DNA of 64,000 nt from Leptospiria bacterium (lineage in GTDB: Bacteria; Spirochaetota; Leptospiria; Turneriellales; CBDBES01). Location of the stretch: the NCBI GenBank assembly GCA_965261485.1, contig CBDHCY010000005.1, forward strand, positions 565,763 to 629,762. The letters are read 5' to 3'. A model generated the notes under the pieces. That model saw nothing but the letters and a program-made list of their open reading frames with translations, had not been told where the DNA came from and did no database searches. The position numbers were made by a program, and so were the translations under genes. This document shows, one piece after another, positions 1 to 64,000 of this stretch (its first letter is position 1; each line of letters opens with the position of its first letter).

Positions 1-217
1 ATTTGCTTAAGTCAACCCCTCCCATAATAACTTTACCTTCTGTAGGCTTAATAAGCCCAACAGTCATATAGAAGGACGTTGTTTTACCCGCACCATTTGG
101 CCCTAATAAACCAACAATCTCCCCAGTTGATATTGAAAAATTAACACCGTTAACTATCCATTTTTTACCAATCTTCTTTTTTAAGTTTTGAGCCTCTAAT
201 GTTAAAGTGGATGCCAT
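1..217 (-). CDS. lptB: LPS export ABC transporter ATP-binding protein (5' part only; runs off window start)
   Basis: Manual translation of the minus strand from ATG 217: MASTLTLEAQNLKKKIGKKWIVNGVNFSISTGEIVGLLGPNGAGKTTSFYMTVGLIKP; Walker A followed by the LptB-typical TxFYMxVGL. Confidence 0.85.
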   Translation of the reverse strand, partial: MASTLTLEAQNLKKKIGKKWIVNGVNFSISTGEIVGLLGPNGAGKTTSFYMTVGLIKPTEGKVIMGGVDLSK

Positions 218-353
218 ATTTGTGTCCAACGTTCTTATTAATTATAGTAAGAAAAGGAAAATTAATGGTTGGAAGGTTCAAACTCTAAGATATTTTAGTG
301 TTTTTTTATTTTAAATTAAAGTTTAAAATATTAATTTGGGGTTGATGTTCTAT

Positions 354-362
354 TGCCATAAT
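354..362 (+). promoter_or_regulatory. Possible extended -10 promoter (TG-C-CATAAT) for the lipoprotein gene
   Basis: TGCCATAAT about 40 nt upstream of ATG 404; SD AGGAG at 391-395. Confidence 0.35.
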
Positions 363-403
363 AAGACGTGACACTTAGAATAAAATTTAAAGGAGATTTA
401 AAA

Positions 404-1882
404 ATGAAAATAGGAAAAAACGTGATTTCTATCACATTAATGTTATTTGGTCTATTGTTTGTTTCGAATTGTACAGACAAAGATCTAAAAGAAGAGGAGA
501 CGCCGATTGGTGGTGGCACTGGCATTGTTAAAGCAGTTCCAGGCGAGCTTGCTACATTAAAAGCAGGCAATGTTCCAGATAAATTTACTGTAGCTGTACC
601 GCCAAAATTGCAAAAAGGCGAAAAGCTAGATATAGCGAAGTTATCAGAGTACGCTGATCCAACGAAAAAGGGGAATGTCGCACTTTTGAAAGATACGGTT
701 AAGTACATGGACGAATCCATTTCAACGGTAAAATTGGCGATGGTTTTTGCAGATGCGCTTATTTCTAAAAAAGCTACTGCTACTGCTATTAGCTCTTCTA
801 TAGCAAAAGATTCAGCCAAGCTTAAGATTACTGATGTAATGGCTGCACTTGGAATAGCAGCTGCAGCGAAGGCGCAATTAACGGCTCTTTTAACTGCTGC
901 TGGAGTCTCGTATGATAAGACGTATATAGGAGTTCCAGCTAGTTGCTACCAAAAGAGTGCAGCAGGTATTTTGAATCACCACGTCCGTATCTCTACTACA
1001 AAAGAAACTGCTGACTGTGAGGCGGCGATTACTACTGATGCTGAGAAAACAGCTACAATCGCCATTAGTTGGAACGACGATAAAGATATAGTACAAACAA
1101 ACTTGGCTGGTATTGATATTCGTTACAATGGTCCAAAAAAAGCAGTTCGTATGACAAAAGCTTTGACAGCTGACGTAACAGCAACCTTAAGTATGGTTGA
1201 TTGTAGTTCTAGTGCTACCACTCAATGTGTAATCGTTGATTATGCTATTGCTGGTACTCGTCTTCGTGGTAAAGTAGACAACGATGGTGGTGTGATACAA
1301 ACATTTATTACATTGTTTGACACTGAGACGCCTCCAGCGATAACAGGATACACTTTAGTGGAAGATGCTTTTGAAACTACGACTGATGCTACTACTAAGG
1401 TGCTTACGGTTACTAATGCGGGTCGAAGAAGTAGAGCTATTACTGCAACTAACTTAGCGATCCTTATAGCCGTACCTACTGCTCAGAAGGCTATGGATTT
1501 TGTTGCCACTGGTGCTGTCGCTGATTGGGAAGTGGTAGTTTTAGATCCAGTTGTTGGCACCTCAGTATTTGGTATCGATACTGCCAGTGCTAATGCTACT
1601 ACAGCGAATTTGGTAGCTTCTACGACCTATATGAAATATCTTGCCCTTGCTGATGGAACTACAGCTGTAGCTGATGCTGCTAATGGTAATGCTCAGTTAT
1701 TGTTGGGTGTCGACTTTGCTTTTACTGTTGCTGCTCTCGGTGCAGAGGCTTTTCTTGGTGCTTGGCAGTATGGTACTGGTACTGGTGAAATCGTCTTCAG
1801 TACGGTATTTGAAACATCAGCAACAAAATTTCTTGCTGATCTCTATTTAGCAATTACTGCAGCTCCTACTCCTTCTAGTTAA
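404..1882 (+). CDS. Ala/Thr-rich putative surface lipoprotein, unknown family
   Basis: AGGAG SD before ATG 404; signal MKIGKNVISITLMLFGLLFVSN-C with spirochaete-like lipobox; 492 aa; strong GCT/ACT/GGT codon bias. Confidence 0.75.
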   Translation: MKIGKNVISITLMLFGLLFVSNCTDKDLKEEETPIGGGTGIVKAVPGELATLKAGNVPDKFTVAVPPKLQKGEKLDIAKLSEYADPTKKGNVALLKDTVKYMDESISTVKLAMVFADALISKKATATAISSSIAKDSAKLKITDVMAALGIAAAAKAQLTALLTAAGVSYDKTYIGVPASCYQKSAAGILNHHVRISTTKETADCEAAITTDAEKTATIAISWNDDKDIVQTNLAGIDIRYNGPKKAVRMTKALTADVTATLSMVDCSSSATTQCVIVDYAIAGTRLRGKVDNDGGVIQTFITLFDTETPPAITGYTLVEDAFETTTDATTKVLTVTNAGRRSRAITATNLAILIAVPTAQKAMDFVATGAVADWEVVVLDPVVGTSVFGIDTASANATTANLVASTTYMKYLALADGTTAVADAANGNAQLLLGVDFAFTVAALGAEAFLGAWQYGTGTGEIVFSTVFETSATKFLADLYLAITAAPTPSS

Positions 1883-1941
1883 GCATTAGAGAACGATATA
1901 TCGATTAAAATCGAAAATTAAAATATATGAATATTAAGCTA

Positions 1942-2136
1942 GTTTAATTTGATATGCCATTTTATAATACCTCACTGGTATGTAAGATGGCACAAATTAA
2001 ACCGCTAAAATCATATGAAAATATTCTAACTTTGAGCCGGTTCAAATCAGAACTGGTTTAAAGTTGGAATCATCTTAAGTTTAAATATTTTCAATCTCTA
2101 AACTCTTTTTACTGAATATTTGTGTTCAGAAAAGTT
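1942..2136 (+). other. Cluster of three stem-loops (structured 3' UTR, terminator or ncRNA)
   Basis: Inverted repeats at 1942-2002, 2023-2070 and 2101-2136; non-Watson-Crick positions are mostly G-U compatible on the + strand. Confidence 0.6.
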
Positions 2137-2262
2137 CTTTAATATTTTAAATATTATTACATTTTGAAGCTTTAATAAAACTATGTACAGAATATGTATG
2201 TTTCTATTTTTTGTGTGTTAGCTCTATTCTAGATTTTAGAATGGAGCTCTCTTAATAAATTA

Positions 2263-3582
2263 ATGCAAAAAATAGACGATAAATACCTTGATGAAATAAC
2301 TGAAAAAGCCATTCAGATTATAGATCGTGATTATCTTATGAATGTTTATTCTAAAGAATTATCAATCAATCATCGTGATATTTTTAATAAAGCAAAAGCT
2401 TTGTCAAATGTTGTTGATGAAGCTACTGATGCTGGTGTGCTCCAATATGGAACCCCCATTCAATCAAAACCTGGCCCAAGGGTTGTTATGGAATTTTTTG
2501 GTGAAATAAAAAATTTGATTATGTTTGCAAGTAATGATTATCTGAACCTCTCTACAGATAAAAGAGTGCATGATGCTATAACAACTACATTAAAAAACTA
2601 TGGTGTAGGAGCAGGAAGCTCACGGGTGGGAACAGGATATAGTTATTTACATAAAAAACTAGAAGATCAAATCGCCGCTTCTTTTGGAAAAGAAGCAGCG
2701 ATTGTATTTCCAACAGGTTACGACGCTATCGCTTCTCCTGCTTTAACTCTGCTTACAAAAGATGATCGGGTTATTGTCGATAGTTCTGCTCACGCCTGTA
2801 TTATTGATAGCTCACACGCATCTGGTGCCGTTGTGAGATACTTTTCTCATAATAATCCTGATCGTCTTGAAGAAACTCTAAAAAAAACAGATACTCGTTT
2901 GAAAGGAGGAGGTATTTTAGTTGTTATTGAGGGTGCCTATAGTATGGATGGAGATATTGCTTGCCTAGATAAAATTGTACCCATCTGTAAAAAATATAAA
3001 GCAAGACTTTTAATTGACGAAGCTCACTCCATTGGAGTTCACGGCTCAAAAGGACACGGTATCTGTGAGCATTTTTCCCTTGAAAAAGAAACTGATATGA
3101 TCGGAGGTACATTTAGTAAATCACTGGGAGCTACAGGAGGCTTTATTGCGGCTGATCGTTCTGTCGTTGATTATCTAAACTACATAAGTCGAAAAATTTT
3201 ATTCTCAGCTGCATTCCCTCCTATCTTAGCTTCAGCCGTTTCTGAATCTCTTAAAATTATGGAAGAAGATAGCTCACTTAAAGACAAACTCTGGGAAAAT
3301 ATTCGTTATTTTGCACGAGGCTTAAAAGAAGTAGGAGCAACTCTATTAGGAGAAGAAACAGCCTCGATTCCTGTGCTTATTGGTCGTGATTCAATTATGT
3401 TTCGTTTTACACGTGATTTAATAAAAGAGAATATATTTACATTCCCTATTGTTTATCCGAGTGTACCAAGAGGCAAGTCTATCTTTCGTATGGCTTTGCA
3501 AACTCAACACACTAAAGAAGATTTAGATCATACTATTGATATTTTCTCAAAACTTTTACGTAAATATGATATTATAAAATAA
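2263..3582 (+). CDS. PLP-dependent alpha-oxoamine synthase (serine palmitoyltransferase/BioF/Kbl family)
   Basis: FASNDYLNL, HACIID, FSHNN, EGAYSMDGD, DEAHSIG, GTFSKSLG (PLP lysine). Confidence 0.85.
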   Translation: MQKIDDKYLDEITEKAIQIIDRDYLMNVYSKELSINHRDIFNKAKALSNVVDEATDAGVLQYGTPIQSKPGPRVVMEFFGEIKNLIMFASNDYLNLSTDKRVHDAITTTLKNYGVGAGSSRVGTGYSYLHKKLEDQIAASFGKEAAIVFPTGYDAIASPALTLLTKDDRVIVDSSAHACIIDSSHASGAVVRYFSHNNPDRLEETLKKTDTRLKGGGILVVIEGAYSMDGDIACLDKIVPICKKYKARLLIDEAHSIGVHGSKGHGICEHFSLEKETDMIGGTFSKSLGATGGFIAADRSVVDYLNYISRKILFSAAFPPILASAVSESLKIMEEDSSLKDKLWENIRYFARGLKEVGATLLGEETASIPVLIGRDSIMFRFTRDLIKENIFTFPIVYPSVPRGKSIFRMALQTQHTKEDLDHTIDIFSKLLRKYDIIK

Positions 3583-3586
3583 ATTT

Positions 3587-5140
3587 GTGGATATCAAAGA
3601 ATCAAATATAACAGATATATCTAAAAGTTATAATCATACTAAGCATTATGATGGATTATCTGCTTGTGAACTTTTTAAAGAGCAAGAAGGTCTGGCATTC
3701 AGTGATTTTATTTTACTACCCGGCTATATTGACTTTCTACCAGAAGATGTTTGCCTAGAAACACGAATATCAAGAACAATAAAGCTACAAATTCCAATTA
3801 TCTCCTCACCTATGGATACCGTAACCGAACACGAAATGGCGATTGCCTTGGCTTCGCTAGGAGGCTTAGGGATAATACACTCTAATCAAACACTAGATGA
3901 GCAAGTTAAACAAGTGGAAAAAGTAAAGCGTTTTGAAAATGGTTTTATTTCAGACCCGATCACACTTTCTCCTGAAAATTTACTTTCTGATGTTTTTAAA
4001 ATTAAAAAAAAATTTGGTTTTTCAGGAATTCCTGTTACCCAAACAGGTAAAAATCATTCGAAGTTATTGGGTATCATTACTAATCGAGATATTGATTTTG
4101 AAACTGATTTATCTAAAAAAGTTAGTGAGGTAATGAGTTGTGAGCTAGTTACAGCTTCTGCCGGTGTATCTCTCAAACAAGCCAATGAGATATTGAAAAA
4201 ATCAAAAAAAGGTAAACTTCCTATTGTTGATAAAAATGGAATGTTAGTTTCTTTAATTTGTCGAACTGATTTAAAAAAAAGTCAAGATTTCCCTTTATCT
4301 AGTAAAGATGAAAATAAGCGGTTACAAGTGGGAGCGTCTGTTTCTACTCATCCTAAAGATAGAGATCGAATTGAAGCTATTATTGAGAAAGGTGCTGACC
4401 TTTTGGTAATCGATGCTGCTCAGGGCTATTCAACTTTTCAAATTAAGTTGATCAAAGAGTTAAAAAGAAAATACCCTTACTTGAATATTATGGGTGGAAA
4501 CATTGTCACAAAAGAACAGGCAGAAGCTCTCATCAAGGCGGGAGCCGATTCACTTAGAGTCGGTATGGGTCCTGGGTCTATTTGTATTACTCAAGATACA
4601 ATGGCTTGTGGTCGTGCTCAGGTGTCTGCAATTTATGCAACAGCTTCTTTAGCTAAAAAATATGATGTGCCCATAGTCGCTGATGGAGGTATTAGAGAAA
4701 TTGGTGATATTGTTAAAGCTCTTTCTGTAGGTGGCTCTGCTGTTATGGTTGGCTCATTACTCGCTGGTACCGAAGAAGCACCCGGTGATTATTTTTATAG
4801 TAAAGGCGTTCGACTAAAAGAATACCGTGGCATGGCTTCTTTGGAGGCCATGAGAAGGAAGGGTAGTGATCGTTATTTTTCAGATAGTGATATAACTTCT
4901 GTTGCCCAAGGGGTTACGGGTACGGTGGTTGACCGAGGTTCTATATATAAATTTTTACCTTATATTATACAAGGTCTTAGACATGCATTTCAAGATATTG
5001 GAAGTAAAGATATATCGATACTCCATAAAAAGATGTCAAATGATAGTCTTAGGTTTGAGAAACGTTCATATATTGCACAACTTCAAGGTCATGTACATAG
5101 TTTGCATTCTTATCAAAAACCAATTGTCGGGTCAGATTAA
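3587..5140 (+). CDS. guaB: IMP dehydrogenase with CBS pair
   Basis: SSPMDTVT, GMGPGSICITQ (catalytic Cys), ADGGI, YRGMAS. Confidence 0.97.
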   Translation: MDIKESNITDISKSYNHTKHYDGLSACELFKEQEGLAFSDFILLPGYIDFLPEDVCLETRISRTIKLQIPIISSPMDTVTEHEMAIALASLGGLGIIHSNQTLDEQVKQVEKVKRFENGFISDPITLSPENLLSDVFKIKKKFGFSGIPVTQTGKNHSKLLGIITNRDIDFETDLSKKVSEVMSCELVTASAGVSLKQANEILKKSKKGKLPIVDKNGMLVSLICRTDLKKSQDFPLSSKDENKRLQVGASVSTHPKDRDRIEAIIEKGADLLVIDAAQGYSTFQIKLIKELKRKYPYLNIMGGNIVTKEQAEALIKAGADSLRVGMGPGSICITQDTMACGRAQVSAIYATASLAKKYDVPIVADGGIREIGDIVKALSVGGSAVMVGSLLAGTEEAPGDYFYSKGVRLKEYRGMASLEAMRRKGSDRYFSDSDITSVAQGVTGTVVDRGSIYKFLPYIIQGLRHAFQDIGSKDISILHKKMSNDSLRFEKRSYIAQLQGHVHSLHSYQKPIVGSD

Positions 5141-5162
5141 ATAAAAAAATGGAGGTACATAA

Positions 5163-5426
5163 ATGAAAATGGAATCTATGATAAAAGAAAAGTTAATGAT
5201 GCACTTAGCTCCTGTATATCTTGACATAATCAATGAATCTCAATTGCACGAAGGGCATCAACATTTTGATAATCCTGGAGAAACTCACTTTAAAATAGTG
5301 ATTTCGTCAGAGAAATTTAAGGGGCAAAATAAAATGATGAGACATCGCAAAGTATATACGGCTTTAAAGGTATGCTTTCAAGAAGGTTTGCATTCTTTGA
5401 CTATTGAAGATCTAGAATCCAAATAG
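5163..5426 (+). CDS. bolA: BolA family protein
   Basis: NESQLHEGH, ETHFKIVISSEKF, RHRKVY, GLHSL; GGAGG SD. Confidence 0.92.
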   Translation: MKMESMIKEKLMMHLAPVYLDIINESQLHEGHQHFDNPGETHFKIVISSEKFKGQNKMMRHRKVYTALKVCFQEGLHSLTIEDLESK

Positions 5427-5492
5427 AAAAATATCTGAACAATATTTTGTGTAAAATAAGATCAATATTTATCCTCAATATATCTTTCTAAG

Positions 5493-5969
5493 ATGAAGTA
5501 TTACAGTAAACCTCCTTCTCAACTAAATAAGCGAGAAGGAGGTAAACCACTGGGGACATCAAAAAAAAAAATATCACATCTTATTCTTTTTATTGATTTA
5601 ATTTTAGTTGTTTTAGTTGCTCTTTATTTTAAAAGTGATATTATAAAAGAAAAAACCTCACATATTGAAAAACAATTTGAATTTTTGGGGTTGAAGATAA
5701 CTTCTTCATGTAAAAAAAAAATTGGTTGTCATATCAATATTGACTCCCCTGATGAGAATAAAAAATTAAATCAAATTGAGTGGAATGTTTTCTCTAACAT
5801 CAAGGAAAATAGGCCAATTTATGAGCTGTCTTTGAAAAATAAAAAAATTAAGAAAGGTGAATTTTACGAGAATACTTTTACTTTTCCTCTCGAGCTTGGT
5901 CAAACCGTCTATATTAGTCTTATTTTAGGCACTCCACCAAAAATATCAAAATTACAGGTATTCCCTTAA
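5493..5969 (+). CDS. Hypothetical single-TM membrane protein
   Basis: 158-aa ORF, basic N-terminus then hydrophobic LILFIDLILVVLVALYF. Confidence 0.6.
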   Translation: MKYYSKPPSQLNKREGGKPLGTSKKKISHLILFIDLILVVLVALYFKSDIIKEKTSHIEKQFEFLGLKITSSCKKKIGCHINIDSPDENKKLNQIEWNVFSNIKENRPIYELSLKNKKIKKGEFYENTFTFPLELGQTVYISLILGTPPKISKLQVFP

Positions 5970-6098
5970 TATATAATAATGGAATGCTGTATCTCTAAAC
6001 TTTGTTCAAGTTTAAATAAAATTCAAATCGTAGTATTCAAAAGTAAGTAAATATTGAAGATATTTTGAGTTTGGTCTAGAAGATTTATAAATTTAAAT

Positions 6099-6133
6099 TT
6101 TAATTGACTAGTCAGTTAAATAATATTTACAAT
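6099..6133 (+). promoter_or_regulatory. sigma70-like promoter of the TolC-RND operon with a palindromic operator over the -35
   Basis: TTGACT (6104-6109)-N18-TACAAT; TTTAATTGACTAGTCAGTTAAA (6099-6120) is a palindrome with one mismatched pair. Confidence 0.5.
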
Positions 6134-6219
6134 TCTCAACGTTGGCTGTACGGATAAAATAAAATTACTAAAAGTGAATAATTTGGTAAATTAATGTTTA
6201 CGCAATAAAATAATTTGTA

Positions 6220-7824
6220 ATGATACTGATTAAATTTCTATATTTTATAAGTGTTAGTTTGTTGCTGATTCATTTTACTTTTTCAACTGAGTTGCTCTAC
6301 AGTGTTGAAATTAAAAAGATTACTGAGCACAAAAAAAATAAAATTAAACCACGGAGTAGGGGTGAGAGTACTTATATTCAAATTGGTAGCAATCGCTTGA
6401 GCTTATCAGATGCAATGAAATTAGTCATCTTTAAAAACCTTACCCTGAGAGAAGCTATGTACGACCTTATTCAAGTAGATACAAAACTTTTAAAGTTTCA
6501 GAAAAAATATAAAATAAAATTGGGTTTAGAAGGAAAATTATCATATTCAAAAAAACCAGTATTTGCTCAAATCTTACGCTCTATTCAGGGTGATACCGCG
6601 ACTAAATATGATATTGTAGGTTCAATTAGAAAAAAATTCTCAACAGGTACGGAAATTATAGGAGGAGTAAACAATATAAATTATTATGATGTTAACGATC
6701 AAGCTTTTCAGGGGAGTTCACCAAACCCAGCTTTTTATCGGCACGGTTTTTTTTTACAGATAAAACAGGAGCTTTTAAAAAATTTCCTAGGTCAAACTGA
6801 TCGAGCTAACGAAAAATCTTTAGAAATACGAGCTAGTATAACTAGATCTTCTCTTATTAACCAACTTTCTAATATTTTAGTTCAAACTATAGCAGATTAT
6901 TGGAGTGTAACAGTCTCTAAAAAAGCCTTAGATACCCGTCTTTTGGAACTTTCTTCTACTCAAAAAGTTCGTCAAATTATTATTCGTAATACACGTTTGG
7001 GTATCTCTGAGAAATTTGATGTAAACCGCTATAATTCTCTTTTGGCGGTAGCCAAAAATAAAGTAGCTCAGGCGAGGTATCAATATGAAGAAGTAAAAAG
7101 AATACTCCTTCGACGAGTTGATTTATCCCCAAAAACAAAAATTACAGGTGTAACTGATTTAACAGAAAAGCTCCCTGCAGATATTAAATTGTCAAAGGAT
7201 ATTGAAACTGCCTTCAAAAAAAGGGTCGATTATAAAAATGCAATTTTAGAGATGAAAGCTATTAAACTTGAAAAAGAAGTCAGTTCTAATGCTCTCTTGC
7301 CTTCTTTACTTTTAGATTTTAAAGTAGAGACGGCAAGTCAGGCAGATAGTTTGAAAAATAGCTTTTATCAGGCTCATAATTATGAGTTTCCTAATATTGA
7401 TCTTAAATTAAAAATGAACTACCCTTTATTTGATAGAGAAATGTACGCAAATAGAAGAAACTCTGAACTAAAAATGAAGCAACAAGAAATAGTAATTATG
7501 GAATTAAAAAAAGAATTACGAGATGATGTAATTAGTAAGCATGGAAATCTGATACTTTCGCATAAAGTACTGAAAAATAGTAAAATCGCTCAACGAGAGT
7601 CCGCTATTTATTATGCTGGTCTTTTAAAACGTAGTCGACAGGGAAAATTTAACGCGGAAAATGTAAAAAATGCTTTAGATAGTGTGATCAATTCACGTCT
7701 CCGACTCTTACAAAACTTGGTCAATTATAATCTTGCCTTGCTTCAATATGATTTATCTAAAAATGAAATTTTCGAAAGGTATGACTTAAATATTGAGAAA
7801 TTGTTAAAACAGATGAAATTATAA
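6220..7824 (+). CDS. TolC-family outer membrane efflux protein
   Basis: Signal peptide, LSLSDAMKLVIFKN start motif, LLPSLLLD, MNYPLFD, two helical OEP repeats; immediately upstream of an RND gene. Confidence 0.85.
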   Translation: MILIKFLYFISVSLLLIHFTFSTELLYSVEIKKITEHKKNKIKPRSRGESTYIQIGSNRLSLSDAMKLVIFKNLTLREAMYDLIQVDTKLLKFQKKYKIKLGLEGKLSYSKKPVFAQILRSIQGDTATKYDIVGSIRKKFSTGTEIIGGVNNINYYDVNDQAFQGSSPNPAFYRHGFFLQIKQELLKNFLGQTDRANEKSLEIRASITRSSLINQLSNILVQTIADYWSVTVSKKALDTRLLELSSTQKVRQIIIRNTRLGISEKFDVNRYNSLLAVAKNKVAQARYQYEEVKRILLRRVDLSPKTKITGVTDLTEKLPADIKLSKDIETAFKKRVDYKNAILEMKAIKLEKEVSSNALLPSLLLDFKVETASQADSLKNSFYQAHNYEFPNIDLKLKMNYPLFDREMYANRRNSELKMKQQEIVIMELKKELRDDVISKHGNLILSHKVLKNSKIAQRESAIYYAGLLKRSRQGKFNAENVKNALDSVINSRLRLLQNLVNYNLALLQYDLSKNEIFERYDLNIEKLLKQMKL

Positions 7825-7846
7825 TTTTTATATTTAAGACACAGTC

Positions 7847-10800
7847 ATGAAAAAATTAATTAGTTTTCTTGTTCAAAGAAGTATCTTAGGGAACTTATTC
7901 ACCGTTGGTGTCGTGGTGGCAGGTTTTATTGTTCTTTCAAATATGAAAAGAGAGGCCTTCCCCAATATTAATTTTAATATTATTATAATTGCTACAACCT
8001 ATCCTGGTGCTTCTCCTGAAGAAGTAGAAAAGTTAATCACAACACCTGTTGAAAGAGAAATCAAGTCAATCGATGGAATTAAAAAAAGTGCTTCAACATC
8101 AATTGAAGGGCGTTCTGGTATTGTCGTTACTCTAGAACCTGATCTTGCAAATAAAAATGCTGTAATTCAAGACATTAAAGATGCTGTGGATAGTGCTAAA
8201 ATTAATTTTCCTGAAGATGTTGAAGACCCTATTGTTACAGAGGCAAAGACAAGCAGACAAGGTGTGCTAGAGATTGCTTTAGGTACTCTAAAAAATAAAC
8301 TAAGTGAACTTGAGCTCAGAAAGTATGCTAGCCAACTATCTGATAAAATTGAACTTCTCAAAGATGTTGCAATTGTCAGTAAAAGAGGATATCGGGAAAG
8401 AGAGATTCATGTCGAAATATTCCCTGATAAATTAGAGCGATATAATATTTCAACAGATGAAATATCTACGGCCTTAAAAAATAGAAATCTAAACCTTCCC
8501 GGTGGTAATATAATAGATAAAGGTAAGGAATATGCTATTCGGACAGTCAAAGAATTTCAAAATTTAGATGAAATTAGAAATTTAACAATTAGAGCAAATG
8601 ATCTAGGAGGCACGGTCAAAATTAAAGATATTGCTTTTGTTAAAAATGATTTTGAAAATAAAAAATTAATCGAAAAAGTAGGAGGGAACGAGGCTATTAT
8701 TCTCACCGTTCTCAAAAAAGAAACAGGTGATGCGATTGACCTAGTTGATGATGTTTTTAAAGTTATTAATGATTTTAAAAAAACATCATCTACTGATCTT
8801 CGTATAGAAACATTTAATGATCTTGCCTTCTATGTAAAAAGAAGGTTAAACGTACTTGTAGGAAATATAAGCATTGGTATTATTTTAGTGATTATTTCAC
8901 TTTTCTTCTTTTTGGGTTGGCGGGTGTCTATTATGATTGCCCTGGGAATCCCTTTTTCATTTTCCATTACATTTCTTATTATGAATTATGTTGGAATTAG
9001 TATTAATCTTCTGAGTATGTTTGGTTTGGTCATTGTTTCAGGAATGATTGTTGATGATGCTATCGTTGTCGGTGAAAATATTTATCGTCATATAGAAAAA
9101 GGTCTACCTCCAGTACAAGCGGCTATTGTAGGTGCTCAAGAGATGCTTACTCCGGTTGTTGGAGCCATTAGTACAACGATCATTGCTTTTATGCCTCTTA
9201 TGTTTATGAGTGGTATTATGGGTAAATTTATCTGGATTATCCCTACTGGTGTGATCATCGCTTTAAGTGCTTCATTATTTGAAAGTTTTTTTATTTTGCC
9301 TTCACATATTGCAGATATAAGTAAAGGCGATCCAACTTTACGTAGTAATAAATTAAAAAAACAGTTAAAAAAAGAACAAAGTAAGCTAAATATTCTTTCA
9401 TTAAAAATGAAAAAGTTAGAAATAAAAATTATAAATACACTTAAAATAATTTATCTCCCAGCTCTAAAGAAAGTTCTCAAGCATCGCTATTTAGTTATGA
9501 TGTCTGTTCTTATGCTGTTTCTCATCGCTATTTTTTTTATTGGTAAAATTGGTTTTATCCTTTTTCCAAAACAAGGGATCGAAATACTGATTGTTAAAGC
9601 AGAATCTGCTGCTGGCGTTAGTCTTGATGAAATGAGCTCAAGAATTAAATTGATTGAGAATGCGGTGCTTAATCTTAAAAAAAATGAACTAGATAATTTT
9701 AGTAGCCGTGTGGGCATTCACCAAAAAGACCCCAATGATCCTTTTACTAAAAGGGGAAAAAATTACGCTCAAGTTAATATTTATCTTACTCCTGAGCAAA
9801 ATCGTGTAAGAAATTCAAAAGAAATTATCAGCTACTTGAAAAGAAAGCTTGATGAAAAAAAACCTATTTACTCATTCTATCCGATTTCTGAAAAGAATAA
9901 AAATTCTTACTTGCTTGTTAATAATTCATCTGAAATTCAGTGGATTGATACAGAAAAACCGAGTCAAAATTATCGCCAAGAGAAAGTAAATGAAGATTTT
10001 TTACTTGGAGGAGGGCTTTTGTTAGATGGACAAACATTTTTAGGTTATTCAGGTAAAAATGAGCTTTTTCAATTTGATTTAAAAACTAAAAAAAATATTT
10101 TTTCAAAAAAAGTTTATCTCAAAAAAGGAGATGCTGTTGTTAAATTTTTATATGAACCAAATAAAAATTTAGCTGCTTTTTATACTGAAAAAAATTATCT
10201 CTATCAAATAGATCCTAAAAATGCCCTAAACAAGAAGGTAAAACTTTATTCTAAAAAAATTACATCAATAAACTTTATCAAAGAAGAAAACTTACTTATT
10301 GTGAGTAGCGAAAATGGAGTAGATATATGGGAATATTTACAGGGTAATCTTATACTTAGAGAATCTCTCACGCAAGCTACTAAATATTCTTATACAAATC
10401 AGAAGTTTATACCAAATAAAAAAAGAAACTTAGAAAGAGTTGAAGAGGTGGTGTATAATGCAAAAGAGAGGCTTCTTCTATTGAATACATTTAAAGGAAT
10501 AATTCGTATATATGATGTTGCTCAAAGAAAATTTATTAGATACTATCGACCGTCTAATCAGCCTATCTTTTGGTCGATGATTGATTTTGAAAATTCAGAC
10601 TATATATGGTATTCTATAAAAAATCAACTTCTATGTTTTGATCGAAAAGAAGAGAAAAATATTTATAAAATCAATCTTGTTGGTACGATTCAAAAAGCAT
10701 TAGTAAACGAAAAAAAATCTGAAACATTATTATTCGCCACATTTGGTTCAATTCTCAAAATTAATCATAAAAATTCTACTGTAAAGATACTTAAAAAGGG

Positions 10801-11989
10801 TAAGCAAATTTTTAAAAAATTAGATTATGAACAATTAGGGGGAGGGCCTCCTGTAGGTGCTCCTGTTCAAGTTGAGGTGCGTGGTGACAATTTTGAAACC
10901 TCACTTAAAATTATTGAAAAAATTAAAAATATTTTATATACCATCGATGGTGTATATGATATTAAAGACAATTGGGAGAAAAACAAGGAAGAATTTCATG
11001 TACGTGTTAATGAAGAACGAGCAGCCATTGCAGGAATTAGTATCGCCCAATTAGGTAGAAGCCTACAAACAGCATTTGAGGGAAGTATTGTAACTTCAGT
11101 TAAAAAAGCAGATGAAGAAATTAATATTCGAGTTGTTTTTTCTAAATCTCTTCGAGAAAAACTCTCTTCTTTAAAAAAAGTTAAGATTCGAAATAAATAT
11201 GGCAGTCTTGTACCGATCACAGAGCTCGCCACTTTTGTTAAAAAGTCAGGTGTCCCTTTAATCTCTCACACTAATTTTCGTCGAACAATTTATGTTCAAG
11301 CAAATCTTGATGAAGAAAAAACAAATTCAGTGAATGTGAATACTCAGGTTTTACAACAAATACGTACTCTCGCTAAAAATAATCCAGGGTATGAAATTAT
11401 TACTGGTGGAGAATATGAAGATACACAAGAATCATTAAATGCTTTAGGTTTTTCTGCTCTAATTGCCCTTTTAGGAATTGGAATGATTTTAGTCTTTTTA
11501 TTTGGAAATTTGAGAGCTCCACGCGTGATCATGTCAGCAATTCCATTAGGCTTAATTGGAGTCTCATTTGCTTTCTTTTTCCATCGAATAACTTTTCAGC
11601 CTGAACTAACTTTTAGTTTTTTAGCAACGATGGGTATAGTGGGCCTCTCAGGTGTTGTTGTCAATGATTCAATTGTAATGGTTGATTTCATACAAAAACT
11701 TCGTAATTCTGGTTTAGCTAAAATGGATGCGATTATTGGGGGGTGTTTGTCACGTCTTCGCCCTGTTCTTTTAACAACACTTACAACTACATTTGGATTA
11801 TTGCCCACAGCTTATGGAATTGGTGGTGATGACCCATTTTTAAAACCAATGGCACTTGCCTTATCTTGGGGTTTAGCTTTCGCTTCGTTAATTACTTTAT
11901 TTATAACACCAGTATATTATGCTATCTGGGAAGAAAAAGGCTTAATTTTTCATCAGGTTAAAACAGTGATTCCTGGTATTAAATCTTAG
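7847..11989 (+). CDS. RND (AcrB/AcrD/AcrF family) permease with inserted beta-propeller domain
   Basis: YPGASPEEVE, GMIVDDAIVVGENI (TM4), GVVVNDSIVMVD, RLRPVLLTTLTT; about 315 extra residues (673-987). Confidence 0.93.
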   Translation: MKKLISFLVQRSILGNLFTVGVVVAGFIVLSNMKREAFPNINFNIIIIATTYPGASPEEVEKLITTPVEREIKSIDGIKKSASTSIEGRSGIVVTLEPDLANKNAVIQDIKDAVDSAKINFPEDVEDPIVTEAKTSRQGVLEIALGTLKNKLSELELRKYASQLSDKIELLKDVAIVSKRGYREREIHVEIFPDKLERYNISTDEISTALKNRNLNLPGGNIIDKGKEYAIRTVKEFQNLDEIRNLTIRANDLGGTVKIKDIAFVKNDFENKKLIEKVGGNEAIILTVLKKETGDAIDLVDDVFKVINDFKKTSSTDLRIETFNDLAFYVKRRLNVLVGNISIGIILVIISLFFFLGWRVSIMIALGIPFSFSITFLIMNYVGISINLLSMFGLVIVSGMIVDDAIVVGENIYRHIEKGLPPVQAAIVGAQEMLTPVVGAISTTIIAFMPLMFMSGIMGKFIWIIPTGVIIALSASLFESFFILPSHIADISKGDPTLRSNKLKKQLKKEQSKLNILSLKMKKLEIKIINTLKIIYLPALKKVLKHRYLVMMSVLMLFLIAIFFIGKIGFILFPKQGIEILIVKAESAAGVSLDEMSSRIKLIENAVLNLKKNELDNFSSRVGIHQKDPNDPFTKRGKNYAQVNIYLTPEQNRVRNSKEIISYLKRKLDEKKPIYSFYPISEKNKNSYLLVNNSSEIQWIDTEKPSQNYRQEKVNEDFLLGGGLLLDGQTFLGYSGKNELFQFDLKTKKNIFSKKVYLKKGDAVVKFLYEPNKNLAAFYTEKNYLYQIDPKNALNKKVKLYSKKITSINFIKEENLLIVSSENGVDIWEYLQGNLILRESLTQATKYSYTNQKFIPNKKRNLERVEEVVYNAKERLLLLNTFKGIIRIYDVAQRKFIRYYRPSNQPIFWSMIDFENSDYIWYSIKNQLLCFDRKEEKNIYKINLVGTIQKALVNEKKSETLLFATFGSILKINHKNSTVKILKKGKQIFKKLDYEQLGGGPPVGAPVQVEVRGDNFETSLKIIEKIKNILYTIDGVYDIKDNWEKNKEEFHVRVNEERAAIAGISIAQLGRSLQTAFEGSIVTSVKKADEEINIRVVFSKSLREKLSSLKKVKIRNKYGSLVPITELATFVKKSGVPLISHTNFRRTIYVQANLDEEKTNSVNVNTQVLQQIRTLAKNNPGYEIITGGEYEDTQESLNALGFSALIALLGIGMILVFLFGNLRAPRVIMSAIPLGLIGVSFAFFFHRITFQPELTFSFLATMGIVGLSGVVVNDSIVMVDFIQKLRNSGLAKMDAIIGGCLSRLRPVLLTTLTTTFGLLPTAYGIGGDDPFLKPMALALSWGLAFASLITLFITPVYYAIWEEKGLIFHQVKTVIPGIKS

Positions 11990-12829
11990 TTGATAAAGAT
12001 GAAAAATATGAATAATAAACAAACTTCCAGCAGTAAAAAAATAGTAAGCTCAAAAAAAATAAAAGTAAATCAAAAGATAGAAAATGCATCCATCTCTATA
12101 GAAGAAATTGATAAATTTGAAAATCAAAATCTAAAGATTGATTTAAAAGTTTTAAAAAAACTAGATTATGATGATATTCAAGAAATTTATCAAATTTTTA
12201 ATGATATAGATGATGAAGATTCAAAGGCCATTGTTAGAAAGGCTATGGAAACAATTAAACCACCAGATATTGAAATAGCAAAAATTAGTCATAGAATATG
12301 GACATATTTTTATGAAAAACTTATTTTACGTATTGCATTTTTCATTTGGTTTTTACAATTAAATTTTTTAAAGAATATATTTTCATTTGAAATTTCTTTT
12401 TCTCCTAATTTTGATACTTCTAATATTCCTAGTATTTTTAAAAAGGTCTTATTTTCAAATTCAGGGAGCCATTTGATTTTAGGTGGCATAATCTTTTTAT
12501 TGGGCTTTATTTGTCTTTGGGTAATTTGGAAAATTTGGCTTGCTTATTTAGAATCACGGTACAATAAAAATCATTCAGGTTCAACATTCCTAAGAAGAAA
12601 GGTCGGTTTAATTGTGGTCGACAAAAAAGGAGAGACTATTGGTTGGCTTCGAGTTTTTTTAAGAGGACTATTTAGAATACCTATTGTATCCATGATTATG
12701 ATTATTTCAATGGAATTATCTGATAAGCAACGAGGTTTACACGATAAAGTTTTTGGAACCTACGTTCTTCGGCTTCATAAAGATTTAACTTCCCAAGAAA
12801 TTGCCTTTTTTATTACACAAAATTATTGA
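11990..12829 (+). CDS. RDD family membrane protein
   Basis: RIWTYFYE, GSTFLRRKVGLIVVD, RVFLR, RGLHDKVFGTYV match the RDD pattern; start may be ATG 11999. Confidence 0.75.
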   Translation: MIKMKNMNNKQTSSSKKIVSSKKIKVNQKIENASISIEEIDKFENQNLKIDLKVLKKLDYDDIQEIYQIFNDIDDEDSKAIVRKAMETIKPPDIEIAKISHRIWTYFYEKLILRIAFFIWFLQLNFLKNIFSFEISFSPNFDTSNIPSIFKKVLFSNSGSHLILGGIIFLLGFICLWVIWKIWLAYLESRYNKNHSGSTFLRRKVGLIVVDKKGETIGWLRVFLRGLFRIPIVSMIMIISMELSDKQRGLHDKVFGTYVLRLHKDLTSQEIAFFITQNY

Positions 12830-12830
12830 T

Positions 12831-13877
12831 TTAAAGAACGATCATAGCGTCTCCATAAGAAAGAAATCGATATTTTTTTTGAAGAGCATGTTGATAAATC
12901 TGTTTTAAAAAAGGTATGGGAACCATACAACCCATTAAGTAGGCTAGACTAGAGTTTGGTAGGTGAAAATTTGTGATTAGAATATTTGCTGTTTTAATCT
13001 GTTCAGGTGGAAATAAAAAAAGATCGGTCTCTCCCATAAGAGAGTGATTAAATTGACCTTGTGTTTTTCGATGAACTGTTTCTAAAACTCTAAGAGCGGT
13101 GGTACCCACGACCACAAGTCTTGAATATTCTTTTCTTTTAAGGGTATCTGCTGTTTTTTGTGGAATTAGGTAATATTCAGAGTGGAGTTGTTTATCTTTA
13201 AAATTTTTTTTTTGAAGGGGTGCGAAAGTCCCATAACCAATGTTAAGAGTTACTTCTTCAAATCTTATTTTTTTATTTTTAATTTTATTAAATAATTCAT
13301 GAGTAAAATGGAGAGAGGCTGTTGGTGAGGCAGCAGAACCATAATTTTTAGCGAATATACTTTGATAGTTTTCTTTATCGCTATTCTCAGAAAATCTCTT
13401 TAAATAAGGAGGAATCGGCATACTACCAAAATTCTCAAAATCTTTAAGAGATAAAGGGAAGGGTTCCTCTAATCTTAACTCATTATTTTTTAATCGTTTA
13501 AATTTAAATATAATTTTTTTTTTATTGTATAGTTTATTGTATATAATAAGCCTTTCACCATCTACTAAACGACTTGATTTGTTAATGAGTATTTTCCACC
13601 AATAAAAATTATTAGGGTCTTTATTTAAAAAAATACATTCATGTTTACCTTTTGTTACTTCCCTTTCTAAAAGCACTCTAGCCGAAAAAACTTTTGTATT
13701 ATTCAAGATTAAAAGATCATCTTTTTGTAAAAGAGATGGTAGATCATAAAAGTTGAGATCTCTTATTGTTTTCTTATTTTTATGAGCTACCAATAAACGA
13801 GAATGATCTCTTGGATTTACAGGATAAGATGCAATGAGATTGGATGGAATTTTAAAATCTTTTAATATTTCTTCCAT
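12831..13877 (-). CDS. queA: S-adenosylmethionine:tRNA ribosyltransferase-isomerase
   Basis: RDHSRLLV, NNTKV, PIPPYLKR, GSAASPTASLHFT, VGTT, TNFHLPNS, YRFLSYGDAM. Confidence 0.96.
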   Translation of the reverse strand: MEEILKDFKIPSNLIASYPVNPRDHSRLLVAHKNKKTIRDLNFYDLPSLLQKDDLLILNNTKVFSARVLLEREVTKGKHECIFLNKDPNNFYWWKILINKSSRLVDGERLIIYNKLYNKKKIIFKFKRLKNNELRLEEPFPLSLKDFENFGSMPIPPYLKRFSENSDKENYQSIFAKNYGSAASPTASLHFTHELFNKIKNKKIRFEEVTLNIGYGTFAPLQKKNFKDKQLHSEYYLIPQKTADTLKRKEYSRLVVVGTTALRVLETVHRKTQGQFNHSLMGETDLFLFPPEQIKTANILITNFHLPNSSLAYLMGCMVPIPFLKQIYQHALQKKYRFLSYGDAMIVL

Positions 13878-14081
13878 TTAAATCAGGCTATCCATTAGAG
13901 AAGAGATTCTTTTTTTTATTTTATTACAGCAAGCTTATTTTATTTTTTTACTAATTTAAACTCAAATATTTTTTTAAAGAGTGAAGCTCATTCTTGTGTT
14001 TCAAAACAAAACTTAGATATAATAGATTCAATACAAGAAAATAATCTTGTATTGATATCTACTTCATAGATATTGGTGTCA

Positions 14082-15350
14082 ATGTCTGTAAATTTAATTT
14101 TAGGCACTCAATGGGGTGATGAGGGTAAAGCGAAGATTATTGATTATATGGCAGGCTCAGCCAATGTTGTTGTTCGTTATCAAGGTGGTGCTAATGCTGG
14201 TCATACTGTTAAAACATCAGGCAAAAAATATATTTTTCATTTAATACCCTCCGGTATACTATATCCCAACGTTATTTGCATATTAGGTGGAGGAATGGTT
14301 ATTGATCCTGATGCTTTTTTATCAGAAGTTGAGATGCTCAAAAAACAAGGAATTGTAGTTGATTCTAGAATTAGAATTGCTGATAATGCACATTTACTTT
14401 TACCTTATCATAAACTTATTGATGCTAAAATTGAAACTTTGAATGAAAAATTAGTCATTGGTACCACTAAAAAGGGTATTGGAGCTTGTTATAGTGACAA
14501 AATTAATCGTTGGGGAATCCGTTTAGGTGATTTATTAGATGAAAATTTTTATGATAATCGTCTTACCGCTCTATTAGAACGTAAAAATTATATATTAAAA
14601 AATATGTATGACCTTGAGCCAATTGATCTGAAAAAAATAAAGGCTTATTTGCGAGAGATTGCTAAAAAACTAGAACCCTTTTTATTTAATGTTGCCTATT
14701 ATTTAGACATTGAAATATCAGGAGGTCGAAATATTTTATTAGAGGGCGCTCAAGGAACAATGTTAGATATTGATCATGGAACTTATCCCTACGTAACGAG
14801 TTCAAATCCAACTGTTGGGGGTGCGTTGATTGGGAGTGGTATTCAATATCAAAAACTTGACCAAGTTATTGGAATTACAAAAGCTTATACAACTCGTGTT
14901 GGAGAGGGGCCTTTTCCTACTGAAGAGCATGGAAAAATTGCTGATAAAATTAGAGAGATAGGGAAGGAATATGGCTCAACAACAGGGAGATCTCGAAGAT
15001 GTGGTTGGTTTGATGTTGAGTTAATTAAACACTCTAGACGCATCAATGGTCTGTCATGCATCGCTCTCACAAAAATAGATGTTTTTGATAGTTTTGATTC
15101 TATAAAAGTTTGTATTGGTTATGAATGGAAAGGGAAGCGTATTGATTATTTTCCTTCTTTCTCTCAAGATCAAATAAAACCAGTTTATGAAGAAGTGCCC
15201 GGCTGGGGAGAATCTATCACACATTGCAGAAAATTAAGTGATTTACCTAAAAATGCACGAAAATATGTTCAAATGTTAGAAAAATTTTGTAGCACGCCTA
15301 TTAAGTGGATATCAGTAGGCCCTTCTCGAGAAGAAACTATTCAATTGTAA
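14082..15350 (+). CDS. purA: Adenylosuccinate synthetase
   Basis: GTQWGDEGKAK, QGGANAGHT, EGAQG, TRVGEGPFPTE, TTGRSRRCGW. Confidence 0.98.
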   Translation: MSVNLILGTQWGDEGKAKIIDYMAGSANVVVRYQGGANAGHTVKTSGKKYIFHLIPSGILYPNVICILGGGMVIDPDAFLSEVEMLKKQGIVVDSRIRIADNAHLLLPYHKLIDAKIETLNEKLVIGTTKKGIGACYSDKINRWGIRLGDLLDENFYDNRLTALLERKNYILKNMYDLEPIDLKKIKAYLREIAKKLEPFLFNVAYYLDIEISGGRNILLEGAQGTMLDIDHGTYPYVTSSNPTVGGALIGSGIQYQKLDQVIGITKAYTTRVGEGPFPTEEHGKIADKIREIGKEYGSTTGRSRRCGWFDVELIKHSRRINGLSCIALTKIDVFDSFDSIKVCIGYEWKGKRIDYFPSFSQDQIKPVYEEVPGWGESITHCRKLSDLPKNARKYVQMLEKFCSTPIKWISVGPSREETIQL

Positions 15351-15359
15351 ATCACTTCT

Positions 15360-15914
15360 TTGAGACCTTATGAGTTATTTGCAAGCAAGTTCTTCACAAT
15401 TTCAAATATTCTTTCACTATGTCGTGTATTACTTATTCCTATTTTTTGGTACTTTGTTGCTCCTAATACCTTTACTGTAAATTCTAACTTTTATTTACTC
15501 ATTGTAGTGGGTCTTATGGTATTGACTGATTTTTTAGACGGGTTTATCGCTAGAAAATTGGGGCAGGAGACTCCTTTAGGTCAATATCTTGATCCGATAG
15601 CTGATAAAATAGCGATTATAGGTTCTTTGAGTTTACTTTGCTATTACCGTAATTATCCAAAATGGATCATTTTTTTTATAGTTGCAAGAGAACTACTTGG
15701 AATTTGGTTAGGAATTTTTCTTTTTATTAAAAAGGATGTACTGGGTAAACCAAATTATTGGGGTAAAATAGGTGTTGTACTTGTTGCATTATCAGGAGTT
15801 TTTTATATTCTGCAATGGCCATATAAAGACATAATTAATATTTTAGTTTTTATTGTTTGGTCTGGAGGAATAATTGCTTACGGAAAAAAATATTGGAAAA
15901 CCGTGTTTAAGTGA
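15360..15914 (+). CDS. CDP-alcohol phosphatidyltransferase (PgsA-like)
   Basis: TDFLDGFIARKLGQETPLGQYLDPIADK signature. Confidence 0.9.
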   Translation: MRPYELFASKFFTISNILSLCRVLLIPIFWYFVAPNTFTVNSNFYLLIVVGLMVLTDFLDGFIARKLGQETPLGQYLDPIADKIAIIGSLSLLCYYRNYPKWIIFFIVARELLGIWLGIFLFIKKDVLGKPNYWGKIGVVLVALSGVFYILQWPYKDIINILVFIVWSGGIIAYGKKYWKTVFK

Positions 15915-16591
15915 ATAAGTTAAATACAACAGTGGCAGTACCTTCAATAGAAAACAAACTTGCTACAATTCTTAAAAAACAATCTTTTTTTTCTCCTTAT
16001 GTCATTCCTTTTGATCAAACATCTTTTCCAATTGATATACGTAGTGAATATCCAGGGTATATTAACTATATTTTAGAAATTGGTTCTGGTTGGGGTGAAT
16101 TTGCAGTATATTTGGCCAAAAAATCTTCTGATAATATTATTTTTGCCCTTGAAAAAAAAAAGAAAAGGGTAATAAGTGCTGAAAAATCTCAAAAAAAAGA
16201 GTCTCTTCAAAATATAAGATGGATGATTATTGATATTAATTGGTTTTTTGATGAAATTTTTTATAGAGACTCATTTGATAAAATTATTATTAACTTTCCT
16301 GATCCTTGGCCTAAAAAAAAACATCATAAACATCGCTTTATGAATGAAGCTTTAGTCAAATCGTTAAATTTTATTACAAAGAAAGGTGCTATTTTTGAAT
16401 TTGTTTCTGATAGTTGGTCATATATTGAAGAATCTATTTCTTTCTTAGAAAAATCAGAATATTGGGACAATAAATATGGAAAAGGTGTTGTACTTCGAGA
16501 GATTGGAGAAAGAATGTGTACTTTTTATGAAAAAATACAAAAAGAAAATGGTCGAAATATATATTATCTGCAGTATAAGAAAGTATTATGA
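15911..16591 (+). CDS. trmB: tRNA (guanine-N7)-methyltransferase
   Basis: LEIGSGWG, NFPDPWPKKKHHKHR, TFYE. Confidence 0.92.
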   Translation: MNKLNTTVAVPSIENKLATILKKQSFFSPYVIPFDQTSFPIDIRSEYPGYINYILEIGSGWGEFAVYLAKKSSDNIIFALEKKKKRVISAEKSQKKESLQNIRWMIIDINWFFDEIFYRDSFDKIIINFPDPWPKKKHHKHRFMNEALVKSLNFITKKGAIFEFVSDSWSYIEESISFLEKSEYWDNKYGKGVVLREIGERMCTFYEKIQKENGRNIYYLQYKKVL

Positions 16592-17112
16592 CAATATTAT
16601 TAGGAGTTTCTGGTTCAATCGCACTTTATAGATCGTGTGAATTAGTTAGGTGTCTTACAAAAAATGGTTATTCTGTACGTGTGGCGATGACTCGAACCGC
16701 TGAGCAGTGGATATCGCCCACTTTGTTTGGAGCTCTCTCTAATGAAATTGTCTACACAAATCGTAGCTATCAAAGTATGCCTCATATTGATATTCGAAAA
16801 GATTGTGACTTGTTTCTTATTGCTCCTGCCACTGCACATTTAATCGCAAAAGCAGCTTGTGGTATGGCTGATGATATATTAAGCACAACCTTACTTTCTT
16901 TTTCAGGCGAGGTGTGGTTTGCTCCTGCTATGAATCCAAGTATGTATAATCATGTTATTGTGCAAAAAAATATCTTGACACTTAAAAAATCGGGCTATAA
17001 GATATTAGAACCTATTTCGGGTGAAACTGTTTGCGGAGATATCGGAGAAGGTAAAATGATGCTTATTAATGATATTGTTCAGAATATTAAAAGATGGAGA
17101 GCCGCTCGATAA
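16588..17112 (+). CDS. coaC: Phosphopantothenoylcysteine decarboxylase (stand-alone CoaC flavoprotein)
   Basis: LLGVSGSIA, APATAHLIAK, APAMNPSMY, CGDIGEGKM; no CoaB domain follows. Confidence 0.82.
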   Translation: MTILLGVSGSIALYRSCELVRCLTKNGYSVRVAMTRTAEQWISPTLFGALSNEIVYTNRSYQSMPHIDIRKDCDLFLIAPATAHLIAKAACGMADDILSTTLLSFSGEVWFAPAMNPSMYNHVIVQKNILTLKKSGYKILEPISGETVCGDIGEGKMMLINDIVQNIKRWRAAR

Positions 17113-17155
17113 AGCTTTTATTTTTAAAGATATTATTTTGGATGATATTTATCAA

Positions 17156-17959
17156 TTAAGAAATTGACAAAAACTTTTTGGGTAAATTAAGATCATCAAT
17201 GATTGCTAAATCAACTCCACATTCAAAAAAAAATTTAAGCTTTTGTTGAGAGTTTTCTCCCCAAGTAACTAAGTAGTACCCTTGTTCTTTCCATTTTTTT
17301 ATTTTTTGTTTATTTAATATTTTTGAATGTATATGAATTGAACTTGGTTTAATCATCTTTAAAAGCATATTAAGAAATCTTTCGTTAATATAATCTGATC
17401 GAATTAAAAGACCACGAGGAAAATCAGAAGCTAATTTTTTTAAATTTAGTAGTGAAAAATAGTTAAAACTACTAATAAAAACTCGCTTTTCTAAACCATA
17501 TTTTTTTATTAAATTTATTGTTTGTTTTTCAAGCTTAATCTTAAAATCAAAAAAACTTTTTTTTAATTCAATATTTGTATAACATTTAGCACCAAATTCT
17601 GAAAAATATTCATCTAGGCTAAGAATAGGAGTATGTTTTTGATTAGGCTTATGTGATCGGTATATATAGCTACCCCAATCAAGTTTTTTTAAATCTTCAT
17701 AATCATAATTTTCTAAAAAACCATTTCCAGAAGTTGTTTTATTAAGATTGGGGCCATGAAAAACAACGGGTACTCCGTCTTTAGATAAACGAATATCAAG
17801 TTCATTTATTTTAAAACCTTTTTTTAAAGAGTATCGAAATGCGGATAATGTATTTTCTGGAATATCCCCTAATTTTCCGGATCCTCTATGAGAAGCAAAT
17901 TTTATATTTCTATCAAAATTATGAAGAATATCAGGAAGTTGTTTTTCAAATTTTTTCAT
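17156..17959 (-). CDS. Glycerophosphodiester phosphodiesterase
   Basis: SHRG, PENTLSAF, ELDIRLSKDG, NIELK, ISSF. Confidence 0.92.
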   Translation of the reverse strand: MKKFEKQLPDILHNFDRNIKFASHRGSGKLGDIPENTLSAFRYSLKKGFKINELDIRLSKDGVPVVFHGPNLNKTTSGNGFLENYDYEDLKKLDWGSYIYRSHKPNQKHTPILSLDEYFSEFGAKCYTNIELKKSFFDFKIKLEKQTINLIKKYGLEKRVFISSFNYFSLLNLKKLASDFPRGLLIRSDYINERFLNMLLKMIKPSSIHIHSKILNKQKIKKWKEQGYYLVTWGENSQQKLKFFFECGVDLAIIDDLNLPKKFLSIS

Positions 17960-17962
17960 TAT

Positions 17963-19234
17963 TTAAATTTCTATATTTTTTTTAAAAATAGATTTGTCCA
18001 TATTATTATTTAAAATCTCATGGCAATATTTTTTCCCTTTTTCTACTCCAGGCTGATCAAAAGGATTTATGTTGTAGAGATAACCTAAATAGGTTACTAC
18101 GTGCATCCAATATCCAATCCATTTTCCCATAAGCCCCATATCTGGCTCTATTTTAACTGCATTATCTTTGTATATTTGAGGGAAAAGATATTCAGCGATT
18201 GGTCGTTTAGACTCAGTTAGGGCATATTCAACACCTTTCATTTGTGCTTGAAGAATTTCCCAAAGGGTATGATTTACAAAGCTACCTGCAATTCTATCAG
18301 AAAGTTTCGCATTAAAAGGAGCATAGCTTTTTGTGTGGCAAAAGATATGGATAAACTTATTAGGTCCATCTTGAAAAAATTGAAGAAGCGAATGTTGATC
18401 TTCTGGCCCTCTTACGAGATATGGCAATACCTCAATATGTTTATTTTTTCCTAAAGATTCTCCCCATAACTGAATAATCCAGTCACCCCAACCTAGCAAT
18501 TCCTTAGAGTAGACCCAAAAAACAACTCCATAAAAGCCACTGTTAAATAAAGTAAAAAATTCACAAGCCATCTTTTTAGCTTTATTTTCTTCAATAGGTA
18601 TTGAGATATGATACTCGTTATTTGCACTACAAAAACTATTTAAAAAATCTTGTTCATTCGCCCCCATAAAAAGAGCAGGCATAATACCCGCAGGTGAAAT
18701 TATACTAAATCGACCTCCTAAATTTTTAGGAATTTTTAAGATTCTTTTTTCATCATTACAAATATCTGAAATTTTATTTGGATAACTAGTAATAAAATAC
18801 TCTGGAATATTATTAAAAAATTCTCTTATTGTGGCTAAGTTTGCTCTTGATTCTAATGTTACTCCTGATTTGGATATCCATAAAATAGCTAAATTTTGAT
18901 TTTCAAATGTTTTACTATACTCTCTCAAGAAAAAAGGATGGGTTCCTTCCCAAAAAATAATTTTTGAAAAATTTTGAAAACCATATTTTTGAATTAACTT
19001 GGCTCCAAGTAAAGATCCACCCATACCAATAATAATTAAGCAGTTAATTTTATTAGTTTTTAGTTCATTTATCCAATTTTTACACTTTTGTAAATCATCT
19101 TTTTTAATATAGTCTGTTGTAAATGTTGGTCTCCACGTCTTCCAAGCCTTGTTTAATTTATTTTCAAGTTCTTTATTATTTTGTTGAGGGAGTAATTCAT
19201 CCCATTGTTTATTTTTAGATAGTTCAATATTCAT
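17963..19234 (-). CDS. pgi: Glucose-6-phosphate isomerase
   Basis: IGMGGSLLG, SKSGVTLE, GGRFS, QLWGESLGK, DQHS, NPFDQPGVE. Confidence 0.93.
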   Translation of the reverse strand: MNIELSKNKQWDELLPQQNNKELENKLNKAWKTWRPTFTTDYIKKDDLQKCKNWINELKTNKINCLIIIGMGGSLLGAKLIQKYGFQNFSKIIFWEGTHPFFLREYSKTFENQNLAILWISKSGVTLESRANLATIREFFNNIPEYFITSYPNKISDICNDEKRILKIPKNLGGRFSIISPAGIMPALFMGANEQDFLNSFCSANNEYHISIPIEENKAKKMACEFFTLFNSGFYGVVFWVYSKELLGWGDWIIQLWGESLGKNKHIEVLPYLVRGPEDQHSLLQFFQDGPNKFIHIFCHTKSYAPFNAKLSDRIAGSFVNHTLWEILQAQMKGVEYALTESKRPIAEYLFPQIYKDNAVKIEPDMGLMGKWIGYWMHVVTYLGYLYNINPFDQPGVEKGKKYCHEILNNNMDKSIFKKNIEI

Positions 19235-19254
19235 TAAAGTTTGAATTAAGATTA

Positions 19255-19794
19255 CTAGTAAGTTTTTTTGTCAGATATTTGATCTATATGTATTGAAGTT
19301 TGTTTATCAGTAAGATATTCCTTAAAAAATTGATTTAAATCTGACCTTCTTTTAGCTTTTGAAGCTAAAGCCGAATTAGGTAAAGCTTGTCTGATAACAG
19401 TATAAATTTTCTGAGCTCCAACAATGTCACCCATAATTTCTAAAAGCTTGGCTTCTTCCAAATAATATTTTAGTCCTTTCGAAGAGAATCCAAGTTCTTG
19501 AAATAATTGATGATAAATTTCTTTTGCTGCCACAAATTGTTGTTTCTCTTGATAAATAATAGCAATTTTTGCGAGTACTTGGCTCCTTCGGTCAGACCGA
19601 GGGTAAAGGTCAATAAAATCTTGAAAAATGAGTAATGATTGATCGACACGATTTTCGTCGTAAAGACTATTCCCCAATCGCAGACTAAGCTCTTCTTCTT
19701 TGGAAGTAGAGCGTTTATTTAAACTTTCTTGTGAAATAATTTCAGAAAGCATAATAAAGGCATAGACTAAATAAATAAAAAAATAAAATTTCAC
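19255..19794 (-). CDS. Secreted TPR-repeat protein (CpoB/BamD-like TPRs)
   Basis: Signal-like N-terminus; FQDFIDLYPRS and LPNSALA TPR-type helices. Confidence 0.65.
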   Translation of the reverse strand: MKFYFFIYLVYAFIMLSEIISQESLNKRSTSKEEELSLRLGNSLYDENRVDQSLLIFQDFIDLYPRSDRRSQVLAKIAIIYQEKQQFVAAKEIYHQLFQELGFSSKGLKYYLEEAKLLEIMGDIVGAQKIYTVIRQALPNSALASKAKRRSDLNQFFKEYLTDKQTSIHIDQISDKKTY

Positions 19795-19871
19795 GGCACT
19801 ATATTTCTAATTCTTAGGTTATCGACAAGGAAAAAACTTCATAAATAAAAAAAATTGACGACAATTTTAAT

Positions 19872-20393
19872 ATGCAAATGGATCAATTAAACCCAGAATT
19901 AGATGTTTTTATAACTAAAAAGAAACTTTCTAAGTTAAAAATTAAAGAGCTTATTTTTATAAAACAATTTATTGATCGTTTGGCTGTTAAACCCTATATT
20001 AACGATGAGACTTTAGTAAAAATCAAGAATAAATTTGGTGTGTTGCCTGATATCACTACATGGGGTGATTATTTTCAAACTGAAATTGCAACAGAGCATT
20101 GGAAAAAAACAGATTATGAGTTTTATAAAATAATTCAAACCGTTATTTATGATATCATTATTTCAGCCATGATTTTTTATAAAAAAGATGAACAGGCGAT
20201 AGAACAATTTACAAAATTCAAATGGCTGGCGTTGGGTGGAAGTCTTCACGAGACCTTTGAGTCAAATGAAGAGCTTGATCATTTTAATATATTATTTTCA
20301 TATTATGAAAATATGGGTTTAGATTTATCTCTATTACAAAAAGAAGATTTTATATTTTTATCAAAATTTAGACTTGATGCTCAAGCCTCATAA
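19872..20393 (+). CDS. Hypothetical protein
   Basis: 173-aa ORF with genome-like codon usage; no motif recognised. Confidence 0.6.
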   Translation: MQMDQLNPELDVFITKKKLSKLKIKELIFIKQFIDRLAVKPYINDETLVKIKNKFGVLPDITTWGDYFQTEIATEHWKKTDYEFYKIIQTVIYDIIISAMIFYKKDEQAIEQFTKFKWLALGGSLHETFESNEELDHFNILFSYYENMGLDLSLLQKEDFIFLSKFRLDAQAS

Positions 20394-20491
20394 TTTACGA
20401 TAAATTTATGCTATTTTGTATCAGTATTAATATTTGATATTATTCGCATTCATTATTTTTAAATTTTGTTTCGTTTAATACGCTTTTAAAT

Positions 20492-21226
20492 TTGAATATA
20501 TTACTTTTATTGGTATTCGCTCTTTTCCATTTTAGCATTTCTTTTTTGCAAGGTCACTTTCAACCTAGAAATACAAAAGGATTTATTAAAGTACCGTTCA
20601 AATATTCTCTGGGTAAAACTCTTTATTTACAAAAAAATGTTTTAAAAGCATTCCAAAAAATGCATTATACCGCCAAAAAAGAAGGTTTAAATATTTTTTT
20701 ATGTTCTGCAACTCGAAATTATAACGCTCAAAAAAAAATTTGGGAAGCTAAATTTTTAGGACATCAGAAAGTTGATGGTATTAATCTTGCTAAACATATA
20801 AAATCAAAAAAGGTGAGGATAAAAATTATTTTGAAGTTTTCTTCAATGCCCGGAACAAGTCGACATCATTGGGGTACTGACATCGACCTTGTTGCGTCAC
20901 CAAAAGATCAGTTACAGAATCATTATTTCGAGAAAGGGGTTGGCTTAAAACTATACCAATGGCTCAGAAAAAATGCTTCACGTTTTGGTTTTTGCCAGCC
21001 ATATTATCTATCTCCCATAAAAAGAAATAAAAAAAGAATTAAAATTGGATATGATGAAGAAAAATGGCATTGGTCTTATAAACCGCTTGCTTTAAAGTAT
21101 TTTCAAAAATATAAAGAAAACATGAGCAAGTTGAAACCAAAAGGTTTTGTCGGCAGTGACGTTGGGGTTAAGCTTTATCGTGACTATATTCTGAACGTAC
21201 ACTCTGAATGTTTAGAGGATGGATAA
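20492..21226 (+). CDS. M15B family D-Ala-D-Ala carboxypeptidase (VanY-like)
   Basis: SATRNYNAQ, PGTSRHHWGTDID, EKWHWSY zinc motifs. Confidence 0.9.
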   Translation: MNILLLLVFALFHFSISFLQGHFQPRNTKGFIKVPFKYSLGKTLYLQKNVLKAFQKMHYTAKKEGLNIFLCSATRNYNAQKKIWEAKFLGHQKVDGINLAKHIKSKKVRIKIILKFSSMPGTSRHHWGTDIDLVASPKDQLQNHYFEKGVGLKLYQWLRKNASRFGFCQPYYLSPIKRNKKRIKIGYDEEKWHWSYKPLALKYFQKYKENMSKLKPKGFVGSDVGVKLYRDYILNVHSECLEDG

Positions 21227-22840
21227 TCAGGTCGGCTTTTTTATTGATACAGTTATATTATTTTCTTGCTTAAAATATTTTTTTAATACTCGTTTTATAT
21301 CTTTAGATGATATTTTATTAATATTTTTGATTAATTTGAAGAAATATTTATAGTCGTTTAACATTAATTCATAGTAACTCAGTGAATCAGCTAGAGTAGA
21401 ATTTGATTCAAGAGAAGAAATAAGTTTTGCATAATAGTTAATCTTAACTCTTTTTAATTCTTTTGCCTGAGGGCCTTCTTTTTGTAACTTTTGAATTTCT
21501 TCCTGAATAATTTGAAATATTTTAGAGTATTTTTTACTAAAATATGGTGTGGTAAAAAGAGCGTATGTGTTATCTAATTTTTCTCCAGGAATGCCGGTAT
21601 ATGATCTGATTGATTGAACAAGCTTATCTTGAATAACCAATCGTTTAACAAGTCTTGAGTTAGCACCGCTGGTTAGTAATTCACTAATCACTTCAAAAAT
21701 GAGATGATCAGAATGAAATAAAGATGGTTTATACCAACCAGTGATCATGTAAGGGGTATGGTCTACTACGAGTTCTGCCATTTTACGCCCTTTGGGAGCT
21801 TCATATTTGATGGCAGGAAATTCAGCAGGTTCTCTTTTGGGAATTCGTTCAAAATATTTTTTGACTGTTTCTAATGTATCTTGAAATTGGATATCTCCAA
21901 CAATCGTAATTACCATTTTTCTAGGAATATAACGACTTTTAAAAAATTGCTGAGTATCTTTTAGGCGAAGATTCGAGATATTACTAGAGAATCCAATTAC
22001 AGGTTTTCCATAAGGACTCATTCCAAAAGCTGTTTTGACAAATAATTCATAGAGAAGTGAAGAAGGCCTAGAGTCATAACGCATTTTTCTTTCTTCTTGA
22101 ATAATTTCACGTTCAATATAAAATTCACGAAAAATAGGTTGAAGAAGTCGATTGCTTTCTAGCCAAGCCCATAGCTGTAAGCGATTTTTGGGAAGCTGTA
22201 TCTGATAGTTAGTGACATCTGCAGAAGTATATGCGTTATAACCAACTTGGCCTGCCAGTGAGTATGCTTGTGAGTCTTCTTCACTGACAATAAACTTTCT
22301 CACCAATTGATTTAAACTTTTTAAAAGTGATTTATCTTTTTGTATTTTAAGTATAATTTCCTGTTTTTTCTTTTTAGAAAGAAGGGGGTCAAGCAATATT
22401 GCTTGATTTCTATCGATTCGCTCGCCTACAAAAAATATTTCCTTCAAATAAATTTTCTCTTTACTAAAATCAGTTGTTCCCAATTGGAGAGTTCCTTTGA
22501 AAAGAAGATGTTCCAAAAAATGAGCTGTACCTGCCTGATCAAATGGTTCATCACTGGCTCCTACTCCAATTTTTAAATAGCAGGCGATAGTGGGAGTGAT
22601 TCCATTTTTCATTAAAATTACTCGAATGCCATTTGCGAGTGTATATTTTTTAATATTTTTTGAAAAACGTCTTTCAATTGAATCAAAATTTATATTAGAA
22701 GCGAATAACTGATTTGTCGATAAAACATTGACAGTAATAAAGAGAAGAAAATAAAAAAGATAACTAATAAGTTGATACCTAAAAATAATGCGGGATTCTC
22801 GCATAGTGGAAAAAAAATAAAATCTTGAGTTTATGTACAC
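21227..22840 (-). CDS. M16 family zinc metallopeptidase
   Basis: GTAHFLEHLLFKG (HxxEH), NAYTSAD, EERKMR; true start probably downstream (e.g. ATG 22804). Confidence 0.9.
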   Translation of the reverse strand: MYINSRFYFFSTMRESRIIFRYQLISYLFYFLLFITVNVLSTNQLFASNINFDSIERRFSKNIKKYTLANGIRVILMKNGITPTIACYLKIGVGASDEPFDQAGTAHFLEHLLFKGTLQLGTTDFSKEKIYLKEIFFVGERIDRNQAILLDPLLSKKKKQEIILKIQKDKSLLKSLNQLVRKFIVSEEDSQAYSLAGQVGYNAYTSADVTNYQIQLPKNRLQLWAWLESNRLLQPIFREFYIEREIIQEERKMRYDSRPSSLLYELFVKTAFGMSPYGKPVIGFSSNISNLRLKDTQQFFKSRYIPRKMVITIVGDIQFQDTLETVKKYFERIPKREPAEFPAIKYEAPKGRKMAELVVDHTPYMITGWYKPSLFHSDHLIFEVISELLTSGANSRLVKRLVIQDKLVQSIRSYTGIPGEKLDNTYALFTTPYFSKKYSKIFQIIQEEIQKLQKEGPQAKELKRVKINYYAKLISSLESNSTLADSLSYYELMLNDYKYFFKLIKNINKISSKDIKRVLKKYFKQENNITVSIKKPT

Positions 22841-22960
22841 TATATTTGTTATTTAGGCTATGTATAAGATTTACTTACGATATTTGACTGCATTAGGTTT
22901 TAATTAAAATATAGAAAGAAAATCTTAAATTTTATATCCTTACTCTTTAATGATCATCAA

Positions 22961-23689
22961 CTATTTTTTTTTATTAAGAGTTTTAATTTTTTTGATAAGA
23001 AGTAACTCATCTCGAATTTTAGCCGCTTCCTCATAATTTTCATCTTTTACAGCAACCTTAAGCATTTGTTTCAAAACGTCTGCCTTAGATTTACTTTTTT
23101 GATTGGACCTTTTAAGTTTTATTTGTTTTTTTTTAGTCGTATGGCTGAAATCATCAATCAAACTTTTGAGAATATCATTTGTTTTTTTTTCTTCATCTGA
23201 GACAACACCAATATTTAGAATATTAGAAAGTTCAGCTAATATTTGGTCAGACGCATCACTAGAGGCTAGTTTATCAATACGATCTTTTATGTGTTCAATA
23301 TTAATTGCCGTAGTCTCGTAAACATATTCTGACATAAAAATAGGAGCATTAAACCGGATGGCCATTGCAATAGCATCAGAAGGACGAGCATCAATTTCAA
23401 TATCATTTCCTTTAGTATCTCTGATATACAGCTTTGCAAAAAAAGTACCATTTCTAAAATCATCAACTAAGATTCGAGTTATTTTATGGTGAGCACCATC
23501 AAGTATATTTTTCATAAGGTCATGGGTGAGTGGTCTTTCTCGTTCCTGATTTTCTAAAGCATTAGATATTGAATAAGTTTCTAATGGTCCAATAAAAATT
23601 GGAACAACTTTTTCTCGACCAGGAGGTTTTAAGATAATAGCAAAACCCATTTGAGTGACAGACACTTCTACAATTTCAATTTCAAGCAT
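22961..23689 (-). CDS. Bifunctional nuclease family (DUF151) protein with C-terminal UVR motif
   Basis: PIFIGPLE, RPLTHDL, IDARPSDAIAMA; C-terminal AVKDENYEEAAKIRD; start taken at MLEIEIVEV. Confidence 0.88.
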   Translation of the reverse strand: MLEIEIVEVSVTQMGFAIILKPPGREKVVPIFIGPLETYSISNALENQERERPLTHDLMKNILDGAHHKITRILVDDFRNGTFFAKLYIRDTKGNDIEIDARPSDAIAMAIRFNAPIFMSEYVYETTAINIEHIKDRIDKLASSDASDQILAELSNILNIGVVSDEEKKTNDILKSLIDDFSHTTKKKQIKLKRSNQKSKSKADVLKQMLKVAVKDENYEEAAKIRDELLLIKKIKTLNKKK

Positions 23690-23746
23690 ACTGTATGCAA
23701 TAAAACTGCTTTCAGATCTGTAAAGGATAAAAAGAGATGCTTTTAT

Positions 23747-24862
23747 ATGAAATTTAAATTTCATCTCGAAAAAGAAGATATTAATGCTAGAGTAGGTAAA
23801 CTTGTGTTCGAAAATGGTGAAGAAGTTTTAACTCCCGTTTTTATGCCCGTAGGAACTCAAGCGAGTATAAAATCACTTAGTCAAAATGATTTATCTGATA
23901 TTGGTTATGGCCTTATTTTGGCTAATACCTATCACTTATACCTTCGTCCAGGAATGGAAGTACTAAAAAAATTTGAAAATCTGCATCACTTTATGTCTTG
24001 GTCTGGGCGTATTTTGACTGATTCAGGTGGATTTCAGGCATTTTCTCTTAAAAAATTGACAAAATATGAAGAAAAGGGTATTTCCTTTCAATCTTATTTA
24101 GACGGAAGTTCTCATTGGTTTGATCCCCAAAAGGTGCTTGATATTCAAAAAATTATTGGCTCAGATATTGTTATGCCTTTGGATGATTGCGCTCCCTATC
24201 TTTCTTCAGCAGATCGATTGAAAGCTTCATTACGGAGAACTCACAATTGGTTCAAAGAATCATATCACTATTTTTATGACAAACACTATCAAAATGAACA
24301 AACACTCTTTGCCATTATTCAAGGCGGAACTGATCTTAATATGAGAAAAATATCTTGTGAGACATTAAGAAAATATGAACCTGATGGTTATGCAATAGGA
24401 GGTCTTTCGATTGGAGAAAAAAATGATAAATTTAGAGAAGCACTTGCTGTCTCAACGAATAATATTCCTAAAGATAAACCTCGTTATTTGATGGGGGTTG
24501 GGTCGATTCCTGAGATTTTTGACGCGGTTAAATTAGGTGTGGATATGTTTGATTGTGTTTTACCTACTCGAAATGCACGTAATGGACAACTTTTTACATG
24601 GAATGGTAAACTAAATATTCGCAATGCCCAATACGCGAATGACATCTCTCCTATTGATCAAAATTGCTCATGCCGTGTGTGTCTTCAATATAGTCGAGCT
24701 TATTTGAGACACCTTCATAAAAGTAATGAACTTTTAGCTTATTCATTATCTACTTTTCATAATTTGGCTTTTATATTCTCTTTTATGAAAAAAATAAGAG
24801 TAACACTCGAGAAAGGGAAATCTTTGGAAAGCCTTGAAAACTTTATGAATTCAAAAAATTAA
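23747..24862 (+). CDS. tgt: tRNA-guanine transglycosylase
   Basis: TPVFMPVGT, LANTYHL, LTDSGGFQ, DMFDCVLPTRNARNG, CSCRVC zinc site. Confidence 0.97.
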   Translation: MKFKFHLEKEDINARVGKLVFENGEEVLTPVFMPVGTQASIKSLSQNDLSDIGYGLILANTYHLYLRPGMEVLKKFENLHHFMSWSGRILTDSGGFQAFSLKKLTKYEEKGISFQSYLDGSSHWFDPQKVLDIQKIIGSDIVMPLDDCAPYLSSADRLKASLRRTHNWFKESYHYFYDKHYQNEQTLFAIIQGGTDLNMRKISCETLRKYEPDGYAIGGLSIGEKNDKFREALAVSTNNIPKDKPRYLMGVGSIPEIFDAVKLGVDMFDCVLPTRNARNGQLFTWNGKLNIRNAQYANDISPIDQNCSCRVCLQYSRAYLRHLHKSNELLAYSLSTFHNLAFIFSFMKKIRVTLEKGKSLESLENFMNSKN

Positions 24863-24869
24863 TGTAGTG

Positions 24870-25517
24870 ATGACACAAATTAAAATTTGTGGTTTAGCAC
24901 GTTATGAAGATGCCTGTCTTGCTTCATCTCTAGGAGCTAATTACTTGGGAATGGTCTTTTATGAAATGAGTAAAAGACGTTGTCTTCTTGACGAAGCTCA
25001 TAAAATTATAACTAATTTATACCAACAAAAAATAATTTTTGTATTCGGACATGACTCATATGAATATATATTAAATATTCTTTCTCATTTTCTCTGTGAA
25101 AAGTGGATGATTCAAGTACCATTTGATCATAAATCTCTTATTCAATTGACAAAAGTAATTACTCCATTAAAAATTATGCTTTCGATACCCATTCAAAGTG
25201 ATGTTAATGACTCTAAATTATTACCTTTCAAAAAATATCATGCTTTAATTTTAGATACAGGTGGACAAAAAGATGAATTAGGTCAATTAATGCTTGGAGG
25301 TACAGGAGTTAGCTTTGATTGGAGATATATAGAAAATTTAAAAATTAAATATTTTCTTGCTGGTGGACTTTCTGATCAAAATATTGAGAATGCTCTTGGT
25401 AAACTGAATCCCTATGGAGTGGATGTTTCAAGTGGACTAGAAAAAAAACCAGGAGTTAAAAATCAACAAAAATTAATTACTTTTATCAAAAAGGTTAGGC
25501 AATATAAAAGAGATTGA
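24870..25517 (+). CDS. trpF: Phosphoribosylanthranilate isomerase
   Basis: IKICGL, GGTGVSFDW, FLAGGL, GVDVSSGLE. Confidence 0.92.
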   Translation: MTQIKICGLARYEDACLASSLGANYLGMVFYEMSKRRCLLDEAHKIITNLYQQKIIFVFGHDSYEYILNILSHFLCEKWMIQVPFDHKSLIQLTKVITPLKIMLSIPIQSDVNDSKLLPFKKYHALILDTGGQKDELGQLMLGGTGVSFDWRYIENLKIKYFLAGGLSDQNIENALGKLNPYGVDVSSGLEKKPGVKNQQKLITFIKKVRQYKRD

Positions 25518-25542
25518 CACTTTAAAAGTGTCTGAATATTTT
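25514..25542 (+). promoter_or_regulatory. sigma70-like promoter directly before the mutS ATG (possible leaderless mRNA)
   Basis: TTGACA (25514-19)-N17-TATTTT (25537-42), then 7 nt to ATG 25550; no SD. Confidence 0.45.
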
Positions 25543-25549
25543 ATATTCA

Positions 25550-28024
25550 ATGTCTATGACAAAAAAGCAACCACTAAAAAAAACTCCGATGATGGAGCAA
25601 TATCTCTCTATTAAAAAAAGATATCCTCATGAAATCTTATTTTTTAGAATGGGTGATTTTTATGAAATGTTTTTAGAAGACGCAATCTATGCGGCGGGTG
25701 TATTAGATATCGCTCTTACTAAAAGGGGAGATGGTATTCCTATGTGTGGAGTACCTTATCATGCTTGGCAAAATTATGTTTTAAAAATTCTAAAAGATGG
25801 TAAGAATGTTGCTATTTGTGAACAAATAGAAGATCCTAAAGATGTAAAAGATCGTATTTTACAAAGAGATGTAATTCGTGTTCTTACCTTGGGTACTATC
25901 TTTGAAGAAGAGTTAATTGATAAAACTAGCCGTTCTCTTTTGGCTAGTATTTTTCATTCTGATCAGGAGAGTTTTTCTTTGGCGATGGCCGATTTATCGA
26001 CTGGTGAGCTTTGGCTTAATTTTATTAAAAATGATGAGCTTGAAAATTATCTCAAAACTTATAATGTCACAGAACTTCTTATCCCTCAAAATTTAGAAGC
26101 ATTGGTTCAGCTTAATCTCAAAATAGAGATAAAAAATTATCATTTTACTAAGAATCAATATCAAGAAAAAATTAAAAACTCTTTTGGAGTAGAGCAAATT
26201 TCACTTCTTGAGTTTTCTCAACCAGAGATTATTAATTTAACCCGACTTTTTTCTTATATTGAAGAAATTGCACCTCGTCTTATCATAAAATGGCAAAAAC
26301 CTATAAAATATTATCTTAAAAAAAATATGTATTTAGATAATATTGCTTTAGAAACGTTAGAAATTCTCAATGACCAAGAGGGCACGGGGCAGGCTTCGTT
26401 GATTTCTATTTTAAATAAAACAAAAACTAAAGCGGGGAATCGACTTTTACGTGAAATGCTGATGACCCCTTCTCTAAATAAAGAAGAAATCAACGAAAAA
26501 TATGACTTAGTTGAGTTTTTTGTCAGAGAAGAGAACTTACGTAAAGAAGCTCAAGAAAATCTTAGACAAATAAAAGATGCCGCTCGTATTTTAAATCATC
26601 TTAGGTATTCACCAAAAGTAACTCACTTGGGTGATTTAAAGCAAACACTCAATGCTTTACAAGAATTGAAGAATCTTTTCAAAAATTATCAGCAAGAGCT
26701 TCCACCTCGTATAGCTTCATTTTGGGGTAATTCAAAATTTCCTATTGAGGCACTCAAGCAGCTCAACGAAATACTTGTTGAAAATGATCTTCCTGTTTTA
26801 CTTGATGAGCGTCGATTTGTTAAAAAAGGTTTTTCAAAAGAACTTGATGAATTATTTCAATTATCAGAGTCTGCCCATGAATTAGTATCAAATTTTGAAA
26901 AAAAAGAACAAAAACAATGGGGTATTTCTACATTAAAAATTCGCTATAATAAAATTATTGGTTATCATGTTGAAATTTCTAAAGGTATGGCTCATTTAGC
27001 ACCAAAGCATTATCTACGGCGACAAACCCTCACAAATGCTGAAAGATTCAGCCTCGAAGAACTAAATAAACTCGAAAGCCGCATCTTAAATGCCAAAGAA
27101 CATATTATTCAAAAACAAAAAGAAATCTTTAATGTATTACTTCAATTTTTGTTAAAAGAAGCAAGATTAATTCTCATATGGGTTCATCAGACTTCATTTA
27201 TAGATTGTATGATTTCTTTTACTGAAGTGGCGGTTCAAAATAAATATACACGACCTATTATTAGGGATGATGGAGAGATGATTTTAAAAGATTCACGTCA
27301 CCCTGTTGTTGAAAAAATTTTCAAAGAAGAAGTTTTTGTACCTAATGATGTTCATCTTAATCATAAAGATAGGCATCTAGCGATTCTTACTGGACCGAAT
27401 ATGTCTGGTAAATCAACTTATATTCGACAAATTGGTTTGATCCAAATTATGGCCCAAATTGGCTCGTTTGTCCCTGCATCTCACGCAGAGCTTCCTTTGG
27501 TTGATCGTATTTTTACTCGTATTGGTGCCTATGATAGGCTTTTCAAAGGGGAAAGTACTTTTTTTGTAGAAATGGCAGAATGTGCTAAAATATTTCAACA
27601 CTATACCCATCATTCTCTTATACTTTTAGATGAAGTAGGCAGAGGAACATCTACTTTTGACGGAGTTAGTATTGCACAAGCAATGTTAGAATTTTTAAAT
27701 CGAAATGATGGTCCTCGAGTCAAAACACTTTTTGCAACTCATTTTACAGAGTTATCTGAGCTTATAGATCCTAATCGTGGTATTTTTGGTCTAACTGTTC
27801 AAATTATTGAAGAGAATCAACATATCTCTTTTTTACGTAAAATTAGAGAAGGTGTTACTTCTAAATCATATGGAATTCATGTTGCTCAATTAGCAGGAGT
27901 ACCTCTTCAGGTAGTTTCTCGAGCTCAAGAAATTATGAAAAAATTTGAAGAATCAACTATGGACTCAATTCAGAAGGTAAATAAGAAAAAAGGTTCTCTA
28001 AAAAAACAATTAGCTATGTTTTAG
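25550..28024 (+). CDS. mutS: DNA mismatch repair protein MutS
   Basis: TPMMEQY, FFRMGDFYEMF, GPNMSGKSTY, STFFVEM, DEVGRGTST, FATHF, SYGIHVA. Confidence 0.98.
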   Translation: MSMTKKQPLKKTPMMEQYLSIKKRYPHEILFFRMGDFYEMFLEDAIYAAGVLDIALTKRGDGIPMCGVPYHAWQNYVLKILKDGKNVAICEQIEDPKDVKDRILQRDVIRVLTLGTIFEEELIDKTSRSLLASIFHSDQESFSLAMADLSTGELWLNFIKNDELENYLKTYNVTELLIPQNLEALVQLNLKIEIKNYHFTKNQYQEKIKNSFGVEQISLLEFSQPEIINLTRLFSYIEEIAPRLIIKWQKPIKYYLKKNMYLDNIALETLEILNDQEGTGQASLISILNKTKTKAGNRLLREMLMTPSLNKEEINEKYDLVEFFVREENLRKEAQENLRQIKDAARILNHLRYSPKVTHLGDLKQTLNALQELKNLFKNYQQELPPRIASFWGNSKFPIEALKQLNEILVENDLPVLLDERRFVKKGFSKELDELFQLSESAHELVSNFEKKEQKQWGISTLKIRYNKIIGYHVEISKGMAHLAPKHYLRRQTLTNAERFSLEELNKLESRILNAKEHIIQKQKEIFNVLLQFLLKEARLILIWVHQTSFIDCMISFTEVAVQNKYTRPIIRDDGEMILKDSRHPVVEKIFKEEVFVPNDVHLNHKDRHLAILTGPNMSGKSTYIRQIGLIQIMAQIGSFVPASHAELPLVDRIFTRIGAYDRLFKGESTFFVEMAECAKIFQHYTHHSLILLDEVGRGTSTFDGVSIAQAMLEFLNRNDGPRVKTLFATHFTELSELIDPNRGIFGLTVQIIEENQHISFLRKIREGVTSKSYGIHVAQLAGVPLQVVSRAQEIMKKFEESTMDSIQKVNKKKGSLKKQLAMF

Positions 28025-28155
28025 GCTTCTTGTTTTTAACAATTTATATTTACAATATAAGTAGACAACAAGTCGATATATTAATCAAACCAATTGGTCA
28101 ATTACATTATACTTTATCAAAAATAGTTTTTTTATGAGCGGCTAAAATAAAATAA

Positions 28156-28593
28156 TTATTGGTATACTGGAGCAATATCAGAATAGTGATTTCTAGGTTG
28201 ATAAATACGAATATAATTAAGCTTCATTTTTGTTCTTACTAGAGAGTCTCTTTTTTTGGGATTACCCCAAGGCGATATACCGATGTCAGCAGGTAGATGC
28301 ATTATACCCACTTGTTCAAAGGCAATTTCTTTAGAATTTATGCGTAAAGTTCTAAAATGTGCCATATGCTTGTCAGAATTAGTGGCGATGTCTCTTTGGT
28401 GTTGGTTACGCCCTAAACGTAAAGTAACTAATTTTATTGGTAAAAGTTCTAATTTCGTAAAAGGAAGTTCTTTACCACTTTGCCCGAGATCATTCTCCAC
28501 CCAAATATAGTTACGATAAATAATTATTTTAAATATTTTCTTCAGCTTTAAAAAGTAAATAGAATTATTATGACAATGCTGTTGCTTAATCAT
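28156..28593 (-). pseudogene. Probable gene remnant; C-terminus resembles the end of glycoside hydrolase family 16 domains
   Basis: Ends MKLNYIRIYQP (cf. GH16 MxVDYVRVYQ); no ExDxxE catalytic motif; N-terminal part looks like AT-rich non-coding sequence. Confidence 0.35.
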
Positions 28594-28725
28594 TCTCTTT
28601 TAAATATCAAAATAAAAACAAAAATGTTCACTTTAATATTATCCTCTTAATTAAGTGAGGGTTTATATATAATCATCTTAAATACTTTGAATTTATCATA
28701 TTTTTATAAAAATTAAAATTTTTAT

Positions 28726-28754
28726 TTGACCAGTTACATAATACCATATAGAAT
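28726..28754 (+). promoter_or_regulatory. sigma70-like promoter of rpsP-khpA
   Basis: TTGACC-N17-TAGAAT. Confidence 0.6.
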
Positions 28755-28774
28755 GGCAGATATTGTATTGTGGT

Positions 28775-29116
28775 ATGCGTGTTCGATTAAGATTACAGAG
28801 ATTTGGAAGAAAAAAGTTGCCTTTCTATAGAATTGTTGCAACTTCCTCTTCAGTGAAGCGGGATGGTCGTTTTCTTGAGATTGTGGGTATTTATCACCCA
28901 ACAATAAAAGATTTGTCTAATCAAATAAAATTAAACGAAGAAAAAATATTGTCGTGGCTAAACAAAGGAGCTTCTCCCTCAGAAACAGTGAAGAAAATTC
29001 TTTCTAACACTGGTTTATGGAAACAGTATACAAGTGAAGCATCAGACAGAATAAAAACAAAAAAGCAAAAAAAGAAAAATAGAAAAAAATCTAATTTTTC
29101 TATGGAGGGTAAATAA
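28775..29116 (+). CDS. rpsP: 30S ribosomal protein S16
   Basis: VRLRLQRFGRKKLPFYRIV, KRDGRFLEIVGIY, WLNKGASPSETV. Confidence 0.97.
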   Translation: MRVRLRLQRFGRKKLPFYRIVATSSSVKRDGRFLEIVGIYHPTIKDLSNQIKLNEEKILSWLNKGASPSETVKKILSNTGLWKQYTSEASDRIKTKKQKKKNRKKSNFSMEGK

Positions 29117-29123
29117 ACTATTT

Positions 29124-29405
29124 ATGGCAGATAATACTTATTCAGACCCAATAGGTCTCCTTGAGTTTCTCGCTAGAAATCTAGTTACTTTAGAGGAGGG
29201 TATTTCTATAAACCCTATTTTTAGTTCAGATTCTCTTGTTTTAGAGCTTAGCGTAGAAGAAGAAGATATTGGTCGAATGATTGGTAAAGGTGGTCGGGTT
29301 GTTCGGACGATACGCACTTTATTGCAATCAATATCGCATAAAGATTTTTACATCGAAGGTAAAGAAGAGGTTTTTCAGAGAATCACTCTTGAAGTTATCT
29401 CATAA
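29124..29405 (+). CDS. khpA: KH-domain RNA-binding protein
   Basis: DIGRMIGKGGRVVRTIRTLL; canonical position after rpsP. Confidence 0.9.
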   Translation: MADNTYSDPIGLLEFLARNLVTLEEGISINPIFSSDSLVLELSVEEEDIGRMIGKGGRVVRTIRTLLQSISHKDFYIEGKEEVFQRITLEVIS

Positions 29406-29414
29406 CGTTACTCT

Positions 29415-31256
29415 TTATTCACTTGGAAATCCAAGTTTAATTGTAAATTGATAAGGTTTTTTAATCGGTACTCCCCAATGAGGGTCTTGCTTCAAAACAT
29501 ACCCATGTCCCTTGATAGTATGTTTACCAGGGTAGTATTTACCTAATAATCTTAAAATATCTTTTTTGCCACGCCCGATGAGGTTAGGCATCTTATTCTT
29601 TTCTATTTTTGTTCTATTCTCATCCAAATTAATTTTATTTAATCTTTTCACCTTATATGTTTGCCCTTGGTAAAGCAATGAAAAGGTTTTTCGAAGTATT
29701 TTTCGAAATACTGGAGCTGCAATAATTCCACCTTGGTAGTGAGATTTTGGATCGGGTTCATCAAATAAAATAAATATCGTTATTTTTGGATTTGTTGCCG
29801 GGAAAAAACCAAGAAAAGAGGCTTGATATTTATCTTTAAAATAACCTTTAGAGTAAGATTTCATTACAGTACCTGTTTTACCAGAAACTTTGATATTAGA
29901 AAATTCGAGATTAGCGAGCTTACCTGTTCCTCCTTCTCTAGTAACAGCTTTTAAATATTGTAAAACTTTTTTACCAGTGTGGGGGCTAACTGTTTTATTA
30001 CGCTCAATAGGAGAAGCTTTAAAAATGAGCTTATTGTCTGCTGTCATAATTTTATTAATTATATGAATCTTAAGAAGTCGACCCCCATTCGCTATACTAT
30101 TTGCGGCAGAAATAATTTGGATAGGTGTTGTCGCAATTCCATGTCCAATAGGAATTGACATTTGCACTGAAGTATCCCATTTACTATAATTTTTTATGAT
30201 TCCTCTACTTTCTCCTGAAATGGAAATCTTTGTAAGTCGACCAAAGCCAAATTGTTTAATAGCTCTATAGTAATCTTTTAAAGGGATTTTTAAAGCTGCT
30301 TCAATAATTCCAGTATTGCAAGATTTTTCAATAATTTTTTGCATATTAAGGTCTTTATGAATACCACTACATCGTATTTTAAAACCATTTCTTTTAATAT
30401 AACCTGGACAAAAAAAACGATCTGTTGATTTTATGAGATGGTTTTCAAGAAGTATAGCTAATGTAAATATTTTAAAAGTAGAGCCTGGCTCATATACCGA
30501 ATTAATCGCTCTATTTTTTCTTTGTTCGGGCAAGGTATTTCTGATATCGTGAGGATTAAAGTTAGGTAAAGAGCTTATTGCTAAAATACGACCAGTATTA
30601 GTCTCAGAGATAATACCAACGGCAGATTTTGAGCTCGTTTCTTCCATCTTTTCACGGAGATGCTTTTCAAGTTGATATTGTAAAAAAGAATGAATTGTCA
30701 AATAAATATTATGTCCCATTCTTGAATGTTCAAATGAAGTTGTGAGTGTTTCATTATATTGAAACTCAACGCCTCCTAAACCTTGATTATCAATATCTAC
30801 AAAACCAATCAAATTTGAAGCAAGTTTTTTATTTGGATAATATCGAGAAGGCTCAATACGAATATGCACGCCTGGAATTCTCATTTTTTTGAGACGTTGA
30901 GCCACAATTATATCAATTTTTCTTTTCAACCAAAAAAAATTTTTGGTTGAATGGTCTTGAATTAATTTCACAATTTTATTTGATGCTAGACTGATCACCG
31001 GTGAAATAAGTTTAGCCGTTTGTTTTATATCTAGAAGCTCTGTAGGACGAATACCTACTGAAGCTGTTTCTTTTGAAATTGCTAACTCATTTCCTACAGA
31101 ATCGTAAATGGTACCTCGGCGAACTTCTTTTAAAGTTTTTCTTTCAAAATTGATCGGCAAAGGGGACTCAAATGTTAATTGATAAGAACGATAAAATAAA
31201 AAAATAAAAATAAAAATAATTAATATTATGAGAGTTCTTAATCGAATTAATGTCAT
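29415..31256 (-). CDS. ftsI: Class B penicillin-binding protein (FtsI/PBP3-like) with C-terminal PASTA-like domain
   Basis: RGTIYD, RYYP, GLGGVE, YEPGSTFK (SxxK), SCN, KTGT, MPNLIG. Confidence 0.85.
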   Translation of the reverse strand: MTLIRLRTLIILIIFIFIFLFYRSYQLTFESPLPINFERKTLKEVRRGTIYDSVGNELAISKETASVGIRPTELLDIKQTAKLISPVISLASNKIVKLIQDHSTKNFFWLKRKIDIIVAQRLKKMRIPGVHIRIEPSRYYPNKKLASNLIGFVDIDNQGLGGVEFQYNETLTTSFEHSRMGHNIYLTIHSFLQYQLEKHLREKMEETSSKSAVGIISETNTGRILAISSLPNFNPHDIRNTLPEQRKNRAINSVYEPGSTFKIFTLAILLENHLIKSTDRFFCPGYIKRNGFKIRCSGIHKDLNMQKIIEKSCNTGIIEAALKIPLKDYYRAIKQFGFGRLTKISISGESRGIIKNYSKWDTSVQMSIPIGHGIATTPIQIISAANSIANGGRLLKIHIINKIMTADNKLIFKASPIERNKTVSPHTGKKVLQYLKAVTREGGTGKLANLEFSNIKVSGKTGTVMKSYSKGYFKDKYQASFLGFFPATNPKITIFILFDEPDPKSHYQGGIIAAPVFRKILRKTFSLLYQGQTYKVKRLNKINLDENRTKIEKNKMPNLIGRGKKDILRLLGKYYPGKHTIKGHGYVLKQDPHWGVPIKKPYQFTIKLGFPSE

Positions 31257-31364
31257 AAACGTTTAGCTTAAAATATTTTTTAAATTTATATCAAATATCT
31301 TTTTTATTTTGAATGATATTCACTTTATGATGAAGATGAAATAGATATACAACAATATTTTATC

Positions 31365-31796
31365 TCAAGGATTAAATATCATCTCTATCTTTTTTAAGAT
31401 AAAAGGGTAAATATCATCTTCAAAATCAAGAGGTTTAATTAAATAAATTGATGTTCTATGCATATACTGATTTAAAATATTTATTAATTTTTTTTTTTGG
31501 AAAGTACCCGGTAAATAAAATGCGGGCCAAATCATAATTTTGTCAATATCTTTATTATATTTTTGATCTGTAGAATTTAATAAATTTTCAATAAATTTTT
31601 TAAGAGGATTATATTTATGATCAATATTTAATAAGTATGTATTAAGGTTAGGTTTATCTTTTTTAAGCTGAATCGAAAAGTTTTCCAAAAGTGATTGAAA
31701 TAAAAGTGATTTTTGACCTGAAAATAAAATAATAAGATGTTGACCTGAATATGCTTGATTATTGAGTATTTTTTGTGCTTTATCTAAAAAACTCAT
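31365..31796 (-). CDS. Hypothetical protein, weakly resembling the CbiX/SirB chelatase fold
   Basis: LIILFSG...IMIWPAFYLPG...LIKPL pattern; metal-binding His residues absent. Confidence 0.4.
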   Translation of the reverse strand: MSFLDKAQKILNNQAYSGQHLIILFSGQKSLLFQSLLENFSIQLKKDKPNLNTYLLNIDHKYNPLKKFIENLLNSTDQKYNKDIDKIMIWPAFYLPGTFQKKKLINILNQYMHRTSIYLIKPLDFEDDIYPFILKKIEMIFNP

Positions 31797-31808
31797 GAGA
31801 ATTCTTAT

Positions 31809-32801
31809 CTAGAAATGATTAAATTTAGGAATCTTGTAATTAGAAATATTTAATATTTCATTTTTATTAAAATATTGAATATTTGAAGACATACCTACAG
31901 ATAACACCTCACCGATCACTTTTAAAGTAGAATGATATTTACTTGATACGTCTACTTGTTTTTTAGATTCAGATGGAATAATCATAAGCATTGTAAAATC
32001 TTCTCCCCCTCCTAAAAGATATTTTAACCTATCTGAGAACTTGATATTCTCTAATTCGGGTGGATAGCAAATTTGATCGATAAAAATATTAAATTGAGCT
32101 AAATTCTCTGCGGATAAAATATTAAGACTTTCATAAAGACTATCTGAAACATCAATACTTGCTTTTACATTGAGTTCTTTCAGTAAAAAACGGCCAGCCC
32201 ATTGAGCATTAGGTCTTGTATAATATTTTTTAACATGAAGTTTTATCTGAGATAAATCTTGTTTACAAGTTTTCAATTGATCTAAAGCAAATGAGCTTCC
32301 ACCTAATTTTCCAAGTAGCACAAGCATATCTCCTTTTTTAAGATTTTTTGATTTTCTTGGTATAAATTCAGAACTTTTACCTAAAATAGTGAGCCCAAAT
32401 GAATCTATCTTTGAAGATGTAGTATCTCCACCGAGAAGTTGAATTCCGTATTTTTTTAAAGAAGTACCAAACATTTGGGCAAAATCAATAATATTTTGAA
32501 AATGAGCTAGAAAAGAATCACTTAGTTGAAGGTTTAGAAGGGCAGAAATTGGATAAACATCTTTAACAATCATATCTGATAGGTTCATCTGAATCAGTTT
32601 ATAAGCCACATCTTTTGGAGAACACCAACTCCAATTAAAGTGTATATTCTCAACGAGTTGATCAGTACTTACAGCGAGATATTTTTTATTAAATAAGGTT
32701 CTTTCAAGAAGACCGACATCATCTTTTATAGATAAGCCAAATTGACCTCCTGTTGGTGCAAACTTCTCTATTGTAGATATAATTTTATTTTCAATATTGA
32801 T
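31809..32801 (-). CDS. thiL: Thiamine-monophosphate kinase (non-canonical ATC start inferred)
   Basis: Frame stays open 64 codons upstream of the ORF-track GTG (32609) and encodes KDDVG and VSTDQLVENIHF; downstream NLSDM, GGDT, DVSDSL, GGEDF. Confidence 0.88.
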   Translation of the reverse strand: MNIENKIISTIEKFAPTGGQFGLSIKDDVGLLERTLFNKKYLAVSTDQLVENIHFNWSWCSPKDVAYKLIQMNLSDMIVKDVYPISALLNLQLSDSFLAHFQNIIDFAQMFGTSLKKYGIQLLGGDTTSSKIDSFGLTILGKSSEFIPRKSKNLKKGDMLVLLGKLGGSSFALDQLKTCKQDLSQIKLHVKKYYTRPNAQWAGRFLLKELNVKASIDVSDSLYESLNILSAENLAQFNIFIDQICYPPELENIKFSDRLKYLLGGGEDFTMLMIIPSESKKQVDVSSKYHSTLKVIGEVLSVGMSSNIQYFNKNEILNISNYKIPKFNHF

Positions 32802-32942
32802 ATTAAATTCCTAAAATTAAAAAGATAAGATAGTTTTAATAAAATTAAATTTATTAAAATTTTAGTCTCATAATCTACTGACTCATTTCATTTTTTTGAT
32901 TCATAGTGTAAAGTTCTGTAAGTCAATCATATTAGTTAAAGG

Positions 32943-33899
32943 TTAAGTAATTATTTTTTTGCCTTGTTTTGAATCATAAACATATTTTGGAAACATATAT
33001 GGGGGTATCATTTGTTTCAGTTCCTCCAAAATTTGCTTTCCTTTCTGAATAGATATATTAAAGTGAGAAGAGCCTTCTACTTGATCTAAGTGATGCAGAT
33101 AGTAAGGTTGAATATTCTCTTTTATTAATTCCTTGAATAGTCGGGATAATATGTCTGAATCATCATTCACTCTTCTCAAAAGTACACTTTGAGAAAACAG
33201 CGGGTAGCCAAGATTGTTTAGTTTTTTAAATATTTTGGAACTTTCTTTTGATAATTCAGAGTGATGATTAATATGAAAGACAAATGATATTATTTTTGAG
33301 GAATACTTAGTTTTAATCATTTTAAAGGTATCAAAGAACTCTCTCGAAAAACGATCTGGAATACTTGTTACTGCTCTTGTATGATATCTTAAAAAAGATA
33401 TTGTTTTTTCTCGAAGAACTGCCTCACTAAGTATTGATAGTGTTTGATTAGAAAGTACAAAAGGATCTCCTCCTGAAAAAATGACCTCATTAATTTTTGG
33501 ATGTCCCCTTATATATTTTTTTAATTTTTTCAAATGAGTAAAGTCGGTAAGATTTATTTTAGCTGTTTTATTATGAATTGCAATTGTTTTTCTTTTGCGA
33601 GTGCAATAACGGCAATAAATAGGGCAAATATCAGTTGTGAGCAATAATAATTTTGATGGATATTTATGGATTAAATAAGGAAGAGGGTGAATATCAGCAT
33701 CTTCTTCTTGGAGGGGATCACTTATATAATGAGGCTGATTTTGTAATTCAAGAGTTGATGGAAAAAATTGCCTTGCTATCCGCAAAGCATCAGATACAGG
33801 TAATTCTTTAATTCTTTTAAGAATGAAATTTGATACTCTCACTCTATACTTCATTATGAGCTCGCTATGTCTTTTCTTTATAAATAAGGGTGTTTCCAT
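32943..33899 (-). CDS. KamA/EpmB-family radical SAM protein
   Basis: DPLQE, HKYP, CPIYCRYCTRK, FSGGDP, HINH, QSVLLRRVND, PYYLHHLD. Confidence 0.9.
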   Translation of the reverse strand: METPLFIKKRHSELIMKYRVRVSNFILKRIKELPVSDALRIARQFFPSTLELQNQPHYISDPLQEEDADIHPLPYLIHKYPSKLLLLTTDICPIYCRYCTRKRKTIAIHNKTAKINLTDFTHLKKLKKYIRGHPKINEVIFSGGDPFVLSNQTLSILSEAVLREKTISFLRYHTRAVTSIPDRFSREFFDTFKMIKTKYSSKIISFVFHINHHSELSKESSKIFKKLNNLGYPLFSQSVLLRRVNDDSDILSRLFKELIKENIQPYYLHHLDQVEGSSHFNISIQKGKQILEELKQMIPPYMFPKYVYDSKQGKKIIT

Positions 33900-34222
33900 C
33901 TTGCTTAGAAACTGTCTTCACTTAAATAACACAGATATCTATTATCTAAATTTTAGAATAATTTTTCATAATTAAATTTATTTGTTACTTTGTAATTCGT
34001 CGTTCTTGCTTAAAAAAATAGAATATTCTATAGCTTTTTAACTACATGCAACATACGGCAAGCATACTCTTTAGATGTAAAGTTGTCAAGAGAAAGAAAA
34101 GAATAAATATAAAAATTACCAGTTATTATTTACCTTAAAGAAGAAAAAAGATTGCCAATTTATATGCTAGTACACACACTGCTCTGTACTTTGCTATGAG
34201 CACTCAAATCTGGAGGTTATAT

Positions 34223-34696
34223 ATGGGCTTTTTAAATAAAATATTTAATATTGGAGTTGTTCTATTTGTTTTTGTCAATACTTTAGTTATTCTATTTTCT
34301 TGCACAAGTGCTGCTGAGAGATCTCAATTAGGTAAAGAATCTATTGACTATCAAACAGAGGGGTGGTTAGATAATCAGACTTTTCAAATTAGAACAATAG
34401 GGTCTCCTAGCTCAAAAGCGAAGGGATTTGTAAAGAGAAGAGTTCAATCAGAAGAAGCTGCTCTTCTGGGTGCACAAAAAAGAGTTCTCGAATTATTGGT
34501 AGGTGCTAATATGAAAAGTGCTTCGGGTTCGCAAGACGGTGAATCTACAGGAATTATTATCACCAAAAAAATTAAGGGATTCCTTAAAGGCGGAGCTATT
34601 ATTCGTAAAAGTTTTGATTCTGATGATAATTGCGAGATTATTTATCGAATACATGCCGAAGATTTAAAAGAGAAAGCAGAATCATTGATTAAATAA
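34223..34696 (+). CDS. LipL21-like lipoprotein
   Basis: GGAGG SD; lipobox ILFS-C; EGW and LVGANMKSASGSQDGESTGIII recall Leptospira LipL21 (from memory, not searched). Confidence 0.65.
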   Translation: MGFLNKIFNIGVVLFVFVNTLVILFSCTSAAERSQLGKESIDYQTEGWLDNQTFQIRTIGSPSSKAKGFVKRRVQSEEAALLGAQKRVLELLVGANMKSASGSQDGESTGIIITKKIKGFLKGGAIIRKSFDSDDNCEIIYRIHAEDLKEKAESLIK

Positions 34697-34726
34697 CGTT
34701 AATATTCATTAAAAATTATTTGATTG

Positions 34727-35170
34727 ATGGCTTTGGTTAAAAATTCACAGGAATCTTCTAATTCTTCGATTGGGCAGAATTCTTTTTTCACAGGTAAGTT
34801 TTACATTAATGGTAGCCTTCGAATTGATGGTAAGTTTGAAGGTCAAAGCTTACACGCAGATCAACTTTATGTCGGTTCTACTGGTAAAGTTAAAACAAAT
34901 ATTATTGCCATGGCAGTAGTTGCAGAAGGGACAATTATTGGTAATATTACCGCAAAAAATAGAGTTTTATTACTGCCTACAGCAAAAATTCTTGGTGATA
35001 TTAAAACTCCTGAATTAATTATACAAAATGGGGTTATTCTTGAGGGAAAATGTAATATCTCTCATGGTACGAAGGTATCAGCGAAAAGTTTTATTGAAGT
35101 TGAATATGAAAAAGATAGCTTAAAAGCCTCAAATCTATTTCCAGATTCTAAAAAAAATCTTAAAAATTAG
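34727..35170 (+). CDS. Bactofilin (polymer-forming cytoskeletal protein)
   Basis: SSIGQNSFFTG, LRIDGKFEG, GTIIGNI, GDIKTPELIIQNGVILEGKC beta-helix repeats. Confidence 0.92.
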   Translation: MALVKNSQESSNSSIGQNSFFTGKFYINGSLRIDGKFEGQSLHADQLYVGSTGKVKTNIIAMAVVAEGTIIGNITAKNRVLLLPTAKILGDIKTPELIIQNGVILEGKCNISHGTKVSAKSFIEVEYEKDSLKASNLFPDSKKNLKN

Positions 35171-35209
35171 TATAATAGCCTAAAAAAAGTTCTTAAAAGA
35201 TCAAATATT

Positions 35210-36256
35210 TTGCAAAGTGATCACAAAATATTTGTAAGTGCTGGCGATTTAGCTGGGATTGGTTGGAAAATTTTGAAGAAAATTATTCTTAGACCAAACG
35301 CTCATCTAAACAGAGAACAACAAACTAAATTGTCTAGTTTAGTCGTAGTGGGTGACTTACTCCAGCCCAAAAAAACAATCATTAATAGCTGTTTCACTCA
35401 AATTCAAATTTCAGAGAAAGAATCTGCTAAGCAAATATTAAAAAAATTACCAATTTCACAAGTAAAACCAATTTTTTTAAATCTAGGCTTAATTAATGTA
35501 AAATTAGGAGAGCCTAGTAAAGAATCAGCAACGAGATCTTTTCTTTATTTAAAAAAAGCTATTCAATTACTAAAAGAAGCCCCAAACTCTTCGTTGTTAA
35601 CACTTCCTGTCTCTAAAGAATGGATTATGAAGTCAAAAATTAATTTTGTTGGACATACCGAAGAATTACAAAAAGCTTTTAAACGAAAAACATGGATGTG
35701 TATGTATCATCCTAATATGGCGGTACTTCTTTTAACTAATCATATACCTATCAAAAAAGTTTCTTCACAAATTAAAAGAATTATTTGTAAAGACTTAGTC
35801 TCAACTCTTTTATTCTTTAAAATTTTTTTTAAATTACTAAAACCAATGGCTCTTTTAGGACTTAATCCTCATGCAGGAGAAGGTGGTAAAATTGGGAACG
35901 AAGAAAAATTTATGCAAAAAATACTCGATCAAATTAATAATAAAGGTATTTTTTTAGAAGGTATTTTTTCTGCTGATTCTTTTTTTACACCTTATTTTAG
36001 AAAAAACTATTCACTTGTGATTGCCTGCTACCACGATCAAGGCTTAATTCCTTTTAAAGCATTATATGGTCTTGATGGAATTAATATTACACTCAATTTA
36101 CCTAAACTTCGAGTGTCTCCTGATCATGGTCCTGCATATTCTTTAGCAAAGCAAGGAAATGCCGATATAAATAGTGTGCTCAAAAGTCTTATTTTTTGTT
36201 TTGAGCGAGGTGAATCATGGATCAAGCATTTCTCCTACCCATTATTGCATGGATAA
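35210..36256 (+). CDS. pdxA: 4-hydroxythreonine-4-phosphate dehydrogenase
   Basis: GDLAGIG, GHTE, GLNPHAGEGG, YHDQGLIPFK, RVSPDHG. Confidence 0.92.
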   Translation: MQSDHKIFVSAGDLAGIGWKILKKIILRPNAHLNREQQTKLSSLVVVGDLLQPKKTIINSCFTQIQISEKESAKQILKKLPISQVKPIFLNLGLINVKLGEPSKESATRSFLYLKKAIQLLKEAPNSSLLTLPVSKEWIMKSKINFVGHTEELQKAFKRKTWMCMYHPNMAVLLLTNHIPIKKVSSQIKRIICKDLVSTLLFFKIFFKLLKPMALLGLNPHAGEGGKIGNEEKFMQKILDQINNKGIFLEGIFSADSFFTPYFRKNYSLVIACYHDQGLIPFKALYGLDGINITLNLPKLRVSPDHGPAYSLAKQGNADINSVLKSLIFCFERGESWIKHFSYPLLHG

Positions 36257-36576
36257 TACTTAGTTTATTTGTTTATTTTAATTCTCAGATAAATATATTC
36301 ATTAAAATTATTTTGGGTATATTTCTCAGTCTTTATATATATCTTTGGTGGAGTGAATTATGTCTCAGTCTCAAATCTCTTTGGACAGGTAAAATAGAAA
36401 TATTTTTATTGACTTTTCAAAAAAGTGCTGATTTTGCTTTTTTCTCTTTATTTTGGGTCTCACCAATCCTATTATTTCTTGCTTTGAGTTCTAAAAAAAA
36501 TCAAAATAAAACTTTATGGAATCTTATTTTATTTTCAAGTATTATCCTTTTGGCTTATTTAGGAACTCACCTATAA
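36217..36576 (+). CDS. Hypothetical membrane protein (about 4 TM)
   Basis: GAGGTG SD; highly hydrophobic 119-aa ORF. Confidence 0.6.
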   Translation: MDQAFLLPIIAWIILSLFVYFNSQINIFIKIILGIFLSLYIYLWWSELCLSLKSLWTGKIEIFLLTFQKSADFAFFSLFWVSPILLFLALSSKKNQNKTLWNLILFSSIILLAYLGTHL

Positions 36577-36696
36577 TTTTTTTAGCTTTAAAATTTACTT
36601 AATTTTGGTTATCTATTTTTATTAATCGGTAGACTTTATATCAAAATATTATTCTTTCATTTACTAAAATAGAATGAGTACAAAAATGTCCTCTAA

Positions 36697-37830
36697 ATGA
36701 AAAAAAGAACTCGAGTTTTAGTTGCTATGTCTGGTGGAGTTGATTCTGCTGTTGCTTGTTTTTTACTTAAAGAACAAGGCTTTGATGTAAAAGGAGCTAA
36801 TATGCGTTTTTGGGAATATGAGGAACCATCTAAAAATGATAAACAAAGAATCTCTTCTTGTTGTTCTCCAGAAGATTTAAATGATGCTGAAAAAGTTGCT
36901 CGCTCTCTTGATATTCCTTTCTACGTTCTCAAAATGGAAGAAAATTTTCAGGAAACAGTAATTAAACCTTTTATTGCTGATTATCAAAATGCGAAAACTC
37001 CGAATCCTTGTGTAAATTGTAATACTTTTATAAAATTTGGAGATTTTTTTAAGAAAACAATGACTCTTGGTTTTGATTATATAGCTACTGGTCACTATGC
37101 AAATATTAAACGGTGTAACAATGGTAGATACGCAATATTTCCTGCTCAAGATCATCATAAAGATCAGTCATATTATTTGTATGGTCTTTCACAAGAGGCA
37201 TTGGCAAAAACTATATTTCCTTTAGCTCATTATACAAAACAAAAAGTGAAAGAGATTGCCCAAGACAATAATCTTCCTGTGGCACATAAGCCAGAATCTC
37301 AGGAAATTTGTTTTATACCTGATAATAATTACAGATCTTTTTTAAAACGCAAACAAGTACAATTTAAAAGTGGCTATATTCGAAATTCTGAGGGTGAAAT
37401 TTTAAGTAAGCACCAAGGAAAAGAAAATTATACGATTGGACAAAGAAAAGGTTTAAATATTTCATCTAAAAAAGCTCTCTATGTTTTAGATATTCAAGAA
37501 GAAGGCGATATAATTGTTGGAAGTAAAGAAGAGCTTGAATGTAAGCAATTTTATTGTATTGATACTGTTTTTCAAGGTCTTGCAGCTAAAGAATTTGATA
37601 CAAATAAAATTTATGTTAAAGCTCAAATTCGCTATAACTCACCAGCTTTGTCTGCCGTTATCTTTAAAGAAACAAATTTTAGTCAAGAGTTTTATTCTCA
37701 AAAAATTGTAATAAAAGTAGAAATGCTTGAATCCTGTTATGCCGTAACTCCCGGACAGACTGTGGTTTTTTATGATAAGGAAGATGGTTCAATACTTGCT
37801 GGTGGTAAAATTAAGAAAGAATTCGCTTAA
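36697..37830 (+). CDS. mnmA: tRNA 2-thiouridylase
   Basis: AMSGGVDS, TPNPCVNCN, ATGHY, KDQSYYL, ESQEICF, YTIGQRKG, TPGQ. Confidence 0.97.
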   Translation: MKKRTRVLVAMSGGVDSAVACFLLKEQGFDVKGANMRFWEYEEPSKNDKQRISSCCSPEDLNDAEKVARSLDIPFYVLKMEENFQETVIKPFIADYQNAKTPNPCVNCNTFIKFGDFFKKTMTLGFDYIATGHYANIKRCNNGRYAIFPAQDHHKDQSYYLYGLSQEALAKTIFPLAHYTKQKVKEIAQDNNLPVAHKPESQEICFIPDNNYRSFLKRKQVQFKSGYIRNSEGEILSKHQGKENYTIGQRKGLNISSKKALYVLDIQEEGDIIVGSKEELECKQFYCIDTVFQGLAAKEFDTNKIYVKAQIRYNSPALSAVIFKETNFSQEFYSQKIVIKVEMLESCYAVTPGQTVVFYDKEDGSILAGGKIKKEFA

Positions 37831-39412
37831 TTTTTTGTTGGAATATTGTTTTCATTTCTTGAATATTTTCAATTTTTATAGCAAAAGCTAAAAAAACATA
37901 CCAAACGAGAGCTAATATAATAATAATTAACAAGAGTGCATGCTTGTTTAGTGAGATGAGAGGAGAAAAATATTTTGTGAAGATTAAAAAAACGCATAGA
38001 AAGATATTAATAACTATAAGTTTTATAAAACTTTTATAATAACCTCTAAATATTTTTTTTATAGACATTTTTCTACAGATAAGAACCCAGTAAATTATAA
38101 CTCCGATATATGCCGCCATAGAAGAGCCTAATGCTAAACCTCCATGCTTTAAATAGGGCATCAAACTTAGGCTAAAAATAATATTTAATATTAAAATAAA
38201 ACTTGCAATTAAGGCTGGTTGCTTAGTATTATGTTGTGCATAAAAAGAAGAACTCAATATTTTTTGAATTCCATAGGCAGAAACTCCTAATGCATAATAC
38301 TTTAAAGCTATCGCAGTAATTCTTGTAGATTCTTTGTTAAATTCTCCCCGTTCAAATATAAGCGATATAATTTCTTCTGAATAAATAAAGAGTCCGATAC
38401 TTGCTGGTAACATAAAAAAAAGGAGAAGACGAATGGATAAGATAAGGCTATTTATAAAATCTTTATTTAAATTATTGGCAAACTGTTGAGAGAAAAGTGG
38501 CATTACTGCTGTATTAATGGCGACAGCAAAAATTCCCATAGGAAACTGAATGAGTCTCTGGGCATAGGTGAGTGCAGCAACGGCTCCTGGTATTTCATCT
38601 CTAAGGCTGGTTGCGAGATAAACATCTACCAATAAATTAATTTGTTGAATTGCTGTACCAAATATTGCTGGTAACATTAAAACAAAGAGACTTTTAATAA
38701 TGGGGTGCGTTATTTTATATGAAAATCCAAAATATAATTGATTTTTTTTAAGTACCCAGCTTTGAAATAAAAATTGAGTAACAGAAGAAAATAAAACAAT
38801 GTATCCAAAAGTATAAATATCTTTAGATACTATTTCTGCATTTGATTCACGTATTAAAAAAAAATAAGCGGCGAATAAAATAACAACAATACAATTAACG
38901 AGCACTGGACCAAATGCTCCCGACCAAAATATATTATGACTATATTGGATAGTTGTATAAATAGCTGAAATGCTAATAAAAATAAGATAAGGAAATAATA
39001 TTCTAGAAAGGTGAATTGTTAAAAGAGTATTTTGATTGATAACGTCTGGATCATTCATTAAGATAGGGAGTAATTTTGGCAATAAAAACCAAGCTATAAC
39101 GGAAAGTATGCTAAGAATAATAATCATAAAAGTACTGAGAGATTTTAGGGCGGAGAAAGCATTTTTTTTGTGTTTATATTTTTCATAAATGGGGAGAAGT
39201 GCTTGTGTCATAGCACCTTCTGCAGATAAGTTACGAAACATATTAGGTATACGAAAAGCTATATCAAAAGCTATTGCAAAAGGTCCCGTACCAAAAATAA
39301 AAGATCTCAAAAGATCACGTGAAAGTCCGACAACACGTGATAGAGTCGTTAAAAAAGAAAAAGTAGAAGTATTTTTTATAATTATTTGTTGAGAGTCAGT
39401 CGTTTTACTCAT
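37811..39412 (-). CDS. murJ: Lipid II flippase
   Basis: LSRVVGLSRD, AFRIPNMFRNLSAEGA, YAQRLIQFPMG, FERGEF. Confidence 0.95.
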   Translation of the reverse strand: MSKTTDSQQIIIKNTSTFSFLTTLSRVVGLSRDLLRSFIFGTGPFAIAFDIAFRIPNMFRNLSAEGAMTQALLPIYEKYKHKKNAFSALKSLSTFMIIILSILSVIAWFLLPKLLPILMNDPDVINQNTLLTIHLSRILFPYLIFISISAIYTTIQYSHNIFWSGAFGPVLVNCIVVILFAAYFFLIRESNAEIVSKDIYTFGYIVLFSSVTQFLFQSWVLKKNQLYFGFSYKITHPIIKSLFVLMLPAIFGTAIQQINLLVDVYLATSLRDEIPGAVAALTYAQRLIQFPMGIFAVAINTAVMPLFSQQFANNLNKDFINSLILSIRLLLFFMLPASIGLFIYSEEIISLIFERGEFNKESTRITAIALKYYALGVSAYGIQKILSSSFYAQHNTKQPALIASFILILNIIFSLSLMPYLKHGGLALGSSMAAYIGVIIYWVLICRKMSIKKIFRGYYKSFIKLIVINIFLCVFLIFTKYFSPLISLNKHALLLIIIILALVWYVFLAFAIKIENIQEMKTIFQQKIKRILS

Positions 39413-39667
39413 AATATTTTTTAGATATAATAAAGAATGCTTTTAATGCAGAGATAATTTGACAAGACAATAGTCCGTAGAGTTGTTACAAAACGTCGAG
39501 AATATGATTCTCAACTATTGTTCACTTTAAAATATTTCTAAAGACAATTTTATTTTAGAGATTAGGTATACGAAGAGCTGATGCTAAAATATTAAGTGAA
39601 TTAGCTATCCCACAGATTATTTTCTATGCGTACAATTAAACGATTAATTCCTTTTTTGTAAAGGTAT

Positions 39668-39718
39668 AACCTCAATTTTAAATTATAAGAAGTTATAGAG
39701 GTTAAATTTATTGAGGTT
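39668..39718. terminator. Inverted repeat downstream of catalase, possible terminator
   Basis: AACCTCAAT ... ATTGAGGTT arms just past the catalase stop. Confidence 0.3.
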
Positions 39719-39740
39719 TGTGCTAATAATTTGAAAATAT

Positions 39741-41174
39741 TTATTTATTTTCAAGTGCCCTTTTTACACCTGCACCATAAGCAGGGTCAGCCTTTGAACA
39801 GTTTTCAATATGACGTTTTTGAATATCAATTGATGCACCACCAACCGACCTAGCGGTATTATCAAATAATGCTTCTTTTTGCTCAGTATTCATCAATCGA
39901 AATAGATTACCAGGTTGTGAATAATAATCATTGTCTTCACGGTGATCCCAATGAGCTGCAGCTCCTGATAAATTCAAAGGAGGTTCAGAATAAGTTGGTT
40001 GTTCTTGCCATTCATCTTTACTGTTTGGCTCATAACCAACGGTACCACCAAAGTTACCATCAACACGCATAGAACCATCACGATGATAACTATGAACAGG
40101 ACAGCGAGGTGCATTTACAGGTATCTGTTGATGGTTTACACCCAAGCGATAACGTTGCGCATCACCATAAGCAAACAAGCGACCTTGTAACATTTTATCT
40201 GGGGAAAATCCAATACCTGGAACAATACTTGCCGGATTAAATGCTGATTGCTCAACCTCTGCAAAGAAGTTTTCAGGATTTTTATTCAATTCCATTTTAC
40301 CCACTTCAATTAGGGGGTAATCTTTGTGTGGCCAAATTTTAGTAAGATCAAATGGATTGTACGGTGAACTATTTGCCTGTTCTTCTGTCATGACTTGAAT
40401 TTTTAAAATCCAAGAAGGATTATCTTGCCTTTCAATTGCATTGTATAAATCTGCTTGATGACTCTCTCTATCTTTACCAACCACTGCCTCTGCTTCTTGA
40501 TCAGTTAAGTTTTTAATACCCTGATTTGATTTAAAATGAAATTTAACCCAAATACGTTTATTCTTTTCGTTGATCAAGCTAAATGTATGACTAGCAAATC
40601 CATGCATATGCCGATAGGTAGCGGGAAGCCCCCTATCGCTCATAACTATGGTCACTTGATGTAGAGCTTCAGGAAGAGATGTCCAAAAATCCCAATTATT
40701 TTGTGCACTACGCAGATTTGTACGTGGATCTCGCTTTACTGCATGATTAAGATCAGGAAATTTTAGTGGATCACGCAAGAAAAAAACGGGAGTGTTATTA
40801 CCAACCATATCCCAGTTACCTTCTTCTGTGTAGAATTTAACCGCAAAGCCTCGGATATCTCGCTCGGCATCAGCAGCACCACGTTCACCAGCAACTGTTG
40901 TAAATCGAGCGAATAAATCAGTTTCCTTACCAATTTTAGAAAATATTTTTGCTTTTGTATATTTTGTGATATCATGAGTGACAGTAAATATTCCATAAGC
41001 ACCTGAACCTTTTGCGTGCATGCGTCGTTCAGGTATTACCTCTCGATCAAAATGTGCCATTTTTTCTAAAAACCAAGGGTCCTGTAACAATTGAGGTCCC
41101 CTTGGACCAGCAGTCATGACATTTTGATTATTTGATACAGGACAACCTGCATTTGTAGTAAGTTTTTTACCCAT
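39741..41174 (-). CDS. katA: Monofunctional small-subunit heme catalase
   Basis: [15 protein letters not shown] (catalytic His), [23 protein letters not shown] (heme Tyr). Confidence 0.97.
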
Positions 41175-41185
41175 AGTAGGTCATG

Positions 41186-41203
41186 TGAGTAAATATTCTC
41201 ATT
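41186..41203 (-). promoter_or_regulatory. Fur/PerR-like box upstream of catalase
   Basis: Minus strand AATGAGAATATTTACTCA directly after a TTGACT hexamer (41205-41210). Confidence 0.4.
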
Positions 41204-41225
41204 TAGTCAATTTTTTTTAATTAAT

Positions 41226-41261
41226 TAAGTCAACTATATTTTTAAAAATATAGTTGACTTA
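41226..41261. repeat. Perfect 36-bp palindrome in the katA/dsbA divergent spacer
   Basis: TAAGTCAACTATATTTTT|AAAAATATAGTTGACTTA. Confidence 0.9.
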
Positions 41262-41316
41262 TTGCACCTTTAAATAGAAACTTGATATAGACTATCAATG
41301 TGAGTGGAGTTATCGA

Positions 41317-42330
41317 ATGAAAAATGTATCTAAATATTTAGTAGGTTATGGTGTACTTTGCCTTTTTCTCTTTGCATGTAAAAAAAATAAAGTGGTTTTG
41401 TTTAATGGTGGCTATGTTTCTTCTGAAGAAATTATTAAAAAAGCAGGACCTGAATTATTTCGACTTAAACAACAAGAGTATGAGGTGACATCAAAAATTT
41501 CCAGAAAAATTGCTATGGAAAAAATTATTGAGCTTGAAGCCAAAAAGAAAAAAGTGAGTAAAGAAAGACTAATAAAAACTTATGTTGATAAAAATTTCCA
41601 GCCTCCAAAAGAACAAATGTTGCAAGAATTTTATAAATATAATAAACAAGTGCTTAATAAATCATTTACTGCTGCTTACGATGAAATTTACGCTCAAGCA
41701 GTTGGGTATATTAAAGGAAACTTAAAAAATAAATATTATCAAGAACTTAGTAATAATTATAATCTTAAAATAACCTTAGATGCACCTGTTCCACCTTCCA
41801 TTGTGATTGAAGTAAAAAAGGAACCCTCTTTAGGTAATCTTAATGCTAAAGTTGTTATTGTTGAATATTCAGACTTTGAGTGTCCCTATTGTAAAAAAAT
41901 GCAATTGGATGCTCAAAGAATTCGCCTCGAATATAAAGATAAAATAAGATGGGTATTTAAAGACTTTCCTTTGAGTTTTCATCAAAAGGCAAGAAAAGCT
42001 CATATTGCGGCAAACTGTGCTGATCAGCAAAAAAAGTATAAGCAATACCAAGAAAAAATTTTTACTGAAGGATTTAATTTGTCAGAGCCTAACTTGATTA
42101 AATTGGCGAGTGATATTAATTTGAATCAATTGCAATTTCAAACGTGTCTTGCTGACAAGAATGGTGATCTCTCTAAAGAAATTGATGAAGATATTGAAGT
42201 TGGATCTGCAAATGGTGTGGGAGGTACTCCTACTTTGTTTGTTAATGGTAAAATATCGCCAAAATTTATTTCGTATAGTGCTATGAAAAAAATTTTAGAC
42301 AAAGAACTAACGTTGGCTGGAGTTAATTGA
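41317..42330 (+). CDS. DsbA-family thioredoxin-fold lipoprotein
   Basis: Lipobox FLFA-C; EYSDFECPYC, KDFPLSFH, GGTPT (cis-Pro loop). Confidence 0.9.
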   Translation: MKNVSKYLVGYGVLCLFLFACKKNKVVLFNGGYVSSEEIIKKAGPELFRLKQQEYEVTSKISRKIAMEKIIELEAKKKKVSKERLIKTYVDKNFQPPKEQMLQEFYKYNKQVLNKSFTAAYDEIYAQAVGYIKGNLKNKYYQELSNNYNLKITLDAPVPPSIVIEVKKEPSLGNLNAKVVIVEYSDFECPYCKKMQLDAQRIRLEYKDKIRWVFKDFPLSFHQKARKAHIAANCADQQKKYKQYQEKIFTEGFNLSEPNLIKLASDINLNQLQFQTCLADKNGDLSKEIDEDIEVGSANGVGGTPTLFVNGKISPKFISYSAMKKILDKELTLAGVN

Positions 42331-42382
42331 TCTCTTAGTTTTAAAATTATTTTTTTATCAAAACTATCTTAATCATTTTTTT

Positions 42383-43171
42383 GTGAAACTAACCATTTTG
42401 GGTAGTGGTACCTCTACTGGTGTTCCTTTAATTGCTTGCTCTTGTAGAGTGTGCTTATCTAATAACCCAAAAGACCGTAGACGAAGAGCCTCTATCTTAA
42501 TTGAAAATGAAACTAAAAATATTATAATTGATACAGGTCCTGATTTTAGAGAGCAAATATTAGAAAAAGATATAAAACAACTTACATTTGTTCTATATAC
42601 ACATTATCATTATGATCATATCGGTGGTCTAAACGACTTACGCCCTTTTTCTTTTTATAATGGAGGTCAAATTACTTGTTGGTGTAATAAGCAAACTCAT
42701 GATGAAATTCAGCGTTTGTATCCATACGTTTTTACAAAAAAAATTTCAAGGCAAGTTAACCTTAATATCAAAACTTATGCTTTTAGTGATAATAATATAT
42801 ATAAAAATTTTATAATAGAAGGAATCTTAATTCAACCAATTCGCTTAATTCATATTCCATCAACTAAAATGGAATGTGTTGGTTTTGTATTTAATCATAA
42901 AGTAGGTTATTTAACTGACTTTAAATTTATTTTACCAGAATATGAACCTTTTTTATACAACTTAGAAACATTAATCCTTGGTTCACCTTTATATCTGGAA
43001 CATCCAAGTCACATTTCAATACCAGAAGCTTTTAGTCTAATCAAAAAATATAAACCAAAACGAGGAATTATCTCTCATTTAGGTCATGGTTACACACATC
43101 AGGAACTCTCAAACAAGTTTCACGATGGTGTGGTGCCAGCCTATGATGGTCTTTCTTTTGAATTTACTTAG
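42383..43171 (+). CDS. MBL-fold metallo-hydrolase (PhnP-like)
   Basis: LGSGTSTGVP, CSCRVC, IDTGPDFREQ, THYHYDH, HPSH, AYDG. Confidence 0.9.
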   Translation: MKLTILGSGTSTGVPLIACSCRVCLSNNPKDRRRRASILIENETKNIIIDTGPDFREQILEKDIKQLTFVLYTHYHYDHIGGLNDLRPFSFYNGGQITCWCNKQTHDEIQRLYPYVFTKKISRQVNLNIKTYAFSDNNIYKNFIIEGILIQPIRLIHIPSTKMECVGFVFNHKVGYLTDFKFILPEYEPFLYNLETLILGSPLYLEHPSHISIPEAFSLIKKYKPKRGIISHLGHGYTHQELSNKFHDGVVPAYDGLSFEFT

Positions 43172-44750
43172 TTCTTCGTCTGCGTACTTTCAACAGAATG
43201 ACTGATTTATTCTTATCATCATAAAATTTTTCTTGCTTAAATAAAATTTCTCCTTGAGAACCAAGATTGAATTGAGCTTTACCCAAAGATTCATTAAGGT
43301 TAATATATTTTTTTTTATTATTATTAGTTTTAATATTAATAGACGCATCATTAACTGTGATAACATAGTTTTCGTCTATAAAAGGGATAATACAATTAAA
43401 TGGATTATCCCTTTTTCCTAAAAAAAGCTTCTGTGGTTCTGTAACCACTAAAACTAACTCTTTCAAAACCTCGCTAGATTTTATATAATTAAAAATTTTT
43501 TTGCGTTTTCTTTTAAAAATAAATATTATAATACATAATACGAAAAATAAAATTAATACTTTCTGTTGGAAATAAGTAAAAAGCCAATTTAATTGATTAC
43601 CGGCAAATAAGTATGGCTTAAATTTAAGTGAAAATTCTTTTAAAATAGAGTTTCCACTTTTTATTTGTAAAACACCTGATAGAGAATCATTCTTTCTACC
43701 GAGAACTGCTAGATCAATCATGTAATCATCTTTTGGCTTTAATTGATATGGATTTTTTTTATATTTAGGATATAGAAAAAATATTTTTGAAGTATCGTTC
43801 CAAGACCATCTTTGACTATGAGAAAAAATTGTAGGTGGCTTACCTTTTATTTGCTTTACTTTGATTGAAAAATTTAAATTTTTAATTTTCATGTCAGATT
43901 TAATATGAATTTTATTCTCTATAATTTTTTTAGATTCATAAAAAACTAAAATTGTTTTGGGAATTAATTTTAAATTTATTTTAGGATAAATAATTTTATA
44001 AATCACTTCTTCTTGGCTATTTAAGTTTCTAAATAGACAGTAAAATAAAGATTTATGTTTGACTACTTGAGCAGGGGGGGGTAATTTTAATCTATAATAA
44101 AATTTTTGATTTTTAGTAGGATAAAAATCAATCTTATCAAGTTTCTGATAGGATAGACATTTGCTTATTACCTTGGTAGTCTTTTTTTTAAAATTAAGAA
44201 TCAATCTATTATTAGTACGATCATAATCAAATTTATAGGTTTGATACCTCACCGTTGGTCTTAAGGTCTTTATTAATTCCTCAGTATCTTTCATAAAGGT
44301 AATATCTTTTATATGTTTTAAAAAAAGATAATAAAATTTTTTAGCAACAAAATTTGATCCATATAAATAAAATTTAACAGAATTTAATGAACGTTTATCA
44401 AGATTTTTTTTTACTTCAGATATATTTTTGTAATAATTAATAAATGTAGCATAATTATGATAACTTAAGAAAACATATATTTTAAAAAATGTATGTTTTC
44501 TTTGAGATAATGAGATCAAATCAGAAATATTTGTAAAGGATTCTGTAATAATTTTAGTTTTATTTTTTGCACTTAACAATTTGATTATTTTTTTATTAAA
44601 TCGATGATCTTTATTATCTTTTAATTCTATTTTAGAAAGAACTAAAATAGAATTTTGAGTCTTCTTTTTTTGTGTTTTTGATTCAATCGAGTCGAGTAAG
44701 AATAACAGGGTAAGAATTTTAAAGAAGAACATAAAATATTTTTTCAGCAT
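43164..44750 (-). CDS. Hypothetical Lys-rich membrane-anchored protein
   Basis: Signal-like N-terminus, one TM near residue 400 followed by KRKRKK. Confidence 0.55.
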   Translation of the reverse strand: MLKKYFMFFFKILTLLFLLDSIESKTQKKKTQNSILVLSKIELKDNKDHRFNKKIIKLLSAKNKTKIITESFTNISDLISLSQRKHTFFKIYVFLSYHNYATFINYYKNISEVKKNLDKRSLNSVKFYLYGSNFVAKKFYYLFLKHIKDITFMKDTEELIKTLRPTVRYQTYKFDYDRTNNRLILNFKKKTTKVISKCLSYQKLDKIDFYPTKNQKFYYRLKLPPPAQVVKHKSLFYCLFRNLNSQEEVIYKIIYPKINLKLIPKTILVFYESKKIIENKIHIKSDMKIKNLNFSIKVKQIKGKPPTIFSHSQRWSWNDTSKIFFLYPKYKKNPYQLKPKDDYMIDLAVLGRKNDSLSGVLQIKSGNSILKEFSLKFKPYLFAGNQLNWLFTYFQQKVLILFFVLCIIIFIFKRKRKKIFNYIKSSEVLKELVLVVTEPQKLFLGKRDNPFNCIIPFIDENYVITVNDASINIKTNNNKKKYINLNESLGKAQFNLGSQGEILFKQEKFYDDKNKSVILLKVRRRRTK

Positions 44751-44772
44751 AATTTCTATTTTATTATCGTTA

Positions 44773-45231
44773 TTATAGAGGTGTTTTCTTGAAAAGAATA
44801 TTGTTATTTAGATTTTCTTTATTTGTTAAATATCGTACCATCGTTAATATTGTACTGTATTCATCCGAAGTATCATAATTCAAGTAATCTACAAAAGTTT
44901 CCATAAGATGAAGCCCTAAGCCAGAATTTCTATATTCATCAAGTGGATGTGCTAAAATTTTAGAGCGAACGACTTTGATTCCTGAATCTTTGATATAAAG
45001 CTCAATATAGTCTTTAAAATTGCGAAACTCTACAGTAATAATTGAATATATAGATTTATGATAAGCATGTTGAATAATATTTCGTAGTGCTTCATTAAAA
45101 GCCACTCCTATTTGACGAGCTTCTTCTTTATTAAATCCCATATCAAGTGTAAAAAAAAAGAGATATTTTCTCATAAAACGTACATATTTTATTTGTGAAA
45201 AAAAAGTATGCCTTGATGAAAGTTGACTCAC
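44773..45231 (-). CDS. RsbW/SpoIIAB-type anti-sigma factor (HATPase_c_2)
   Basis: AFNEALRNIIQHAY, IKDSG, SGLGLHLMETFVD. Confidence 0.85.
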   Translation of the reverse strand: MSQLSSRHTFFSQIKYVRFMRKYLFFFTLDMGFNKEEARQIGVAFNEALRNIIQHAYHKSIYSIITVEFRNFKDYIELYIKDSGIKVVRSKILAHPLDEYRNSGLGLHLMETFVDYLNYDTSDEYSTILTMVRYLTNKENLNNNILFKKTPL

Positions 45232-46533
45232 CTATAATGGACAACTACAAGTAGAGATATCTAAGTCGACAGTTGAAGAGGCTGATACTATTATTTCTTT
45301 TTTACAAAGACGAAAAGATTCTGGAAATCCGTCTTTACCACTTTCCACACCAAATTGAGTGTTCATAAGACGGTCTTGAGTGATATAAAGATCATAGCTT
45401 CCAGGTGGTAAATTATTAATTTCCTCTGTACTACTTTGATATTTTGTTGCTGCAAAAGGAAGTTTATCTGTTTTAAATGAAACTCCACTGGGTAACACAG
45501 CAAAATAAGAAAGTCCATGGGTTTCTCCAGGACCTCCAAGACAAACAGTGCCTCTTTTAGTAATCAATAAATTACTTCGCTCGTCATTAAAATATTTTCG
45601 GGTGCTTATTAAGATATTACCTCCTAAACGATAATAGTTTTCAGGTTTTTGTTTTTTATCACCAAAAATCGCCTCTTTGTGATCATCAAAAGTATGATTC
45701 ATTAACCAATCAGAAGGACCTATAAAAACAAGACGTTCCTTTGATTGAGTATCAAACCAAATATGATTCATCATTAAATTTTTTAAAAAAATACGTATTT
45801 CTAGGGTATAAGGTCTTTCACTTGCATCAATGTTGATATTTAAATTTTTATCTATCAGAGGGACAATGCGAGAGTCTTGTTTACTAGTATCATCTTTTAA
45901 AGTGTATTCATAAAAATTTGAAATATTGACTCCTTTGATATTTTTATTATCAAAAAAATTAAGAGGATCTATAATTTTATTTAAAGAATTGTATCTATTG
46001 CTAGGTGAAGTTAGAATATTTCGAAGATAAAAACTTAATGTTTGATAACTCCCTTCTGCGATGTCATCAGTTTTTAGTGTAAGACCTTCTTTAAAAAAAT
46101 TATTTAAATTTTGTATTCCATTTTTTAGCTGACACGTTTTAAGATTTGTACCATCTTCAGCAACGCTACGAGGACAAAGTACCATTCTTTCTCTGAAAAA
46201 AAATGACCAATCACTATCAATTGTTTCACTTGCTTGTTTGTTCAGAGTAGAAAGACCAATATTTGCAAAATCAAAGTAAAAATTAAATTTTTTTATATCA
46301 ATAGGCTGATTTATTGAGGAAGATTGCGAACTTAAAGAATCATTTTGATATATTTCACTCCACTCGTGAGGATTATTGGTTTCGTAGGTTCCTTTTAAAA
46401 TTAATTGCATCCTTGTATTAATTAAATGAGACAGTACAGCTTGATTATCACAGGATGCTACAGATAATCCCCCCAAAAAAATAAAAATAAATATCTTAAA
46501 TTGCTTTAAAATAATATTACCATTAATTAACAT
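45232..46533 (-). CDS. Putative surface lipoprotein, leptospiral type
   Basis: Lipobox SVAS-C, LILKGTY, several Cys; family not established. Confidence 0.55.
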   Translation of the reverse strand: MLINGNIILKQFKIFIFIFLGGLSVASCDNQAVLSHLINTRMQLILKGTYETNNPHEWSEIYQNDSLSSQSSSINQPIDIKKFNFYFDFANIGLSTLNKQASETIDSDWSFFFRERMVLCPRSVAEDGTNLKTCQLKNGIQNLNNFFKEGLTLKTDDIAEGSYQTLSFYLRNILTSPSNRYNSLNKIIDPLNFFDNKNIKGVNISNFYEYTLKDDTSKQDSRIVPLIDKNLNINIDASERPYTLEIRIFLKNLMMNHIWFDTQSKERLVFIGPSDWLMNHTFDDHKEAIFGDKKQKPENYYRLGGNILISTRKYFNDERSNLLITKRGTVCLGGPGETHGLSYFAVLPSGVSFKTDKLPFAATKYQSSTEEINNLPPGSYDLYITQDRLMNTQFGVESGKDGFPESFRLCKKEIIVSASSTVDLDISTCSCPL

Positions 46534-47119
46534 TAAAATTAACCATAAGACCTAGACTTATAAAATGACCATTATGGAGTACAAAATTTGGATTATCAAT
46601 GGGAGGTGATAGATAGCTCTCAATGGTAAAATAATAATTAATTTGTATTCCAATCTCTACAACTTTGCCAGCTGGAAAAGACATTTCAAAACCAGAAAAC
46701 AAAGCCGGATGAATTGCCTTATTCTTTTCTGGAAAATTTGAAATATAATCAAACCCAAAGCCTAATTTTATTTGAAATAATAATGGTAAATCAATAGGAA
46801 GGGAATAACTCTCTGCTATATAAGTAGGTATTGAAGTTAAGGTTGCCTCACCATCAGAAGTATAATAGTGGATAGAAGAACCAATTTCTGTTCTAAAAGT
46901 ATTATTAGGTAAATTAATACGAAAAAATAGTCCACCTCCCAAGCTTGTATTGAGTTTATCTGCCAAGTTTGTACCAGGGAATACTAGTGTTGGTCCGAAA
47001 CAAATACCTATTTCAGATTTTATTTTACTTTCATATAACTCAAATTGAGCAAATAAGGGTAATGAAAAGATAAAACTTACAATACCAATAAATTTAATAA
47101 TATAATTATAACCGCACAT
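46523..47119 (-). CDS. Putative small outer-membrane beta-barrel protein
   Basis: Signal peptide ending PLFA; alternating hydrophobic strands; C-terminal FISLGLMVNF. Confidence 0.55.
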   Translation of the reverse strand: MCGYNYIIKFIGIVSFIFSLPLFAQFELYESKIKSEIGICFGPTLVFPGTNLADKLNTSLGGGLFFRINLPNNTFRTEIGSSIHYYTSDGEATLTSIPTYIAESYSLPIDLPLLFQIKLGFGFDYISNFPEKNKAIHPALFSGFEMSFPAGKVVEIGIQINYYFTIESYLSPPIDNPNFVLHNGHFISLGLMVNFNVN

Positions 47120-47228
47120 TTTAGTATGAAATATGATGTGACAATAAGAGATACTTTGAAAAGTATTTTTTGTTGTCAACCAAAGAAGAATATAAAACAA
47201 ACCCACCCTAAGGGCTGGAAGTTTATTG

Positions 47229-48431
47229 ATGAAGAAAATTGTTTTGGCATATTCAGGCGGTTTAGATACATCGGTTATTATCCACTGGATTAAAGAGAAG
47301 TATAATTGTGAATTAATTGCTTATTGTGCTGACCTCGGACAAAATGAAGATTTATCAGGTTTAAAAGCAAAAGCAATAAAAACAGGGGCATCTATTTGCT
47401 ACGTTATAGATCTACAAAAAGAATTTATAGAAGATTATGTTTTTCCAATGTTGCGTTCTTCAGGTATCTATGAAATGCGTTATCTTATGGGAACGGCCAT
47501 TGCTCGCCCCTTAATTGCAAAGAAGCAAGTAGAAATTGCTCTAAAAGAAGGAGCTGATGCCTTGGCTCATGGAGCTACAGGTAAAGGCAACGATCAAGTT
47601 CGCTTTGAATTTACTAGTATGAGCTTGGCCCCTGATTTAAAAATTATCTCTCCATGGAGAGAATGGTCATTTGAAGGAAGATCTGATCTTATAAACTATG
47701 CTCGTGAAAAGAATATTCCGATTGAAATTACTCCAGAAAAACCTTATTCAATAGATGCAAATTTATTTCATACTTCTTATGAAGGTGGTATTTTAGAAGA
47801 TCCCTTTCAAGAGCCTAAAAGTGATATGTTCTTAATGACTTGTTCTCCAGAGGAAGCTCCCAATAAACCAGAATATCTTGAAATTGGTTTTGAAAAAGGC
47901 AATCCAATATCTATCAATGGTCAACTACTTTCTCCTGTTGAATTATTAAAATCTCTAAATAAAATTGCTGGTCGTCACGGGGTTGGTAGAGTTGATATTG
48001 TAGAAAATCGTTTGATTGGCATTAAATCTCGTGGTGTGTATGAAACTCCAGGTGGAACTTTGATTCATCAGGCACATCGTGATCTTGAGTCGATTACTAT
48101 GGAAAAAGGTCTTCAACATCTTAAAGATGACCTTAGTTTAAAATATGCTCGCCTTATTTATAATGGTCAATGGTTTTCTCATGAAAGAGAAGCTCTTCAG
48201 ACTTTTATTGATAAAACTCAAGATTTTGTCCAAGGAATTGTTCGATTAAAGCTTTTTAAAGGTAGCTCTACCATTGTAGGTAGAAAATCTAAAAAATCAC
48301 TTTATGAGCGAGATTTAGCATCTTTTGAATCAGGAGAATTATATAATCAATTGGATGCACAAGGCTTTATTCGCTTATTTTCTCTTTCATCTAAAACATC
48401 TTATGGGCAAATGAATTTTAATAAATTATGA
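47229..48431 (+). CDS. argG: Argininosuccinate synthase
   Basis: LAYSGGLDTS, HGATGKGNDQVRFE, SRGVYETPG. Confidence 0.98.
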   Translation: MKKIVLAYSGGLDTSVIIHWIKEKYNCELIAYCADLGQNEDLSGLKAKAIKTGASICYVIDLQKEFIEDYVFPMLRSSGIYEMRYLMGTAIARPLIAKKQVEIALKEGADALAHGATGKGNDQVRFEFTSMSLAPDLKIISPWREWSFEGRSDLINYAREKNIPIEITPEKPYSIDANLFHTSYEGGILEDPFQEPKSDMFLMTCSPEEAPNKPEYLEIGFEKGNPISINGQLLSPVELLKSLNKIAGRHGVGRVDIVENRLIGIKSRGVYETPGGTLIHQAHRDLESITMEKGLQHLKDDLSLKYARLIYNGQWFSHEREALQTFIDKTQDFVQGIVRLKLFKGSSTIVGRKSKKSLYERDLASFESGELYNQLDAQGFIRLFSLSSKTSYGQMNFNKL

Positions 48432-48886
48432 CTTTACAGACCTTTGTTTCGCCTAAAAAATTATTTTCACTTGATTACCCCCGCATATGGGAAATGGAAG
48501 TAGTTGAGAATATTCCTGCTTTTTTTAATCCTATTGAAGGTCAGGGTGCTTTACAGATATTTTCGATACGGCTTGGTCAAAAGACTAAAATTCCTAAAGA
48601 ATTAAAGCACTTTAATTTTTTAAATGCTAAAAATCTTTTAGATAAAATGATTTTTTTTTTGAATAATCAAAATATAAAAATTTCAGAAAAAGAGTTGAAA
48701 ATTTATACAAAAAAGAAAATGAGTTTTATTCCTTATGAATACAGTTTAGAAAAACGCTTTTATATGGTTTGTATGTTGCAAGAAAAAAATATTTTATTAT
48801 TGAGTATCTATAATTGTTCAGGAATACCCAATAAAAAAGAGGCTACCATTATTGGACAAATAATGAGCTCAGTTCAAATTATATAG
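48428..48886 (+). CDS. Hypothetical protein
   Basis: ATGA-coupled to argG; FSLDYPRIW start suggests a PsbP/DcrB-like fold (weak). Confidence 0.55.
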   Translation: MTLQTFVSPKKLFSLDYPRIWEMEVVENIPAFFNPIEGQGALQIFSIRLGQKTKIPKELKHFNFLNAKNLLDKMIFFLNNQNIKISEKELKIYTKKKMSFIPYEYSLEKRFYMVCMLQEKNILLLSIYNCSGIPNKKEATIIGQIMSSVQII

Positions 48887-48889
48887 AAG

Positions 48890-50110
48890 CTAAAGGAACC
48901 TTTTTATTGTAATCCTTTTTTTTTCTAATTCTGTTATTGTTTCTGTTATTGTTTTATAGCGCTTTAAAATTTTATCATTATCATCAGAAATCTTTTTTTT
49001 ATGCTTCTCTAGAAATTTTTTAAATACTTTTAATTCTTGCAGTGCTTTATGTCCGATATCTTTTTTAGGACTAATAATATTTATAATACTCACTAGATAA
49101 AGATTATTTTTTTCAGCAATAATGGTTCCTTTATTAATTTTACTCGATGCAAGAAAACTTCGAAAAGCTTTTGACTCGTCTAAAGTGGTCAGAGAGGGGA
49201 GACCAGACAGCTTCTTATCATTGAGCTTTGATGCTAAATTAACATTACGGATAAGTTGTACTTTACTATTATATTGAGAAGCAACTTGACGAAGAGAATT
49301 ATTTTTAAGTGATTTTTGAATTTCTTCTATCAAATTTTGTTCTAATTTTTTTTCTTTCTCTTTGTATAGGCTATTTTTAATCGCCTGCCTTTTAGTTGAA
49401 GTTAATTTAGCCTTTTTGTCTTTAGATAAATAATCTTTTTTAAATTTTTCTTGAATATTAGCTTCTGAAATCGAAGCTCTTTGTTTTAAAATTTTAACCT
49501 TCTCTTTACCTTGAATTACAGATATTTCATAACTAATTTTTATTTGTTCGGCATCCCAAAATAAGATGACCTCAGGTTTACTAAAATATTGAATAGAGTC
49601 AAGAAGATCAAGACCATCTTGACTAGCATATGCGTCAACTACCTGAGATTCTAGATCTGAATAACTAATTCGATTACGTAAAAGTATCTCTTGGTTAAAT
49701 TTATTAAAATTTTGTGTGGTCTCTGTGAAGTAAGATGAAAATTTTTCTTTCAAATATTTCACCATAATATATTTTTTTGATCTGTGTATAGGATAAAGAC
49801 CAATTTTTTTCATAAGTATTAGGTTCACTTTATTTTTAATCAACTGATCAAAAACTTGTCCCTCAATTTGTTTTTTAAAGTGTTCAGGTAAGCTTTGACC
49901 TTTAAATCTTTGTTGTATAAAATTCTCTTTTGCACGACTGAGTTGAGTTCTTGTAAGAATTTCATCACCAATTTTAGCGGCGAGATAACGATCTGAATCA
50001 CTTGAAGAAGAAATAAAGTCAGGCATACCAAAGGTGAACGTAATGAGAATAACAATAAAACCGATAAAGACGTAGCTAAATATCTTGTATGATTGCTGAA
50101 GAATATTCAT
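48890..50110 (-). CDS. SurA N-terminal domain / PpiD-like periplasmic chaperone
   Basis: N-terminal TM then AAKIGDEILT and VFDQLI, typical of SurA_N. Confidence 0.7.
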   Translation of the reverse strand: MNILQQSYKIFSYVFIGFIVILITFTFGMPDFISSSSDSDRYLAAKIGDEILTRTQLSRAKENFIQQRFKGQSLPEHFKKQIEGQVFDQLIKNKVNLILMKKIGLYPIHRSKKYIMVKYLKEKFSSYFTETTQNFNKFNQEILLRNRISYSDLESQVVDAYASQDGLDLLDSIQYFSKPEVILFWDAEQIKISYEISVIQGKEKVKILKQRASISEANIQEKFKKDYLSKDKKAKLTSTKRQAIKNSLYKEKEKKLEQNLIEEIQKSLKNNSLRQVASQYNSKVQLIRNVNLASKLNDKKLSGLPSLTTLDESKAFRSFLASSKINKGTIIAEKNNLYLVSIINIISPKKDIGHKALQELKVFKKFLEKHKKKISDDNDKILKRYKTITETITELEKKRITIKRFL

Positions 50111-50162
50111 GATTGAAACATGATCTTGTGTAATGATACTCTAACTTGTCAAGAAACTTCTT

Positions 50163-50189
50163 TAATATTAAAAAAATAAAAGACGATAA
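50163..50189 (+). promoter_or_regulatory. sigma28 (FliA)-like promoter
   Basis: TAAT-N15-GACGATAA. Confidence 0.45.
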
Positions 50190-50203
50190 TACCATTACTA
50201 GTA

Positions 50204-51964
50204 ATGAAAAAACGACTTATTTTAATTAATTTATTTTCTTTGAGCTTTTTTTTTGTTGAAAAATACATTATTATACCTCACAAAAAATTAGATTTTATTG
50301 AAATGGTTGATCCTTTTCTTAAACAAGAAGTTAAACAAATAGAAAATATTAACAAACAATATGTTACAGTGAGTGCTCATAGACGCATAGAAGTTTATAA
50401 TGAAATCAAACAAAGGATGATATGGAATAATCATCAAATCAAAGAAATTTTATTTTTAAATATTAATGCCCAAGTGATGAATGATCTTAAAAATTTATTA
50501 TCAATTGAAGAACCAAATAAAAAATTAATGTATTTTATTATGAATAATAAAAGTAAGTCTAATAAATCAAGTTCCTTACTTATTAATAATAAATTATATA
50601 CTCTGCAGCCTATTGAATTATTTGGCTTAATATTATATTTGGTCGTTCAGTGGAATTTTATTCTAATTCCTTTTGGTTTTTACATGATGCTTCTCATTGG
50701 CATTTTATCCTGCATTATATTTATTATTTCATTTTATAAAAAGAATAAAATGAAGATAAAGCTAAATGAGCTTACCAATAAGGTGAGTGATCGATTTCAA
50801 AAAACTGAAGAAGATAAAAAAAAATATATTTCTATCTTTAAGGATGATATAAGTTTCCAAAATTCTGTTTTGGATAAGAATTCTTTAATTTTTGAAAATT
50901 TTGATAAAAATGATAAAAATTATCTTTTAATAGATCCTGTTCTCACAGAATATCGAGAAAAAGCAAAAGAATATTCAAAAATGCATGTAACTTCAGCTAC
51001 CACTATTCGTTCTAAAATATTTAATCCAGAAGTTAAAGATTTGATACAACAAATAGCTCATGAAATTCCTAGTTTAACAAAAGGTTATTTAGAACAATTA
51101 AATCATCTTCAAGGTATTTTTAATAATTTAAAAAGAAAAACAAAAATTCTCTTCTTAGATAAAATTTATTTAAAAAGGCCTTCAACAAAAAAACTAGCTG
51201 AAAAATTAAAAGATTGTCTTCAATATCTTGCCCAAGACTTCCATTCTGATTTTTGTATTTATTTAAATTATAATTTTTTTATTAATTCTTATGAACCCAT
51301 AGCTGAATTTGGTATGGTAAATGAAGCATGGAAAAATTTTTATATTTTAAAAAAAGATCCACTTATTTCGATTGATGGTACTCAGGATAATTTACTTCGA
51401 ATAGATAAAGCTCTCAAAATAAATCCTTATTTTATGAAGAGACTTAATCAAAAAATTGCCTCTGAAATTGAATGGATATATTTTACTACATTAGATCCTA
51501 GTGATACTAATGTAATAATGGCTTTTTTTTATAAAAAAGCATACAATGAAAGTCAAATTAAAAAATTCAAAAAAAACACACAAGATAAATTGAATAATTT
51601 TGCTCCTCTCTTTAGGCGTATGATACCTAATAATACGATAAAAAGATTAGAAATTTATGATCGACTGATTTTGGAGCTAAAAGAGATGATTATGTCAGGG
51701 GTATATACTTTGAAGGTACTTCATATTTATCTTACACAGCCATTTAGCTTTGATCAATTTGAAAATTCTTCAAATTTGATTAAAGACTGTTTCATAGAAA
51801 GTGAACGTTTTTTTTATGTTTCTCCCATGCACTTTATTGTTTATCTTTCTTCGAGTGACCTTGATCACGTTATCACAAAACTTAAACCAATTGTAGGAGA
51901 GTTGAAGTATAAAGTTTATGATTATCCGGCTAAGAGTGCTATTTTAGATTATTATTTATTATAA
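50204..51964 (+). CDS. Hypothetical membrane protein with large cytoplasmic region
   Basis: 586-aa ORF with TM segments near the N-terminus and residues ~140-178. Confidence 0.6.
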   Translation: MKKRLILINLFSLSFFFVEKYIIIPHKKLDFIEMVDPFLKQEVKQIENINKQYVTVSAHRRIEVYNEIKQRMIWNNHQIKEILFLNINAQVMNDLKNLLSIEEPNKKLMYFIMNNKSKSNKSSSLLINNKLYTLQPIELFGLILYLVVQWNFILIPFGFYMMLLIGILSCIIFIISFYKKNKMKIKLNELTNKVSDRFQKTEEDKKKYISIFKDDISFQNSVLDKNSLIFENFDKNDKNYLLIDPVLTEYREKAKEYSKMHVTSATTIRSKIFNPEVKDLIQQIAHEIPSLTKGYLEQLNHLQGIFNNLKRKTKILFLDKIYLKRPSTKKLAEKLKDCLQYLAQDFHSDFCIYLNYNFFINSYEPIAEFGMVNEAWKNFYILKKDPLISIDGTQDNLLRIDKALKINPYFMKRLNQKIASEIEWIYFTTLDPSDTNVIMAFFYKKAYNESQIKKFKKNTQDKLNNFAPLFRRMIPNNTIKRLEIYDRLILELKEMIMSGVYTLKVLHIYLTQPFSFDQFENSSNLIKDCFIESERFFYVSPMHFIVYLSSSDLDHVITKLKPIVGELKYKVYDYPAKSAILDYYLL

Positions 51965-52547
51965 AATTAATAAAACGTCCAATAGCTTTACTACGGTGGC
52001 TGCACATTGTTTTTTCTTTAAAGGTAAGCTCCGCAAAACTTTTTTTTTCACTGGGTAGATAAAAAATTGGATCGTAGCCAAAACCATTTTTCCCTTTAAG
52101 TTTATGTAATATTTCCCCCCATACTAGACCATGAAAAAATATTTCATCATTATTTTGAATGAAGCAAATGGCCGCAAAAAAATATGCTTTCCTCGCTTCA
52201 CAGTCAAGCTTTTGAGTTTCGTGAAGTAGACGTTGAATTCTCTCTTTGTCATTGTTTCCATAACGAGAAGAGTTAACACCAGGAGCTCCCCCTAAAGCAG
52301 GTACAACTAGACCAGAATCTTCAGCAAAAATTAGCTTATTGGGTAAATCTTTTTTTAATTCTTTTGCCTTTATCCAAGCATTTTCTAAAAAAGTTTTACC
52401 AATTTCTTTAGGGGCAAAACGTTCTTGAATTTCTTGATCTAAACTAGATATATTTTTCAAAGATATCTCTGGTAAAGAATTATCAAATATCGTCAAGATT
52501 TCTTTCCATTTATTTAAATTTTGGCTCGCAAAATATAATTCATTCAT
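51939..52547 (-). CDS. rdgB: Non-canonical purine NTP pyrophosphatase (HAM1 family)
   Basis: FASQNLNK, TFLENAWIKA, EDSGL, GAPGVNSSR, GFGYDPIF, SHR. Confidence 0.95.
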   Translation of the reverse strand: MNELYFASQNLNKWKEILTIFDNSLPEISLKNISSLDQEIQERFAPKEIGKTFLENAWIKAKELKKDLPNKLIFAEDSGLVVPALGGAPGVNSSRYGNNDKERIQRLLHETQKLDCEARKAYFFAAICFIQNNDEIFFHGLVWGEILHKLKGKNGFGYDPIFYLPSEKKSFAELTFKEKTMCSHRSKAIGRFINFIINNNLK

Positions 52548-52740
52548 AATGTTACATATGGTTTTAATGACACCACCAGTCAACACAGGCTTTGCAAAAA
52601 ACTTGATTCAATCAAAAAACTCAAGTTTTTGTGCTTTGATAAGTAAAGTTGAAAGAAATTTTAAATTGTGATATTTATTTCGCTGATCTTGGCACACCGT
52701 AGCAAAGAAATGGGATAGACTTATTTAAGACAATATAATA

Positions 52741-53613
52741 TCATCCTAAAGATTCAATAAAGTTTAATGTCTCTTTTACCCATATTTTGGGAGCTTCTAA
52801 CATTGGATAATGCCCCACATCTTTTAGCCAAAACAATTGACTATTCCTTACTTTTTTGTGTAAAGTACTCGCTATGACAGGCAGTGCCACAGGGTCTTTG
52901 TCACCCCACAGAAAAGATATGGGTACCTTAGTATCCTCCAAACCCCCTATCCACCTGTGCCAATACTTTGTACGTTCATGGGTATAACGAGATACCAAAT
53001 GCAGTGTTTCTTTACCTCCTTTGTGTACTAGTAATTGCCACATCTCATGGAGTTCATTTTCGTTTATTTTAGATTTATCTGCCCATAAACGACGCATATT
53101 TATTTTAAATATTACTGCATTAGTGATATATTTAGTCCATTTTCCTATTTGTTTATGACGCATCAAACGCTGTACAAGACGCAAATTTGCAAGCTCAATA
53201 AGTAAACTACCATTAGTTAACAATAGAGATTGAATATCTAAAGAAATAAAGTTTTTATTATATCTAGCTATTATTTCAGTAGCTACACTCGTACCATAAT
53301 CGTGTGCTACAATATGCCCACGCTTAATACCTAATTTTACCCAAAGTAACAATGCCTTTTCTGCTTGTTCTATCAACGAATAAGAATAATTCATAGGTTT
53401 ATCTGAAAAGCCATACCCCAAATGATCGTGTACAATAACTCTATATTTACGAGCTAAAAGCGGCAAGGTTTTCCAAAAATCATAACTACTAGTAGGAAAT
53501 CCATGTAGAATCAAAAGAACTTGCTCTCCTATTTTGGTATCTACTACAAAAATTTGATGTCCATCAACCTCAATATATTGTCCTTGTTCCTCCCATCTTT
53601 TTAATGTCGTCAT
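52741..53613 (-). CDS. Alpha/beta hydrolase (epoxide hydrolase/MEST-like)
   Basis: LHGFPTSSYDF, GYGFSDKP, AHDYG (Asp nucleophile), GHYPMLE. Confidence 0.9.
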   Translation of the reverse strand: MTTLKRWEEQGQYIEVDGHQIFVVDTKIGEQVLLILHGFPTSSYDFWKTLPLLARKYRVIVHDHLGYGFSDKPMNYSYSLIEQAEKALLLWVKLGIKRGHIVAHDYGTSVATEIIARYNKNFISLDIQSLLLTNGSLLIELANLRLVQRLMRHKQIGKWTKYITNAVIFKINMRRLWADKSKINENELHEMWQLLVHKGGKETLHLVSRYTHERTKYWHRWIGGLEDTKVPISFLWGDKDPVALPVIASTLHKKVRNSQLFWLKDVGHYPMLEAPKIWVKETLNFIESLG

Positions 53614-53651
53614 TGTAATACTACCGTTTGAATTAATATTTTTCGAGTAAC

Positions 53652-55421
53652 TTACATTAATAAGTCATCCTGAGCTTTAATACTATTTATTTGATACGTT
53701 TTAAATAAGCCTACTTTTCCCTTTAAGTTTAGTATTTTTTCAGTGGCATTTACGTATTCTTTAACTATTTTATATGTAGTTTCACTAATTAAAACTTGAT
53801 CACGATCAGCATTTCGTTCTAACCTAGAGGCAATATTTACATTATCACCAATCGCTGTGTGATCTCGTCTTGAACGGTGACTTCCTATATCACCTAAGAT
53901 TACATGACCCGAGTTAATACCTATCCTCATATGAATATCTTTGTTTGTTTCTTTATGTACCTGATCAAGAGATGCTATCATTTCTCTAGCAGCATGTACG
54001 GCTTTGTAAGCACCAACTTCTTCATCATCAAATAAGGCCATAATAGCATCACCAATAAATTTATCGATACTCGCACCATATCTAACTAAAACTTCAACCA
54101 TAATATCAAAATATGTATTGAGTATCGAAACAACTTCCCGAGCAGAAAGCTTTTCGCATAAAACAGTAAAATTTTCAATATCGATAAATAAAATTGTTCG
54201 AAAAGAATTTTCGACAGTTGTTTTATATTGATTCGATATCGCACCAAGTTTTACTGCTTCAATAGCTTCGTTTGTCAAGTAGCGTTGCATAATTTTATGC
54301 TCTTTTAAAAGTTTAGTTTCAGCAATACATTTTTCCACTTCGACTAATAAGCGATCGCTACTAAAAGGTGGAGATAAAAAAACTTGCACGCCAAGCGATT
54401 GCATTTTAATCATATCCAAAATATTTTTATTTTTACTCAGCACAACAATTGGTATATCATATAATATGTTATTTTTTCTTACTTCTAAAACAAACTTTGC
54501 CCCATCCAATACAGGTAATGCTGTAATAATTAAAAAGAAAACTTCATTTTTTAATTTATTTAAAGCAATATCACAATTTTCAGCAATATCTGAATATAAA
54601 TAATTTTTTTCAAATATTTGCTTCATTCGTTCTCCTGCAACGAGGTCATTTTCTACAATTAATATTTTTTCTTTTCTTGTAACTTTTACGCCAAAAATAA
54701 AATTATTAATTCTAGATACTAACTCAGAAATATCAAATGGTTTTATTAAATATCCATCAGCCCCAATAGAAAATCCACGAATAATAGATGCCTCTGTCTG
54801 AGAAGTAGTGGTCAGAATAACTGAAGTATTCCTTAACCTTGTATCTTTTTTTATTTTTTCGCAAAGCTCATAACCGTTCATAATGGGCATTTCCGTATCT
54901 GTAACGACCAAATCAACGAGATGTTTTTGTAAATATTTCCAAGCTTCAAGCCCATTATAAAAAGAATGCACTGTACGCCCCTTAATTTTAATTCTTGGAA
55001 CTACAGACTGATGATATAGTACATCATTATCTACATATAAAATTTTTTTTTGATCAATAAATAATTTATCCAAAGTATTTTTAATATCAGAGCTTCTCAT
55101 GGGTAATTTTATAAATAAATTTGCTCCATATTGGGCGGTAATTTCTGCAATTTGATCTTCACTAGAAAGTAGTACAATTTTAATATTTTTTAATGATCGA
55201 TTTTTTTTGATATTATTGCAAATTTTTCTTACATCTATATTTTTAAGGCCGGTTTTTAAAAATATACATGCAACATTTTGATTGATCATTTCTATCAATA
55301 TATTTGTACTCTTTGATGATAATATGGTATAACTATATTTTTTTTCAGGGAGTGCACCAGCAATAAATCTATCAATTGATGTGATACCCGTAAAAATACC
55401 AATATTTATTTTTGTATGCAT
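53652..55421 (-). CDS. Multi-receiver response regulator fused to a class III adenylate cyclase
   Basis: Three REC-like domains (second has VVTDTEMPIMNG and KP); cyclase TILFIDIENFT, DKFIGDAIMA, RIGINSG, TAIGDNVNIASRL. Confidence 0.9.
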   Translation of the reverse strand: MHTKINIGIFTGITSIDRFIAGALPEKKYSYTILSSKSTNILIEMINQNVACIFLKTGLKNIDVRKICNNIKKNRSLKNIKIVLLSSEDQIAEITAQYGANLFIKLPMRSSDIKNTLDKLFIDQKKILYVDNDVLYHQSVVPRIKIKGRTVHSFYNGLEAWKYLQKHLVDLVVTDTEMPIMNGYELCEKIKKDTRLRNTSVILTTTSQTEASIIRGFSIGADGYLIKPFDISELVSRINNFIFGVKVTRKEKILIVENDLVAGERMKQIFEKNYLYSDIAENCDIALNKLKNEVFFLIITALPVLDGAKFVLEVRKNNILYDIPIVVLSKNKNILDMIKMQSLGVQVFLSPPFSSDRLLVEVEKCIAETKLLKEHKIMQRYLTNEAIEAVKLGAISNQYKTTVENSFRTILFIDIENFTVLCEKLSAREVVSILNTYFDIMVEVLVRYGASIDKFIGDAIMALFDDEEVGAYKAVHAAREMIASLDQVHKETNKDIHMRIGINSGHVILGDIGSHRSRRDHTAIGDNVNIASRLERNADRDQVLISETTYKIVKEYVNATEKILNLKGKVGLFKTYQINSIKAQDDLLM

Positions 55422-55563
55422 AAATTAATTTTGGCTCTTGGTAAGAGCTTTTTTGACTTTATTTTCACTGGCACAGTCTTAGAATAAGACACAATTAGAA
55501 AATCATTATTATTTTGACAATTCATATATTTTGTAAATCTAAAGTACGAATATAATAAAAGAT

Positions 55564-56622
55564 TCAAAAGCTTATATCACTCCAAGTAAATGATGGGGCA
55601 TATTGAAGATAGCCTTTATTTATTACAATAGGGGAAGCGATATTATTATGGTATAGACTCCCTGTCCCTAATCCATGATGCTCTGAATTTTTATAAAGAC
55701 TTACAAATTGGGCGATTGCATTTAGTCCGATATTTGACTCTAGGTAAGAGGTAACCCACCATTTGACACCTTCTTTCTCAGCTAAATTTATCCAGTTTTT
55801 AATAGAGGCAAACCCGCCGTGCAAGGTAGGTTTCAATACTAAATAATGTGGTTTAATTTCTTGTAAAAATTTTAATCTTTTATGTTCGTTGTTGATTGAA
55901 ATCAATTCTTCATCTAGAGCAATTGAAATTTGGCTTTTTTGACAAATTATTTTTAATACTTCAGGTTGATTTGGAAGAATGGGTTGCTCAATAGAATGAA
56001 TATTAAAATCGCTCAATATTTCTAATTGATGTAACACTTTATTTATTTCAAAAGCTCCATTTGCATCAAGTCGAATGACTAAATCGTCTGATATATTTCT
56101 CAATTCTTTAATTATAGATAATTCTGTTTTAAAATCAAGAGCTCCAATTTTTAGTTTGATACAAGTAAAGCCTGCATCTAATTTTTCTTTAATTTGCTCT
56201 CTTATAAAGTCAGTTTTACCCATCCATACCAAACCATTGATTGGCACATTTATCTTACTTAAATCATGTCTAAATATTTTTTTCTGACCACCATTAAGTA
56301 AGTCAAAAAGTGCGACTTCCAATCCAAATTGTATACTAGAAAAACTATTAATTATTAGTTTTTTAATTATTTTCCATATTTCCTTTTCTGCAGTAGGTGC
56401 TTGCATCGAAGAAATTGCCGATTTAATTCTACTCAGCTCAGCAGGAATTTTCTCAATATCTTCAGAGCTCAGGTAACGAATAGGAGCTATTTCACCAAAT
56501 CCAAAAGATCCATGATTATCATAAATCTTTATAAACCAAACTTTTCGTTCAGTTAGAGTTCCCCGGCTTGTTTTAATTTGAAATTTAAAATGAAGTGTAT
56601 AAGATGTGTATTCAAGTCGCAT
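55564..56622 (-). CDS. menC: o-succinylbenzoate synthase-like enolase-superfamily enzyme
   Basis: TSRG, GFGEIAP, KLKIG, RLDANG, IEQPI, ALDEELI, LKPTLHGG, LESNIG. Confidence 0.75.
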   Translation of the reverse strand: MRLEYTSYTLHFKFQIKTSRGTLTERKVWFIKIYDNHGSFGFGEIAPIRYLSSEDIEKIPAELSRIKSAISSMQAPTAEKEIWKIIKKLIINSFSSIQFGLEVALFDLLNGGQKKIFRHDLSKINVPINGLVWMGKTDFIREQIKEKLDAGFTCIKLKIGALDFKTELSIIKELRNISDDLVIRLDANGAFEINKVLHQLEILSDFNIHSIEQPILPNQPEVLKIICQKSQISIALDEELISINNEHKRLKFLQEIKPHYLVLKPTLHGGFASIKNWINLAEKEGVKWWVTSYLESNIGLNAIAQFVSLYKNSEHHGLGTGSLYHNNIASPIVINKGYLQYAPSFTWSDISF

Positions 56623-56814
56623 GATTACTCTTAAATTAGATAGTTTTTTATTTTTCAACTACTTTTTTTATGCTCGATCAAAAGAATACTTAGTTTAATG
56701 TCAAAGTATAACTTTTGAAAAAAAATTCAGGTTTATCTTTAAAAATAATTTTAAATCACCTCTAGTTTAGAGATATCGTTTTTATAAAAAAATATCCTAG
56801 TTTAAAACTCTTGC

Positions 56815-56841
56815 TAATCTGTTTTTAAATTAAGCCGATAC
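56815..56841 (+). promoter_or_regulatory. sigma28 (FliA)-like promoter of the flgG operon
   Basis: TAAT-N15-GCCGATAC; ATG of flgG only 7 nt downstream. Confidence 0.6.
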
Positions 56842-56848
56842 CTCGTTT

Positions 56849-57646
56849 ATGGTACGATCTTTATGGACAGGTGCAATGGGTATGATTTCCCAACAATACC
56901 AGATTGATACGATTGCGAATAATTTAGCTAATGTTAATACTACTGGATTTAAAAAAAATAGAGTAGATTTTGAAGATTTAATTTATCAACATCACCAATT
57001 GGCGGGGACACCAGCAACTGCTGTCTCTGAGATACCTACAGGAGTATATGTTGGGCATGGTGTTCGACCGTCGGCAACTCCTAAAGTTTTTGAAATGGGT
57101 TCTTTGCAGTCAACAGGAAGAAAACTTGATTTAGCGATTAGCAATAGTGTTGGTTTTTTCAAAATACAAATGCCTGATGGTAGTTTTTCTTACAGTAGAG
57201 ATGGTTCTTTTAAAATTGATGGTCGTAGACAAGTGCTCACGAGCAACGGCTATTTATTAGAACCTCCCATCATTATACCAGAAGATGGTATAATGGATAG
57301 TCTGACAGTCTCAGAACAGGGGGAGGTTATGGTCTATTTAGGTGATGATCAAAACCCTACAACAATTGGTCAAATAGAATTATATCGTTTCTTAAATCAA
57401 GAAGGCTTGAAATCAATTGGTAAAAATTTATTTAAAGAAACACCTGCTTCGGGTCCTGAAATTCCGGGCACACCCAATTTAGATGGATTGGGGTCCACCT
57501 TACAAGGTTTTTTGGAAATGAGTAATGTTCATTTGGCGAATGAAATGGTAAATATGATTGTCGCCCAAAGAGCCTATGAATCAAACTCAAAGTCAATTCA
57601 AACCTCTGATTCTATGTTGGCGACAGCGATTCAATTAAAGCGATAA
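56849..57646 (+). CDS. flgG: Flagellar distal rod protein
   Basis: ANNLANVNTTGFKK, YSRDGSF, GFLEMSNV, QRAYESNSK. Confidence 0.97.
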   Translation: MVRSLWTGAMGMISQQYQIDTIANNLANVNTTGFKKNRVDFEDLIYQHHQLAGTPATAVSEIPTGVYVGHGVRPSATPKVFEMGSLQSTGRKLDLAISNSVGFFKIQMPDGSFSYSRDGSFKIDGRRQVLTSNGYLLEPPIIIPEDGIMDSLTVSEQGEVMVYLGDDQNPTTIGQIELYRFLNQEGLKSIGKNLFKETPASGPEIPGTPNLDGLGSTLQGFLEMSNVHLANEMVNMIVAQRAYESNSKSIQTSDSMLATAIQLKR

Positions 57647-57659
57647 AATTATTTAGGTA

Positions 57660-58169
57660 ATGACTCTTTTGAGAAGTAAGCAAATTATCATTATCTTACT
57701 TTTGAGTTCCAAAATTGTGACATTTCTTTTTGCATTTGAACCAAAAGGTCAAGTTTTCAAAAAAGTTCCGTTGGAAGCTGTCGAATCTTTTCTAAAAAAA
57801 AAATCAGGAAAAGAATTTGAGATCATTAATGGGGAAGATACGTTAGTTCCCATTAATGCTAATATTGTTTTTGGGCTTAACAAAAAAGATAAAAAAATAT
57901 TTGTTAAGAGTTTTATATTAGGTGGTTCTCAAAAAATTTATCAAACATTTTCATTGAAAAAGAGAAATATCTTCAAAAGAACAAAAGATGTGAGCTTAGG
58001 GAGCTATCTTTCCTTAAGCTTAAATCAAAAACTTATCTCTATTCAATTCGTCGGGCAGGCTCTTCAATCAGGGAATATTGGAGATATTATTCGTGTGAGA
58101 ATTTCTAATTTAGCACGAATTTTTAAGGCTCGTGTCTTATCAAAAAATAGAGGAGCGATTTTATTTTAA
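57660..58169 (+). CDS. flgA: Flagellar P-ring chaperone (short, divergent)
   Basis: C-terminal GQALQSGNIGDIIRVR...ARV; located between flgG and flgH. Confidence 0.7.
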   Translation: MTLLRSKQIIIILLLSSKIVTFLFAFEPKGQVFKKVPLEAVESFLKKKSGKEFEIINGEDTLVPINANIVFGLNKKDKKIFVKSFILGGSQKIYQTFSLKKRNIFKRTKDVSLGSYLSLSLNQKLISIQFVGQALQSGNIGDIIRVRISNLARIFKARVLSKNRGAILF

Positions 58170-58843
58170 TACCATCTTTTAAAATTTATTATATTTTATT
58201 TGTGATTTTAATTGCAAATTTTTTTAACGCTTCATATGCTCAGATTAGTTTATGGAGAGATACAAGTATTTATGACAGCAAGCTGGTTTCTGGTGATGTA
58301 ATAAAAGTAAAAGTTGAAGAAATCTTTCATATTAAAATTGATTCCAAGTGGGATGTAGGTAATAAGACTAAATTAAGTTTATCACCAGATACTAAAATTT
58401 TACCTTTTTTATCACCATCTACACAAAGTAAAAATCGACATCAAAATACTCAAGCCAAATATCGCATGAAAGATACGCTTAACTTCCAATTACAAGCAGT
58501 AATTGGCACACCTAAAAAGGGAAGTAAATTGTATCCTATTCAAGCAAAAAAATCAATTCTAATGAATTCAAAGCCAACCCAAATTACTTTATCAGGTTTG
58601 ATAAACTCAAAGTATGTTAAAAATAATACAATAAAATCAATTCATATTGTTAATTTAAAACTAAATATTCAAACTCAACCATCTTTTAGCCAAGATAATT
58701 CTATTGTGTTAAAATCACCACGTCCCGAAGAAATCATCGATCCTAAAAATCCACCACCAGATAAAGCAAAATTAAGCGAGCAAGAAAAACAACGAATATT
58801 ACTTAAATATATACAAAAAATTGTAGGACAATTAAATCAATAA
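58163..58843 (+). CDS. flgH: Flagellar L-ring protein homolog (start uncertain: ATT 58163 or GTG 58202)
   Basis: SLW...GDVIKVKVEE, QITLSGLI; located between flgA and flgI. Confidence 0.7.
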   Translation: MLIPSFKIYYILFVILIANFFNASYAQISLWRDTSIYDSKLVSGDVIKVKVEEIFHIKIDSKWDVGNKTKLSLSPDTKILPFLSPSTQSKNRHQNTQAKYRMKDTLNFQLQAVIGTPKKGSKLYPIQAKKSILMNSKPTQITLSGLINSKYVKNNTIKSIHIVNLKLNIQTQPSFSQDNSIVLKSPRPEEIIDPKNPPPDKAKLSEQEKQRILLKYIQKIVGQLNQ

Positions 58844-58854
58844 ATCATATTATC

Positions 58855-59937
58855 ATGCATATGAAAAAAATTATTAATCATTATCTTCATCCCTTCATGG
58901 CTATTGTATTAAGTTCGATGTGCTTATCACCAATTTATTCTTTAATTCTGCCCATTAAAAGATTAGTTAAAATTGGCTCGATGAGAGAAAATCAATTAAC
59001 TGGTTACGGACTTGTTGTTGGTCTTCCACAAACAGGTGATACTAGAAATATTCTTACAACTGAAATGTTAAAAAATACATTATCATCTAGAGGAATGAAA
59101 ATAGATGATTCAAAACTTAAGACAAAAAATGTTGCGATAGTAATGGTCATGGCAAAAATTCCTCCCATTGCTTTGCCCGGAAACTTTATCGATATTTGGG
59201 TATCTTCTGTGGGTAATGCAAAATCTTTAAAAAATGGATATCTCCTCCAGACACCTCTTAGTGGGGCAGATGGCAAAATATATGCCGTAGCCCAAGGTAG
59301 TGTTGTATCTTCATCATCTCTAGGAAAAAGTAAAACCCAAAGAGTGAATGTTAGAAGTACTCAAGAGACCACCACTTTCATTTCAAACGGTGCAATCATT
59401 GAGAAAAAAATTACACAGCCTTTAATATCAGTAAAAAATAATAGACAGATAGTGATTTTCAACCTAATTTACTTTGACATCAGTACTGCCAATAATATTA
59501 TTAATGGAATTAATAAATCTTTTATAAATTCTACACGATTGAACAAGGATGGTACGATTATTGTTCAAATACCTGAAACAGAAAATTCAATAAAATTTAT
59601 TTCAAATATTTTAGAAATACCTGTTAAGGTAGAGAGTAAGGCTAAGGTAGTAATTGACCCTCGTAGTGGTACCATTGTAATGGGAGGAAATGTCGGACTT
59701 TCTCCCATTGCAGTGAGTAAGTCTGGAATGAATATTAAGATTGGTAACTCTCAAGATAATCTGGACGAAAAAAATAAAAATAAGAAATCAACTATTTCCT
59801 TTTTAGAAGAAGCCCCTACAATCTCTCAACTTGTAAATATTTTAAATAAACTTGGTGTAGATGCTCATGAAATGATTGATATTTTAAAAGCTATTCATTC
59901 GGCAGGAGCTTTACACGCTGAACTTTTAATTATTTAG
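58855..59937 (+). CDS. flgI: Flagellar P-ring protein
   Basis: RENQLTGYGLVVGL, NVAIVMV, GADGKIYAVAQG, AKVVID.RSGTIVMG, GALHAEL. Confidence 0.95.
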   Translation: MHMKKIINHYLHPFMAIVLSSMCLSPIYSLILPIKRLVKIGSMRENQLTGYGLVVGLPQTGDTRNILTTEMLKNTLSSRGMKIDDSKLKTKNVAIVMVMAKIPPIALPGNFIDIWVSSVGNAKSLKNGYLLQTPLSGADGKIYAVAQGSVVSSSSLGKSKTQRVNVRSTQETTTFISNGAIIEKKITQPLISVKNNRQIVIFNLIYFDISTANNIINGINKSFINSTRLNKDGTIIVQIPETENSIKFISNILEIPVKVESKAKVVIDPRSGTIVMGGNVGLSPIAVSKSGMNIKIGNSQDNLDEKNKNKKSTISFLEEAPTISQLVNILNKLGVDAHEMIDILKAIHSAGALHAELLII

Positions 59938-59959
59938 TATGTTTTAAAGAGGAAAAAAT

Positions 59960-60406
59960 ATGATAAATCAAATAGATCCATTACTCTACCGTTCTAATTC
60001 ACAAATAAAATCTTGGCAAAAATATTATAAAAATAAAGGTGATCAAAGTTTTCAAAAAATGTTAGATGCAAAAAAAATATCTCAGAAAAAATTAAATGCC
60101 CATATTTCTTCAAGTCAGTTGAATCAAATTCCTCATAGAACAGAAGTTTTAAATCATACCAAAGGTTTTCCAGAAAGATTGAAATTATACGAAGCTGCAA
60201 AAGAATTTGAATCTTTTTTTATTGAAAAAACATTTCGAGAAATGAAAAAAAATATTCCTAAAAATTCGTTATTTCATGGGGGACGAGCTGAAGAAATTTT
60301 TGATGAGATGCTACTCACAGAAAGAGTAAAAAAACTTTCTAACAATACTCACTTTGGTTTGGCTGAATTAATTTATAAACAACTTCAAAATGGCAGTGGA
60401 TTCTGA
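59960..60406 (+). CDS. flgJ: Rod-binding FlgJ-type protein (no muramidase domain)
   Basis: LYEAAKEFESFF, EEIFDEML, GLAELIYKQL. Confidence 0.85.
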   Translation: MINQIDPLLYRSNSQIKSWQKYYKNKGDQSFQKMLDAKKISQKKLNAHISSSQLNQIPHRTEVLNHTKGFPERLKLYEAAKEFESFFIEKTFREMKKNIPKNSLFHGGRAEEIFDEMLLTERVKKLSNNTHFGLAELIYKQLQNGSGF

Positions 60407-60950
60407 AGCCCTCATTATTATATCTGCCCCCTCTGGTGCTGGTAAAAATACTATCTTAAATGGTTTACTTAGTAAAAGAACTGATTTACAATTTTCAATT
60501 TCCACAACCACTCGAAAACCTAGATTCGATGAAGTACACGGTAAAAATTATTATTTTTGCACATGCAAAAAGTTTAAGCGAAAGATTCAGTATGGTGATT
60601 TTTTAGAATACACCCAAGCTTTAGGTCACTATTATGGCACCACAGAAAAAGAAATATTAAGAATTCAAAAAATAGGATGTATTCCAATACTTGATATTAA
60701 CATTCAGGGGTTTCAGCAAGTACAAAATAAAAATAAAAATATATTAAGTTTTTTTATTATGCCACCTTCTTTAGTAGAATTAAAGCAGAGGCTCATTCTA
60801 CGTGGAACTGAAAATGAAGAAGAGATTAGCAATCGCTTAAAACTTGCGAAAGATGAAATTAAATATAAAAATAAGTATCATCATATTATTATAAATGACA
60901 ATTTATCGACAGCTATCAATAAATTAGATTCATTAATAAAGCCTCTATAA
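60390..60950 (+). CDS. gmk: Guanylate kinase
   Basis: SAPSGAGK, STTTRKPR, YYGT, PPSLVELKQRL. Confidence 0.96.
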   Translation: MAVDSEALIIISAPSGAGKNTILNGLLSKRTDLQFSISTTTRKPRFDEVHGKNYYFCTCKKFKRKIQYGDFLEYTQALGHYYGTTEKEILRIQKIGCIPILDINIQGFQQVQNKNKNILSFFIMPPSLVELKQRLILRGTENEEEISNRLKLAKDEIKYKNKYHHIIINDNLSTAINKLDSLIKPL

Positions 60951-60957
60951 TAAAAAA

Positions 60958-61899
60958 ATTATCATTCAAAATACCTTATTTATATTAACAGGCCCCACCG
61001 CTTCTGGTAAATCGAGTATCATTAAAAGTCTATCTCAAAAATATTCAATTGAGGTTATAAGTGCTGACTCCAGACAAATATATGAAGGAATGTCTATTGG
61101 TACGGCACAACCTACTAAAATAGAACAAAAATTAATTAAATATCATTTAGTTGGTTGTATTTCTCCCGGCGATGTTTATTCTGCTGGATCTTTTGTAAAA
61201 TATTGCAAAAGAGAGATTCCATTTATTCAATCACGAAATTCTATTCCCTTTATTGTGGGAGGTACTTATTTTTATATTCACTCTCTTTTATATGGGCTCC
61301 TTAACGAACCTTTTATACCAAATGAGCTAAGAAAAGAAGTAAATTCCTTTGATTCAAATCAATTAATGAAGAAGCTACAAGTGTACGACCCTTTATCGCT
61401 GAAAGTAATACACCCTAATAATCTTCAACGTCTAAAAAGAGCTCTTTTAATTTCCATTGCTGGGGGTAAGCCTTTTTCTTCTTTCAAAAGAGAAGGGGGT
61501 ATTTTGAATAATTATGATATATATGCCTGGACAATTGATATATCAAGAGATGATTTATATAGAAATATTAATATAAGAACAAAACAAATGCTACAATCAG
61601 GCTGGCTCAAAGAAGTAAAATCACTTTTTGAAAAAGGTTATAACGAATCTTCGCCTGGTCTCAAGAGTTTAGGTTATCCAGAAATTGTCAATTTTTTAAA
61701 ATTCAACCAAGTTCATATTGATAATATTTCATCTATTAAATTTATGTCTCTTATTGAAAAAGTAACTCAAAAAACTAGAAATTTTGCGAAGAGACAATTA
61801 ACCTGGTTGAAGTATCAAGATTTATTAAAAAAGATTGACTATGCTCGAGCAAAAAATAGAATTGACTCTTGTATATTGAAATTCAATAAGCAATTATGA
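60958..61899 (+). CDS. miaA: tRNA dimethylallyltransferase (non-canonical ATT/ATC start inferred)
   Basis: In-frame sequence upstream of ATG 61090 encodes [10 protein letters not shown] (P-loop) and ISADSRQIY; downstream [23 protein letters not shown]. Confidence 0.92.
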
Positions 61900-62135
61900 A
61901 GAATAATATTCAAGAGATCCTTTTAAATCACGCTCGTAAAAAAAAAATTGAGCTCACTATTTATCTTTCTAATGGGATACCCCTAAAAGGTAGGGTCATT
62001 AGCTTTGACAACTTTACAATTGTATTAGAGCAAGTTAGTAAGCAATATTTAATTTATAAACATTCAATTACCACAGTAATTCCCAATGAAAAAATTAATC
62101 TATCTGCTTTAGACGAAAAATTTATAGTAGAATAA
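61896..62135 (+). CDS. hfq: RNA chaperone Hfq
   Basis: [34 protein letters not shown]; miaA-hfq synteny. Confidence 0.95.
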
Positions 62136-62147
62136 AAAATTGGACTA

Positions 62148-63149
62148 TTGAGAGTGCTTAAATCTCCACAATCAACTAGTTTTTATATTAACCTACTTCA
62201 ATTTTTTTTTAGTAGTCTTTTTTTTGCTTGCATAATCAGTATGGTTTATTCAAACATACTGGTTGTTCCTGATGGGCATGTTGGTTTTCTCAAAGAAAGA
62301 ACATATGGTTGGGCTAAAGATTCCCTAAAACCGGGTTATCATTGGATTTGGACAGCCTTTATTCCTCTTAAGTGGAGTTTTTATTTAATTGATACAACTC
62401 CTCCTGTAGTACATATTAATTTTAAAATGCCCCTACGATATACCAAATATCTTGAGTTATCCAATGTATTTCGAACACAAATTGAAATTAAAGTCCAATA
62501 TCATTTAAATCAAAAAAGTATTATCAAATTGATTAAATCTCTAAATGAAAATATTGACATGCTAGAACCATATATCAAAGAAAAAATAAATATTTTTCTC
62601 AAAGTAAAATATTTTGAATTTTACAAATCAAGTATTGATATTCCCTTACTTAAAATCAAATTAACAAAATATATTAATTCCAACAGTCAAACTGATTCAT
62701 TTACATCAGATTGGCGTAAAATATTTACACCATATGGAATTGAACTTATAAAATTTGATTTATTAAGGGTCTACGTACCTGATTATTCTCTCTATCAGGC
62801 ACAAATTCAAAATCTAGATCAATTTTTAGATGCACGACGTCAGGCCTTGCTAAAAAGTATTGATGCTGAGACCAATATCTATATTTTAAAATTACGTCAT
62901 CAAGCAGAACTTGAAAAAGCGAAAACAGTATTAGAATTATTAAACAAAAATCCTGATATTTTAGAATATCTTAAATATCAAGAACTTAATCCTAAAACAA
63001 GTATAATTCGAATTGAATCTGAAAAGGGGAGTTCTTTCAAGACTTTGGGCTCTAGCATGAGTAAAAAATATCCTGCAACTAATGATGATGAAGATTCAGC
63101 TTTATTTAAAAATGATCAGATTGGACAAATCCCTCCAATAGCGCGATGA
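62148..63149 (+). CDS. SPFH/band 7-like membrane protein (divergent)
   Basis: TM then VVPDGHVG...LKPGYHW, YGIELI, C-terminal ILEYLKYQ. Confidence 0.55.
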   Translation: MRVLKSPQSTSFYINLLQFFFSSLFFACIISMVYSNILVVPDGHVGFLKERTYGWAKDSLKPGYHWIWTAFIPLKWSFYLIDTTPPVVHINFKMPLRYTKYLELSNVFRTQIEIKVQYHLNQKSIIKLIKSLNENIDMLEPYIKEKINIFLKVKYFEFYKSSIDIPLLKIKLTKYINSNSQTDSFTSDWRKIFTPYGIELIKFDLLRVYVPDYSLYQAQIQNLDQFLDARRQALLKSIDAETNIYILKLRHQAELEKAKTVLELLNKNPDILEYLKYQELNPKTSIIRIESEKGSSFKTLGSSMSKKYPATNDDEDSALFKNDQIGQIPPIAR

Positions 63150-64000
63150 GTCCTTACGTATTCATTATTGCTGGAGGCTCAGGCACCCGTCTTTGGCCGT
63201 TGAGTCAAAATAAATATCCAAAACAACTTCTTTCTCTTCTTTCAAAAAAAAGTCTTTTACAAGAAACTTTAGATCGGGCTATGTTTATCACTGTAAGAAA
63301 TAAAATTTTTATTGGTACAAATAAAAAACTCAAAAAAATAATTCAAAAAGAAATTCCTTACCTAAAGAGCAAACAGTTTATTATAGAACCAGAGTCTCAA
63401 AATACTGCCCCTATAATTGCTTATTTTTGTGCTTGGTTACGAAATAAAAAAAAAGATATTAAAACTCCTGTTGTAGTTTTAGCTGCTGATCATTTTATTT
63501 CACCTTGTGCCGACTGGGAGAATTCCATTAGATCGGTATTTCCATTTCTTGAAAGTTCTATTTTTTGTATGGGAATTCAGCCAACTCGTCCAGATATAGG
63601 GTATGGTTATATCGAAACAGATAAGCAAGTCAAAAATAATAAAAAACAACATTCAAGAGTCATCGCTTTTCATGAAAAGCCTAATAAAAAAATGGCGAAA
63701 CAACATGTGCAGAATTCTAATTTTTATTGGAATAGTGGCATGTTTATTTTTTCTGTAGATCTTTTTTTAAAAGAATTAAATATTCATGTTCCTGATATTT
63801 ATACATTAGCAATAAAATGTGCTCAAAATAAGAAGGCACTCAAAAAAAATTTTTATAAAATGCCTAATATCTCAATTGATTATGCTCTAATGGAAAAAAC
63901 AAAAAAACTTTCTGTTGTTATTGGAAATTTTAGCTGGGATGATGTAGGAAGTTTTTCATCTCTTAGTCGTATTCGAGAAAAAGATAAATTTGGAAATGTG
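63146..64000 (+). CDS. manC: Mannose-1-phosphate guanylyltransferase (runs off window end)
   Basis: Manual translation: MSPYVFIIAGGSGTRLWPLS, PKQLL, EPESQNTAP, AADH, GYGYI, FHEKP, WNSGMF, SIDYALME, WDDVGS. Confidence 0.92.
   Translation, partial: MSPYVFIIAGGSGTRLWPLSQNKYPKQLLSLLSKKSLLQETLDRAMFITVRNKIFIGTNKKLKKIIQKEIPYLKSKQFIIEPESQNTAPIIAYFCAWLRNKKKDIKTPVVVLAADHFISPCADWENSIRSVFPFLESSIFCMGIQPTRPDIGYGYIETDKQVKNNKKQHSRVIAFHEKPNKKMAKQHVQNSNFYWNSGMFIFSVDLFLKELNIHVPDIYTLAIKCAQNKKALKKNFYKMPNISIDYALMEKTKKLSVVIGNFSWDDVGSFSSLSRIREKDKFGNV

Follow-up and report, generated by a model that had tools for sequence, protein, structure and literature searches.

Every well-studied Gram-negative RND pump requires, to our knowledge, a separate adaptor (MFP) to reach its outer-membrane channel. 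In AcrAB-TolC, MFPs contact the PC1 subdomain of the porter domain, and in AcrB-type pumps the periplasmic entry cleft is bounded on one side by PC1. Beta-propellers are also known from the periplasm, where BamB and TolB are docking platforms for envelope machines, and propellers of the WD40 type are protein-interaction platforms. The accessible part of PMC12501195 describes the mycobacterial MmpL5 of the MmpS5L5 pump as a member of the RND superfamily that has no classical MFP and carries a coiled-coil tube insertion. In the BesABC system of the spirochaete Borrelia burgdorferi, the adaptor BesA is devoid of a helical hairpin, according to the accessible sections of an RND review (PMC8277102), in which the words "propeller" and "WD40" do not occur.

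Here, a window of 64,000 nucleotides, i.e., the whole stretch of DNA that was analyzed, from a Leptospiria bacterium was found to contain an RND transporter gene with an inserted beta-propeller. It is almost certain that both the identity of the gene and the inserted-propeller architecture, taken together, are correct. The literature searched contains no description of such an architecture, in agreement with the first-pass annotation of this DNA, which knew of no characterized RND protein of this kind. The features of the locus are summarized in Table 1.

TABLE 1. Features of the RND-propeller locus (positions within the window).
Feature	Position	Strand	Remarks
TolC-like OEP gene	6220..7824	+	534 aa; separated by 22 nt from the RND gene
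RND transporter gene	7847..11989	+	1380 aa; ACR_tran 622.8 bits
TM4 Asp403-Asp404 pair	9053..9058	+	VDDAIV motif invariant in 15/15 aligned relatives
Inserted seven-bladed WD40-type beta-propeller	9863..10807	+	residues 673-987, 315 aa; AF2 strands 674-983
Extra beta-hairpin, blades 4/5	10373..10429	+	residues 843-861; model strands 184-189 and 194-202
Strand closing PC1 after the propeller	10817..10837	+	residues 991-997; DSSP of AF2 model 560-1210
TM10 Asn1273-Asp1274	11663..11668	+	Lys-Asn at the aligned position in AdeB-type chains and MdtB (phmmer)
TM11 SRLRP motif, Arg1303 and Arg1305	11750..11764	+	RLR(P/A)V then LTT kept in 15/15 relatives
RDD-family inner-membrane protein gene	11990..12829	+	279 aa; start directly after the RND stop

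The RND exporter and its inserted propeller

The RND gene is the only gene for an AcrB-type transporter revealed by a search of its own genome; the other frames are SecD/SecF-like. Among solved structures, MdtB and MexK are nearest to it (E ~1e-76), and the protein scores far below the cut-offs of NCBIfam subfamilies (NF033617, 513.5 versus 1250; TIGR00915, 326 versus 940). Residues 5-675 match positions 2-651 of the Pfam profile ACR_tran (PF00873), and the second half of the protein matches positions 654-1019. The proton-relay motifs had initially been described as intact. This is true for the Asp pair in TM4 and the RLRP motif in TM11, but not for the TM10 lysine of HAE1 pumps (Lys940 in AcrB). 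It is absent from the protein and is replaced by Asn-Asp, within a VVND(S/A)IV motif that is invariant in 15/15 relatives. The product is shown to be a real, intact RND exporter of the proton-motive-force type. Transport would follow the ordinary RND cycle, involving the Asp-Asp pair of TM4, Asn-Asp of TM10, and the arginine of TM11.

The insert is clean and in frame and lies between adjacent positions of the ACR_tran profile, which ends at 651 before it and resumes at 654 behind it; the flanks rejoin upon its removal, as had been claimed. Structure alignments also break at the insert, with MdtB (9lyq) aligned up to residue 670 and MexK from residue 995. That this arrangement is an artefact, be it an assembly chimera, a fused gene pair, or a pump-disrupting mobile insertion, is so improbable that it can be neglected. 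The reading frame is open across both junctions, the composition shifts only gradually across them, and in the alignment 14 relatives, each assembled independently, have the insert with the same boundaries. A contig of a public run spans positions 9400-11300, and thereby both junctions, in one piece with zero differences; it may stem from the source sample and so lends no independent support. Nothing was found that speaks for an artefact, and the conservation of the insert across genomes refutes it.

The first-pass annotation had placed the insert at the end of PC1, and this had to be revised. In an AF2 model of residues 560-1210, DSSP assigns a helix to residues 657-667, which is followed by the propeller, by a strand at residues 991-997, and by the first PC2 strand at residues 1003-1013. 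Because the strand at 991-997 comes after the propeller and before PC2, and completes PC1, the insert is located inside PC1. In the model, the propeller sits in the alpha2-beta4 loop, between helix alpha-2 and the last PC1 strand. Going by AcrB structures, this loop would be on the outer face, at the docking site of adaptors. The pTM of this model is 0.63, and how the propeller is oriented toward the porter domain is predicted without confidence.

The insert was also modeled separately. An AF2 model of residues 660-1000, based on 15 aligned sequences, has a pLDDT of 90.6, a pTM of 0.88, and 30 strands, which are read as seven four-stranded blades (28 strands) plus one hairpin. Seven WD40-like units of about 40 aa had been proposed from the sequence, and all seven strands named at that time coincide with model strands, i.e., SEIQWID (37-42), ELFQFD (80-85), YLYQID (125-129), VDIWEY (165-172), IIRIYD (227-231), LLCFD (268-273), and SILKIN (310-314). 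In the model, they are read as the third strand of each four-stranded blade. Two relatives (L021 and L020) have large further insertions in the alignment columns of the hairpin of blades 4/5. With VIA-align, the insert superimposes on WD40 propellers with Z scores of 21-23 and an rmsd of 3.4-3.9 A over 274-290 residues; the targets are RACK1, alpha- and beta'-COP of COPI, G-beta, and LIS1, all seven-bladed, and the best matches are eukaryotic WD40 proteins. In a Foldseek search, the PDB matches number at least 500, and those listed are WD40 propellers without exception. The AF2 model and VIA-align support the view that a true seven-bladed propeller has been inserted into the C-terminal periplasmic loop of an otherwise complete RND protein, and Foldseek agrees.

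At the level of families, ANAPC4_WD40 of Pfam matches the insert (32.7 bits versus a cut-off of 22.9), ten other propeller families match weakly, and a profile of the insert matches kinase-WD40 and other canonical WD40 repeat proteins (E 1e-28 to 1e-14). The single-repeat model PF00400 is not among the families that match at E up to 0.1, and the WD40 repeats of the insert are divergent. MFP families (barrel-sandwich, lipoyl, hairpin) are absent from its Pfam and NCBIfam matches. In the ESM Atlas only generic bacterial WD40 clusters were found, with a recognition below the reliability mark.

Neighboring genes, distribution, and evolution

The RND-propeller gene forms a module with an RDD gene downstream and usually a TolC-like OEP gene upstream. 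The product of the upstream gene matches Pfam OEP in two stretches (42.8 bits versus a cut-off of 22), and that of the downstream gene matches Pfam RDD (PF06271; 30.6 bits versus 24.1). The RDD orthologue is found downstream in 15/15 loci, and the 14 orthologues that were aligned share 13 invariant positions. Because of this adjacency, the start directly after the RND stop, and the existence of a natural RND-RDD fusion protein (P0176), the RDD protein may be an inner-membrane subunit of the pump that touches its transmembrane domain. A complex prediction for the propeller and residues 85-279 of the RDD protein gave no verdict (score 0.00) and speaks neither for nor against binding. A promoter and terminator scan stayed at chance level (49 found versus 42.3 expected), and Rfam had no match within the window.

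The propeller insert is present in 17 of the 41 relatives searched; these are 17 of the 34 genomes of the order to which the window belongs, and 15 of its 18 genera are represented. It is absent from the sampled genomes of Spirochaetota outside this order. The arrangement is maintained across this order. Complete frames with the propeller have 1352-1523 aa, while two frames cut by contig ends have 591 and 683 aa, and among homologues of the N-terminal half, the best 25 of 120 listed all have 1352-1513 aa. In a rooted FastTree phylogeny with a distant Cus-like outgroup the propeller forms are not a clade (support 0.26). An AU test (LG+G4, quick search) does not reject a single propeller clade (p 0.568), and thus a single gain is compatible with the data; gain and loss are indistinguishable from the tree.

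For the insert, identity of the relatives to the protein of the window is 19-59%, versus 50-80% for the core; its rate of evolution is two to three times that of the core. The insert has nevertheless been retained at about 300-350 aa with a seven-blade fold in proteins with cores down to 50% identical, and the 28 full-length forms include none in which the insert is truncated or has decayed. Conservation of length and fold together with fast divergence fits a surface module that co-evolves with a partner. Rapid divergence would be equally expected of a decoration under weak constraint.

Possible roles of the propeller

It had been suggested that the propeller might replace an adaptor. In the strict form of this proposal, three propellers together would act as a collar, sealing the OEP and keeping it on the docking domain of the RND protein. 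No MFP gene adjoins the RND-propeller gene in any of 15 loci. In its own genome, which is 99.5% complete, HlyD_D23 and HlyD_3 are without a match, and TIGR01730 has a single match (19.6 bits), in which it hits the lipoyl domain of a 2-oxoacid dehydrogenase E2. TIGR01730 has no match in four further carrier genomes (G001, G003, G004, and G010), and the number of carriers without a detectable MFP is therefore five. In relatives with a single MFP, it belongs to a separate OEP-MFP-RND operon (4/4). The location on PC1, the subdomain contacted by MFPs, and the adjacency of the OEP gene in 9/14 informative propeller loci (non-adjacent in 5/14) versus 2/9 propeller-less loci would also be in line with a replacement. 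However, the propeller-less homologues do not have an adjacent MFP either (0/9 loci), and thus the absence of the adaptor does not track the propeller. In two of them (L047 and L048), the RND gene is situated directly behind an OEP gene, again without an MFP, and the subfamily therefore manages without MFP or propeller. The difference in OEP adjacency is weak, since relatives are non-independent samples. Taken together, the results show a Spirochaetota-specific RND subfamily that is encoded without MFP; a replacement of the adaptor by the propeller is not specifically supported and seems improbable.

The best reading, which we hold with low confidence, is that the propeller is a docking scaffold. 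It would be apart from the substrate path, built into every protomer on the outside of its porter domain, and would hold a periplasmic or outer-membrane partner close to the pump, with the OEP or an exported lipoprotein as the likeliest candidate. In two propeller-less loci (L042 and L043), the RND gene is directly followed by genes for an exported TPR repeat protein of 622 or 649 aa and a lipoprotein-like product, an arrangement that resembles a repeat scaffold provided in trans. No strongly conserved patch stands out on the surface of the propeller, and its near-invariant positions (Y734, N738, G824, G884, and G946) look like structural WD40 turn residues. With our own labeling of the strands, the loops of the top are slightly more conserved (entropies of 1.83 and 2.12) than those of the bottom (2.31 and 2.42).

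Alternatively, the propeller could bind a lipid, lipoprotein, peptide, or periplasmic carrier and feed it into the PC1/PC2 cleft. The insertion into a wall of the entry cleft would be favorable for such a capture, and in 11/15 relatives the insert has a basic pI (above 8), which could suit anionic lipids or envelope polymers, whereas periplasmic loop 1 is acidic in 15/15. Yet the insert is acidic in the other 4/15, ligand-binding families of Pfam and NCBIfam do not match it, and the regulators, TetR at 6/15 propeller loci and TetR or PadR at 3/9 propeller-less loci, are of the kind usually seen with the efflux of small molecules, for which a capture domain is unnecessary. Capture of cargo is considered unlikely. 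About the same low probability is assigned to a structural add-on without a partner, i.e., a tolerated or mildly useful spacer, shield, or stabilizer of PC1. In the same loop, Leptospiraceae homologues have about 50 extra residues and other homologues about 11, which makes the alpha2-beta4 loop a hot spot for insertions; the fast evolution of the insert and further insertions of up to ~145 aa within it in relatives would also be expected for an add-on. Its retention with an intact fold and the lack of decayed forms described above argue against it.

It is conceivable, albeit improbable, that the RND-propeller, RDD, and OEP proteins constitute a new kind of adaptor-free, envelope-spanning efflux machine. 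In it, a periplasmic collar of three cis-propellers would recruit and hold the outer-membrane channel or an outer-membrane lipoprotein, with the RDD protein as a dedicated transmembrane subunit of the pump, and related lineages would supply the scaffold in trans as an exported TPR lipoprotein.

Comparison with known RND systems

The results point to a whole spirochaete RND subfamily, including the Leptospira homologues, that is encoded without an adjacent adaptor gene. In one order, the pump has acquired a large protein-interaction domain in its head and an RDD protein as a fixed membrane partner. Knowledge of the partner of the propeller would show how an RND pump couples to the envelope without an adaptor, and would place the poorly understood RDD family in a functional context for the first time.

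The propeller-less homologues of Leptospira and other Spirochaetota are about 45% identical over both halves and have 1036-1130 aa (1080 aa in L. interrogans); they are named "export membrane protein" or "efflux RND transporter permease subunit". They share the VVNDSIV motif of TM10, the GGPPVG motif, and the lack of an adjacent MFP, but the insertion site holds only 11 to ~50 residues and RDD is adjacent in 0/9 loci. Open reading frames without a Pfam family beside three loci (L045, L042, and L044) do not match the RDD profile (probability at most 0.7%). HAE1-like pumps of the AcrB/MdtB/MexK type have in common with the locus a full ACR_tran match, the TM4 Asp-Asp pair, the TM11 arginine, an adjacent TolC-family gene, and, with respect to the relatives, a TetR regulator. 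They differ in having Lys-Asn instead of Asn-Asp at TM10, and the locus, in turn, has the 315-aa PC1 propeller and an obligatory RDD partner and no adaptor gene. Compared with tripartite RND-MFP-OMF systems, its operon has the OEP and is without the MFP. MmpL5, as far as its accessible description goes, resembles the RND-propeller protein in a large lineage-specific insertion in the periplasmic domain and the lack of a classical MFP; it belongs to the MMPL family, and its insertion is an alpha-helical coiled coil and not a beta-propeller. BesABC is also a spirochaete RND system with a link to the outer-membrane channel that departs from the AcrA model, but it keeps an adaptor gene and is without a propeller. 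BamB and TolB exemplify docking by propellers in the periplasm as separate proteins and not as transporter domains, whereas the RND-propeller protein is a natural example of a domain inserted into a porter subdomain with the transporter left intact.

The inserted propeller and its site

The Pfam scan aligned ACR_tran profile positions 2-651 with residues 5-675 of the RND transporter, and in the genome-wide profile search the second piece of the match begins at profile position 654. Among the nearest solved structures, MdtB aligns until query residue 670, and MexK from query residue 995 onward. Therefore, residues 673-987 represent a clean insertion, as the first-pass annotation had proposed, and an RND protein of normal length is indeed left when these residues are excised. 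The boundaries of the insert are identical in all 14 relatives examined, and the GC content declines gradually, without a sharp step, towards the insert (flanks about 0.30-0.36, insert about 0.25-0.28). Both junctions are spanned, with zero differences, by one contig of a public run, which is possibly the source sample. The probability of an artefact is regarded as negligible.

Features of the RND operon (positions in the window)
Feature	Position	Strand	Remarks
158-aa ORF	5493-5969	+	just 5' of the OEP gene; without family match
OEP gene (TolC-like outer-membrane efflux protein)	6220-7824	+	22-nt gap to the RND gene downstream
RND transporter gene	7847..11989	+	1380 aa; Pfam ACR_tran 622.8 bits, two pieces
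Propeller insert	9863-10807	+	residues 673-987; gap between two adjacent RND profile positions
TM10 Asn-Asp	11663-11668		invariant in 15/15 relatives
RDD-family gene	directly 3' of RND gene	+	start codon immediately after the RND stop

The insert alone passes the cut-off of the Pfam family ANAPC4_WD40 (32.7 bits, cut-off 22.9), and ten further Pfam propeller families match below threshold. An AlphaFold2 model of residues 660-1000, based on an alignment with 14 relatives, is all-beta with 30 strands (mean pLDDT 90.6, pTM 0.88), and each of the seven WD40-like strands of the first-pass annotation coincides with one of seven regularly spaced model strands. The 30 strands can be read as seven four-stranded blades plus an extra hairpin (residues 843-861) between blades 4 and 5. 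Foldseek yielded at least 500 PDB matches to this model, and among the matches listed all are WD40 propellers. VIA-align gave Z values of 21-23 and an rmsd of 3.4-3.9 A over 274-290 residues for RACK1, alpha-COP, beta'-COP, G-beta, and LIS1, which are seven-bladed propellers. An exhaustive search of 1.84 billion representatives with the insert profile retrieved 7450 proteins at E <=0.001 and only 10 at E <=1e-30. The best matches are proteins of RND length, in which the profile aligns with about residues 650-1000, or fragments of such proteins, and the checked matches from rank 11 onward are ordinary WD40 repeat proteins, e.g., kinase-WD40 fusions. The insert thus belongs to the WD40 propeller class, as a divergent member. 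In two relatives (L021:1960-6501 of genome G012, 1513 aa, and L020 of G008, 1407 aa) an extra 35-145 aa, approximately, are found inside the propeller at the blade 4/5 hairpin, which makes this hairpin a second hot spot for insertions, nested within the first.

An AF2 model of residues 560-1210 (pLDDT 78.1; pTM 0.63, at which the inter-domain geometry is uncertain) contains, in this order, a beta-alpha-beta-beta-alpha unit closing with helix 657-667, the propeller (674-983), strand 991-997, and strand 1003-1013, the start of the next subdomain. According to this model, the propeller occupies the loop joining the second helix of the porter subdomain PC1 to its last strand, and because strand 991-997 lies between the propeller and the next subdomain, the insertion is inside PC1. 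The end of PC1, the site assigned initially, was not borne out, because its last strand comes after the propeller.

Distribution and evolution of the propeller form

The insert protein is present in 17 of 41 related genomes, i.e., in 17 of the 34 genomes of the window's order, and in 15 of its 18 genera. All complete insert-carrying frames have 1352-1523 aa; two contig-cut frames have 591 and 683 aa. No match was found in 14 genomes of genus g11, nor in seven genomes of the sister family f8. The RNDs of g11 are merely 28% identical, so that this genus is without an orthologue. In a 301-genome sample of the phylum, the profile of residues 660-1000 had matches in three genomes at E <=1e-8, and in none of 45 f8 genomes. 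Two of these genomes, the window's own and G007, belong to the window's order. In the third, G060, a 756-aa frame gave a partial match and is taken to be a generic WD40 protein.

In a search with the N-terminal half, the best 25 of 120 listed homologues all have 1352-1513 aa; where a name is given, it is no more than 'efflux RND transporter permease subunit', with Spirochaetia, Leptospirales or Leptospiraceae MAGs as the source. The remaining 95 have 823-1231 aa at about 43-47% identity, and include a 1080-aa protein of Leptospira interrogans. An f8 homologue (G038, 1080 aa, 45-46% identical) has no propeller; a charged linker, about 45 residues long, takes its place, and the TM10 motif is that of the propeller forms. 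A sample of 120 other Spirochaetota genomes yielded propeller-less homologues in 17, among them 11/11 of f8. In a 47-protein alignment the insert columns contain 10-54 residues in propeller-less forms versus 310-468 in propeller forms.

The insert changes faster than the core (19-59% versus 50-80% identity of the relatives to the window), while its length and fold stay. In a core tree without the insert columns (1034 columns kept), rooted with a distant outgroup, the propeller forms were not recovered as a clade (support 0.26); holding them as one clade was not rejected by the AU test (p 0.568). The minimum is two changes of the propeller state. A single origin of the propeller is compatible with these results, which do not distinguish gain from loss.

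Gene neighbourhood and the adaptor question

Across the order, an intact RND transporter whose PC1 subdomain carries a WD40 propeller forms a module with an RDD-family membrane protein, often with an OEP, and without a periplasmic adaptor (MFP). In the 15 loci compared, i.e., the window and 14 relatives, an RDD orthologue is always located downstream (14 aligned; L019 by a 281-aa frame beside its near-twin L018). An OEP gene is upstream in nine of 14 informative loci (absent in L015-L019; L022 begins at a contig end), a TetR regulator was confirmed in six of the 15, and an MFP gene is adjacent in none. The 158-aa ORF of the window has the position of the TetR regulator in relatives; no TetR gene adjoins the operon in the window's genome. 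In L018 (5066-7540, G010) and L019 (G004) the OEP is replaced by an 813-824-aa frame directly upstream of the RND-propeller gene, which belongs to the MMPL family in L018 by Pfam scan. The remaining window is housekeeping chromosome (QueA, PurA, MutS, MurJ, ArgG and others), and regions 45235-46533 (-) and 56849-59934 (+) include a weak match to the LIC11270 family of surface proteins, as well as the flagellar rod/P-ring genes FlgG and FlgI. This gene content fits a Leptospira-related spirochaete.

In the window's own genome (99.5% complete) the gene encodes the sole AcrB-type RND, two OEP genes are present, and the HlyD_D23 and HlyD_3 profiles find no MFP. Its lone TIGR01730 match was rejected as an MFP, because it falls on an E2 acyltransferase, in its lipoyl domain. 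TIGR01730 has no match in four further carriers of the propeller form (G001, G003, G004, and G010; 93-98% complete), and one in every other genome searched; OEP genes are present in G001, G004, and G010. In all four carriers with a single MFP, it is CusB-like and lies within its own OEP-MFP-RND operon. The second OEP gene of the window's genome (C5:116515-120340, L027), located outside the window, lies beside MlaC-family, steroid 5-alpha-reductase-like, and 3-beta-HSD/epimerase-like genes, a neighbourhood that suggests a lipid-trafficking cluster.

Nine propeller-less loci were examined as a control. An MFP gene is adjacent in none of them; therefore, the lack of an adjacent adaptor gene is a trait of the whole subfamily and no consequence of the propeller. 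An RDD gene is adjacent in 0/9 as well, and the RDD partner is what tracks the propeller. An OEP gene is directly upstream in two (PadR-OEP-RND in L047, TetR-OEP-RND in L048). In the metagenomic protein P0176 (1231 aa), a propeller-less RND of the subfamily, ACR_tran (residues 5-1046) and RDD (1075-1219) are naturally fused into one chain. This gives Rosetta-stone support to RDD as a putative membrane subunit of such pumps, and puts the N-terminus of RDD on the cytoplasmic side. At L042:3944-9988 (G064) and L043:3734-9783 (G133), the gene directly downstream of a propeller-less RND gene encodes a signal-peptide TPR protein (622 or 649 aa), and the next one a lipoprotein-like protein of 266-273 aa. 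Signal-like hydrophobic N-termini are clear in three of these four proteins, and two have a lipobox-like Cys. The exported TPR proteins may represent a scaffold supplied in trans.

Possible role of the propeller and comparison with known pumps

Our tentative interpretation is that transport would follow the RND cycle, and that the propeller, at the pump periphery, would be a docking scaffold for a periplasmic or outer-membrane partner. This fits because WD40 domains are generally used in this way, because the fold is retained despite rapid sequence change, and because two propeller-less relatives have exported TPR proteins encoded next to them in trans. Judged by its topology and by AcrB structures, the insertion loop may face the adaptor-docking surface of AcrAB-TolC. 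The earlier idea that the propeller replaces an adaptor is weakened, because the propeller-less loci equally lack an adjacent MFP gene, and strict replacement is quite unlikely, since OEP-RND pairs exist without a propeller. Capture of substrate or cargo by the propeller would be in agreement with a basic insert in 11/15 and an acidic loop 1 in 15/15 cases, and is considered rather unlikely. A partner-less decoration on an insertion-tolerant loop also seems improbable.

A full-text literature search revealed no paper on an RND transporter into which a propeller or WD40 domain is inserted, and nothing relevant on the 'RDD family' with RND. In the 300,000 characters covered of the review PMC8277102, the words 'propeller' and 'WD40' do not occur. 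Public databases contain propeller-form proteins, and precomputed Pfam shows both domain types side by side. Therefore, as far as searched, the architecture is computationally visible yet undescribed. The point of interest is the coupling of an RND to the envelope without an adaptor.

In NCBIfam the RND scores far under the subfamily cut-offs, and from its sequence it was filed as an AcrB-type RND outside HAE1. The database protein P0003 (1371 aa, about 98-99% identical, on a 17.9-kb contig) diverges totally past about residue 1329 and ends early, which suggests a frameshift or an assembly error at the C-terminal end of the same gene. The TM4 and TM11 motifs of the proton relay had been described as intact; this holds for both VDDAIV of TM4 and RLR(P/A)V..TT of TM11, which are kept in 15/15 aligned relatives. 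In TM10, Lys-Asn is replaced. TM10 VNDSIV and TM4 VDDAIV form a near-symmetrical motif pair, and the TM10 motif is common to the Leptospira-type homologue. In the alignment, Asn1273-Asp1274 stand in place of the Lys-Asn of AdeB-type chains and MdtB. Therefore, the relay departs from the HAE1 pattern: HAE1 pumps have Lys-Asn in TM10, whereas the RND of the window has Asn-Asp.
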